Part shown: one piece after another, positions 1 to 64,000 of the stretch
Position numbering within the stretch: position 1 is the first letter of the stretch
Layout: each line of letters starts with the position of its first letter
Assembly: GCA_964016885.1 (NCBI GenBank)
Contig: OZ024742.1
Span: 269,824,001-269,888,000, forward strand
Reading direction: 5' to 3'
Length of the DNA: 64,000 nucleotides
Source of the DNA: Eledone cirrhosa
Taxonomy: Eukaryota
Notes under the pieces: generated by a model
The model's input: the letters and a program-made list of their open reading frames with translations, nothing else
The model's database searches: none
What the model was told of the DNA's origin: nothing
Made by a program: the position numbers and the translations under genes

Positions 1-364
1 TCGTATCTCATAACAGCAAAACGGTAACATTATTCCACCTCAACTAATCACACTCTCTTTAATGTCATACCCAAAGCCACCAAAACAGAAAGAGATCTCA
101 TGCAAATCAGAAAATTATTTGATAAAATTCCTCCATAAAATTACGAATAAACACCTTACACCTGGATATGTCTCCGAAAACACTCTAAATGAGTGGGTCA
201 TACTGTCCAAATCATGATTTGAAAACTTCGCACTGTGGTGCTATTAAGTTAGACAAGACTGTGGCCGAAAGCTATCAATTTTGTCAAAGATATATATATA
301 TTCATATGTCTTGCTAATTTATTGTAGAACTATCATTCTCTCTTTCCCTCTCTCTCTCTGTACA

Positions 365-451
<87 letters not shown>

Positions 452-653
452 GTATATGATAAGATTCAAGACCCTGACGGCTGAGCTCCGGCCATTTCGA
501 CAGCTAGGTCCGATCAAGGTTCGGGACTAACTGTTGAAACGGCCGGAGCTCTACCGTCGGGGTCTGAATCTTTTCATATTAACCACTCTACTACCCCAAG
601 TATCGAGTCCTCTAGTGTGTTATGGTCCACGTGGTATTTTCTACCGCACCCTA

Positions 654-659
<6 letters not shown>
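452..659 (+). mobile_element. Short fold-back non-autonomous PLE-like element carrying the 3' half of a hammerhead (family I)
   Basis: Imperfect palindrome ~454-579 containing GAAA-CGG..CCG-TC-GGGGTC, then an ~80 bp unique tail; (TA)n on both sides; homologous to 49185-49373 in the opposite orientation. Confidence 0.7.
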
Positions 660-699
<40 letters not shown>

Positions 700-702
<3 letters not shown>

Positions 703-3510
703 CAAATATTGCACCAAGAAAAATGTAAACGTCGGCGTGAAGGAGGATATGTTTGTGTCTATTATTATTGTCTACATATGTTGATTACAAAATATCTTGT
801 TCAATCATATGCAATACTCGATTATGTATCACAATTCATTAGAAAGCTTATAATAGTGGAAATGTCTATCACTACGCGTTATAATTCAGCAATGGGATTT
901 TCAAATTAAGAATATGTAAATAAGTTAAAAATAGAATGAAATAGAGTTGGTTAGTTTTATAGTAGAGAGGAGAGGGAGTGAGGGTAAAGAGTTTCACATT
1001 ATCAAGCTTTGTGCTGTAATGTGGAGCAATTATTATTTGACCATTGGTATGGGTCAACGTTTTTATGTTTATCATATATCGTCACAAGGTTAGAGATGGT
1101 ATAAAGAGAAGGATAGAAAATGAGAGGTTAGAAGTTAAAAGTAATGTAGAGTGGGTAGGGAGGAAATGCATTAAGAAAATGAGATTATTTTGAATATTAC
1201 TGAAATCTTTGTATATGTCTGAACATTTCAAATGCCACAGGAAATCTACTAAATAGGATGTATTAAAACGTAGGTATTAGGGATCGAATCTTGTTCTAGT
1301 CCAGTTTCTATTTAACGAAAGGTTTTAGAAACTTGTGTTTCCTACTAAATATCTTATCATGCCGGTAATTTCGAAGGCCATTTCCGGTCGCTATTTCAAT
1401 TACCTGCGCCAAATATAATTCATAGGAGTGACTTTCATTCTGGAAAGGACGGGCAAATTTCAATACGGAACATTGTAGTGTGTATTCAATATTAGCACAC
1501 TTCTGATCCCAGAATTCTTTCACCAGGGACGTAGCTCTAGCTAAAATGTTTTTTTTTAGCGTGGGTGTGCACATAAGACATAAGTAAATATATAATATAA
1601 TCCAACAATAGTGTGTAAAGATTAGTTTGTGAAACCTAAATGATAGTAGCAAGGAATGCGTATTACATGCAAGACACCTGTTTAGAGGGGACAATACTTA
1701 GTTTAAGCCAAGCATTAAATATATATCGTGAACGTAAATATCTAAATTCCCTTGTACATTATTTTAAGAATAAAAAAAAAATCTACATCTGTAGCCAGAT
1801 ATATTAATAAATTGGTGGAGTCTAACACTGAATACACGACTGTTTTGGGATTTCCTTGCTGACTGTTTTGGGAAGTCCTTGCTAGAGCTTCCCCCTAAAA
1901 CGTTTGTAATAAGCAATGCGACCTCTGTTTGATGGAAGCCTTTTACGTAACATTGTCCGAACCTAACCCAATCAATGATCGAAATGAAATAATAATACAT
2001 TGTCATCATCGGTTGGATTACTCCTTCTCTAATAGGGTTTTTGATTCCACCTAGGTTATAATAATTAGCTTACAATCTGTTCTCCCTTGCTGACACCTTT
2101 TAGTTACCCTTCCAACCTCGTGATTGTTTGAAAATTACTGTCTGATCACACTTTAATCACACATTTTAATGCACTCATTTTATCTAATTCTCATTTACCC
2201 TTCCTTAATGATTTCCGTTCGCGCATGATGGGCATTTAGTCTCAATGTTTATCTCCCAATCCCTATCCTATCGGTTAATAATGCATTTATGTTGCTGAAG
2301 GTGATAGCTATGTGAGTTTGTTGTACGTACCTTGGTATGTCTCCTCCCATACTAAGATTGTTCATGAACCCTTACCTTTAGGGAGTTGATCCCTTTATAT
2401 AGTTACTTTTCATAGTATATTTTATATCCTGTTTGGATGTATTGCTTATGGGGCAGTGTTATACTCGTAATAAGTAGCTATATAACTTGGACACTTTATA
2501 TCTTGAGTCATCACTCTGATTTAACTATGTATATAATTAAATTGCAGCAAAGTTTGAACCCAAAGTTTCGTTTTATAAATCTTAGCCCACACATTAGTTC
2601 AGTCCATGTCTACAAATAGTATAGTACAGACTATCATAGTAAATTTAACCTCGTTATTGAATATGGATATATTGACAATACGTATCTACTACATAATTTT
2701 TCTATTTATATGTTTTTTTCATTAATTTATCTAAAATAATTAATTGAGTCATATATACAATTATGATTAAATTTGCATTATATTATCTTGTCAGTACCCT
2801 ACTGATATATTTTTTCTGCTGCCCCGTTTTAACTTATTTTATCTGCTGCTTTAGGGACATTATATATTAGGGAATTTGAGGATATTGATATATTTATTTT
2901 AAAATCCTTTTCTTTATTTTTACTTTTATTCAATTTCTATTATATAGGTAATTACTAAATTTAAGCTGTATTTATTGAATATCCAGTATTGGGTGGGGAG
3001 AATTATTTATAGCTCCTGAGATAAGAGTGACTTCATGCACTAATCTTTAAAAATAGCCGAATGATATAAAAATAATGTATTTTTCTAATAATAGTAACTA
3101 ACATACATATAATGAATCTCTTCTGTTGTTTTATAGAGGCATTCTGGATAGGAATCATCACCCTTTCATCTTATGTTGTTTGTTTAATTTTTAATTATGG
3201 CCGCCGATGTCTTAATTCCAAGTTTGTAAACAGATGATAAGATGAGACGTCTTCTGGATGATATCAACTATGGTTTCTTTTGGTGAAGTGACCGGTTTGT
3301 TTTTCACACTTGATGAATATTTAAAGTTTATCAATATGTTCTGATGAGAAGGATTTGGTTCTGCTAGCTGTTGATACCAGGTGCGTCTATCGATTGAAAT
3401 ATTGATATTATGTAAGTTTACTCTTTGAATTTTGATCTCTTCCTTGGAAACAATTGAAAACTAATAAACACTTCTTCCTTTTGGTTGAATTTCTCTAATT
3501 ATAACTTTTA
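700..3510 (-). mobile_element. Heavily decayed Penelope-like element remnant
   Basis: Minus-strand fragments at ~1200-2010 resemble PLE RT (DWVRFG..Y..Q....GSS; HP..KKNI thumb motif); bounded by (TA)n; degenerate CTGATGA...GAAA on + at ~3341-3398. Extent uncertain. Confidence 0.4.
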
Positions 3511-3593
3511 TATATAAATTAACCCACTCGATATGCAAATTGGGTTACTCAGCCGTTAATATGCATAAGGTAAGTATATACGTTCAACACTCT

Positions 3594-3658
3594 GGCAGGA
3601 TGGTATACGTTGCTGACGATAGCTAATAAGCTTGAAACTAGTACAGCGTTCCTTTGTC
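3594..3658 (+). ncRNA. Type I hammerhead ribozyme (family A)
   Basis: ACGTTG-CTGACGA-T-AGCT-AATA-AGCT-T-GAAA-CTAG-TA-CAGCGT; stem I ACGTTG/CAGCGT, extended by AGGA/TCCT beyond a bulge; predicted cleavage GUA after 3643. Confidence 0.88.
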
Positions 3659-4102
3659 AGTGTTGAACAAACGAGCAACGATGGTTGCTAGACACTACGG
3701 CTTTATACGGGATGTTTGTTTACAAACACACCGAGCATTGTAATAAATGTTCGGTGAATCCATACGTACATGAATATATGTGTGCATGTATGTATATATA
3801 TATACATACTACTGTACGTCTGTATACATATATGTATGTACGAGGATTGTAATAAATGTTCAGTGAATCCATACGTACATGTATATATGTGTGCATGTAT
3901 GTATATATATATACATACTACTGTACGTCTGTATACATATATGTATTTAAGTAACAGCCGTACTAAGAGTGGGAAATGAAATTTCGTTTCATTTTTTCCG
4001 TTTATCGTTTTCGGTGCACCCGGCTGATTAACCCACTCGATATGCAAATTGGGCTACTCAGCCGTTAATATGCATAAGGTAAGTATATACGTTCAACAAT
4101 CT

Positions 4103-4167
4103 GGCAGGATGATATACGTTGCTGACGATAGCTAATAAGCTTGAAACTAGTACAGCGTTCCTTTGTC
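4103..4167 (+). ncRNA. Type I hammerhead ribozyme (family A)
   Basis: Same core as 3594-3658; CTGACGA 4122-4128; predicted cleavage after 4152. Confidence 0.88.
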
Positions 4168-4423
4168 AGTGTTGAACAAACGAGCAACGATGGTTGCTAG
4201 ACACTACTGTTTTATACGGCATGTTTGTTTACAAACACACCGAGCATTGTAATAAATTTTCGGTGAATCCATACGTACATGTATATATGTGTGCATGTAT
4301 GTATATATATATATATACATACTACTGTATGTCTGTATACATATATGTATGTACGTGTATATACTTTTATTTAAGTAACAGCCGTACTAAGAGTGGGAAA
4401 TGAAATTTTGTTTCATTTTTTCC

Positions 4424-4458
<35 letters not shown>

Positions 4459-4470
4459 TATATATATATA

Positions 4471-5180
4471 GAATATTTGATAATATACCGTATGTTTATT
4501 GAGAAACATTTTGAAGAGCATTCGCTATGAGTTTGAAAGTATTGACTATGTCACTTACTTAGTCCCGTTAAAAACAAAGGGAAACAACTGATGGTCATTT
4601 CTCGCTCGTTAGCAGTTATCAAGATTGCATAGCCCTTCGCTTCCGACGAGATATATAGAAGCTGGATTGTTATAGAATTCCAGTGATGTTTAAGAGCTGA
4701 TTAAGCAGAGCAGTTGCCAGTTAAGCAAACATCAAGAATTGGTACCAGTGCTCTGAAATAGCGATGTATTCATGAAAGTATGTATAGTATATTTGATAAT
4801 ATACTGTATGTTTATTTCAAAATATTTTGAAGATCATTCGCTATGAGTTATAAAGTAGTAACTGTGTGACTAACTAAACAAAGGGAAGAAACCGAATATA
4901 CTATAACATACATTCATATTACCTCGCTATTTCAGAGCACTGATACTAATTCCTATTTTTTTGCTGGACCGGTTCTGTTTAATTAGCTCTTAAACATCAT
5001 TTGAATTTTATAAGAATCCAGCGTCAATAATTCTCGGCGGAAGCGAAGGGATATGCAATCTTGATAACTGTTAACGAGCGAGATTTTGGCCATCGGCTGC
5101 TTTCCTTTGTTTTTGCCGAGACTAAATAAGTGACATAGTCACTACTTCAAAACTCATAGGGAATGGTCATCAAAATGTTG
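4471..5180. repeat. Tandem-plus-inverted repeat element (~316 bp unit) with a degenerate HHR-like motif
   Basis: ATATTTGATAATATA recurs at ~4473 and ~4789; 4897-5180 is an inverted copy of ~4505-4790; copies carry TTGA(A/T)GA...GAAA-GT..AC-TA-TGTC variants. Confidence 0.7.
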
Positions 5181-6850
5181 GGTTTCACTTCAGTTTATTA
5201 TAAGTTTCCGATTGGTTCGATAACCGGAAGGTCGTTTATATATTGACAAAACACTTTCGTCAAACATTCTTTGACCTCCTCAGTGACTAGGTTTTTATTT
5301 TGTCTCACACATCTGTACTACCACATCTTATTTTTGTGTGTTGTGTGCTTAGTTTACGCATGTGTTACATTGTGTGCGTGTTTGTGTGTGTTTATGTGTG
5401 TTTGTGCTTGTGTGTGTGCGTTTATTCATTTATTTATGTGGTTAATAATTTGACACTAGTTGGTTTGTTTGTTCTATCTCTGTGTGTCTGATTTGTTTTG
5501 TTAGTTTGGTTTTTGTGTGTCTGTCCTTAATCACTTGTAGTGATGTTGTAATTCCACTCATGTTTTCTGTTTAATCTTGGTGGAGTCCCTTATATTCGTT
5601 GCCTCTGTGATTTGCCTGAGCAGTGCATCTTTTCCTTGTGTGGATATAATTGTTATCTCTATATTCTCTAATGTGCTTACATGTTATATTTTTTAATGTT
5701 GATGGAGTACTGATGAATTTTTCCCATCCTGGAATTCTCGCCAGTGTTCACTTATCCTTTCTCATATGCTACGGGCTGTTTCACCTATTTATGCAATATT
5801 CTTATTCCTACACTGTTCCTCAGTACATCTTATGTCATATACTACCTTCCTAGTTTTGCACTTAATTTGTGGGCTTAGCTGGCAGACAATGGATTTCCAA
5901 TCAGCACTAGGAGTTCTTTGTAATGGTTATGTTTTGCTAATTAGGGTTTTTATAAGAATACCTGGTCTTTCAACTATCTTAATATTTAATTTAAGCTTGT
6001 TCGCATCTAGGGGTTGTGTTGACGAACATTACACTCTGGTATTTATTGTATCGTACCATAAGTTTAATTTATTTGCCTTATTCTTAATCCTTTCTATTCT
6101 CTTCCAAAATGTGCTCCTGCACATGGCGCAAGTTATATTTGCACCATGTTCAATAAAATTTGCCCATTTGTTTCTAGCTCCTTTATATACCCTGACCTTG
6201 TCTCTCTAATTGAAGCCAGCAAACTGCGTGCAGTGGATGAAGTGTTGTATGTGTCTCTCTAATTCGTTGGGTTTGCACATGCGGGACACGTTTCTCTTCA
6301 CTCTTACTAAGTCCGCAATCACTATGTTGATCTTTATATGATCCGAAACAGCTGCGTTTCGGTGGATCAGGTATTTAGAGGTCTTGGGTTTGGCATAACA
6401 GGAATGTAGGATTTGCGTTCTATTACTAATAGTTTGCAACCAGACTATTGTCTAGTATAGGTAATCTATGGTCGGGGTGTTTATTTGGGTAGTCCATAGT
6501 AACTTTGATACTCTTGTGGATGGATGTAGATATTTACTGGTTGCTTTCCATGGTGTTCTTCTCTAAATTCTGACTGTTCTTCTGTGGGGGGTCTTTTACT
6601 ACAATATTTATGTCATCTACGTAGCGGGAGTACATAGGGTTATAACATTGTCGTCTAATTGGTCCTTAAGCGTTTTGTCTCAATATACTATAACGAGGTT
6701 AGCTAAGTCACCTACAATGCTAACGCCAATGCCTGCTCTTTTCTCCTGAGCATATGCTTTGCCATTAAGTTTGAATATATGTTCCTTAAGGGTTTGTTTT
6801 ATACTGGCCCCCACCGCATGTGCGATCATTGTCTTTAATTCATCATGGTT
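5181..6850 (-). mobile_element. 5'-truncated decayed Penelope-like element (RT + GIY-YIG + pLTR with HHR)
   Basis: Minus-strand FKLNGKAYAQEKRAGIG..GDLANL and YSRYVDDI (~6600-6790); GIY-YIG CKTRKVVYDIRC..IGETARS..ERI.EHW (~5540-5870), homologous to 22918-23301; HHR-like CTGAGGA-GGTCAAA..TTTGAC-GAAA at ~5243-5288. Confidence 0.85.
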
Positions 6851-7086
6851 TTAATCATATTATATCATAAATAATTCAAATGCATTATGCAGGTTAAATA
6901 ATACAGTTTACCGAGCTTCCTTTTTATGAAGTATATTTAGATATAATAATATAGATGATATAGGATATTTGCACGCAGTTAGACGGTTCGCCTAGAACGA
7001 ATAATGAAACGTATCATTCTTCTTTATCAGACATTCCATGGACTTATTAATATGTGTGTGTTTGTGTTTGTGTGTGTGTGTAAGTG

Positions 7087-7120
<34 letters not shown>

Positions 7121-7846
7121 TGTGCGCGCTCGCGCGTGGGTGTATGCATGTATGTTTGTGTGTATGTCTGTGTGTGTGCAAATTTATAAATACATCACTG
7201 ACCGAAAATGAAAGTAGCACAGTTCTCCACGCAAGCATTATAATCTTGTGAACGTACGCCAGATTAATTTTGTAGGTTAATTGGAACATCATATTATATT
7301 CGTATAAATTGCAGTGCTTTGATCGTTCTTCATTAACGTGCAAAATATGAATTCAGAACACAATGAGACGTAAGCGGAACCTCAAAATATTTCGTTTGTT
7401 TTTTCATTTTTCACTTAAATATGAAGGCTTAATGTAATTTCCATTTGTGTTAGCTTAGATTTTGTATAAATGCCACAAATATTGTAGCCACATTTTTTCT
7501 TATATACTTATTTTACTCTATGAGATTGTAAGAGAATTTACAAACCTCCGTTCAGTCGTACCTAATTTATATTTGGCTCTATTTGTTAACCATTTAGGAA
7601 TGTAAGAAGACAACTTTAAGACAGCCAACAGCATAGATCCTCGTTATATTCATTCTACATCAAGTAAGCAGCGTTAAAATTCAGAAGGAAAGGTTTGAGC
7701 ATGTTTCCTGTCAGTAAGGAAAATTGACTCATATACATTATTTCCGCACAATTAAGTATTATAAGTTTCAAAAGCTGCAAATTTTTTATTCATCCTTTTT
7801 TAAATCCTTTTTTGGGTATCTAACACCGGTATCTAACATCAATATC

Positions 7847-7962
7847 TCATGCTCACTCATTTATCTATTGACTTCTATGTTTGCATAATAATAGTTTTGC
7901 TAGGTCATGCTCACTCATTTATCTATTGACTTCTATGTTTGCATAATAATAGTTTTGCTAGG
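7847..7962. repeat. Perfect 58 bp tandem duplication
   Basis: TCATGCTCACTCATTTATCTATTGACTTCTATGTTTGCATAATAATAGTTTTGCTAGG twice (7847-7904, 7905-7962). Confidence 0.9.
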
Positions 7963-7964
7963 TT

Positions 7965-9138
7965 TTGATATTGGAGAAGAAAATATGGTTGCTCTAGTAC
8001 ATAAAACTATTTCAGATGACTTCTGCAAACCAGTTACATTTCTCATTGCGCTGCTGTTTGAGATATAAATGCCATTTCTAGATATTATGTACAAGCACGT
8101 GTACTTTAGAGTCGAACATTTTTTCTCTTTTTTTTTTCTTTTCAGTTCCATCTTTTCTATTAATGTTTTTGTATATTTATCTCATGTATCTATAACTCAC
8201 GTTATGTTTTGTACATTTTGTGAGATTATGAGAACTATTTGTATTTGAAGAAGGAATACATTTTGAATATCCCTCTCAACGTTTAGCATATAAATACGTG
8301 GCTCACAACACAGTTTTACTCCGTATATAGACTCCTACGTTTGACCGCCATAATCGGTCAATCTAGTATATTATAGAAATTGATATAAGAAATTGGAACC
8401 TGAGCATTATTACTTTGGCAGTTGATATCCATGAAGTTTGGGAACTATAACATTTCTCACAAATGCATTGAGCGACAGCTTTAAACAATAACTTCATATC
8501 TGGAGCAGAACAAGTAGGAAAAGATTAAAATTGTTGAATTGTGCACACATGAATGCTATTGTATTATAGGGAAAACACTGTACAAGTGTTGACTGATGAA
8601 ATATAAGCTGCAACAAATTTCTCTTCGGGGAAGTTTGTTGCATCCTTATTTACGCAATGACAAAAACTGAAAAATAATTGTTTCCAGAGAAATGTGTAAA
8701 AATGTATAATCGAAACACACTCATTTCATGTAGATGATCGTTTTATGCTGAATGGTGATTAAAATATAAACTGTTAAATCATAATCATGTATAAGTGGAA
8801 ACTAATTATAAAATCAACAATCGATTTTCGACTTGTCTGACGTGTGTTTGGAAATCATAAAAATAAAAAAAATAAATATCTGTAAAAAGCAATAATTCTC
8901 TTCTAGCTTAGCAGATTTAATCCGTCGTGTCGTTTAAAACTTATCACTTTGAAACATTACTGTTGCAAATATTCGAGAGTTCTTCTAACAGAGGACAATG
9001 CCATATTCTTCCTAAAGTCACAACATCTGTAAAAAGGGTCTTCAGCGCTATTGGTTCTATCTTAACTATAATAAAGAAAGGAGTGCGGAACTGCACCCAG
9101 AATATAATTTTGTTATCCAGTTTGTGAAATAAGTTGGA
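7965..9138 (+). pseudogene. Possible very old hAT-like transposase remnant
   Basis: P.VTTSVKRVFS (~9010-9047) resembles the hAT dimerisation motif P.TS..VERSFS; downstream segment homologous to ~16660-16870. Weak. Confidence 0.3.
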
Positions 9139-9149
9139 TTACTTTGAAT

Positions 9150-9337
9150 TGTTTCTACTTTTGGCACAAGGCCAGCAATTATGCCAGTGTATTACTGGTA
9201 CTTTATTTTATCGACCCCGAAAGGATGAAAGGCAAAGTTAACCTCGGCGGGATTTGAACTCAGAATGGCAAGGACCGTAACTCTATGCGTCAAAGCATGG
9301 CGTCCGACCCTCTACTGATACTGCCAATCATCCGCCC
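9150..9337 (-). mobile_element. tRNA-derived SINE with 11 bp target-site duplication
   Basis: Minus-strand A box TGGCAGTATCAG, B box GAGTTCAAATCC, central GCCTTTCATCCTTTCGGGGTCGATAAA; TSD TTACTTTGAAT at 9139-9149 and 9338-9348; empty-site paralogue at ~16733-16760. Confidence 0.9.
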
Positions 9338-9664
9338 TTACTTTGAATAAATAATGAATGGATATTACATAATTTAACTACAACACATGATTAAACATAT
9401 ATTAAAAATATTATTGCATAGTTCAAGACACATCTTTTAAACAATTCAAATTTCAATGCTTCCGGTATATATAGAGAGCGAGTGAAAGAGAAATATGAAG
9501 CGATTTGGAATGTTTTCAATACGCTGATGTGTGTGCGTGTGCGTGAGTGTATGTTGTTGTTTTTTTGATTTTATAAAATTGCTAGAGCGAGAAAGAGAGA
9601 TTGTATGTGTGAGTATATAAAGAGAGTAGTGACTGTGACATATATATATGTATATATATATATA

Positions 9665-10951
9665 CTATAAAGCTGACGGCCTTATGTAGGAAACCAATTT
9701 TCGCCAAACGGCTGGACCACACAGCACCAAATTTGCACCATAGATGTAACTTTTTCCAAGTAAGAAAGTGAGGATATTTCTGTCTACTGAATTTTCTTAA
9801 AAGATTAACGACATTATTTAAATATTCACTTCTTTAAAATTTCAAATGTCAAGACATCCGGTTATACGTCATTCCTCACTTTTTCTTATGACGTCGCACA
9901 ACATTCCCCTCTTTTTATATGCCTTTGTATGTCTGGCTATCTGCATTAGATAACGTTTTTCGAAATATTTACTTCTGCGTTCACAGACGGATATTTTTAG
10001 TTTCAGAAAATCCCGTTAAGTGTGAAAGCAACGATTCTTTGCTTAAACTTTAATTCTCTTATTTTAATATATATATTCGTGTACATATATTTTTGTATAC
10101 ACAAATACAAAAACCTATTTATTTCACGAAAGCAGAGACGGCTTATCATCATTGTTACTGTTCGAGGTTAGAGGACCACAGTCTTTCCAAGATCTGAGAA
10201 CGATCAATGGCCACTTACCGTTTGGCTTGCCAGATGTGTGGTATGTTACATGATGACAACCATTGGCACCTCACACTACAAGGAGCAGCAACTGCTAAAG
10301 TCCCTTCTCAGCTGCGAAAACGTTTTGCTATTATGCTGCTCAACTGCGAACTCACCGATCATTTCGCACTGTGGAACAAACACACAAACACTATCCAAAC
10401 GTAACATACGATGTCGTCTTCAATGAGGCGTTCATTTGTCTTGAAAACAGTGTCCAGGAGATTGGTGGTAGGCCTCTAAATCACTACAGCTTACTTGCTC
10501 CTGACAGGAGTGTCCAGATATCAACGTCTACAGAGCTTCTCCGCGAGACGAGTTCCGAGATCAGTGATTCTTACGAGATCAGTGATTCTTACGAGATCAG
10601 TGATTCTTACGGGATCAATGATTCTTACGAGATCAGTGATTAGCAATGTAATTTAAATATTTTCTGTTACTTGGAATTTCCATTATGGTTGTACAAATTA
10701 TTGTTTGTTAAAACATGTGTTCTTTGTTCAGCCTTTATTGTTGTAACTATCAATTTTCTTTAACGTACTGGCTGCTGAACTGGGGAATGCTAAAAGTATT
10801 CAAACCCAACATCAGAGCACGTTAACCTCCACCCCACTCACCTTGCTGACTTGAGAGCGCGTGCGTTATCTTTGTACTGGGGTGTATGGGGGATTCCTGG
10901 ATTGATATAATGCAGGTATACCTTGCCGGGCGCCAGCCGGATGGGTCAAGG
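9665..10951 (+). mobile_element. Non-autonomous Helitron with an internal RepHel fragment
   Basis: VRGPQSFQDLRTING..TYRLAC..GML.DD.HW..TL..A....QLRK.FA.ML..C...D...LW.KH (~10160-10390) is typical of the Helitron Rep-helicase linker; subterminal hairpin CCGG..CCGG at 10926-10940; ends shared with 43110-44250. Confidence 0.85.
10557..10640. repeat. 18 bp minisatellite (GAGATCAGTGATTCTTAC, ~4.7 copies)
   Basis: Directly visible tandem units inside the Helitron. Confidence 0.9.
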
Positions 10952-11090
10952 TATATATATTTATATATATATATTCACGCAAACACAAACATATAAAAAT
11001 AAACGGCCACGGACATACATTCACATAAATACACATACTTTCACGCACATACATTTACACAAACACACACGAACAGTCATGATAGCAGCG

Positions 11091-12025
11091 TTAGGTGAGT
11101 TGGAAATGGGAGGGTAATACAAGTATAATATTTTATTTATTTATTAACAACACAGTTAAACTCTTTTTATAAAACTCATTTGTATAAACAATTAATATAA
11201 AGCTTACAGAAAGAACAAATGTAATATATATAAAGGAAGGGGAACGGAAAAAAGGAAAGAGAAAAACATACACAAGCACGTAATAGGTGAGTTGGAAATG
11301 GGAGGGTAATACAAGTATAATATTTTATTTATTTATTAACAACACAGTTAAACTCTTTTTATAAAACTCATTTGTATAAACAATTAATATAAAGCTTACA
11401 GAACGAACAAATGTAATATATATAAAGGAAGGGGAAAGGAAAAAAGGAAAGAGAAAAACATACACAAGCACGTAATACCCACATCGCAGACCACACAAAA
11501 GTCAGGCGAAACGAGTGGACAAACGAGACGCAACCAGAGCAAACAATAACAATATAGCGAGGAGCACTGGAAAACCTCTCTAATAATTGTTTAGGCAAGC
11601 CAGCACGCTCACCGCGTTACCTGGGGTGATGGCGAGGCTGAGGTGCTTGAACAACCAAGTGCTTTCACGAGCATCACCAGTTACCTTTGTTTGGCGAGCC
11701 ACCAGTGAAGATAAGAACCTCGCTCTCAGTCGCCCGACTCCCACAAACATGTCAAACGCCACAGGCTGGATAATTAGTTAGCTGACAGAACACTGTATTT
11801 CAGGATTTTATTCCGTTCAGCTGCGGATGCTGTAGCTCTCGCCCTTAACGCTGCATCCATGATGTGGGAAGAAGCAAAAGAGTCACTAAGTGCGACGTCC
11901 CAGGTAAGGAACCTGCCTCTTGACCAGGAGCACAGAGTAAAACCGTCAAGTCTTTTCAAATCAATTCTGGATAAGCCAGACGGTTCCAAAATTGAGGTGA
12001 TGTTTTCCCGGGCCAAAGCTCTTAA
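11091..12025 (-). mobile_element. 3' fragment of a CRE-clade non-LTR retrotransposon (restriction-like endonuclease), with a tandemly duplicated 3' end
   Basis: EPSGLSRIDLKRLDG.TL..WSRGR.L.WDV..D..A.S..AAE.NK..KY and TGDARE..WL...LSLAI..GNA.SV (ORFs 11774-12016, 11580-11762); ~193 bp direct duplication 11091-11283/11284-11476. Confidence 0.8.
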
Positions 12026-12214
12026 GTGGTAATAGGACAGTGTATGTATGTGCTAGTGCATGATTTTGTCGGCGTTCGGAAATTAGAGACATGTGTATGT
12101 GTGTGTCACTGTTTTTAAGTTAGAGACATATATGTGTGTATTCCTTTCCTTCCTTTTACACACGCATACATTCACACAAACACCCATACACATTGTGTGA
12201 TGGACGGGTGGACA

Positions 12215-12854
12215 GAAGTCCCTCAAATGTATATAAATGTGAATGGAGTTCTACTGAAGCAGTTAGAGAAGTTCAAGTATCTTGGAGCCGTGTTCATGAG
12301 TGATGGAATGCAGGAGGCTGAATTAAGTGCAAGAATTGCAAAAGCTGATGCAGTAATGCGCCAGCCTCAGCAATCAGGAGAAGGGTGTAGGTGTAAAAGC
12401 CAAACTCGCTGTCTTCCTGGTATTCCTGTCAACTTTTACCGATCTTCAATAATGACCAACAGAATACAATTACAAATAAAAACTGCAGAAATGGAAATCC
12501 CCTGAATAGTCTTTGGAGTAACGTTACACGATAAAGTGCATAGCTCAGAGACCAGAGAGTCACTGGTGGTAGAGCCGCTACTTCTCCGAATTGAGAGATC
12601 ACAACTCCGATATTATGAGTATGTATTTAGAATGTTTCAGTAAAGAATCGCTGGACACGTTTTACAGGCTTAAACTAAACGGCAAGGGACCTAGAGGTAG
12701 ACCCTAAGCAAGATAGTTGTATAACATCCATGAGCTTGGCTGGTCTCGCTTTGGGATCCAGCTGGATCAGTTAGAGATGTTTGCTTCTGACAGACTTGCC
12801 GGAAGGAGTGTTTGCCACCACCACCCTCTCAGAAAAAAGTGTGCGAAGAAGAAG
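12215..12854 (+). mobile_element. 5'-truncated RTE-clade (Rex3/Expander-like) LINE
   Basis: LKQLEKFKYLGAVFMSDG..E.ELSARIAKA.AVMR; degenerate QLRYY..V.RM and RPRGRP; short GAA tail; homologous to 25990-26552. Confidence 0.8.
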
Positions 12855-13365
12855 ATATTGTCGATTTACTTTTCAATTTACATATATATATATCTGCGTA
12901 TAATACCAATATGCACACTAATTATGCTAGTAGAAAACCACTCGCGGGCGGTTTTTCTGCTAGTTCTAATAACAACAATGGAAACACAAGCAGAACATTC
13001 ACTGAACAAATGGAATATTATTATCTATTTGAACGTCGCTCCTTACATAATAGTTGGCCAACATTTCTTGATCCATTCAACTATGCAAGATCTTCTGCAA
13101 ATATATTTTCTTCGCAGGTTATATTTCGTATAAAAAACCACTACGAATCTATTAATTTTAATGGAAATATGAATAGGATACACATATATGTTAGAATATC
13201 TGTTATTTACACTGAAACTATTAGGTAAGACAATATGCGATGTAACCTCGACATTTCTCGTTGAGTTGTGCATATGACATACATCATAATGGGTGACATT
13301 CATAATAACGAATCCTAAAGAAAAGAACGTACGATTAAGAACACTGGGATATTTTGCAGGTTTGC

Positions 13366-13458
<93 letters not shown>

Positions 13459-13469
13459 ATGTATATATG

Positions 13470-14015
13470 TATAATAGAAAAAAATGAGGAACTTTCGTTT
13501 ACATATAAAAACTATTTATTGCGTTTCGACCTGTTGCGCGCGTTTCACAGATGACTGGCTCAAGATGATCGATAGGACTTATGGACCCGATTCCAGTGTG
13601 TGCACAGAGACACACGAGAATCCTTAATTGCTCGCGTGCTCACGTAAATACGCACATGAATATTGGTGAATTAACACCCGCATTGCCGCCTCACAAATTA
13701 CACCAAAATATACACATACGCCCACACAACAACATTTAGAGCCAATGCCTATATATATATACATTCTTGGTCCACATACCACAACTAAATATATCTTTTG
13801 TGGCATCACCAGTCTGAGGAACAGATCGATACTGGAGTCGGATCCGTAACTCTTATGGGTCACCTTCAGCCAATCTTCTCCAAAGCGCGCGTAACAGTTT
13901 GAATACGCAATAAATATGTTTCATATGTAAACGAAACTTCATCGTTTTTTCTATTATATACATTCTGCCTTTGTAAAGTGTGCTTGATTTGGTCCCAACC
14001 GTACTAACTAAACTT
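13470..14015 (+). mobile_element. Non-coding PLE-like element with inverted terminal segments and a degenerate long-stem-II HHR (family H)
   Basis: 13470-13565 is inverted relative to ~13865-13960; unique 3' tail; CTGAGGA at ~13814; GAAA-CGCGCG on the minus copy; (TA)n flanks. Confidence 0.65.
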
Positions 14016-14029
14016 TATATATATATATA

Positions 14030-14977
14030 GTATAAAAGAGAAAACTCAGGTAAGCATTAAGAGAAGGATTTTATCCAGGTATTTACGACCGTTTCATTGG
14101 TACGTGCAACCTTATATTGCTATACTGACAAACTGCATCTACTTAGACTTTATACCCTCTTATTGTTTCTAACCTCTTTAATTACCCACAAAAACCAATA
14201 CCTATATCCCTCCCTTCTCCTTCATTCCTTTTCTAATTCTTTTCGTTTTCTTCCTTTCTTCCCTCCCCCTTTTGGCTATATTTTCTTTTCTTCTTTCTCC
14301 CCACTCCTTCTTTACTTTTATTTTTATCATTATTATTTGTATCTTTATTTTTGATATATATATTTATCCTTTTATATCCCCCCCCCCATCTCTCTCTCTC
14401 TCCATCCCTCCCACTATGAACAATTTAATTCTCTTTAACTCACTACACTCTAAATCGACGACATGAAGTCTACGTATCAAAACTGATCAAGGAATCGTTC
14501 CACCTCTACCCCTCCTTCCATCTCAGTTTGTCACTCTACTTCCTAACTGTTCTCCCCCTTCCTCTCTCTCTATATACTATTCTGTTTGCCACCACCCCGC
14601 TTTCTAATTCCTCTTCCTCTCTCCTTATACTAGTAAATACAATTTTAAAAAAATGTTTTTCGCTATATATTAAGAACTATTTCAAGAGTAACTTACTCAC
14701 TATTTTGAAAATTTGGATGTGAACAACAATTATCATTGAGTGGCTGCTATTTGCAGTATAGCAATATAAGGTTGCACTTACCAATGAAACGGTTGTAAAT
14801 ACCTGGATAAAATCCTTCTCTTAATGCTTACCCGTGTTTTCTCTTTTATACTTTATGCTCGGATTGAACGGAATTCTTACAAACTTGTGGAGTTACCGCT
14901 AACCGTGCGTTGAAACCATCCATGAAACTGGCTTTCTTAACCACGAACTGGATCACAATAAGCAATGTTATGCTTCC

Positions 14978-14982
<5 letters not shown>
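14030..14982 (+). mobile_element. Truncated PLE with inverted pLTR segments
   Basis: 14030-14128 is inverted at ~14754-14851, followed by a ~130 bp tail; internal TLNRRHE (~14446-14466) resembles a PLE GIY-YIG C-terminus; GAAA-C-GGTT-G-TA half-HHR; (TA)n flanks. Confidence 0.7.
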
Positions 14983-15057
<75 letters not shown>

Positions 15058-18000
15058 ATGTATATAAATAAAAGCACAAATAGGATACCATATATGATAT
15101 ATCTATGAATAAAATATTTATAAATTATAGTACTAACTGGTAAATGAATCACTTTCAAAATCGTTAAGTCAATGGAAGCCAGACTCCATACATATAGAAT
15201 TAGTTTCGTATTTGAATAATTTAGGATTACAATATTTGTTTTTATGACAAAAGCTGATCAAACTGTCTGCAAGATGATACAATTAAACAAAAGAATCGTT
15301 TTATGGATGCTTCTATCACCTAGACGATGGCAACGAGGAAGATAAGAAGGTATTTTTGCAGGGCCATAATATTTATAATTCTTTGGAACGGGTCACATTG
15401 TAATTTGCCACTTCAACTTATGCTATATATAAATATGTAAATAGCTAGAGCTGCTTTTTTCGTTTGGAGTCGACAAATTAGAGCAGGTCGCCTTTTACAG
15501 TTGCAGGGATCTTGGAAGCCATCGTATTGTGCTATTACATGATCGTCGATTTCGGAGATTTGAAAGGTGATTCTGCAAAATGATTGTTTGTGTAAGTGCA
15601 GTGATTGCCGCTGTATTTCGCAACTATTAGATCTCTTCCGTTTTTCTGGAATGTTATATTTGTCATACGGATATTTTCATCTGAAAACGAATATCGTTTG
15701 TGTTAGGCAAATGCGTACTATAAGAAGGCAAGTTAAGACTTCATAACATAAGGATTAATATAATACAGCTCATTCTTTCAGCAGTTACGTTACTGTTTCC
15801 GACAAATTAAAGACGTCATTCAAGATTTATCTCAGTATTTTGTGCACGAAAGTTAAGTAGGGTCATAAGATATTTCGACTGTATGATTCCGTGAGGATTT
15901 GAATTTGTTGCCCAGTTGCTTCGTACATTAGTATAACTTAAAGCATTTCATTTGTCTTACATTAAATATATTAATCCCTGCAAATGTATTCATTATATGT
16001 TTCTGTCGTGTTTCCTTGTTTTCCCATTTATTTTTGCTTGCATATTTACTAAATTTTTTGAGATCAAATTCAAAAGGTTACCTTAGGCCAAAGAAACATT
16101 GTTGTATCCCAAAAGATCGATCCCTTTCAGTTTAACATGCAACTAATTGTTTTATCAGCTCTGCGTTTCAGTAATATATTATTGCACGTGTCAAGATTTT
16201 CATTTCAGATATGTAAACATTTATTTCTTATAATTCACTCGGTCGCTTTGTTTCTCCATTGTTTGATTGGGTTTCCTATATAGTAACTTTAAGAAAGATT
16301 CCTGTTACTTTTCTGTCAACAGTGGGAACTGTAATGATTATTTGACATTGATCTGTTGTATTCATTCAACATTTTATAGCCAGGAATTTAATTTGTATTA
16401 CTATTTTATTATTGGGCTTTATGTTTGATATTATTTTGTTTACACATACAAATACAGTTTATAAATTCGAATTATTTAATTATTTCCATATTAGACGGTT
16501 GCAATTTTCAAAATGACATACTGCAGAAATGTATCTCATATTCACCAGATTAAAATTGATATAGTTCTGCTTCTTCATGAAGGCCAGTATTTAGATGTGA
16601 CCTAGTTTCATTTTGCGAAGTTTCTAAATCATTATATTTCATCTGCATGCGACGGAATCTAAACTATAATAAAGTACGAAGTGCGGGACTGCGTACGGTT
16701 TATAATTTGTTATACCCTTAGTAAAATAAGTTGGATTCATTTGAATAAATAATGAATGAATATTATATAATGTATCTACTACAATTCGTGGCTATTCACT
16801 AAATATATTTTATTAGTTATTTAAAGATTCACTTCTTTAACATTTTCAAATGTCAACACTTCCGGTTAGCGATCGTTTAAATAAATATTCATATATTTCT
16901 GTCACTAATTTTCTCCTAATGATGTTTATACATAATATCGTCTTTTTTTAATGTATCCTGGATTACGTTACTGATTACATAGACAGTGTAACACAGTCTT
17001 CGTTCAATGACGATTTTATTTGATCATATCTACATGCATATATACTTGCGTATAATATCAATATACACACTACACATGCTAGCAGAAAAGCACCCGGAGG
17101 GTAGTTTTTCTGCTAGTTGCCGTAATGGTGTATGCTGCCATTTTTACATTCAATTTCGCACAGCTTATTTTTTGCATTGTTATTGTTAGTGTATTTTCAT
17201 TAGCACTCTTTATTTCAAATGCTATGTTTATTTTTGATAACTGTTACAATTTTGACGATGAACCTTCTTCAAATCGTTTCCTTATTTGGATGCAAAATCA
17301 ACCTTCGAGTATCTGGTTATTTTTCTGGCGCTTTATTGAACTAAGCCTTATTCTTTTTTGTAGATTGTAAATCTGAGATAATTGGAGACAACGCATTTGT
17401 ATTACGAAAGTTCACATGGAGACAAGTTCATCATGGGAAACAAGCAATTGCTTATGCAAGCGACTTTTCACTCGACAATTGTCGTTCAATGCGTTTCTGC
17501 CAATGAAATAATATTTATAAAATATCACATTCCACGATATAACAATTCACTCAATCACCCTCCATGAATTGATAATTCCATTTATTGGTCCTAAAAGAGG
17601 AAAAACTAACTTGACTGTGGTGAATTTTTGTCGTACAATATATTTTATTCATGACACTATCCCTTGTTTCAATTTGATGCTTTAAATTCCGTATATAATT
17701 CATAAGCCTCATTCCACCTGGACGTTATGTTTATTTATGGAACTTATGAATTATGATTCCTCACGGTAATTTGTTTTTCTGTTTCAGGGGGTGGATATTG
17801 TCATAATTTGAATCGATTGACGTCATGTTTGTTTTGGGGATTGCAAATTATGCACAATTATTTTTCAAATTTGGTAAAGGTTTTATCTCATAATTCTTCA
17901 GTCAAATGACGAAATTATTATTATTCTCTTTTAGTGTCTTTTATTTAGTGTCTTTTATTTTGTGCACATTAGTATTACTATTGTGAACTCAAACATATCT

Positions 18001-20299
18001 CTGCCATTATCGTTCTATCCTATTTTCAAACAATTTGCCTATGTATAAAATATCTAACTAGCCTTTTCATTTTGTGAGTATGGCTTTATAACCATATGAC
18101 TACTATTTCTAGCAGATTTACTGGCCAAGCATTAAGTTTATCCAGCATGTTCCTTAATCAATTTCCATTTATTTTTCTTTGTGTAGATGTTATTCAACTT
18201 CAATAAATGATGTTATACATCATAATGTATTATTCTTGAGTGCTATGTTTGAAATATCAGGCGCTGTTCTCTGTGCAGCTTGGGCATATTAATTGCCTTC
18301 TTTGGTATTTGTCTTCACTTGAAATGAAATATATTTACCCAGTATGCGTGCAGTGCCTAACGATTCTATGTCCCTTATTCTGTGTGTGTGTGTGAGTAAG
18401 TACTTTTAGTTAAATATTTTCTTGCATTTAATTAAACATATCACAGAGGTCCTTTGTTGAACGTATTGTTCAAATTTCATTAACTCTATTTTCAAATTTT
18501 GAATATTATATTTACTCAATTTTTCATTTCGTTTCCAGATAGGTTGTCGTCCTTTGAGACTGACATTTCAAACTGCAGACACTTCCTGTTTTGGTAGAAC
18601 TGTGAATAATAGTCTGGGATATTAGGTTTTGTGAACCTAACTTTGAGAACCTTATGTCTTTGGCCATGTTTGCTCTGTCTTTTTCTGAGATGTTTCCTCG
18701 ACTATCTTTATTCCATATCCTCTCGCTTGGTATTTCATAACACTAGAACACATTCTTATGAAACGGTAATTAATGTGTGTCTTCATTACTCCGAACAGGT
18801 CTCTGGCATGTATAAGGTCATGCAAACAATAAGGAACTTAACTTTAATTATATCAGCGTTTACAGAGGAAAGTTAGAACTGGGATCAACCAAAGCATTGA
18901 CAGCATCGGAATCAGAGACGGCTTAGGAATGGTGATCAAATACAACCAATGCAGCTGGTAGCTGTCAGTCAAACGACGACCGCAATATATGAGAAAATCA
19001 ATTATGAGCTCAATGCAAGTTTTAACTATCCTCTTTGCCGTTTACGCCAACTCTATTTTGGATAAGTTCACCTCTTGAGTAGAGGAAAGCCTTTGAGCAA
19101 GAAATGTTCGTGGGACACGACTAAAAGGAACTTTGGAAAATAGTACACAATCCACTGCTTGGAAATGTCAAAATCTTCAGGTTTGCGTAAGTACGGCGTT
19201 ATCCATATGTTGTCAGATAGAACTCTTACCTGAACTATAGCCGCACGTTAAGAACACAGAATGGAGCAAATGCCATATTGATGCGGGTATGCATCTCATC
19301 CTTGCCTTAGTCAGTGGCAGTGAAGGTGGTGAGAAATACCCGAATTCCTTGACTGCTTTTAGAAGCATACCATTAATTACTACGTGCATTGGTAGGATAT
19401 ATTTTCATAGCTACATTGATCTTTATGACTACATGTGAGTGACTTCTACCCACTGAGATGCTTATGGCTAACAGAACTTCCATGTAATTACCGTCAACCA
19501 TTATTAGCACTAGAATTGAAATACCATGACAACACGTCAGCAACGCTTCAGTATCTGCCCTGCAATCCAATCATTGTTAAAATTAAACAACGCATTAGAA
19601 AGTACATAACATGGTCGGACACATCGGCGAAATATGAAGGGTCAGATTCTGCAAGAAAACAACAAACGTTTGCTCGAGTAGAGCTTATAGTATGTTCTAA
19701 ATATTTTTACTCGTTTCACAGGTTTACAATTATGAAATTACAGAGGGTGCTTTGGTTGACAGAATCGAAAGCAGCTGCAAAGTCGATGAAAGGTGTGCTC
19801 CAGCAGTGTTCCAAAATCTTCTTAAGGTGAAGAATTGGTCTGTGCAGTCTCAGCCCCGAGGAAAGCAACATTCATGTTATCCGAATGCATTGACCACAGA
19901 TTTGGTATGACAACGAAATGTTCGTAGGTGGGGAATAGTGATAAGTACATCAGATATGATGGATATTTGCGATACATTTATATATCGTAATGTGAGAATT
20001 CTAGGCACATGTTGGCACTGACTATCTGTCATGGAAAGGAGTGTTTGGAAGAATCGGCGATCACGATCAACCACGAATGAAGAGGCCTTATTAGTCTTCC
20101 GTTGAATTAACAGTCCCTCTATTATGAACACCTCCCACCACAAAGACATTCATAAATACACATAATATAAGAGGAATCTGAGACAGAGATCAATAATTGA
20201 TTGGTTTTATTGCCTCTCATCTCTTCGATTCTGTGTTGGATATCCGTGATAGAAGAAGGCCTTGGTTGTCAATTGATCATGATCAATTTATCTGCAACT

Positions 20300-21470
20300 T
20301 GAGACTACCTAAAGGCAAGAAAGTCTACAAAACTTAAGGTCCAACTAGACCTACTTGATAAAATGGGAGGCACTGACAGAGAAATAAGTCGGTAGCAGGT
20401 TTGTTATTAAACTATTACATCCAATTCAAAGAATGTTCTGAGCAAAGTGACCACTTTGAAAGGGGGCGGTGCGGCTCTTTCTGCTTCAGTGGTTAAATAA
20501 TGCGTGTGAAAGTGGCTTGTTATGGAGCCTGTTGACAAGAGGAACCCCTAACCCAATCTAGTCGTGAAAGAAGATACTCGAGCAAAGATGGAGGCTTACA
20601 AATCTTGGCTCCAAAATGAGCTCTGCTTCTTACACCTGCGGTACAAGCAGGCAAAATGTCGCAGTAGATACAGTAAAGACAGTCAAAATTAAGACATGAG
20701 AGGACTTTGAGAATAAGCTGGAATCCGATTCCAGATCAGCAATTAAGTCGTTAGGGGAGACCAGCCACCAAAATTCGTAATTAGATGTCCTCCTCCCTAC
20801 CTGCTACAAGTAGCTTGTATGGGGTTCTCCTTTCTTCAGACAAGTGGATCATCGCGAACTTAACAGAATATCCTAAAGAGCATCATCTGATGTACAAGCG
20901 GTGTATCCGAGGGCGTTGTCTAACCTCACAGATGCTGAGGTCACAAATGTCACATGACCTCTCAGGAGGATGAAATTTGGGCATATACGTAAACAGTCTT
21001 AAATTGAGATGGCATCATTCGGTTGACTCTATTGTGTCGTGTTGCCTTGATCTCTAGAAAGGCATCTAAGCAATGGTAATTGGGATTGATAATCCCATTT
21101 TCAAAAATATTAAAACTATTGCTGCTATTATATAATTAAGCTTCCTTCTTAAGGTATGTGATATATGTCTGGCAAAGATATGTAACTAGATTGTTAAGAC
21201 CAAGATTCCTAACGAGTAGTTTAGCTTTCGACCCGGACGAAACGACCAAAATGTCACACTGCGGCAGGTCTTTGGAAATCATTGGACTATTGCCAAGATG
21301 TGTATGCTTGCTTCTGAGAGTTTGTAAAACCATATAATCGTATTCCTCGATGGATCATGTAGAAGGTTCTGCGGCGGATTAGATCGAAGGACAGATGTTT
21401 GATCGCAAATATATGATTGTCATAATATTTGTGTTCGGATGTATGGAGCTAAGTGGATGAATGTAATTTT
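20300..21470 (+). pseudogene. Heavily decayed RTE-clade LINE fragment
   Basis: VVKEDTRAKMEAYKSWL (~20561-20611) and degenerate VYACF...K.Y.RIPR (~21301-21350); many stops and frameshifts. Confidence 0.45.
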
Positions 21471-21704
21471 CCATATGGAACAATCCCTCAGTTCTCGCAG
21501 TTGTGGGTAAGGGTGGCTTGTTATCTCTGGTGGTATGAGTTATGACGTTGTTGGTAGTAGATGTGATAATGCTATTGTCGACCTTTGTACTAGAATTTGA
21601 GTCGAAGTCACGGGACAGCTGGTAGAAAGTGGAGTGGCGTGTACATTTTGTAAACGCTAGTCAGCGTGAAAATGTGGCTTTGACTTTCATCATTACGGAT
21701 ACAA

Positions 21705-21802
21705 TAAAATAAAGCACCAGTAATGCACTGGGATCGTTTTAATCGACTTTCTCTCCCCTTGAATTTGCTGACCTTGTGCCTAAATTAGAAACAATAATTA
21801 TT
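21705..21802 (+). mobile_element. SINE 3' portion
   Basis: AATAAAGCACCAGTAATGCACTGGG...CCTTGTGCCTAAATTAGAAACAAT matches the 3' end of the SINE family. Confidence 0.65.
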
Positions 21803-22530
21803 CTTCTTTTTGTTTTTGATGATCTTATTGTTATTATTATATTGCTCATGTTGAATAACACAATGAACGCTTATAACGTTGCTCTCCGCAACATTTGAAA
21901 TCAATCGCACATCACCAAATCTAATATGAATTAAACAAACATTTTAGACAGAGATCAACCAATGGAATCTGAACCATATTTTTATGTATGGGTTTTCTCC
22001 ATTATATAAAGTACAGAGGTGTTATTGGAAAAAGCTGACAAGCATAACAAGTTCTGAATTTCAACAATTCAAACAATTCAAATAACAGCAAAACAATACA
22101 GACATAATCATTATCGAGGCCTTGAAATGTATTCATGTTTGATACATTAAAACTTCATATTATGAAACTCCGCACGGCACATATAAAGATGAAACAATCA
22201 CACACGTATGACGAATCGAAAAGTAATCATAATGAAGAGAATATAATTCTGTTGAATGTGAATAAAATTAGGGAGGTACAGACTTTGAAGTTAAAAAGAA
22301 GAAATGTGTCAATGAAAATGACAACAACATAAATAAACAGGACAAATTTGCTTCTCAAGTGTTACAAATAAAATTGAAAGAAACATTAATTGACACGATA
22401 AGAAAATGCTTTGATATTGTATGTACCATTTACTGCAATAAAATCGAAGCAAACAATGTTACAGAGAAAGATGTGCAAATGAGAATATAATTGCATATAT
22501 GTATATATAAATAAATACATACATATTCAT

Positions 22531-22613
<83 letters not shown>

Positions 22614-22628
22614 CATACATATACATAC

Positions 22629-22665
<37 letters not shown>

Positions 22666-22689
22666 GATGTATATATATATATATTGACG

Positions 22690-22720
<31 letters not shown>

Positions 22721-22917
22721 ATACTTTGGGAGGGTCATGTTGCCAATAAGAAACACACGCACCAGTTGCTTTCACTTCAATTTATTATATATTTATAAAT
22801 TTATAAATTTACAAATCTACAAACTTATAAATTTCTGGTTGGTTGGTTGGTTCCACAACCAGATAGTTGTTTATATATAGTCATAGTCCTTTCGTCACAC
22901 ACTCTGTGACCTCTTCA

Positions 22918-23301
22918 TGTATAGATAAGAAATGTATAACCTGTAAAATAGGCCCCCATATTAACTGTAAAACTAGAAATGTAGTGTATAGCATAAGATG
23001 TACTGAAGGACAATGTAGAAACAAAAATATAGTGTACATAGGTGAGACAGCTCGTAGTATAGGGGAACGAATAAATGAACACTGGCGAGACCTTCAAGAT
23101 AATAAAGAATCACCTGTGCTCTACCAACATGCTAAGATAGAACACAGGGGTAAATTAGAGAACATAGAAATAAAAATAGAATCCACACACAGAAAAGATG
23201 CAATGTTTAGGCAAATTACAGAGACAGTAAGCATAAAAGAATTACAACCAAAATTAAATAGAAAATATGAGTGGAACAGCAACATCACAACTTACAATTA
23301 A
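22918..23301 (+). CDS. Penelope GIY-YIG endonuclease domain (5'-truncated, open frame)
   Basis: C..KCITC....NCKTRNVVYSIRC...C....VYIGETARSIGERINEH...S.VLYQH..H...E...IK...PKLNR. Confidence 0.9.
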   Translation, partial: CIDKKCITCKIGPHINCKTRNVVYSIRCTEGQCRNKNIVYIGETARSIGERINEHWRDLQDNKESPVLYQHAKIEHRGKLENIEIKIESTHRKDAMFRQITETVSIKELQPKLNRKYEWNSNITTYN

Positions 23302-23509
23302 GGACAAAATGAAAACACACACACACATAGAACAAACAACCAACCAACAATAAATAAATAAATAAATAAACAAATAGATCAATGAACACAAACACACACA
23401 GACACCCGGATGTGGCGAATGCGCAAACTGAGCACACAACACACACACAGAAACAAAATGGCGTAGGACAGAAGAAAGGAAAGGCACAGAATCAAAGAAA
23501 GGAATCCCC

Positions 23510-23553
23510 AGTCACTGAAGAGGTCACAGAGTGTGTGACGAAAGGACTATGAC
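23510..23553 (+). ncRNA. Minimal type I hammerhead ribozyme in PLE pLTR
   Basis: AGTCA-CTGAAGA-G-GTCACA-GAGTG-TGTGAC-GAAA-GGAC-TA-TGACT; stem I AGTCA/TGACT, 1 bp stem III, CUA cleavage triplet. Confidence 0.85.
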
Positions 23554-23774
23554 TATATATAAACACCTATCTGGTTGTGGAACCAACCAACCAACCAGAA
23601 ATGTATAAGTTTGTAGATTTGTAAATTTATAAATTTATAAATATATAATAAATTGAAGTGAAAGCAACTGGTGCGTGTGTTTCTTATTGGCAACATGACC
23701 CTCCCAAAGTATAACAATATCGGTTTCAACACAGGATTTCAGATAAAGAATCTTGCTAAACAAATTCAGAAACG

Positions 23775-23894
<120 letters not shown>

Positions 23895-24256
23895 GGTGCA
23901 GAGCAAAATACCTGTTGATAACGTGACATTCTTTGTTCGATCAGTATACCAAAAAGCTTATAGTTTTAAGCAGACAATATTATTGATTTAGGTGTCATAG
24001 AAACCCTGCATTTGGATTTTACCATCAATTCCAATGGGTTCAGGTCTGTTTTTATCACTTATTTTGTTTCACCTGTTTAGCTTGATTTGTTTTTGGCTTA
24101 GGTGGTTAATGCCTTATTGAAGACTTTTTCAGTTTGTATGACGTTTTAACATATTGTTTAGTTCTGGTTTTTTAACTATTTGAGCGCTTGCCAGCATGAC
24201 TCTGATTTTGCGTTTCGTTTCGCTCTTTCTACCCGCTGAAATGCGATTCTAGCTGA

Positions 24257-24290
<34 letters not shown>

Positions 24291-24292
<2 letters not shown>

Positions 24293-25001
24293 AATAGAAT
24301 GAAGCGAAATTTCATTTCTCACTCTTAGTACGGCAGTTACTTAAATGTAGTATGCATGCATTCACACGTACATACATATATGTATACAGTCGTAGAGTAG
24401 TATGTATATATATATACATACATGCACACGTATATATATGCACGTATCGGTTTACCGAACATTTATTATAATGGTCGGTTTGTTTGTAAACAAACAAACA
24501 GCCCGAATTACGCCGTACAGTGTTTAGGCAACCACGTCACCTTTTTGTTCAACACTGACACAGGACTGATGTACTAGTTTCAAGCTTATTAGCTATCGTC
24601 AGCATCGTATACCTTCCTGCCAGATGGTTGAACGTCTGAAAGTATATACTTTCCTTATGCATATTAACGGCTGAGCAGCCTAATTTTCATATCGAGTGAG
24701 TTTAGTCGGCCGGGCGCACCGAAAACGATAAATAGAATAGAATGAAACGAAATTTCATTTCTCTCTCTTAGTACATCACTTACTTAAATGTAAGTATGTA
24801 AGTATGTATACGTACATAAATATATGTATACAGACGTACAGTAGTATGTACATATATATATATATACATACATGCACACATATATATATATGCACGTATC
24901 GGTTTACCGAACATTTATTATAATGCTCGGTTTGTTTGTAAACAAACAAACAGCCCGAATTACGCCGTACAGTGTTTAGGCAACCACGTCACCTTTTTGT
25001 T
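24291..25001 (-). mobile_element. Retrozyme-like family A, locus 2 (~1.6 monomers, period ~443)
   Basis: Reverse-complement homology to 3518-4428; repeated marker at 24311 and 24754; (TA)n flanks. Confidence 0.85.
24557..24621 (-). ncRNA. Type I hammerhead ribozyme (family A)
   Basis: Minus strand ACGATG-CTGACGA-TAGCTAATAAGCTT-GAAA-CTAG-TA-CATC; GATG/CATC is compensatory relative to GTTG/CAGC. Confidence 0.85.
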
Positions 25002-25989
25002 ATATATATATATATATATATATCGTTTCTATATTGCTGCACTAAGCAACTGGTGTTGAGACCCACATTGCAATGTTCATCCAAGCACATATATTTCGTG
25101 CGAAACATAAAATTCCATGTGGAGTAGAAATGGACATATACTAGACATGCAGCTGCTTGTCTCAAGTTTAGAAGCAATTGAGAAGATAGTGGGAAAATTA
25201 AGGGATTTAAACTATGAAATATTACAAGTAGATGGTGTTGATGAATTATATATGTTGCAAATGAAATAGTGGTGATCAGTGATGATCGCAAAGTATCATA
25301 GTGATAATGGTGATGAATAGTGAATAGTGATGTTAAATAGTGTTGATAAATTGTACAACATGATATTAACGTTGAATAGGCAAGCAAGTTTGACATGAGA
25401 AGATAGTCTTTTATATCGACTCAAGAATTTCACAGGTACTTTAAATACTTTATTGATCGTGAAAATGTGAATTTGACCTTGACGGGATTCGAACTCAGAA
25501 TTCGCAGCCGGAATGAATGCTACAAACCCACCGAACCAATAATAGTAAATGATGGTTACCATAATTGATTGTAAATAGTGGATAGTGATGTTAATATGAT
25601 GATAATTAGTGAAACGGAGTGATAATAGTGATTGAGGAAGAAAAGGGTTGGTAATAGAGTGACTTGTGATTGCGGATGAGAAGACGTGATAATAGATTGA
25701 TAGTTTAAGATGATGGTTTAAGGGAATGGTGCTGTATGTCATTGATATTAGAGTTGTACTGGAATGTGGGTAAGACAAATGGTGATTGCCTGTGGTTAAA
25801 TGGGAACAAAGAATTTGTTGGTGATAAAGATGACAACAAACAGTATTATGATGGTAGAGAGGTGATATTATATGGTTTAGCAGATGCTGGCAATAATGGC
25901 GATGTCGAAGTTCGTTATAAATATGATGAAATATTTCAGTGATGATAATGAATTGTAGGTGTTAGTGCAGGAAATTCAGCATTCGGTAA

Positions 25990-26552
25990 TCAAAAGAAGG
26001 GATGAAGTGTAAAATCCAAATTCGCTATCTTCAATTCGGTATTACTGCCAACCGTTAACCATGTTAATTAATTTTGGCCAGTGTCCGACAGAATACGATC
26101 GTGAATAGAAACGGCCGAAATCGTGTTTTTTCGAAGGGTCTTTGGAATAACGTTACTCAAAAGAGTGTATAACTCGGAGATCAGAGTCACAGGAGACAGA
26201 AATGAGAGATCACAGCTCCGATACTATGGACATCTGGTTAGAATGTCTCAGGAGAGAATCGCTGGACAATTTTACGGGCAAAATCAACTGGCAAGAGACC
26301 CTGGGGTAGACCTCGAACAAGATGTTTGGATAATATCCTTGAGCTTGTCTGTTCACGTTTGGGATTCCAGCCGGATCAGAAGGAGTATGTTGCTTCTGAC
26401 AGGACTCACTGAAATGAGTGTTTGAGATTTCTGCCCCTATGACACTCTCAGGAATAAGTGTTACAGAAGAAGAAGAAGAAGAAGAAGAAGAAGAAGAAGA
26501 AGAAGAAGAAGAAGAAGAAGAAGAAGAAGAAGAAGAAGAAGAAGAAGAAGAA
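25990..26552 (+). mobile_element. 3' fragment of RTE-clade LINE with long (GAA)n tail
   Basis: ERSQLRYYGHLVRMSQERIA; homologous to ~12400-12854; (GAA)n at ~26466-26552. Confidence 0.8.
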
Positions 26553-26571
26553 GGAATAATAATAATAATAA

Positions 26572-26711
26572 TAATTGTTTCTACTTTAGGCACAAGGCCA
26601 GCAATTACCCAGTGCGTTACTGGTACTTTATTTTATCGACCCCGTAAGGATGAATGGCAAAGTTAAACTCGGCGGGATTTGAACACAGATCGTAAAGGGA
26701 CGTAACTATGC
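26572..26711 (-). mobile_element. SINE (5' part missing)
   Basis: Homologous to 9150-9337. Confidence 0.85.
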
Positions 26712-26728
26712 TGGAAAGAATAATATAA

Positions 26729-27439
26729 GAGCAGGCCCTCAAAACGAAGTGGCTGAAACACTATATTTACAAGGAGGAAGTTAGCCCACTCTGCAGGATC
26801 TGTCGAGAGTGAGAGGAGACTGTGGCTCATATTGTATCCGAGTGTGAACACCTAGCCCAGACTCACTATAAGGGCTGGAGACATGATGTGATGGGCAGGG
26901 TGATCCACTGGCAGCTATGCAAAGTAAACAATTTACCACATTCTGAGAAGTGGTATGAGCATAAGCCAGAGTCTGTGATAGAAAACCATCAGGTAAAGGT
27001 GCTGTGAGATTTAGGATACAGACGGACCAGAAACTGGAACACAATAGACCTGACCAGGTGGTTTTCGACAAGTAAAAAAGATCGTGCCTGATTGTGGATG
27101 TGGCCTGCCCATTCGACACGAGAGTGCAAGAGTAGGAGAGGGAGAAAATTAACCGACACCAGGACTTAAAGTGGGAGGTAAAAAGGATTTGGAACTGCCA
27201 TGAAATCAAAGTGGTCCCGATTGTCATAGGCGCACTGGGTACTATCTCCAGGAGTTTTCAGGGATGGTTAAAGAAGATTAGTCCAGCCCGCTTTTTGGAA
27301 CACTTCAAAAGGCATGCTTGCTGGGAACAGCAAGAACCGTCCGATACGTCCTGAATATATGAGGCTGCAGGTAGCAGATTGATATTCATTTCAACAAACT
27401 TTCAAGTTAAATAACATCAATGACTGTGACTCAAAGAAC

Positions 27440-27498
<59 letters not shown>
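26729..27498 (+). mobile_element. 5'-truncated R4/Dong-type LINE (same family as 33690-37371) with (TAA)n tail
   Basis: CRIC..ETVAHIVSEC zinc knuckle and RPD..D.ACP RLE motif; aligns with 36599-37313; (TAA)n at ~27439-27498. Confidence 0.9.
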
Positions 27499-27499
<1 letters not shown>

Positions 27500-27689
27500 G
27501 CACGAGGTGGTAGAAGGTCATGAAATCGCTCCCGTAAGTTTTTGATTTTTAACATATTTAAATCAATTGTCAAATAACAATTCTTAGTACAAATGTTGCA
27601 TAAAACACCGAGTCAAGTCCCATAAAATTTCGGATCCATATTATCTTGTTATATCGCTCAAATATTCAATTTTGTATTATATATTTTGC

Positions 27690-28148
27690 ATTCAAAAAAG
27701 AAAATGGTTATAAATGGAAGAAAACACCCTCTGTCTACACTATATACAACAACCAAATAACAGCAATTTCACCAACACCAGAAACTTGATACACCACCTA
27801 CCCCATCACACTAAATATAACAGCCAGATAACGGCAATTTCACCACCACCACCACCAATCCCAGCTTCATAATAATAATTACTATTATTATTGTCTCAAG
27901 TTTTTAAAAAATGTTTAATCCCAATTTTACGGGAATATGTCAACACAATATATATTAAACATACGCGACACACACTCATATATACTACATATCACAAAAC
28001 TCAGTAACGTCAACGCCACCACCGCCACCATCCCATCCATCATTGCTACCACTATCGCATCACCGCCGCCACCACTCCTTCATTGCTACCACCACTATTT
28101 CCTGTTAACTTGAGAGAGAAAGGGGAAGGTGGCGGTATCACTAGACAA
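27690..28148 (+). repeat. ~470 bp ACC-rich module, copy 1
   Basis: Diverged direct repeat of 32361-32853. Confidence 0.85.
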
Positions 28149-28476
28149 GGGAGAAGCTAGCAAAATATATAAATAGATTGACTTAGTGACCTGGCCACCG
28201 GCCAAACGTCAACAGCAACAACTATGGCACTGCTAGCTCACCCCTTCCTCACCAACAATATAAACATCCCCAGCACCACCACCGACATAGCCAACAACAA
28301 TAACAGGCAACTTCAGCAAAAAGTATATTATATTATTGTAATGCACTGGGTGATTGCTGGACTTGTGCCTGGAGTGGAGACAATTATTAATAAGTTCATT
28401 CTTAAGCCACGCGATGCTCACATTAAGGAACCACTCATGATCATAACAATTTAAAAAAAAAACAAAAAAAGAAAAC

Positions 28477-31400
28477 CCCGTGACCAAGAAATACCGGGAT
28501 GGCGGCCGGCGGGGAATAGCCATGTCTCTAGGGGAGAACGACCCCTCTAGTCTTGGTTGACACTCGTTCTAGAAGTGGTAACACGAAAAGATTACCCCTT
28601 GGCGGATAAGGATAAAACGCGACAAAATAAAGTAGATGTCTAATGATGAAATCTCATACCGGATCGGCCGTCACCCGGGTAAAAAAGGGCCGCGTCCCTC
28701 AGTGAGGAACCAGACTGGGGTCGAAAAATCAGCTAATGGTTCAAACCTTCCCATCACTTCGGAGCTGGAGACCTCCCATAACCGGAATACTCCTACTGTT
28801 GGCCCTCCATGCTCACCACCAAGAAATCCAAAGAAAAAGAGAGAAAAATGGTCAAGGGAAGATAATAAAGAAGTCCTTGTTGCTTTCTACACTGCCATGT
28901 ACTACCCATCAAATACATCGAATACAGAACAGACATATATCAACTGGAAAAAGAAACATCCCGAAAACAGAGGCTATATTGACAGCAACAAACTAGCCAA
29001 TATACGAAGAAATATTGTAAGAAAAAAGTTACTAACTGATATAGAAATTGATCAGATCAAGCTATTAGCACAAAGTCAGCGAAGGGAAAATGAAACATGT
29101 GTCAGTGAAAACGAGGTAAATTGTAACACTTCGAATCCCAGGGTTGGGGCGGAATCACTGGCAACAGAACAAATTAAAGAAAGGATCGAAAAAGTGGAGG
29201 GAGTGCATGCTCAAGATGAAACTCCAAATGAAAATAATGAGATCGTAAATGATAAAGAAATGAATGAGAATGAACTTGCCAACTTGAAGGATGAAATTAT
29301 GATCGAATGGATGAAAATGAAAGAATCTGACATGGGGCAACGAGACACCCTCCCTAAGATCCAGAACTCCAAACAGAACCAAAAGATAATACACAAGACT
29401 AACATAATTCTCAAAAACATTATCATCACAAACAAACTAAACATTACTGATTTAAATCATCTCTATTGTGCATCGGCTAAAGTCACCATTCACTTATGTG
29501 GAGTGAAGATGAAAAAACAAAGGAATTCCCAAAAGAAATCTACTTGGCAAGAGAACGTCAATTGACAAATAAACCTTCTCCGATCTGACATAGAAATGTT
29601 AACAAACTATAAAGTAGGTGAACATGTTAAACAAACTAAACTTAGAAAATTGAAAAAAAAGTACAGTATAAAATCAACAAGTGACATAGACATGCTGATA
29701 GAAATAATCAAACAAAAAGTGTCGGCCAAAGCTGCTCGTATAAGGCGCTTTGAAAAACGATCTAGATTCTATAAGGATAATAATATGTTCAAAAACAACC
29801 AAAGAAACTTCTACAGAAAAATTGGTAAGTCAACAATAACTGCTAAATCAATACCACCCACGGAGGAATTGCAAGAATTCTGGGAAAAGATCTGGGCCGA
29901 AGAAAAAGTTCATAACATACATGCCCCATGGATAGACAGACAAATGAAAGATAGAGCTCACCTTGAGGAACAAATGTGCGAAAATATAACAGTTGAACAG
30001 TTGCGCTTGGCTCTAAGAAAAACCAGCAAATGGAAATCCCCAGGAAAAGACAAAATACAAAACTTTTGGATAAATGCCTTCACAGAGTCTCATGAGCTGT
30101 TAGCCCAACTTTACAATGAAATAGTTAAGGAGCCAGAAAAGTTACCATCATGGCTAGTTAACGGCATTACATTCCTGCTTCCGAAGAATGATGAGACAAA
30201 CAATCCCAAAAATTACAGACCGATAACTTGCTTGACCACAATGTATAAAATTTTAACATCAGTCCTAACTGAATACACATATGACCACCTGATAACAAAT
30301 GACCTATTTCCCACTGAGCAGAAAGGGTGTAAACGAGGTTCATATGGCTGTAAGGATCAGCTTCTGGTTAACAAAATGATACTGGAAGATTGTCATAATA
30401 GACACAAAAATCTATCGATTGCTTGGATAGATTATAAAAAAGCATTCGATAGTTTGCCACACAGTTGGATTGAAAAATGTTTAGAGATTTTCAAAATATC
30501 CCCCGTTGTCAGGAGGTTTTTGTCATTCAGTATGAAGACATGGAAAACGACACTCCTTTTGAATAGTGAAACAAAATCACTGGAAGCTGGAGAAGTTAAT
30601 ATTAATTGTGAAATTTTTCAGGGTGACACTTTATCACCGCTTTTATTCTGCATCGCACTTATACCATTAAGTAAAATGCTCAATGAAACAAAACATGGAT
30701 ATAAAGTCTATGATAAAACCATTAATCACTTGTTCTACATGGATGACCTGAAACTATTTGCAAAAAATGATGAACAATTGCAAGGGCTATTATCCACTGT
30801 GGAGCAGTTCACTGATGACATTAAAATGGAGTTTGGACTAGACAAATGCGCCAAAGCAACGTTCACCAGAGGAAAGCTGCTGAAGATTTCAGACATTAAT
30901 CTTGATCGGGGGAACGTGATAAGAGAACTTGATCAAGAAAAAACTTACAAATATCTAGGTGTTTGTGAAGGAGACGGAATCAAGCACTCGACAATGAGGG
31001 AAAGGATAAGGAAGGAATGTTACCGCAGAGTAAGAGCAATCTTAAGAACGGAATTGAATGCAAGGAATAGGATCGATGCCATAAACACGCTTGCCATACC
31101 AGTAGTAACCTACAGTTACAATGTCATCAACTGGTCAAGCACAGAGATCCGTAGGCTCCATACAAAAATTCGAAAACTCTTAACAATGCACAGAATGCAT
31201 CACCCTAAGGCAGATATAGATAGAATATATCTCCCTAGGAAAGAAGGAGGACGTGGGTTAATCCAGTTAGACATTGCGTTGAAAACTGCAACAATTGGAT
31301 TATCTACATATCTAAGTGAATCACATGATTGGATGATCAAACTCGTTTTGAAACACGAAAGCATCAAAAGATCATATTCCATTACAAAAGATGCACAAAG

Positions 31401-32293
31401 ATACAGTAATGGACTACAAATTTCAGAAGTCCCATTTACTGCTGAAATGGAAAACACAGAAAAAGCAAAGCAGGTAAAAGTAACTGCAAAGAAGGAACTG
31501 CTACAGAAACTGGCTAAGAAATGGCAAGAAAAGCCTCTGTATGGAAAATACCCAGAGCGAGCTAACAATCCTGATGTTGACAAAACTTTAACCCATCAGT
31601 GGTTGGCATCCTCTGGACTGAAATCGGAGACTGAAGGACTGATTATATCAGCACAAGATCAGTGTCTGCCAACAAAAAATTACCAAGCCAACATAATAAA
31701 AAATGGGTGCAGCATTTTGACCTGCCACATCAAAAGAATTGGTGGGAGCATTAACCACCTCCCATACTTGAAAAAGATCACATCTCAATCTTGTGGAACT
31801 TTAGCATCCAAACAGATCGAAAAATAGATGCAAATAGACCTGATATAATATTGAAGGACTTCAAAAAGAGGGTATGCCTGCTAATTGATATGTCTGTTCC
31901 AATAGACAAGAATGTATCTATAAAAATATTTGAAAAATTGAGCAAGTATAAGGACCTGGAGATAGAAATTGGAAAAATGTGGAAATTGAGAACTAAAACA
32001 ATGCCAGTGGTTGTAGGCGCTCTGGGAATGATACCTAAGGGGTCTAATGATTACTTATCGCAAATCCCAGGAAACCCGCGTATAGGAGAAATACAAAAGA
32101 TAGTACTAATGGGAACTGCCCATATACTAAGGAAGATTCTGTCAATATAAGTACATCACAAGTCTAAACACTAAAGATGCATGTGTGAGTATGTATGTTC
32201 TTTCTTGAACATGGCGGACCTTGTTGTCTCTTGAGGTCACTGGTTGTGACTTGGTGATAACTCGTATGAACATAAAGCAAGATAAATGCAACT

Positions 32294-32349
<56 letters not shown>
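28477..32349 (+). mobile_element. Near full-length R4/Dong-type non-LTR retrotransposon with (TAA)n tail
   Basis: Single long reading region 28636-32150 with RT and C-terminal RLE; 3' UTR then (TAA)n at 32295-32349. Confidence 0.92.
28636..32150 (+). pseudogene. R4/Dong RT-RLE polyprotein, disrupted
   Basis: KWKSPGKD, NYRPITCL, EQKGCKRGSYGCKDQL, WIDYKKAFDS, IFQGDTLSPLLF, YMDD, YKYLG, RKEGGRGL, RPDI..LIDMSVP..K..KY.DL. Stop at 29563-29565; deletions/frameshift near 31710-31760 remove most of the CCHC knuckle. Confidence 0.92.
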
Positions 32350-32350
<1 letters not shown>

Positions 32351-32360
32351 TACATTGTAT

Positions 32361-32853
32361 ATTCAAAAAAGGAAATGGCTATAAATGGAAGAAGAAGAAC
32401 CCCCCCTCCTCTGTCTACACTATATAGAACAGCCAAACAACAGCAATTTCACCAACACCAGAAACTAGATACACCACCTACCCCATCACTCCTCTGTGTA
32501 CACTAAACACAACAGCCAGATAACGGCAATTTCACCACCACCACAACCAATCTCAACATAATAATGATAATAATAATTACTATTATTATTGTCCCAAGTT
32601 TTAACAAAATGTTTAATTCCAACATTAAGGGAATTTATGTCAACATATGTACGCGACTAACCCCATAGATTCACCGAACGGACATCAGTAACGACAACGC
32701 CATCACTACAGTCACCGCCGCCGCCGCCGCCCATCCATCATTACTACCACTATCCCATCACCGCCGCCACCACTCCTTCATTGCTACCACCGCTATCCCC
32801 CACTACCTTCTGTTAACTTACGAAAGGGGAGGATGTCGATATCACGAGACAAT
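32361..32853 (+). repeat. ~490 bp ACC-rich module, copy 2
   Basis: Homologous to 27690-28148; starts just after the (TAA)n tail. Confidence 0.85.
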
Positions 32854-32917
32854 ATTGATAAATAAGATTAATATTTAATTTTGGATCAGGAATGTTGGAG
32901 TCGAAAATGGCAAAATG

Positions 32918-33430
32918 ACTAAACGACTACAGATTATTATTTCACCACCAATACCACCACCACTACCACGATGAAAACTCTGGTCAAATCGACTCACATT
33001 TATACCCCAACTACAACACCATCACTACAGTAATACGACCACATCACCACCACTACTAAACGACTACAGATTATTATTTCACCACCAATACCACCACCAC
33101 TACCACGATGAAAACTCTGGTCAAATCGACTCAAATTTATACCCCAACTACAACACCATCACTACAGTAATACGACCACATCACCACGACCACTGCCTCA
33201 GTATCGCTACCGCCGCTATTCTCTCCCACTACCTCCAGCTAGTTGCTGCTAGCACAGCACCACCACCACTTTGTAGAATTCCTACTAAAAGAGGACACCA
33301 TCACTACATTAATACGACCACATTACAACCACCACTGCCTTAGTATAGCTACCGCCGCTATTCTCTCCCACTACCTCCTGCTAGTTGCTGCTAGCACAGC
33401 ACCGCCACCACATTGTAGAATTCTTACTAA
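32918..33430. repeat. Local ~137 bp tandem duplications in ACC/ACT-rich DNA
   Basis: ACTAAACGACTACAGATTATTATTTCACC occurs at ~32918 and ~33055; CACCATCACTAC..GTAGAATT occurs at ~33155-33290 and ~33296-33430. Confidence 0.8.
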
Positions 33431-33689
33431 AAAAGAGGAAGGCATCAAAATATATAGATAGACTCAAAAGAAAAAACCAAAATCGAAATCAAAGCAGCAC
33501 AGCAACAGCAACAAAAGTAAAAAAAATTAAAAAAACGTAAAGAAAATAAGAATGAAGAGAGAAACAAACGGACGGACAGAGAAAGGAAGGGAAAAACTAA
33601 GTCAGACATTCGAACACTACATTACAATGAAACTTATGCTTATTCAAGTTTGGGGGTTTTTCAGCCTGTTTGTTTGTTTGTTTATTTGT

Positions 33690-36600
33690 GATCGTCTACA
33701 GCGTGATAATGCCACACAAGAGCCACGTGGAGTGACGCAATCACCGGAGGCGGTGAATCCATGGTGGTTATGTAACCATACATTCGCCAATCCTCGATAA
33801 GAGTGTTTAAATGTCGAACCTAAACAGTTCGAATAACGGTGAAATGGAGACTAGAACGTCATGTGACAGACTCTCACCCAACAGGTGCTCCCTGGCTCAG
33901 CAGCAGGGAACTGGCTGTCAACCAAATACTGCTGGTGTCGGGGGAAGAAGAAGAAGGAAAGGGACCAGAACCAACTGGACGAATGAATTGAATAGAACTG
34001 TTTTGCAATGTTACCTGAAGAGTAACCCCAAGGAGAAAGGCTATAGGAAACGGATGCATAACATCTGGAACGAGATAGGTCTATTTATATTAAATGAACA
34101 AAAATTGGCCGGGCAGGCTCGGGTAATAAGAACTAATGGGTGTATAAGCGAGCTGGAACTGGAGGAACTGGGCAGAGAGATTGGCTTGGAGATGGAGGGT
34201 GGAGTATGCCGCGCAAACGAGCCAGTGGGAAATGAAGGTGAAGAGGGCGAGAGAACGGAGGAACCACCCGAAGCAGGCAATGATCTGAATACTGAGATAA
34301 ATAATACCTGGAACAGAGATACGGCCACTGAGGAGATGAATGCTGACGGGCTAGGACAAGATTTGGTTGATATCCTAAATTTAGTGGTAGATGAATTGAA
34401 CAATGATAGTGGGAGACCTATGAACCTAGATTTGTAGACAGGAAAAAGTTAAAAGAAACAACAGCTAAGGTAAACAAAGTCATCCCATACCTTGAGGCGA
34501 GGAGCCTTCACCAGTGCAACAATATCCTCAAAGCAACAGCAAATACGGCGAGGAAACTACTTGGTATAAAAGCGAGAGGAAACAACAGACAAGAAAGAGC
34601 AGAGCCTTGGTGGAAGAAACGACTGAGTGGTCAAATCAGGGAAATGAGAAATGACATTGGAAAGATTGAGTCCCTACTGAATGGGACACTAAAAAACATA
34701 GACACTAAAAATAGACTGGAAACAAAGTACAAAACTAGGAGGAAAAAGCTAAATATTATCATAGAGGAACTGAAGCAACGCATTGTAGCAAAGAGTGCAA
34801 AAATCAGGCGATACGAGAACAGAGTCAGTCAGTATAAACAGAACCGCATGTTCGACAACAGCCAGAAGATGCTGTTTGGACAGCTTGAAGGGAGAGAAAG
34901 AGGCAACGACTTGATCCCTGAGGCGGAACAAACTAAAACATTCTGGAGAGGAATATGGGAGCAGGATGTTAGACATAATGACCAGGCAGTGTGAATTGAG
35001 ACAGTACAGAAGGAGATCAGTGAACAGGCACACCAACAAACTGATTTGAGTATCACAGTTGACACTCTTAAGGAGCAGGCCAAAAAACTAACCAACTGGA
35101 AATCACCAGGCCCAGATGGTGTGCAGGGGTATTGGATTAACAATATAACATCCCTCCACCCGAAACTGACAACCATGTTCAATGACTGCTTGATGTCAGG
35201 TGAGGTACCAGAGTGGTTGACAAAAGGTACCACAATTCTGATAATGAAAGACCGAATCAAGGGAAATGATGTTACCGACTATAGACCTATCACATGTCTG
35301 TCCGTAATGTGGAAACTGTTGACGAGCATTGTGTCTGAGGAAATCTACCATCACCTCCACACAAACAACTTGTTACCGGACGAACAGAAAGGATGCCGAA
35401 AGAAGTCACGTGGTACAAAGGACAAGTTACATATTGATAAGATGGTAATGGGAAATTGCAAGAGGTGACACACTGATCTTGCCATGGGATGGATAGACTA
35501 CAGAAAGGCATTTGACATGGTGCCTCATTCTTGGATCACCAAAAGCCTGGAGATCTTCAAGGTGGCAGATAACATCACACGGTTGTTGGGCAAAAGTATG
35601 AGGTCATGGGAAACAGAGTTGACATCAACTGGAGAATCCTTGGGAAGCGCGAAGATCAAGAGAGGTATCTTCCAGGTAGATAGCCTGTCCCCTCTGTTGT
35701 TTGTCCTTGCCCTGATGCCCCTGACCAGTGTACTGCGAAAAGTGAGAGCAGGATACAGGTTTGGAAAGGGAGGGCTTCCCATCAATCACCTCCTCTTCAT
35801 GGACGATCTTAAGCTCTTTGGGAAGAGTGAGAAGTAGTTGGATGTGCTTGTTGACACTGTCCGTATTTTCAGCAATGTTATATGTATGAAATTTGGTATT
35901 AGTAAGTGTGGAGTCATTGTAATGAGGAGGTGTAGGTTGAGCAGAAGTAACGGAATCCAGATACCAACAGGTGAGATGATAAAGGAAATTGACTCTGAGG
36001 AAGGACACAAGTATTTGGGCGTGCTGGAGGCTGATGGCATCAAGAACAAAAAAATGAAGGAATTGTTAAGAACTGAATACATTCGGAGAGTAAGGAGCGT
36101 ATTGAAGTCACATCTGAACAGCAGAAATGCCATAAGCGCAGTAAATTCCCGAGCTGTGTCTATTATTAGGTACAGTGCGGGAATTCTGAGATGGAATGTT
36201 GCTGAACAAAAAAAAATGGATAGGAAGACTAGGAAGCTATTGACTATCTACAACAGGTTCCACAAGAGGAGTGATGTCGATAGACTCTACCTAAGGAGAT
36301 CTGAGGGTGGAAGAGGTCTTATCAGCATAGAGGACTGTGTTCAGATGGAGAAAAACAACCTACACAAATACATGACTGATAGTAAGGAGCCAATGCTCAG
36401 AACTGTACTGAAGGAGGGGACAATAGGCCAGGGGATGTCCAAGGAGGAAATAACATCAAGGAGAAAGAGCAGCCTTCAGGAAATATCTCTTCATAGTACC
36501 TTCTTTGGGAAAACTGAATTTAGAGATCCACAGACATGGAACTGGTTGAAAAGAGGAGACCTTAAAAAGGCTACAGAAGGAATGTTAATGGCTGCGCAGG

Positions 36601-37312
36601 AGCAGGCCCTCAAAACGAAGTGGTTAAATCACCACATTTACAAGGAGGAGGCTAGCCCACTGTGCAGGATCTGTGGAGAGAGAGAGAGGAGACTGTGGCT
36701 CACATTGTATCCGAGTGTAAACACCTAGCCCAGACTCACTATAAGGGCTGGAGACATGATGTGATGGGCAGGGTGATTCACTGGCACCTATGCAAAGTAA
36801 ACAATTTACCACATTCTGAGATGTGGTATGAGCATAATCCAGAGGCGGTGATAGAAAACGATCAGGTGAAGCTGCTGTGGGATTTTAGGATACAGACGGA
36901 CAAGAAACTGAAACACAATAGACCTGACCTGGTGGTTTTGGACAAAGAAAAAAGATCGTGCCTGATTGTGGATGTGGCCTGCCCTTTCGACACGAGAGTG
37001 CAAGAGAAGGAGAGGGAAACAATTAACCGATACCAGGACTTAAAGTGCGAGTTAAAAAGGAATTGGAACTGCCATGAAGTCAAAGTGATCCCGATTGTCA
37101 TAGGCGCACTAGGGACTATCTCAAAAAGTTTTCAAGGATGGTTAAAGAAAATTGGCCCCTTCACGCTTTTTGGAACGCTTCAAAAGGCATGCTTGCTGGG
37201 AACAGCAAGAACCCTCCGATACGTCCTGAATATCTCAGGCTGCAGGTAGTGGTTTGATATTAATCTCAACAAACTTTCCAGTTAACTGACATCAATGACT
37301 GAGACTTAAAGA

Positions 37313-37364
<52 letters not shown>

Positions 37365-37371
37365 TAATAAT
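33690..37371 (+). mobile_element. Near full-length R4/Dong-type LINE, second family, with (TAA)n tail
   Basis: Reading region 33811-37249; (TAA)n at ~37314-37371; 5' boundary approximate. Confidence 0.92.
33811..37249 (+). pseudogene. R4/Dong RT-RLE polyprotein, disrupted
   Basis: NWKSPGPDG, YRPITCL, EQKGCRK.SRGTKD, WIDYRKAFD, GIFQ.DSLSPLLF, FMDD, KYLG, EGGRGL, CRIC..ETVAHIVSEC, RHD, RPDLV..IVDVACP; several stops and a (GA)n frameshift at ~36680. Confidence 0.92.
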
Positions 37372-39062
37372 GATTTCTTTATTAACCACAAGGGTTTACA
37401 TAAAGTAGACATTAAGGACAGTGCAGGATACAGGACGGTACATATGGGCATTTCTGCGTGTAAAAAAAAAAACAAAAAAAAACAGAGGGTGTAACAAAAA
37501 ATAACAATGAAAAATTCCCCAATAGGGGGGAGACTTCGGAGGGACATTTGTGGAGAAAGCCCAGTAAAAAGCCACAATGACCCTGACCACCAAGGCAAGT
37601 GCCCTCTCCCTGTTTTCCACCTTTAATTTACAGATATATACTCAGAGTAGGCCCATTCACTCGGGCCATTCTTGCTTCTCTCACCCATCTTTCAACAAAA
37701 TGCTGGGAGGAGAGCACTTCCCTCTCTACCCTGATTTTCCTTTTCAAATGAAATTTGAAAAAGTCAATCAGAGCATCACCGAAGAGGTAATTGCTCGTCT
37801 TCAGCCCTTTCAAACGTGTCCACCATACTATCTCTTTCGCCATGGCCACCAGACAGATAAAAACTGCCTGCCCTTCCCGGCTAAAGGAGGAGGGCGGGGC
37901 AATCCTCACGATGGACTCAGATGATAGTCGGATCCGTCCTAAACGCGACAGCATGTGTTCGACATAAACCCACAAGTCAGCAATTTTCGGACACTGGACG
38001 AGTGCGTGCAGGACGGTTTCGTCGCCCTGCGCGCATCTCGGACATGCCCGGCTGACGGCACCTCCATGCCTGTAGAGTTTATCCCGAACTGGCAAGGCTC
38101 CTCGGTAGCAGTGCCAGGCCAGAGATTTCTGGAAGTTGTCCATAGGCCCTGGCCCGAAAGTTCTTCCGAAGAGATTGGCTAGTTTATTTTCGTCGACGCC
38201 TAGAGTTTCCCCAAGTACGTCGTCGCTCTTCCCCTCCACTAATCCTCTATAGAATGCCGAGGTGGAGTTTCCACCGATCACATTGCCCGATTGGTCGAGG
38301 GCTGTGAGCGCCTGAAGACATATTGCAGTCTCCAGGCGCTCCCTCTCGGTCTTCGCTTGACCCAGGACTGCAGCTCCGTCAAGGAAACGAGCTGGGGAAA
38401 TACGTGTCTAGCAAACGGCGACCACACCTGATCACCGTCGAGGAAGAGGTGGAGATGTCGTAGCCTGAGCGCGTGTCTGCGCATCATCAGCCACGGCATG
38501 CCCAGCCCTCCACGTAGCGGGTGTTGACAACAGATGGACCGCCTGACCACCGGAGCGCGTCCCTTCCACAAAAAGCGAAAGAGCAAACGCTCCAGCGCAG
38601 TCAGGCGAGGCTTAGGACAAGGTACGACGGTCAGGCGGTAGCAGATGACGGACGCGATGTACGCGTTAGCCACCTCCGCTCGACCTTTCAGGGATAGCTT
38701 CCTCTCCGCCCATTTCTGGGTGAGAGAAGCCACCCTGCTCGTCACCTCGTCCCAGTTTTTGTCCGTCTGGAGGTCCGGACCGAACCAGACCCCTAGCAAT
38801 TTAACCGGTCCGTCCGTCCAGCGTCCGACGACGCTGTTGGACGGCATGGACCGGCCTCTCCAGGTGCCGAGCTGCAGGCCCACTGACTTTTCCTGGTTGA
38901 TCATTGCTCCTGTCACCGCTTCGTATTCTCTTAGTGTAGTGCCGATCGCCTCGATGAGTTTGTCGTTCGACACCACTACGGTGACATCGTCCGCATATGC
39001 TGACACGGATCTTCCGCATCCTAGTTCGCGCGGGATGCCCCTCAACGTCTCCAGTTTGTGCC
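37372..39062 (-). mobile_element. 5'-truncated Tx1 (L1-group) LINE, GC-rich
   Basis: SAYADDVTV, GAMINQEKS, VKLLGVWF, LSLKGRA, P..GGLG.P, C-terminal CPRC...ETVLHALVQC; 3' UTR with AATAAA runs into the (TTA)n/(TAA)n tract. Confidence 0.9.
37628..39062 (-). pseudogene. Tx1 ORF2 C-terminal RT and zinc knuckle, frameshifted near 38280
   Basis: ORFs 38278-39075 and 37628-38281. Confidence 0.85.
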
Positions 39063-39250
39063 ACCTAATTTGCATATCGAGTGAGTTAATCGGCCGGGGT
39101 ACCTAAAACGATAAACGGATAAAAGGAAACGAAATTTTATTTCTCACTCTTAGTACGGCTGTTACTTAAATAAAGTATGTATACGTACATACATATATAT
39201 ATACCGACGTACAGTAGTATGTATATATACATATACATACATGCACACAT

Positions 39251-39315
39251 GGCAGGAAGGTATACATTGCTGACGATAGCTAATAAGCTTGAAACTAGTA
39301 CAGCGTTCCTTTGTC
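39251..39315 (+). ncRNA. Type I hammerhead ribozyme (family A)
   Basis: ACATTG-CTGACGA-TAGCTAATAAGCTT-GAAA-CTAG-TA-CAGCGT (one stem I mismatch). Confidence 0.82.
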
Positions 39316-39676
39316 AGTGTTGAACAAATGAGCAACGATGGCTGCTTGACCCTGTATTGCTTAATTCGGGATGTTTGTTCATAAACACACCGAGCATTAT
39401 AATAAATGTTCGGTGAATCAATACGTACATATATATATGTGTGCATGTATGTATATATATATACTACTGTACGTCTGTATAGAATATATGTATGTACGTA
39501 TACATACTTATATTTAAGTAACAGCCGTACTAAGTGTGAGAAATGAAATTTCGTTTCATTTTTTCCGTTTATCGTTTTCGGTACCCCGGCCGATTAACTC
39601 ACTCGATATGCAGATTAGGCTGCTCAGCCGTTAATATGCATAAGGAAAGTATATACTTTCAGACGTTCAATCATCT

Positions 39677-39741
39677 GGCAGGAAGGTATACGTTGCTGAC
39701 GATAGCTAATAAGCTTGAAACTAGTACAGCGTTCCTTTGTC
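39677..39741 (+). ncRNA. Type I hammerhead ribozyme (family A)
   Basis: GGCAGGAAGGTATACGTTG-CTGACGA-TAGCTAATAAGCTT-GAAA-CTAG-TA-CAGCGTTCCTTTGTC. Confidence 0.88.
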
Positions 39742-39939
39742 AGTGTTGAACAAAAGAGCAACGATGGTTGCTAGACACTGTACGGCTTAATTCGGGATGT
39801 TTGTTTACAAATACACCGAGCATTATAATAAATGTTCGGTGAATCCATACGTACATATACTTATATGTGTGCATGTATGTATATATATATATACATACTA
39901 CTGTACGTCTGTATACATATATGTATGTACGTATACATG

Positions 39940-40000
<61 letters not shown>

Positions 40001-40005
<5 letters not shown>

Positions 40006-42179
40006 TAAATAATTACAGCCCATTTTCAGTTTGTTGAGGTTTATTTAAAACTCCGTTATACATATTTCACTGAGGACTATCAATTTAGACAGCCTGAGCT
40101 CTTCAGACGAAAAACCTAAAATAAACATTGAAAGTGCCTAATAAAACTTTAAATTTGGCAACTTCCAATAATTTTCCCGAGAGACCATAATGTGATAAGC
40201 ACATCCCTGTTCTGTCAACGCCATACTCTAATTAAATGGCCCTAATACGTTGACTACTTCGCTGAAGCAATAAACAGAGGATGGCTTCATATACTCTGCC
40301 CGAATCACACGACACGTAGCAACCGACTGTACTTAAAATCCACTTCTGTTTGAATATCAAACTGACTGGGGAGCCCAACTCGTACATATAGACTGGCGAA
40401 ACACTTAGTATAACAACTTCCCCTGACCACGGACAATACTTTACGGAATTTAACCAGCGGCTATCCAGGGAGCACGGACACCTATGAGGAGACTCTCTCC
40501 CACCTCAACTGATGCATACACGCTTGCAGACCATCCTAAATCTTTCTACGAACACTTTGAACTCTATCCCAGCTCCGATCTTAACCTTAATCTACATATT
40601 TCACTGTACCTATCTTCCAAACACTCATTTTATACCAGGACAACTTTGTAGCTGTTTTGCATAATCTTTTACAGAGCCCCGAATATTTCCCTGTCACTAT
40701 TATTGTATTATTATTAATATTATTATATGTACTTATCATTTTATTTGTCTACACTATATCTGTTTATCTCCTATATTGTTACATACTATGCTTTCGCTCT
40801 CGTCTACTGTACATGCCAACCCTAATTAACTCAATCTGTAACTTTATCTCTTTTTCCTTAAGTCAGCCTACACCTAGTTTACTGTATTTTAAATTTATCT
40901 CTGAACCTTCTTTACGAGGCTTAGTTGAACAATAATTTTAAGTTACATTGTGTTGGCCTACACTATTTAATTGGTAATGGAACAGCCTAATAGCTTCATA
41001 TTGGTCAGGCATGTTCGTCCGGAGACCTTGATCGGTTTCACGGATATGTCACGCAGGCTCCGCGGAATAATCCTACAGCACAACCTCTTCCCGGACATTC
41101 CCTTTATATATCGATATCACTCTGACATACCGCTCATCGAGTGCTTGCGTATCCGGAGAGACGGGGAATCCGACACCTGGATGTAATCCGTAGCGCTTGA
41201 TGAAACGGATAATTTGCGAGGAGTATGGCTCTCATGCTTCCAACAATTTCGAACCAGTTAAACTCAAACTATACAACATCTACGCCATACACTCCGGTAT
41301 ATAGTCTAGGCCTACAGGCAGCTAACCCTTTACGTTTTAACTTTATTAGTTTTAATTGTTTTTTTTTTTCAATATAATTATCTCTTTACCACATATCTAT
41401 CCCCTTTAATATAACCTTTCCTTTTGTTCTTAATTAATTAATTAATTACTTTATTTTATTTTAATATATTTCTCATATAATTAATTTTATCATCGGTTAT
41501 CATATTCACAGTTGTTGCAGACATGTGGACAATAAGGGACTGGGAGAGGATAGATATCATTACTATTATATCTGCTGCTCTCACTACTACCACAAAGGCT
41601 ACTGGTAGAGAGGGGAGGTAGATGATCTACCTACAGTTTTCGTTACTTTCTGTACAGACCAACAATTCCACCAAAATGATTGAGGTTATACAGAAGACAA
41701 CCGTGGAAGAAACAACACCTTGCATTCCGCCGTCCCCCTGTATCATGAAAAGAAAATCTTTTTCGGGGAATTATTGGAATTTTATTTGGGTTTTTTCAAA
41801 TTTAAAGGTTTGTTAAGGAATTTAAATGTTTATTTTAGGTTTTGTAGTTTGCAGAGCACAGACTATCTAAACTGATAGTCCGCAGTGAAATATGTATAAC
41901 GGAATTTTAATAAACGTAAACTAACTGAATATGGTCTCCGAACTTTATTAATAAATAAGGCTCCAACTTGCACCATTGAAACAGGTCGTCGTGCTCTTCC
42001 TTTTACCTGATCACAAGATGGCCTATCAGCTGTAAAGTAGGTAAAAGGAAGCGCTGACCGACCTGTATTAATTGTGCAAGTCGGAGCCTTATATATTAAT
42101 AAAGATCGTAGGCCATATTCAGTTAGTTTAGGTTTATCTAAAATTCCGTTAAACCTATTTCACTGTGGACTATCAGTTT
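40001..42179. mobile_element. PLE-like element with nested inverted repeats (family E)
   Basis: 40001-40160 is inverted at ~41795-41955; ~41868-42179 is itself a palindrome centred near 42020; (TA)n flanks. Confidence 0.7.
40051..40112 (-). ncRNA. Type I hammerhead ribozyme (family E)
   Basis: Minus strand TTTCGT-CTGAAGA-GCTCAGGCTGTC-TAAATT-GATAGTCCTCAGT-GAAA-TATGTA-TA-ACGGAG; stem I TTTCGT/ACGGAG. Confidence 0.7.
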
Positions 42180-42254
42180 ATATATATATATATATATAAA
42201 TGTAAGTATGTATGTATACGTACATACATATATGTATACAGACGTACAGTATCA

Positions 42255-42302
<48 letters not shown>

Positions 42303-42444
42303 CAGGTACACATACATATATGTACGTATCAGTTTAGCGGACGCTTATTATAGCGCCCGCTTTGTTCGTTTGTAAACAAACTGAACAGCCTGAATTTATG
42401 CCGTACGGTGTTAAGGCAACCACGTCACCTTTTTGTTCAACACT

Positions 42445-42506
42445 GACACAGGAACCATGTACTAGTTTCAAGCTTGTTAGCTATCATCAGCACCGTATAC
42501 CCTTCT
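42445..42506 (-). ncRNA. Type I hammerhead ribozyme (family A)
   Basis: Minus strand ACGGTG-CTGATGA-TAGCTAACAAGCTT-GAAA-CTAG-TA-CATGGT. Confidence 0.8.
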
Positions 42507-42696
42507 ACATATACATACATACTTACATTTAAGTAAGTGCCGTATTAAGAGTGAGAAATGAAATTTCGTTTTCATTTTATTACAACTGATCGTTTTCGGT
42601 ACGCCTGGCCGACATAACTCACTCGATATGCAAATTAGGCTGCTCAGCCGTTAATTTTCATAAGGAAAGTATATACTTTCGAACGTTCAACCATCT

Positions 42697-42761
42697 GGCA
42701 GAAGGGTATACGGTGCTGATGATAGCTAACAAGCTTGAAACTAGTACATCGTTCCTGTGTC
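42697..42761 (+). ncRNA. Type I hammerhead ribozyme (family A)
   Basis: ACGGTG-CTGATGA-TAGCTAACAAGCTT-GAAA-CTAG-TA-CATCGT; stem I fully paired. Confidence 0.88.
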
Positions 42762-42909
42762 AGTGTTGAACAAAAAGGTGACGTGGTTGCCTTAACACCG
42801 TACGGCATAAATTCAGGCTGTTAGGTTTGTTTACAAACGAACAAAGCGGGCGCTATAATAAGCGTCCGCTAAACTGATACGTACATATATGTATGTGTAC
42901 CTGTATGTA

Positions 42910-42947
<38 letters not shown>

Positions 42948-43057
42948 TGCTACTGTACGTCTGTATACATATATGTATGTACGTATACATACATACTTAC
43001 ATTTAAGTAAGTGCCGTACTAAGAGTGAGAAATGAAATTTCGTTTTCATTTTATTAC

Positions 43058-43109
<52 letters not shown>

Positions 43110-43110
<1 letters not shown>

Positions 43111-44250
43111 AAGATCGGAATTAAAGTATTCCGCAGAATGCTGACGGCCGTATGTATATAACACAATTTTCGCCAAACGGTTGGACCAAACAGCACCAGA
43201 TTTGCACCATAGATGTAACTTTTTCTAAGTAAAAAGTGAGGGTATTTTTGTCTACTGAATTTTGTTAAAAGGTTAAATGCATTATTTAAATATTCACTTC
43301 TTTAAAATTTCAAATATCAACACTTCCGGTTATGCGGCATTCCCCACTCTTTCTTAGTCTGTCTATTTAGATAGATACATAGCTATGACGTCGCGCCCTT
43401 ATAATATGATTCTGTATGTCTGGCTGTCTGCATCAGATACATAGCTATGACGTCGCACAGCATTCCTCTCTTTTTCTTAGGCCGTATTTTTAGACAGAAA
43501 CATGGCTATAACGTCACGCCCTTATAATATGTCTCTGTAATGTCTGGCTGTCTGCATTAGATAACGTTCTTTCGAAATATTTACTTCTGCATTCACATAT
43601 TGATTTTTTTTTCACTTTCAGAAGGTCCCATTAGGATGAATGTGGCGATTATTTGCTTAAACTTTAATCTATTATTTTAATTAATATATTCATGTACAGA
43701 TATTTTTGCATACACACAAACAACATATAAACAAGCCTATTTATTTCACCAAAGCACAGACGGCTTATCGTCATTGTTACTGCCGATATGCTACCCAAAA
43801 AGTCGCAGCCGGCCGCAATTTCAGACTTTCCAGAAGAGAGTCTGAAGATGATCATGAACTTCGCCTTCAGCAGATGAGGGCTCAAGCGAGAGCCATTCGA
43901 TCAGCCCAGTCTCAAGAGTAGCACCAGTCTCGCCTTCAGCAACTGAAGTACCGTGCAGAGGGCAAGACAGCAACACAGACAGAGCAAGCCCGATTGGAGC
44001 AGGTGCGTTCAAAAGCTGATTGCATCCACATTGCATTGCAACATCAATGTGCCATACAGGTTCTTGCAAAACTGAGGCCGATTTTTAACTGTTCAAACCC
44101 AACATTAAAGAACGTTACAACCCGCCACCCTCCCCACCCTCGCTGACTTGAGAGGGAGTGCGGTATCTTTGCACTGGAGTGGAGGGGGGATTCCTGAAAA
44201 GATAAAATGCTGGTATATCACCCGGGTGCCAGCCGGAGGGGGTCAGCTAG
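43110..44250 (+). mobile_element. Non-autonomous Helitron (same family as 9665-10951)
   Basis: Shared 5' and 3' segments; hairpin CCGG..CCGG at 44222-44236 and terminal CTAG at 44247-44250; internal charged repeats (RRESEDDHELRLQQMR) resembling Helitron N-termini. Confidence 0.85.
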
Positions 44251-44261
44251 TATATATATAA

Positions 44262-44452
44262 AGGCGATGGATTGGCTGTATCGGTAGAGCGTCGGACGCC
44301 ATGATTTGCAACAAAGAGTTACGGCCCTTTATGGTCTGAGTTCAAATCCCGCCAAAGTAAACTCTGCGCTTCATCCTTACGGGGTCGATAAAATAAAGTA
44401 CCAGTAATACACTGGGGTAATTGCTGGCCTTGTGACAAAAGTAGAAACAATT
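44262..44452 (+). mobile_element. Full-length tRNA-derived SINE
   Basis: A box TGGCTGTATCGG, B box GAGTTCAAATCC, TTCATCCTTACGGGGTCGATAAA, 3' GGCCTTGTGACAAAAGTAGAAACAATT. Confidence 0.9.
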
Positions 44453-45244
44453 ATATATATATTTACACGAAACGCTTACTGCTGCCTCTTAAAATACACC
44501 CAATCCTGAAATTCTAACAAACATCAATCTCACTATATAAGGAAAATAAATAATAACATTAACCTATAGTTTTTAACGTAGCAGAAACTCCGTGTACAAT
44601 GTTTTATATTTAATTGTTTCCTTTACGCCCATTGTTTGGTATGGTGTGTATTCTTATTACATTTTAAATTTTGTAAATTTGTCCTTCTCATAATTCCTGA
44701 AGAAATGCAGTTATATTTCTTTATTTATAGTGTTAATATTTGCTTATGAATTATTTAATTTTTTTTTTTTCATGCGCATGTATTATAGAAGCCATATTAA
44801 CAGGGACATGCATTTAAGTTGTTAACCTTGGTCTATATTTCTGCTGGAATGCAAAGTGAAGTGTGTGTGTATTAGTGTTGATATTATATATGAGTGCATG
44901 TGTATGTTTATACATTGTGTAACGTATCAAAGGGAGTGTATGTATGATTATATCCATGTGGTATGTGGTAGTGGACTTGTATGTGTGACTGAATGTATGT
45001 TTGAATGTGTGTACTGCTTATGTTCGTTGAAGTTATTTTGTGTGCGTGTAAAGTATCAGGCAGTGTTAATGTAGATTTGTATGTGTCAAAGTATCTAACA
45101 TTGATTTGAATGTAAGCGCGTATGTATTATAGGAAAAAGTATGTTATATAGGAAAGAGGTAGTATATTTAGTTTTGGAAATAGAGTATATGATAAAGCAG
45201 ACTAAATAGGGATGAGTGGCAGATTAAGTTTAGGTGGAAGAAAG

Positions 45245-46030
45245 ATTTATATAAAAAAAAAGTACATGTTATCTACGCCAGCGCGCATCAGAGCGTCGGG
45301 CACAATGTGCGATCCCGAAAACACTGAGCTGTCGTGTGGAGTGGCTGGTGTATTGAAAATGTCGGGAGTTCGGTGTCGGTTTGCCGCCCGGATGACCCGA
45401 AGGTGTTCAGTAAATCTATCTACCAGACGACGGCCAGTTTGACCAAGATAGATGGCACAACACAGAGTCCAACGGACCCATAGACATGAACGGTGGAGGT
45501 GCAGCTGAAGAAGTCTCTAAGACGGTAGAACTGGTCATTGGGACGGAAAAGAGTTGTGGTGTTGGAGATAAAGTTGCATGTATGAAGAGGATGGGATCCA
45601 GGAGATGAGCTAGGGAAGAAAGAACACTGTGGACGAGGAGGTTCCAAAGATTACGAGCGCGCTTATATGAAGGGAAGGGTGGTGGGGAAAAGCAGGGGCA
45701 AGGTAGAAGAGTGGTAGGTCAGGGGATGGGCACTCTGTTGGTAGGGCGGATTGGCTTGGAGTAACGGCAGTGGCGCAATTGACGCCATGAGCAACGGTGA
45801 GGGCAGCTTGCATCAGGGTAGGGGGTATTCACGTCCAGTGAAAGGTGTGGCCATATAATGAGCATGAATCTCAAAGTCATAGGTTCGACTACATAGGCGG
45901 CATAGATGGAGGAATAGGGAAGAGAGGGTAGGGTAGAATGTTTGGTGTGGGTGGGTTGTGAGGAGAAATCCAGGTAGCCGTAGGAGTCCGAGGTCTTGAA
46001 GTAGACGGAGACATCCATAAACATGTGCAC
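45245..46030 (-). pseudogene. Decayed Penelope-like RT thumb + GIY-YIG fragment
   Basis: SVYFKTSDSYGYLDFSS, HP..TK, FLHLCRLCS..DF....M...F..REYP; HTCNFI..FSCTST; GQTGRRL.DRFTEHLR. Confidence 0.8.
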
Positions 46031-46351
46031 AATTTTTCTTCACACACTTGCAGTCTATTTCATTCCATCTGATCGTGAGTAATCAAAGAGATTGACACCA
46101 AAAATGTGAAGATTTAAATCAACAGACGAGATTTTAAAAAATGAAATAAAATTCGCATATTTGGTATGATTAAATCAACTTTTCTAAACCTTCTAAACTC
46201 CCAGAGTTAGGGATTCTTCTGATATAGGGTCCAAATAGATAGAAAAGCGAACGGATTCATACGTTCCAATGCTCTCAACAGGCTTAATATATATATATAT
46301 ACCTGTGTTGGTGTATTTGTGGTCCCACCACGTTTTCATATCGACTCTTTC

Positions 46352-46394
<43 letters not shown>

Positions 46395-46580
46395 CCTCCC
46401 CCCCTCTCTCTCACTCTCTCTCTCTCTCTCTCCGTCTCTCTATCTATCTATCTATCTGCTCGTTTTCGATCGTTTACGACATGTTTCACACGTGTCGTAA
46501 CATTTCTCTGGTTTCGATCGTTTACGACACGTTTTACACATGTCTCCCTTCCCCTTCTCCCTCTCACTTCCGGTTGCTTC

Positions 46581-46682
<102 letters not shown>

Positions 46683-47132
46683 CTCTATCTATCTCTATCT
46701 ATCTCTATCTCTACCCTCACTTTTTTGAGATCACACGGAAATACCTCGCTCCTAGTTATTGCACCACCAGACTTAAGTCTAATTGGTTCGTTCTAACTTA
46801 TTCTATACTATTTTTTCCTCAGTTACTCCCATGCATGTTCCATTTTCCTTTTCCAACACTCCGTTCGGTTCGTTTACTTCGTTTTTTTTTTCTTCCTTCC
46901 TCTCTCCTAACTACTTTTCCTTTTTTCTATTCTTTCCCTCGTGGCCTTTTGATCGAGCCTTGGGCGCGCCGCTGATCGCTTTTGATGTGATATTTTAAGC
47001 GCCGAAACATCTATGATCTGTGATAACCAGCTGGTGAATGTTTTTTTTTTTTTTCTTCCATATAACCATCTTAAACTTTGTTTACACTAACCAGAGAGCT
47101 CGCTTCGTTGTAATTTTGTATATATATATATA

Positions 47133-47300
47133 TTGGTCCCAAGGCTATGATACCGTCAACACCATAAACACAGAGCTGGCATATCTAAGAGCTGACTAAC
47201 TGCCTGATGAGGCCATAGCCATTCAATGGTTATCATCGAAATATATACAGCAGTAAATAAAGGATTATGAGTTCATGCAATTGACTTATATTTCGTCACT
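47133..47300 (+). mobile_element. Short solo pLTR-like element with near-canonical HHR (47199-47254)
   Basis: ACTGC-CTGATGA-G..ATAGCCAT/ATGGTTAT..C-GAAA-TATATA-CA-GCAGT (U16.1 appears mutated), followed by AATAAA; (TA)n flanks. Confidence 0.6.
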
Positions 47301-47315
47301 ATATATATATATATC

Positions 47316-47375
<60 letters not shown>

Positions 47376-47378
<3 letters not shown>

Positions 47379-48654
47379 TATAATTTTAAAAAAATATATG
47401 ATCAACACTACTGTGTTTTTTTTGCAAAATCACAATAATTTTTTAGCCAGATAGAAATACCTTAATTCAAGTACATATAGTTCGTCTGTATCGATCTAAA
47501 GAATATTAAATATTAAATCTATACTTACAGACGTAAAATGGCAACTGCCTGGTGCCTAGACAAGTTTAAATTTCAAAATTCAAACCTTTTCAGCAGATCA
47601 GGCGGAACTTCAAAACATAAACCTGTTTCACAAGGGATGTTATACTAATGAAATAATTAATTAATTACGGAACAACTATTTATAAAATAATTATTAGTAA
47701 AGTAATCAATTTTCTGTGATCTTTGGTAGGCACCCAGAAATTAAAATCACTTCTCCTAAGATAATATCTTAAGACTGATCTGTCGCAAGCTTAATACATA
47801 TGCTTGTGCACACCACCTTCTCACCATTCTGGATCATATCCATGGCGCTAGAAATAGCAGCCGCGAATATGTGATTATGAATTCAGCTCACCGTAGGAGC
47901 AGATTAATTGTACTTGAATTAAGGTATTTCTATCTGGCTAAAAAATTATTGTCATTTTGCAAAAAAAACACAGTAGTGTTGATCATATATTTTTTTTAAT
48001 TATAATGTAATGCTCAGAAGTATTTTCTTAGAGCTTAATATTTGTAACTGACTACTAAACTGAAATTAATCTGCTCCTACGGTGAGCTGAATTCATAATC
48101 ACATATTCGCGGCTGCTATTTCTAGCGCCATGGATATGAGCCAGAATGCTGAGAAGGTGGTGTGCAAAAGCACATGTATTAGGCTTGCGACAGATCAGTC
48201 TTAAGATATTATCTTAGGAGAAGTGATTTTAATTTCTGGGTGCCTACCGAAGATCACAGAAAATTGATTACTTTACTAATAATTATTTTATAAATAGTTG
48301 TTCCGAAATTAATTAATTATTTCATTAGTATAACATCCCTTGTGAAACAGGTTTATGTTTTGAAGTTCCGCTCGATCTGCTGAAAAGGTTTGAATTTTGA
48401 AATTCAAACTTGTCTAGGCACCAGGCAGTTGCCATTTTACGTCTGTAAGTATAGATTTAATATTTAATATTCTCTAGATCAATACAGACGCACTATATGT
48501 ACTTGAATTAAGGTATTTCTATCTGGCTAAAAAATTATTGTCATTTTGCAAAAAAAACACAGTAGTGTTGATCATATATTTTTTAAAATTATAATGTAAT
48601 GCTCAGAAGTATTTTCTTACTGCTTAATATTTGTAACTGACTACTAAACTGAAA
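47376..48654. mobile_element. Retrozyme-like family B: inverted copy 47376-47909 plus ~1.27 direct monomers (period 589)
   Basis: GTACTTGAATTAAGG at 47910 and 48499; left arm is the reverse complement of ~48064-48595; (TA)n flanks; no coding motifs. Confidence 0.85.
48239..48422 (+). ncRNA. Candidate expanded type I hammerhead (family B)
   Basis: Stem I GGTGCCTA/TAGGCACC (8 bp); core CCGAAGA at 48247-48253; ~90 nt branched stem II; GAAA at 48344-48347; stem III CAGGTTT/AAACTTG; GUC triplet ending 48414. Confidence 0.6.
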
Positions 48655-48671
48655 TATATATATATATATAT

Positions 48672-49151
48672 AATTATAATAGAATATAAAAGAAAAGCGA
48701 ACAAAGATATATAGATATATGTGTGGAAATCGTAAGCGGCCTGATTCGCTAAGGTGAAAAAAATACTGACTATAGACAATTGGGGTCGCTTGTCTCAATT
48801 TAATAACAAATTAAGAAAATAAATACAAACCGGAATTGTGGTAACTACCAATCACCCAGAGAACTTGTTGTTGTTTCGCAAAGTTAATTGTGAATATATA
48901 TACTAATCCAAGCTCATCAGTGGGTGATACATTAGTATCCTTGACACATCTATGTATGCTATATATAAACAATAAAACAGCGCACATGGCATCCTAGCGA
49001 GTCTCGCAAACCAACACCACTAAAAATACCAGCCAGGTTTACTCGACATTTGAAATAGCTCAACAAATTAACGGACCCGTATATAGATATATAGATATAT
49101 GTGTTCAAATCGTGAGACTATTTTGAGTTCCTAACTCAATTTATACATTTA

Positions 49152-49152
<1 letters not shown>
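48672..49152 (-). mobile_element. Retrozyme-like family C (~380 bp unit) with HHR
   Basis: GATATATAGATATATGTGT..AAATCGT repeats 380 bp apart (GTGT at 48721 and 49101); (TA)n flanks. Confidence 0.6.
48851..48928 (-). ncRNA. Type I hammerhead ribozyme (family C)
   Basis: Minus strand ATCACCCA-CTGATGA-GC...GC-GAAA-CAAC-AACAA-GTTC-TC-TGGGTGAT; 8 bp stem I; one mismatch at the base of stem III. Confidence 0.72.
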
Positions 49153-49184
<32 letters not shown>

Positions 49185-49185
<1 letters not shown>

Positions 49186-49370
49186 CGAGGGAAAAGTGGT
49201 AAGGAACCAGGTGGACCATAACGCACCAAAGTACTCAATACTTAGGGTAGTAGAGTGGGTAATAGGAGTAAGTAAGACCCCGACGGCTGAGCTCAAGCCG
49301 TTTCGACGGCTAATTCTGTACCGAATTAGCCGTCGAAACGGCTTGAGCTCAGCCGTCGGGGTCTTACTTA

Positions 49371-49373
<3 letters not shown>
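49185..49373 (-). mobile_element. Short fold-back element (family I) with perfect 51 bp palindrome
   Basis: Arms 49266-49316 and 49323-49373, loop TGTACC; contains GAAA-CGGC..GCCG-TC-GGGGTC; tail homologous to 580-650. Confidence 0.8.
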
Positions 49374-49401
<28 letters not shown>

Positions 49402-49402
49402 T

Positions 49403-50055
49403 CTAGTAGAGGTACCCGCCGTTGCTCGGGTATTAAATAGCATCATGTATAGCAGTCTTGTTAATACTTCAGTGCTGCTTCGAAAACTATACTTGAACAA
49501 AATCATCAGCTTTTCCCAAAAGGAGGTTCCTGACCCCGGGGTCCCCTACTCGCTATGTGCCATTTCTGAGTTTTCAAATGCATCTTTAGAACATACGTAG
49601 TTCATGTGTCAAGTGGGGTGAAAACCGGTTGCGAAATGCAGAAATTATGACGTTTTGTTGCACTGCACTGCAGTGCTTCAAGAAGTGGTTAAAGTGGGTA
49701 ACCTGCCCCCGGTAGGCTATAATCAATGAAAGTGCCCATGACCGTCCGGAGTCCATAAGAAACAAACTTATGTCTTAGATGCAGCGCTGCACGTAGTTTT
49801 CTGACGCTTTTGCGTTCAGCATCTTGCTATCGTTTAATAACAGCCTCCATTTAAGTTTCGCACATGTGACCTGATTGTCACGGTGATCCAGAGACAGTCT
49901 TTGTCCATATAAAGACCTGCATTAGACAAAAACATGAGTTCATAACACCTATGGGAACATACCGCATGTTTGTCCCAAATTTGAATAAAATCGGTTGCAA
50001 ACTGCCGAAGTTATGTGGGTATGGACATACACAGACCCTCATTTTTATATATATA
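49403..50055 (-). mobile_element. Non-autonomous Helitron
   Basis: Minus-strand 3' end CCCGAGCAACGGCGGG hairpin plus CTAG (49403-49406); 5' end TATATAAAAATGAGGGTCTGTGTATGTCC. Confidence 0.75.
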
Positions 50056-50520
50056 CTACCAGTGGTACACGGCGTTGCACGGGATAAGGTATTGTGAAAT
50101 ATATAACCGCCTTAGCTAAGCTTAGTATTGCCCAACCACGGCTGACAAAGAAGTAAGTGTGTGGTGGTACGTAAGTAAGCAACAATGTGGCTTAAAACGT
50201 GAGGAAGAGGTTGTGTGCACTTACCAACTGTTTGGAGAATGAGTGTGAGATTTGTCTTGAGCAAGAGTGGCAGAATAACCAGAGGTAGCAGACATCCAGA
50301 CAAACAGATATATATTATAAGGGCGATACACAGACGCTCGCACGCACACACACACACACACACACACACAAATACACACACACACACATACACACACACA
50401 CACACACAGAGTCTAAGTACACCTTGTGTGAAAGAGAAAGACAGGTAAGGTTGAGGAAAGGGGAGAGTTAAACAGTGTGTAAAGAATGAATAAATAAAAG
50501 TTAAAATTATCCAATGCTGC
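50056..50520 (-). mobile_element. Non-autonomous Helitron-like element (3' end recognisable)
   Basis: Minus-strand CCCGTGCAACGCCGTG hairpin plus GTAG-type terminus at ~50056; 5' boundary uncertain. Confidence 0.5.
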
Positions 50521-50559
50521 TATCATTTTCATTCCTACCCAATCACCCTCACTTTCCTT

Positions 50560-52100
50560 CTTTCGTTCTCAACCTCTCTTTCTCTTTTAGATTTAATTGC
50601 AGTGTTGAATATTGGTTTATACCTCAGGTATCTCATGTTTCTACAATTGTTGTGATGCTATTCTTTGTGGGGTTTTTTTCGAGATGAATAGAAATCTTAC
50701 CTTCTTGCTGTCTCTATTATTATTATTCAACCTGTGACGAGAGTATTGATAATCTTATTTAGGACAGGGGTTGTCTCTAGTAAGGTGATGTGTAACATAT
50801 CTGCCTCTACCGCTTTCATCCATGTATTTCATCTTATTCATATGTCCTTCTCTTCGTAATGCATCGTTATAGTACTCGGCGTGTTCATTAAATATTTTTA
50901 GAGAGGATGAAAGTGGGATATTCGAAGTGATATTTTATCATCTATAGATGTAATATTATAGATTTGGGATGGCTAGATTGATAATTAAAATACAAGTTCT
51001 CATTATGTTCATGGTAGGTTTCGACCAGACGTAAATTGACATTCAGAGTTACATCTACGAAGTTAGCCTTCTTAAAAGTATGTCCAAATATTATTCTTAG
51101 GATTATTCAATCAAAGATGGATCTAATTTGTATATGTATTTTTTCTAATTTCTGAACATTAGTGTTTTTAATTAAAAGAAGAGGGTCACCTCTATATATT
51201 CCTCCTAGAAGGTTACTAAATTCCCTATGGAGATTATGTACATACCGACTACATCTCTCACCTGCGCTGAGTCATTAGAGCCCATAGTGATATCATAGCC
51301 ATTCATACTATATTTCCGTATCCAGTATTCACCCTCCAACGCAGTAACTGATATATGTATGTATATATTTGAAACATTATGATTAGAAAAGCTTGTACAA
51401 CGGAAGATATTATGGACGAAATAGATTATTGATTTCTAATAAATAAACAAATTTCCAGTTTTAAATGGACGCGGATTTGGATTACACTAACAGCATTAGG
51501 TTGCAAAATTACGTGTGTGATAAGGAAAAGTGATTAAGGTGCCATAAGTAAAGGAGGTAGCAAAAATGCGAGTACAATAAAAACACTGGTCACAATATAA
51601 ACATGGAAGACAGTAGTGGAGAAGAAATATTTAAACACGGGATATTTAAGATTATGCCTAAGATCAGCAAGAAGAAACTACCGGGGAGCTGCAGAAGCAG
51701 AATAACTTACACACAAATTCTAAAATATACGCCTACACGAAAAACTATCAATACCCTCTAATAGTAATGAAACCGTGAGAATATAACTTGAGAAGTGTTA
51801 TGTTCAAACTTTGATAGTTTGATTCACAGGTGTAAACGGTTGCCTGTAGTTGGTTATATTCAAGAGTTACATTTTAAGATTTGTTTAGTAAGGTATACAC
51901 ATCTGATTATTCACAGCTGGTTGTAAATCAATTTCTTTAGTAAATATGTTGTGGGAAATTTAACCTAAAAGAGTTAGAATCACACAGTCACATTTTTATA
52001 GGGTTTAGTAAATTCAAATTTAACTATTATGGATATTAAATACTTATAATTTATTATTATACTTGTTACTATCACTCCAGTATGTTAGCGGTGTTCTTAT
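50560..52100 (-). pseudogene. Decayed PLE reverse transcriptase, Naiad/Chlamys-like
   Basis: Minus strand GYDITMGSNDSAQVRDVVGMYI, GGIYRGD (for GLYRDD), KANFVDVTLN, Y....N..LYFNYQSSHPKSII (~50950-51305). Confidence 0.65.
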
Positions 52101-52172
52101 AATTATCTGCGGCATATTGCTATAATGATAATAAGCCGTAAGACAAAAATCTAGGGATGAAACAAATAAAAT

Positions 52173-52548
52173 AATTGTTTCTACTTTTGGCACAAGGCCA
52201 GCAATTATCCTAGTGCATTACTGGTACTTTATTTTATCGACCCCGTAAGGATGAAAGGCAAAGTTAACCTAGGCGGGATTTGAACTCAGAATGGCAAGGG
52301 CCGTAACTCTATGCATCAAAGCATGGCGTCCAACCCTCTACCGATACTGCCAATTCACCGCCCTTTTAACAAAGTTTAACAAATAAAATAATTGTTTCTA
52401 CTTTAGGCACAAGGCCAGCAATTATCCAGTGCATTACTGGTACTTTATTTTATCGACCTTGTAAGGATGAAAGGCAAAGTCAACCTCGGCGGGATTTGAA
52501 ATCAGAATGGCGGCCAACCCTCTACCGATACTGCCAATTCACCGCCCT
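52173..52548 (-). mobile_element. Two tandem SINE copies (second internally deleted)
   Basis: 52173-52344 and 52390-52548 are homologous to 9150-9337; AACAAATAAAATAAT occurs three times at the junctions. Confidence 0.88.
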
Positions 52549-52829
52549 TTTAACAAAGTTTAACAAATAAAATAATAATGTTAAAAAATACATTAGGCTA
52601 ATAAAATGTAAATATATAAAAAATATATATAAGTAAAAGAACATGTGTTGAAGTACCCCCCATATTTGCGTATATATATATATGTGTACTAATTATTCCT
52701 GTTACCTAAAACTACTGTTGGCAATATTACACTAATGAAATCTAATTGATTAATAGCGACATACAAACGATTAAGTAGACAGACTATGTTTTTAACAGAT
52801 TTATTACACATTAGCCATGTATTTTGGTC

Positions 52830-53180
52830 ACTTATTCTATTACATTTAAAACTGTTTTTTTCTTTTCAAATAACCTTCATAGTTTTTCTATTATATCCAT
52901 TTAAAACTGTCTGTTTTCGATTTTAACCAACTTTAATTATTGCATTACATTTATAACTGTACGGTTTTTTTTTCAATTTTAACCACAACTCTCACACTTG
53001 TCTATTACATTACATTTAAAATCCTTCGTTTTTTTTTTCTTCTATTTTGACCACATCTGTCACGCTTACACTATTACATACATATAAAATATTTATTTTT
53101 TTCCAATTTTAACCTCACATCTCACATTTTATTACATTACATTTTCACCTTTCAGTTTTTCCTCTATTTCAAATACAGAA
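52830..53180. repeat. Degenerate ~58-60 bp minisatellite
   Basis: Recurring CTATTACATTTAAAA..TTTTTT..CAATTTTAACC units. Confidence 0.6.
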
Positions 53181-54039
53181 ACTTCGTTTCAATGTTTGTC
53201 TTTTCTGGGTTTTCCGAGTTTGTTTCAACAAATTACTCTTTCACATAATAGAACGCTAAACAGGACTCAGTATGTGCTTGTATACATATATATGTGGGTA
53301 TGTATATGTGTGTGTGTACACATATATACGTGGATATGTATATATGTGTGTGTGCCTCTGTGATTATGTGTATGCGTATGAGTATATATGTATATATGTC
53401 TGTATATATATACATATATCTATATATGAATGAGTGTGTGTATGTGCATGTATTATATGCACACTCAGATTGATATTTTTATTCGGTTGTTTAGTCTAAA
53501 CTAATATATATCATTTTTTTACAATTTATCTTGAAAGTAAGTGAAATGTGACGGACGAGATATATATGTATGTATCTGCATGCATGTGTGGGTATATTCT
53601 AAATTATCTCAGCTCTTTTTGTTAACTCTGATATACTACCATGTCAGTTGTTTCGTAGTCCAATAATAATGCGGTGATAATATCAGTAATTTCTGACCCA
53701 TAGGATAGATTAGATTATATTGCCTAGTTAATCTAGATGTTCAGCTCTGATATAAAACCCTCTGAAGTTCTTGGTTTTTACATTATATATGTCACACAAA
53801 TGGAAATCATCTGTGGTCAAGAAGTCGGGGTATTTCTGTGCAAGCTATTTCCACTCAAAATATTTCCTACTGCATATGTACTTCTTGTACACTACAGGCT
53901 TAATTAACACCAATCGTTTGGTTGGCAATAAACCTTGAACTGCTCTTTAAAATGTTTTGAAATGTCTCAAATAGAATTAGTAAATGGCAATACAAATCTG
54001 GAATCAACTGATGAAAAAGTCTTGATCAACAGGTGTCCC

Positions 54040-57000
54040 GACACGCTGCAGGTTGGTCCGAGTCGTTATTCTACTTTTGTGATCAATCGACAACATAAAA
54101 ATGTGTAATTATCCTATGAATTTTTTTTGTTGGAATGTGCGTACTCTCGTAGATGAAACTTTTTTAACACCAGACAGACGAACTGCATTGATTGTTCATG
54201 AATTAAAAAGACACTCATTAGATCTTGTAGCTCTCTCTGAAACACGCCTTTATGGATATGGTCAGGTTAATGAAAGTGGATTAGTTTATACTTTTTATTG
54301 GAAAGTTGAAGCAGAATGTAAAATGAGACAACCAGTTGTTGCCTTTGCTGTCAGAAACTCTCTCATCTCATCTTTTGAAAATCATCCCAGTCGTCCCTCA
54401 GAACGTGTTATATCATGTCTACTCCATTTGAAAAAGGGAAGGTACCTCCCAATAATAGGTATGTATGTTCCTACAATGCCACACCGCAAATAATATATTC
54501 AATAATTCTACAGAAAATTTGGAGAATCGGTGAGAAATGTGCCAGCTGCTGATAAGCTGGTAACTATGGTTGACTTCAACTTAAGGGTCGGATCTGTACT
54601 TATTTCACAGCCGAGGCCTTGTGTAAGGAGGGTGTAGCAAAGTGTAAACAAAATGGTGTTGCACTCCTCACATTCTGCACTGAACATCAAATAGAAATAG
54701 ACAATTATTACAAGCAGTATATGCAATTGTGGTAGCGTGATTAAAGAGGTATGATGGGTTACATATAGAAGCCCTGTAATGTGTGATTTGCTTGGGGACA
54801 AACAAACGTTTCGTCAAAATTCACTTTCTCAAAATTTTGTCAAAATTCTCTTTCTCAATCAATCAATCAATATGGTGATATCTCTTGCAAAATGCTTAGA
54901 CAAATATTAAGCAGCAGTGGTGGCACAACAAAGCCAAGCAAGCTCAAAATGTTATATTTCGGAAGGACACAATGGCATATTTCTCCTTCATTAAAGAAGT
55001 GAATCATCTGCAATCCTCCTCAATAGCTCCTGCAAGTACTGCAGATGGTCAGTCACTCTTGACATATATTGTCTCCATTCAAAACCACTGGATGTAACAC
55101 TTCACTGAACTTCTTATCAAGCCCTCCAATGTCAACATAAACATACAGACAGTAAACAACAATAAATCTCCTGACCAGGATGGCCTTAATCCTAAGGAGA
55201 GAAAATGGTAGAAATGTTTCACAATGTAATGCCCAATTTGTGAAGTGGGAATTAGCACAATACTGTGTTGATGTTATACTGTCCATCCTTTTAAAATCAG
55301 GTTCAGAGACAAATCTGGTAATTTTAGGAACATTTCCCTATTGTCTGCAAGGCTCTAGCACACTTCGTTTTGGAAAGGCTTAAAAGGTTCATAGTGCCAA
55401 GAGTCCTATCAGTGTCACAATCAGGTTTTCGTGTAAAAAGAGGCACTCGTGTTATGATCTTCACAGTCCGACAACTGCACGAAAATGTATTGAACAGAAG
55501 CTTGCCTTCTAAACCTCTTTTTCGATCCCATTAGGCGTTTGACAACATTATCATCAAAGCCTTGTGGTGGTTCGTTCTATCGAAATTTAGATGCTCACAA
55601 AATTTAATGAATTTATTGAAAGCTCTCTACAAAGGAATGAAAGCCAGCGTTACCTTTAGGCTCAGATTCTAAGTATTTTCCAGTAGAAAATGGTGTGAAA
55701 CAAGGACAGTTTGATGCACCTCTCTTTGCAATATAAGACGCTGTCATGCTCTTTCACGCTTTTCAGGACAACATTGAAGAGGTGTATGTAAGATATCGTA
55801 CAACATGAAATGTCTTTAATTTACGACGATTGAAATTTGAAAACTAAAGTATTCACCTCATGAATAATAGACCTTCTGAAAGCCGATGACTGTGACTGTG
55901 ACAGTCATACTGGTGATGGTTTGCAACTATTGATCTCTTGAATATGATTCGGCATGGGATATAATTGGTTAGACCAAACACATAAAGAAAATGGTAGTTT
56001 TATGCTAATCTGCCCCTAGTCAAGTTTTGCAACAGCCTAAAATATATGTAAGGAGTAAACATCTTAATGTTGTTTAATCCTTCATATATCTTGGAAGCAC
56101 AACGAGTAAAGACGGAGCATTGGATCCAGGAATATCAAAAAGCAGCAAAATCTTTTGGTAATTTAGAATCTCGGGTTTGGTCACTAAGATGGAAACAAAA
56201 GTAAATTCTGTTTATAGAATTTTTCTGTTATCTTCCCTTCTGCCTTCTGAAACTTGGATGTGTTAAAAATATCCGACAGACAACTAGAAAGATTCCACTA
56301 AAAAGGCTCACGTCATAATCTGAAAATGAACCGTAATTCATTCACTCCTGACTCTGATATTTTAGCCACATCTGGTGTCTCTTCCATCCAGGCAATAATA
56401 CTGAAAAATTAACTGCCGAGATCTGGACATATTTTCATCATGGCTAACGAACGTATCCCCAAGCAAATGTTGTAAGGGGAAATAACCCAGAGAACAAGGA
56501 AACGAAGCAATCCAATGAAGAGGTTCTAGGATGAATTGGAGCAAAATTGAAGAATGTAGGATACAAAAAAAAAAAAACTTCGGCAGATGTGCAGTGGATC
56601 ACTCAAGCTGGACATCAGAATTATGGGACGGCGTGAACACCTTTGCGCAAAATAGATTAATGAAAGTAAATATTAAGACCAATATGAAAATAACAACATA
56701 TTGTAAGTGAATACGAAATTAATGGTACTTTTTTTACTTGTACAGTTTGTGGCAGACTCTTTCTGTCAGAAGCTAAAATTCAATTTCACATGACAGCACA
56801 TTATAGGACACGTCCTACTACATTGAGAACATACCAACTAGTTCACACTTATCAATGCCACATATGTAAAAATAATTATGCAAATCCAAAGGAGGTCTAA
56901 AGTGACATTTTAGAGTTCACCAAGATCAGACAACTCATGAAGTTGAAGGTAGACCGAAACTAGGGTGCAATTTCCGCAAACAACATGTTAAAAATATATC

Positions 57001-57092
57001 TGATCTAATATGCTACATCATTTCTCATGGTAGAACTCTGATCGAAGTGTATTGAGGTGGTCAATGTTTGTTATGAGCAGACGAGACGACCG

Positions 57093-57095
<3 letters not shown>
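54040..57095 (+). mobile_element. Near full-length decayed RTE-clade LINE (APE + RT + C-terminal C2H2-like fingers)
   Basis: WNVRTL..RRTALIVHELKR..LDLVALSETRL.G.G (54101-54493); SQSGFR..RGT..MIFTVRQL; GVKQG; ADDC; FIYLGST; CTVCGRLF...H...H near 56740; ends at (TA)n. Confidence 0.85.
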
Positions 57096-57151
<56 letters not shown>

Positions 57152-57165
57152 TTTTAATATAGATG

Positions 57166-57216
57166 AGATTCTACAGGACTAGAACTGTTTCATTCTTTAG
57201 AAATCATCAGGAATCT
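57166..57216 (-). ncRNA. Type I hammerhead ribozyme (family D)
   Basis: Reverse complement of 59467-59517. Confidence 0.85.
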
Positions 57217-57620
57217 GGGTATCAACAAATAAAAATGGTATTTATAGGTCTCTACAAGTGGTAGGAGAGGGTGGGGAGTGGGATGGGTGTAGGTCATTGG
57301 TTGATAGAAAAGGGAATTCATTAAAAGCTAATTCTACAAAGCTATAGTTTATTTTTATTTATTATGTTTTTAGAGTAACAAGGGCAGACAGAATTCTATA
57401 AACAGGTTCCGGATGGCATACCATTCCTTGTCATTCAGTTTCTCTTAAGCTAACATATATATGTATATATATATATATATATGTGTATGTATGGTGCTTT
57501 TTTCCTTATATATGTGTATATATGTGTGTGTGTGTATATATATATATGTGTATGTATGTGTGTGTGTGTGTATGTATATGTATATATTTGTTTATGTATA
57601 TATATATATATATATATATA

Positions 57621-58530
57621 TCATCATCATCATCACCGTTTTACGTCCGTTCTTCCACGCTAGCATGGGTTAGACGGGTTGTCCTGTTGTGGGTAGTGTC
57701 TGGTCGGCTGACCATGCCTTGCTCATACAGGAACTGATCTGGCTTGATTTCTACAGCTGGATGCCCTTCCTAACACCAACCTCATTTACAGTGAGTGCTG
57801 GGTGCTTTTTCGTGGCGCCTACACGTCCACTTTACAGTGTGGGCTGGGTGCTTTTTTGCCGTGGCACCTCCACGGCCACCTTGCGGTGGGGGGGGGGGGG
57901 GCATATTGTTTATATGCTTCAGCATGTACCCATGGGAGGTCGGGTACCCTGTATTACTGCGTGACGCCAGAAGTCACGGTCGTGTGTCATTGACTTTGAG
58001 AGGTGTAGTTGGGTAAGGTCGGCTTTTATCACCTCATCCCAAGTCATCTTGGGTCTCCCCACTCCGCGGTTTCCATCAACTTCTAGTGCTCTGCACCTTT
58101 TTATGCAGCTGTCATCCTTCATACGCATCACATGTCCATACCAGCGTAACCGCCTCTCCTGCACGCAGCATTTGATTCCTCTTATGCTCAGTCTCTCTCT
58201 CAATTCCTTTATGCTTTGTCGATCACGTATATTACTGTTACACATCCATCGGAGCATGCAGGCTTCGTTTCTCTCTAATCTACGTAAGTCTTCCACCTTC
58301 AGCGCCCAGGTCTCACTACCATGCAACATCGCTGTTCGGATACACGCATCATACAGTCTGCCTTTCATTCTGAGGGAGAAGCCTTTTGCAGCTAGCAGTG
58401 GTAGTAGTTCCCTAAACTTCTTCCATCCCGTTCTTACCCTAGTTATTGTACTTTCTGAGCACCCACCTCCGTTGCTAATTCGGTCACCTAGGTAGCAGAA
58501 GCTGTCTACTGTTTCTACAGGGCCCTCCCA
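57621..58530 (-). mobile_element. 5'-truncated RTE-clade LINE with (GAT)n tail
   Basis: [15 protein letters not shown]....RVR.GWKKFREL.PLL..MLHGSETW..RRLRWYGHVMR..GRPKMTW; 3' end CCCATGCTAGCGTGGAAGAACGGACGTAAAACGGTGATGATG. Confidence 0.9.
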
Positions 58531-58531
58531 G

Positions 58532-58573
<42 letters not shown>

Positions 58574-58619
58574 TTGTGTGTATGTGTGTATATATGTATA
58601 TATGTGTGTGTATGTGTTT

Positions 58620-58680
<61 letters not shown>

Positions 58681-58773
58681 GTATATATATCTATGTGTAT
58701 TTGTGTGTATATGTATACACATGTATATTTGTGTTTGTATGTATGTGTGTGAGTGTATTTATATGTGTATATA

Positions 58774-58805
<32 letters not shown>

Positions 58806-58827
58806 TGTGTGTGTGTATGTATATATA

Positions 58828-58890
<63 letters not shown>

Positions 58891-59005
58891 ATGTATATGT
58901 ATGTATATGGATATATTTATATTTATATATATGTGTGTGTGTTTTATGTATGTGTGTATGTGTATGTGTGTTTATGGTTGCGCGTGAGTGTGTGAGTGAG
59001 TATGT
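58531..59005. repeat. Compound (TA)n/(TG)n microsatellite array
   Basis: Directly visible; similar tracts occur throughout (e.g. 369-450, 13370-13470, 22500-22712, 47301-47375, 60480-60900). Confidence 0.95.
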
Positions 59006-59466
59006 TTTTTTGTGAATGTGTCTGTTGATTTTTGGCATATAGTTGATTAGTTTAAGAGAAGTTCGAAGATAATTGTAAGATATGCACTCAGTATTTTGCA
59101 TCTGTCTACAGAATTCTCTAAACCTTTGTCACTTAGTAGAACCTTAATGATTTTAGCTTTTAAAAAATCTCCATTTCCTTTAATTCTATCGACCATGACT
59201 GACCCCCCACTGATCTTATAGACATCTGTTAGCTTAAGAGAAACTTAATGACAAGGAATGGTATGCCATCCGGAACCTGTTTATAGAATTCTGTCTGCCC
59301 TTGTTACTCTAAAAACATAAATAAATAAAAATAAACTATAGCTTTGTAGAATTAGCTTTTAATGAATTCCCTTTTCTATCAACCAATGACCTACACCCAT
59401 CCCACTCCCCACCCTCTCCTACCACTTGTAGAGACCTATAAATACCATTTTTATTTTTTGATACCC

Positions 59467-59517
59467 AGATTCCTGATGATTTCTAAAGAATGAAACAGTT
59501 CTAGTCCTGTAGAATCT
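59467..59517 (+). ncRNA. Type I hammerhead ribozyme (family D)
   Basis: AGATTC-CTGATGA-T-TTC-TAAA-GAA-T-GAAA-CAG-TTCTAGTC-CTG-TA-GAATCT; predicted cleavage after 59511. Confidence 0.88.
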
Positions 59518-59599
59518 CATCTATATTAAAACTTTTATACTCTGCTATGTATTGAGTACCTTACTTACTGTGGTTACCTCCGATTCAACCCGGAATAAC

Positions 59600-59647
<48 letters not shown>

Positions 59648-59651
<4 letters not shown>

Positions 59652-59800
59652 AGGATAAAAAGGACGATTGATTATTCCTTCATTGCATTTATTGATAGGT
59701 GACGCGCGTTTCGCCACTGATCAGCTCAAGGTTCGATCTATATCGATCCTACCCGACTCAATAATCGGCAGCTCGACGGACCCTCTTAAAATGCTATAAG
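59648..59800 (-). mobile_element. pLTR-like segment with degenerate long-stem-II HHR (related to family H)
   Basis: Minus strand CCTTGAGC..GGC-GAAA-CGCGCG-TC-ACCT then AATAAA; similar to 13500-13580. Confidence 0.5.
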
Positions 59801-60613
59801 AAAATGAAATACATGCTATGTGGTAAAGTCAGAGTTTCAAGAGTTTGACAAAATGAGATGTTTTGATTGGTGAGAAGGATCAAGGCGATGTACTGGCCTG
59901 TAGTGTATATAGGGGTGGGTGTGAAGGTGAGATGTTGGTGACTGTCTGTTGATGAGGTGGGCTGTGGTGTGGTGTAGTGGTGGTGGTGGGTTGGCCTTGG
60001 CGTGTAGAGTATGTGGGTGTGGATGTGATGATATGATGGTGGTTAAGGTTATTTAGTGGGATGGGCTGTGGTATGAGGTTAGTGGATTGTCAGTAGACGT
60101 GTTGTCGTGTAGGTGGGGGTGTGGTAGTGGTGTCTTTGTCTATGGTATCGGCGTTTGTGGTGGTGTGGTGGATGTATTGGTGGCGTCAGGTCCTTACATA
60201 GATACATAGTTAGATGCTCTTCGTCTGACAGATACCTTGTATATACGTATACGTACACACATATATGTATATATGTGCACATATATTGTTGTATAAACAC
60301 ACACAACATAAAACACATACGCACATCCATGCCCACACATATCGGCATACGCTCACACACAGCCATATGTATATGTACACACATGTATGTGCATGCGCGC
60401 ATGCGAACACGAATAGGGAGAGTGGGGGAGTATCGGTGGGGATGGCGAACGACAGAGATGGGGGGTGGAAGGTGAGAGGCGATGTAGAAGGTGTTTTACA
60501 TATATACATACACATACATACACATGGATATGGGCACATGGACTCACACGCATGTATGCAAGATATACACATACACACTCGCACACACGTATACTCACAC
60601 ATATATATATACC

Positions 60614-60645
<32 letters not shown>

Positions 60646-61107
60646 TGTACCGACAACACACACATACACGCACATATACACATACAAACACATATATGAG
60701 CTCACCTACACATACAGTCAGATTTACCCATATACATATATGCAGACGTACACATACACACACATACATACACATACATATATACACACACATACACATA
60801 TGCATACACATACACATATATATACACAGATATATATATACACACATATAGACACATGTATACACATGTGTTCACATACACACACACACACATAGAGATA
60901 TATTTCTTATAAATCGAAGGGAAAACATTTTCAGCGGGAGGGCTTCCACGGGGTTTCTCTCCCCGGGGTCTCTGTCCCCGGGAAACCCTTTGATTGAAAT
61001 GATACAAGCTTATGCCAGTACCCTGGGCAATGTAGTTTCAGGATATGGGGGTTCTATCTCTAAAACAATAGGAGTAGTTTGTGAACAAACAAACAGACAG
61101 GAATAAA

Positions 61108-61513
61108 ACATTTTATATATATATATATAAGTATGTATACGTACATACATATATGTATACAGACGTACAGTAGTATGTATATATATATACATACATGCAC
61201 ATATATATATATATATGTACGTATGGATTCACCGAACATTTATTATAATGCTCGGTGTATTTGTAAACAAACATCCCGTATTAAGTCGTAGTGTCTAGCA
61301 ACTATCGTTGCTCGTTTGTTCAACACTGACAAAGGAACGCAGTACTAGTTTCAAGCTTATTAGCTATCGTCAGCAACGTATGCCTTCCTGCCAGATGATT
61401 TATACATACTACTGTACGTCTGTATACATATATGTATGTACGTATACATACTCATATTAAAGTAACAGCCGTACTAAGTGTGGGAAATGAAATTTCGTTT
61501 CATTTTTTCCTTT
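61108..61513. mobile_element. Retrozyme-like family A, locus 5 (minus 61108-61400, plus 61401-61513)
   Basis: Homology to family A; inversion junction just 5' of the HHR; (TA)n flanks. Confidence 0.85.
61328..61392 (-). ncRNA. Type I hammerhead ribozyme (family A)
   Basis: Minus strand ACGTTG-CTGACGA-TAGCTAATAAGCTT-GAAA-CTAG-TA-CTGCGT. Confidence 0.82.
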
Positions 61514-61521
61514 ATATATAT

Positions 61522-61997
61522 ATTAGGATATGCAATGAATGCTTAGGATTATCCTGAATGCAGTAATGGTTAATTACTACACTACATAGAGTTGTCTTTC
61601 AGTGAGAGGTTACTCAACGAGGTATGGAAGAATAGTTGAAGAAACTCAGTTTCTGATCCTTCTGTATTCCGGAGTGTAGATAAAGAATGAATAATAACAG
61701 GTAGACATCATAAAAAGGTAATTTATTCTGAGTGCTTACAAATGTTTCAACAGTGGTTATACAGCCTAGTCATGCTATGTACAAATTGGTAATTAATTGC
61801 AGAAACTCAATTTTCAAATGCTGCTTCTACAGTTTCCTGCTCTGAGAAAACGGTAGAAGTAGCATTTGAAAATTGAGTTTCTGCAAATAATTACCAATTT
61901 GCACATAGCATGACTAGGCTGTATAACCACTGTTGAAACATTTGTAAGCACTCGCAATAAATTACCTTTTTATGATGTCTACCTCTTATTATTCATT

Positions 61998-62002
<5 letters not shown>
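61522..62002 (-). mobile_element. Fold-back PLE-like element (~155 bp arms plus tail)
   Basis: ~61680-61836 is inverted at ~61846-62002; GAAA-C-ATTT-G-TA-AGCAC followed by AATAAA; (TA)n flanks. Confidence 0.75.
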
Positions 62003-62040
<38 letters not shown>

Positions 62041-62049
62041 TTTTTGACA

Positions 62050-63400
62050 CAGTAGAAACTTACTATAACACTGTGTTACCCATTAGCAGCTTATCCGCTA
62101 AAATTTCTTAATTCCCTGCTAATCACACTACCAGTAGAAGGAAAAACAATATTTGATTCTCACCACCTGTCTCGCTGGTTTTTTAGAATTAATATAGGTA
62201 AGGAATTTTTAGCGTTCCTAGACAAACACTTCCCTATAAGACGTAAATATAGACCTATTTTTAATTGACAAATATAAAATATAAAAGCCCACATCACATT
62301 AACACAAATAGTTCTCCCTCAGCCGCATGCTCTTGCAGAAAATCAGAATCATGACCTCTTCAACTTGAGTTAAACACTTCCGCAGTTGTCTATGAAGCTG
62401 AAGATATATCCATTTCGCCGAATCCACAGCTGGATGCCAAAATATATGTAGTAGGGCCTGTTTAAAGAAAGATTCATAAACTATCAGACCACCTTTGGAA
62501 GCTCGAGTAAGCGATCGTCCACGAAGCAGACACGCCATGTATAGTCCATGGAGGATGTAGAGTGAATTCCCCTTGCAAGGTGAATTTTTAACCAAATGTG
62601 TTCATATATATATATAAATAGTATCTGAGTTTTTCGAATCTTAATAATAACATTCGATTCGTTTGCAATTATGCAAACAAGCCTCAATGTTATAGCCATG
62701 TCAGTAGAATGAACACTTCAATTTAAAGATATGAGATATAGTCTTGATGTTGATATTACCTAAACGCGGCGCAGTTCCACTAGGCAGCCATTTTAAATCG
62801 TTAATCTTCTTAACTTGTTCTCTGTTCACATAGCCTTTGAGATTCTTGAGCTTCAATTTCTTCATACCGCGTTTGAGCTGCTCCACTTCTCTACATTTGC
62901 TGTATTGATGATTTTCGTATACGGGATTCACTTTGACGAATAGTAGCTTCCATTAGCCTATCTTTAGCAACACATTTTGATCTTTAATCCTTTCATTCAT
63001 TGTGTCCATTCTGTGCACATCGCTTTCTCTGTTTTTGACGCTTTGTTGATGTTTGTGCATCTAGTTCATCCTCTCTTTTTTGTGCTCCAGTTTAGGACAT
63101 ATAATCCCTCTTGATGAAAATGTGCTTTCCTTGCCTCGTCATCAGCAACATGTTTGGATCTTTGTTCTTCTGATTCATTTTGTGTATATTTCATAGTTGC
63201 TTTTCTTTGAATGTGAAGTCTTTCTTGTCGCTAATCATCACTTTCATTCTCCCTTTGTAGTTGCCTTGCTATAGCTTTATGAGATGTTCTTCGAAATGTA
63301 GGTCTATTTTTGGGGGGCATTCTTTGCTTGCAGCCTCAATTTAGATAATTTTCTGGTAATGATTGATCTGAGTCAAGTCAAACTTTGTTGAATAGAGACT
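62050..63400 (-). pseudogene. Heavily decayed Penelope-like RT
   Basis: LPSGTAPRLG (for P.G..PRLYG), WRVCFVDD (for W.RYVDD), and degenerate DKG.ATV-like and Y.NS..P-like segments in the expected order. Confidence 0.5.
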
Positions 63401-64000
63401 CACTGCATTAACTTATTTTTCGGAAAAACAACAAAAAAACGAACGGAAAATATCCCTTTTAGTAGTGTTTCCAGAAATCAAATAAAGAACCCTCAATTTC
63501 GTGAGGGGCTGACACACACACACTTATGCACATGCATCAATATAAGAAAATATGGCATATATACACACAAACGTGAAAAAATATAAAGAGGATATTGGTA
63601 GGATAGTGTCAGGAGAGGTAGACAGCAGAGGTTCTTCAGATAAGACACCTCCCACGAAAATGTTTCGGCCATTAAAGTCTTACGTTCTACGGGGACTGGG
63701 CTGCATCTAGGTCAATTAAACCACATGGAGATTTTGTTGACGGGGTCTAGCTATAACTCCGAGCTACCACCAACTGCGAACATGAGTTACTCAGAATTTC
63801 TTCCCTTGGCTTGGGTTAAAATAGGAACAAAATACCCTCAAACTGTATGAATCTCTTTTTGTTCAAGAGCGAAACACGAGGCAGATATGGCATATAAACA
63901 CACACGGCAGAGATATAAAGAATATATGACAAATTGGGCTACAGTAAATAGAAGAGAACGTGGATTTTGATGTTAAAGCAGGCTTTATGTTGATTGAACG

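Follow-up and report, generated by a model that had tools for sequence, protein, structure and literature searches.

Noncoding repeats with a hammerhead ribozyme (HHR) in each unit are dispersed over the window, the 64,000 nt of Eledone cirrhosa DNA that was analyzed (contig OZ024742.1). What are they, what puts them there, and from what kind of RNA are they copied? The best explanation, and to our minds a likely one, is that this repeat, family A, is a noncoding HHR repeat of the non-LTR retrozyme kind with at least 24,000 cores in the genome, likely inserted by Penelope-like elements (PLEs) and probably from a circular unit RNA. The non-LTR retrozyme is an already known kind of element, and the copying enzyme and RNA template of animal retrozymes are still presented as proposals in PMC7229834 and bioRxiv 2026.07.22.740005.

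Five insertions and their unit

A motif scan of the window, together with a BLAST search of it using the unit at 39301-39726, recovers five loci with eight type I HHR cores, just as the first-pass annotation had reported (Table 1). Its other descriptions fare unevenly. Cuts after 39300 and 39726 would indeed leave 426 nt, cleavage itself being a prediction; the upper bound of its 426- to 509-nt monomer, however, is a spacing that stems from a local 109-bp duplication. "Tandem repeat" fits two of the five loci, where two HHRs stand in direct tandem, and not the inverted head-to-head arms of 39063-39943, 42197-43061, and 61108-61513. A position in or next to (TA)n holds except at the left end of 39063-39943, which lies within a broken LINE frame. 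The "very high density" is real for the window, at 125 cores per Mb, but not for the genome, where the figure is 8 per Mb (about 15-fold lower). In the 3.0-Gb genome, 24,001 sites match the 31-nt core exactly (12,336 on the plus and 11,665 on the minus strand), against 0 for a reversed-pattern control. Perhaps the locally high density comes from the many (TA)n tracts of the window.

Table 1. Family A insertions and related features of the window (S and L, short and long 3' ends)
Feature	Position	Strand	Remarks
Insertion 1	3518..4428	+	About 2 units, 5'-truncated; L (long) 3' end into (TA)n; 109-bp duplication inside
HHR core, insertion 1	3613..3643	+	Stem I intact; cut predicted after 3643
HHR core, insertion 1	4122..4152	+	Stem I intact; cut predicted after 4152
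Truncated two-armed copy of autonomous Neptune-like PLE (family B), not family A	22716..23777	+	S and L ends; candidate helper type
GIY-YIG frame and HHR inside the family B copy	22867-23301 and 23515-23549	+	
Insertion 2	24291..25001	-	About 1.6 units; flanked by (TA)n left and right, with the L end at 24291
HHR core, insertion 2	24572..24602	-	Stem I with two mismatches
Insertion 3, inverted arm	39063..39250	-	Unit positions 137-319; outer end neither S nor L, adjoins broken LINE RT frame
Insertion 3, direct arm	39251..39943	+	Two HHRs; S (short) end into (TA)n
HHR core, insertion 3	39270..39300	+	One stem I mismatch; cut predicted after 39300
Reference unit of family A	39301..39726	+	426 nt between successive cut sites; GC content 37%; strong self-pairing
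Tail, S (unit 210) to L (unit 271), fixed 3' ends used genome-wide	39510..39571	+	
snRNA-type promoter-like element	39607..39656	+	Octamer-containing 12-mer 39607-39618; TCAGC 39624-39628; TATA-like 39649-39656
HHR core, insertion 3	39696..39726	+	Stem I intact; cut predicted after 39726
Insertion 4 (subfamily A2)	42197..43061	.	Head-to-head arms, junction near 42507; near-S left end, L right end, both (TA)n
HHR cores, insertion 4	42460-42490 and 42716-42746	- and +	
Insertion 5	61108..61513	.	Head-to-head arms, junction near 61399; ends S on the left and L on the right
HHR core, insertion 5	61343..61373	-	

For a wider view, the window was combined with 100 listed core matches from the first 22.5 Mb of contig C1. 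This sample comprises 124 cores in 56 regions and 38 units of 419 to 538 nt, measured from cut to cut; being chosen by the exact core, it is biased toward arms that span the cut site and HHRs that are intact, and three of its insertions (L090) may duplicate one event. Two main subfamilies emerge from it, about 66 differences apart in 328 columns. Variants of family A, and loose ends running into (TA)n at the L site, are also found in contigs of four of six sequence runs, a source whose kind is not on record and which is silent on expression; three low-depth runs labeled as other organisms carry no weight here for host range.

Family A appears to code for nothing, as the first-pass annotation had said: the longest ATG-initiated ORFs in seven units span 37 to 112 amino acids, and none is common across subfamilies. 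A 68-amino-acid ORF across the HHR was rejected, being confined to some A1 units. The ends are the S and L sites in (TA)n and not LTRs. Octopus has a SINE named Twin; a tRNA-derived SINE was rejected for family A, there being no tRNA in the window. The units have a GC content of 36 to 39% and are predicted to fold strongly. The reference unit reaches a z score of -6.7 in its linear form, and four units folded as circles have 64 to 69% of their bases paired, with z scores of -5.6 to -6.8 (25 dinucleotide shuffles each), to which a (TA)-rich hairpin contributes.

The ribozyme

All eight window copies have the core CUGANGA / GAAA / UH, set among three helices of which stem I is the open one. The 6 bp of stem I give way to a UAU/U internal loop and then to a distal helix. 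In stem II, 4 bp rest on a U.U pair; the palindrome ACUAGU forms stem III; and the predicted cut site is GUA. The first-pass annotation had credited every copy with a complete type I HHR. The core bears this out, but the 6 bp of stem I are intact in only four of the eight copies (three have one mismatch and one has two), and the U.U pair closing stem II had been left out. Nor is the HHR "minimal," as had been implied. The canonical metazoan type I HHR is described as having a 6-bp helix I, a 4-bp helix II, a palindromic helix III of 1 to 2 bp, and cleavage as a dimer, and the minimal HHR of PLEs is distinct from it (PMC4209133). Judged by helix lengths, the family A HHR is of the canonical metazoan type and not of the minimal PLE type. 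The proposed check with Rfam hammerhead models came back empty, with no hammerhead match at an E value of ≤1 for the whole window or ≤10 for a 200-nt slice. The other Rfam matches in the window, microsatellite-driven miRNAs below the gathering score, were rejected.

Is the ribozyme maintained? Across 28 hand-picked copies, which reduce to 24 distinct rows, 93.4% of the cells in the alignment are paired, a figure to be read knowing that in most rows the search pattern dictated stems II and III and that the controls are inflated by relatedness. Helix I reaches 96.5%, with two-sided change included. Its pair 1.3 is G-U in 10 rows, A-U in 7, U-G in 6, and C-G in 1, and stem I changes are compensated between the subfamilies of family A.

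A single HHR folds no better than its shuffles (z, -1.3 to +0.8), and in the minimum-energy fold of a lone HHR the core is paired with stem III. Two neighbors do better together: the dimer fold is more stable than two separate HHRs by 1.6 to 5.6 kcal/mol in four of four tandem pairs, and in three of them no more than 2 kcal/mol separates it from the free minimum. The dimer is thus the predicted best cutting form. The axolotl ribozyme HHR_Amex2, which shares with family A the U.U base in stem II, is reported to cut weakly alone (22% as a monomer) and well as a dimer (PMC7229834). Among Xenopus retrozymes, eight of nine are reported without cleavage (bioRxiv 2026.07.22.740005).

A promoter-like element before the ribozyme

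How might the unit be transcribed? Its 3' part holds a putative promoter. If the TATA-like box is set at -31, the 12-mer falls at -73, TCAGC at -56, and the start at about 39680, the 5' edge of the ribozyme. The 12-mer is kept at 10 or more of its 12 bases in all 38 units, against a background of 0.011 per unit length. Host genes offer two counterparts. TATG(C/G)(A/T)AAT(T/G)AG at -77 to -79, together with TATA at -31, precedes the one MRP gene and one U6atac match in six and is present in all but one of the four U6 upstream types; TCAGT at -56 to -58, without the 12-mer, is found in five U1 and two U2 upstream types. The host U1 and most U2 loci also have a TATA-like box near -30 alongside TCAGT (L156-L190 upstream regions). 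The unit's 12-mer sits 4 to 6 nt closer to TATA than in host Pol III genes, an alignment of the whole promoter to U6 upstream DNA does not beat shuffles, and T6 at unit position 259 and T4 at 275 would stop Pol III. Its motifs, matching the upstream regions of host U6, U6atac, and MRP genes as well as U1 and U2, mark the element as snRNA-type promoter-like, and either polymerase could be the one to use it. Two U6atac-like copies (L185 and L186) start directly after TA-rich tracts and have no promoter; these are possibly retrocopies made by a TA-targeting machinery.

The insertion footprint

The footprint of family A, with its S and L ends and head-to-head arms, was missed by the first-pass annotation. 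Throughout the sample of listed C1 cores plus window, 3' ends are fixed: among 90 arms, 40 end at L (unit 271), 27 at S (unit 210), and 15 doubtfully at one or the other, leaving 8 elsewhere. The two sites are 61 nt apart within the unit, and both run into (TA)n. They are also used in combination. Two arms are present in 24 insertions: 17 strictly pair an S end with an L end and 3 a near-S end with an L end (20 of 24 together), 4 are of other makeup, and S+S does not occur. An opposite-strand copy is the 5' neighbor of 56 of the 86 HHR-bearing arms.

The 5' ends behave quite differently. Those of 104 arms populate every decile of the unit and show no enrichment at the predicted start, which six of them approach, or at the cut site, to which a single one comes as close as 6 nt. 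Arm ends do not coincide with the cut site; the arms run through it, carrying from one to seven cores (86 arms, in a sample for which an intact core was the criterion). The described hallmarks of PLEs include arms that are inverted and truncated, a one-end tail, and insertion into (TA)n (PMC8557442).

Other elements in the neighborhood

Family A is not the only hammerhead repeat in this genome. A second tandem noncoding HHR family, with 310-nt units and 8,712 exact cores, occurs on contigs C1 and C9 (L091:50-1825; L020-L021; L122). It forms long arrays with inverted arms and resembles family A at the HHR only, where it has the same loop II and U.U base next to a palindrome ACGCGU. Diverged, inverted remnants of this family (69 to 80%) adjoin insertion 1 at 4448-4844 and 4893-4972. 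A third HHR family, with 19,038 exact cores, is seen in the window at 57150-57435 (-) and 59230-59600 (+). It has the U.U base, a longer stem III, and S and L ends about 67 nt apart; many copies end just upstream of the HHR, and no ORF was found in 30 loci. The window also holds three broken LINE-type RT elements (28636-32150, 33811-37249, and 37628-39102), the last interrupted by insertion 3, and, at 5283-6850 (-), an older PLE copy that matches family B at 56% and has a degenerate HHR at 5283.

Penelope-like elements as candidate helpers

Could a resident PLE have supplied the enzyme? Family B, an autonomous PLE of which the window holds a truncated copy, is present in at least 150 copies (95 to 100%), with intact ORFs. 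These ORFs run from 1,186 to 1,261 codons, and an intact one of 1,229 amino acids ends in a C-terminal GIY-YIG after CX4CXXC. This arrangement, as in Neptune and Nematis, makes the family Neptune-like by sequence. Pfam gives no match on the full ORF and GIY-YIG only on the window fragment. The best named relative of a coresident PLE protein, at 69%, is from Octopus vulgaris. The ends of family B are built like those of family A: of 50, 24 are S, 21 are L, 4 continue into the ORF, and 1 is of another kind, with S and L 60 nt apart in (TA)n. S is joined with L in 9 of 10 loci that have terminal ends on both strands. Codons 1 to 40 of the open frame contain both fixed ends (L099-L104 and window 22716-23777). 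Family B has a minimal-type HHR, in which one more base precedes stem II.

These matching ends support PLE mobilization, which the first-pass annotation had cited as a proposal, and family A was likely inserted by the RT and GIY-YIG endonuclease of (TA)n-targeting PLEs. Which PLE is another matter. By blastn, family A has no similarity to family B or to a second PLE end in the window, and the helper is accordingly not pinned to either. A tail of 60 to 67 nt, common to several families, points to a group of TA-targeting PLEs rather than to B alone. A passenger that shares no sequence with the compared PLEs would be recognized by RNA shape and TA microhomology.

Might family A instead be a PLE in disguise? 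The idea that the repeat is part of an autonomous element, raised in the first-pass annotation as grounds for refutation, was pursued with PLE proteins. As an autonomous PLE with an RT and GIY-YIG ORF, family A was rejected: 48 PLE queries match neither the five reference units nor the DNA in line upstream of 86 arms. A subtler version has the units as internal-deletion derivatives or truncated pLTRs of a yet unfound autonomous PLE, with the HHR inherited, an origin proposed in Xenopus (bioRxiv 2026.07.22.740005). In favor of such descent, the insertion anatomy of family A is wholly PLE-like, and the U.U base in stem II recurs in a further abundant HHR family whose ends resemble those of PLEs. 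We nevertheless regard it as unlikely, in view of the failed protein searches, 29 non-A flanks of family A arms that have no upstream sequence in common, a relaxed-HHR genome scan whose 21 matches include none beside a new PLE ORF, and the canonical 6-bp-stem HHR of family A as opposed to the minimal type of family B (types as described in PMC4209133). Since this alternative concerns origin, it can coexist with the best explanation, and a lost or rare parent is conceivable.

The RNA template

What did the enzyme copy? The arms and units of one insertion are near replicas of each other. Two arms of an insertion differ at a median of 2 positions in 125 nt, versus 10 to 15 between loci, and 22 of 26 arm-arm pairs have five differences or fewer, the two largest values coming from arms too short to fill the segment. 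Within an array, the median difference between units is 1 in 328 columns, versus 11 to 17 between loci, with three differences or fewer in 39 of 44 within-array pairs. In most arrays, units are identical or nearly so, private variants included, for up to seven units and in both arms. On a cut linear unit, copying that began at 210 or 271 would end at position 1. The arms extend beyond that point, for which a circle is the simplest explanation. From these sequence comparisons, the template of family A was probably a circular unit-length RNA.

The alternative keeps the element and its PLE helper and changes the template to an uncut or partly cut linear multimer, or else has the RT jump between linear units, with circles as by-products. 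Family B shows that the same S and L ends and partial tandems can arise without a small circle, and the weak monomer HHR also speaks for a multimer. Some arrays fit as well. One (L086) alternates ABAB over 15 columns, as do those of L016-L021 more weakly, that of L089 is heterogeneous, and in one array units differ at 19 positions; ABAB alternation calls for a template that is a dimer circle or a multimer, or for duplication at a later time. Against a multimer stand the 5' ends, which do not pile up at the predicted start or the cut site, and the near identity of the units in most arrays. As the rule for family A it seems doubtful to us, although dimer circles, uncut multimers, or later duplication may also occur or even be the rule, a choice that sequence alone cannot make. 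Very improbable, finally, is a satellite spread at the DNA level by unequal exchange and extrachromosomal circles with a vestigial HHR, a reading that would account for tandem arrays, length changes of internal microsatellites, and some local duplications but is largely refuted by end polarity, since recombination yields neither 3' ends that are polar and fixed beside 5' ends that are random, nor the S+L rule, nor (TA)n targeting, and to which the compensated stem I changes are also contrary.

A proposed cycle

How would a circular template fit into a full cycle for family A? The steps can be put as follows. (i) The snRNA-type promoter in the 3' part of a unit would fire about 47 nt before the next cut and read through the array. 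(ii) Neighboring HHRs are predicted to pair their palindromic stems III and cut as a dimer after GUA, which would free a unit of 420 to 500 nt. (iii) By analogy with the retrozymes of coral, mussel, and axolotl, the unit would be ligated into a circle. (iv) A PLE enzyme would nick (TA)n and prime two cDNAs on one RNA, at unit 210 and unit 271, where the ends are observed. (v) Each cDNA would circuit the template past the cut site, for up to the seven units seen, and stop at random. (vi) The two cDNAs would then be joined head to head, or one would be lost.

Taken to its full extent, this cycle would make the insertions a record of how a Penelope enzyme reverse transcribed, in rolling fashion, an RNA circle made by a ribozyme, with two primers 61 nt apart, repeated circuits, and head-to-head joining, and with a captured snRNA-type promoter before the ribozyme restarting the cycle. 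We offer it tentatively, rating its chances a little short of even.

Comparison with known systems

Family A works, as far as its sequence-level features tell, like the metazoan non-LTR retrozymes and belongs with them, which upholds the retrozyme reading of the first-pass annotation. Metazoan retrozymes are described as lacking PBS and PPT and as expressed in linear and circular unit RNAs (PMC7229834). Like those of coral, mussel, and axolotl in that account, family A is made of noncoding, low-GC units, dispersed and arrayed, with one type I HHR each, no LTR, and thousands of copies; its predicted circle is self-paired, and PLEs reside in the same genome. Its units, at 420 to 500 nt, are longer than the 170 to 400 nt given for them, hold a (TA)-rich hairpin, and come from an octopod host. 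Fixed S and L ends and head-to-head arms do not figure in the available text of PMC7229834, where PLEs are named as candidates only.

Likely PLE dependence, as well as the occurrence of monomers, dimers, and multimers, is shared with vertebrate retrozymes (Li et al. 2026, bioRxiv 10.64898/2026.07.22.740005). There, the PLE link is drawn from pLTR homology and co-occurrence; for family A, it comes from the insertion footprint, without pLTR homology. That study puts arrays down to local amplification and, by its available text, sampled no mollusc. Family A also resembles EN+ PLEs of the Neptune and Nematis type in its partial tandems, inverted 5'-truncated arm, one-end tail, and (TA)n target (Craig et al. 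2021, PMC8557442). It differs from them in having no ORF and a canonical rather than a minimal HHR, and its tail of 61 nt (60 nt in family B) compares with 30 to 40 bp in EN+ PLEs. Nonautonomous PLE passengers such as MRC1 are known (PMC8557442). Another parallel is newt satellite 2, which, as cited in PMC2220036, bears an HHR and has a Pol II promoter of the snRNA type inside its unit. Family A matches it in weak palindromic stem III, predicted dimer cleavage, and, putatively, internal snRNA-type promoter. In the literature outside subscription journals, Repbase, and Dfam, no account of a cephalopod retrozyme or of S and L ends in retrozymes was found.

What, then, does family A offer? This octopod genome is predicted to contain hammerheads by the tens of thousands, of a kind that escapes Rfam. 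It unites a young family with 24,000 copies or more, an intact candidate helper type, and matching two-ended scars, which makes both the PLE link and the circular-template model directly testable, and the short noncoding template would be a simple substrate for the poorly understood insertion reaction of PLEs. If the proposed cycle is true, animal retrozymes would be independent circular replicons that borrow PLE machinery, not pLTR deletions.
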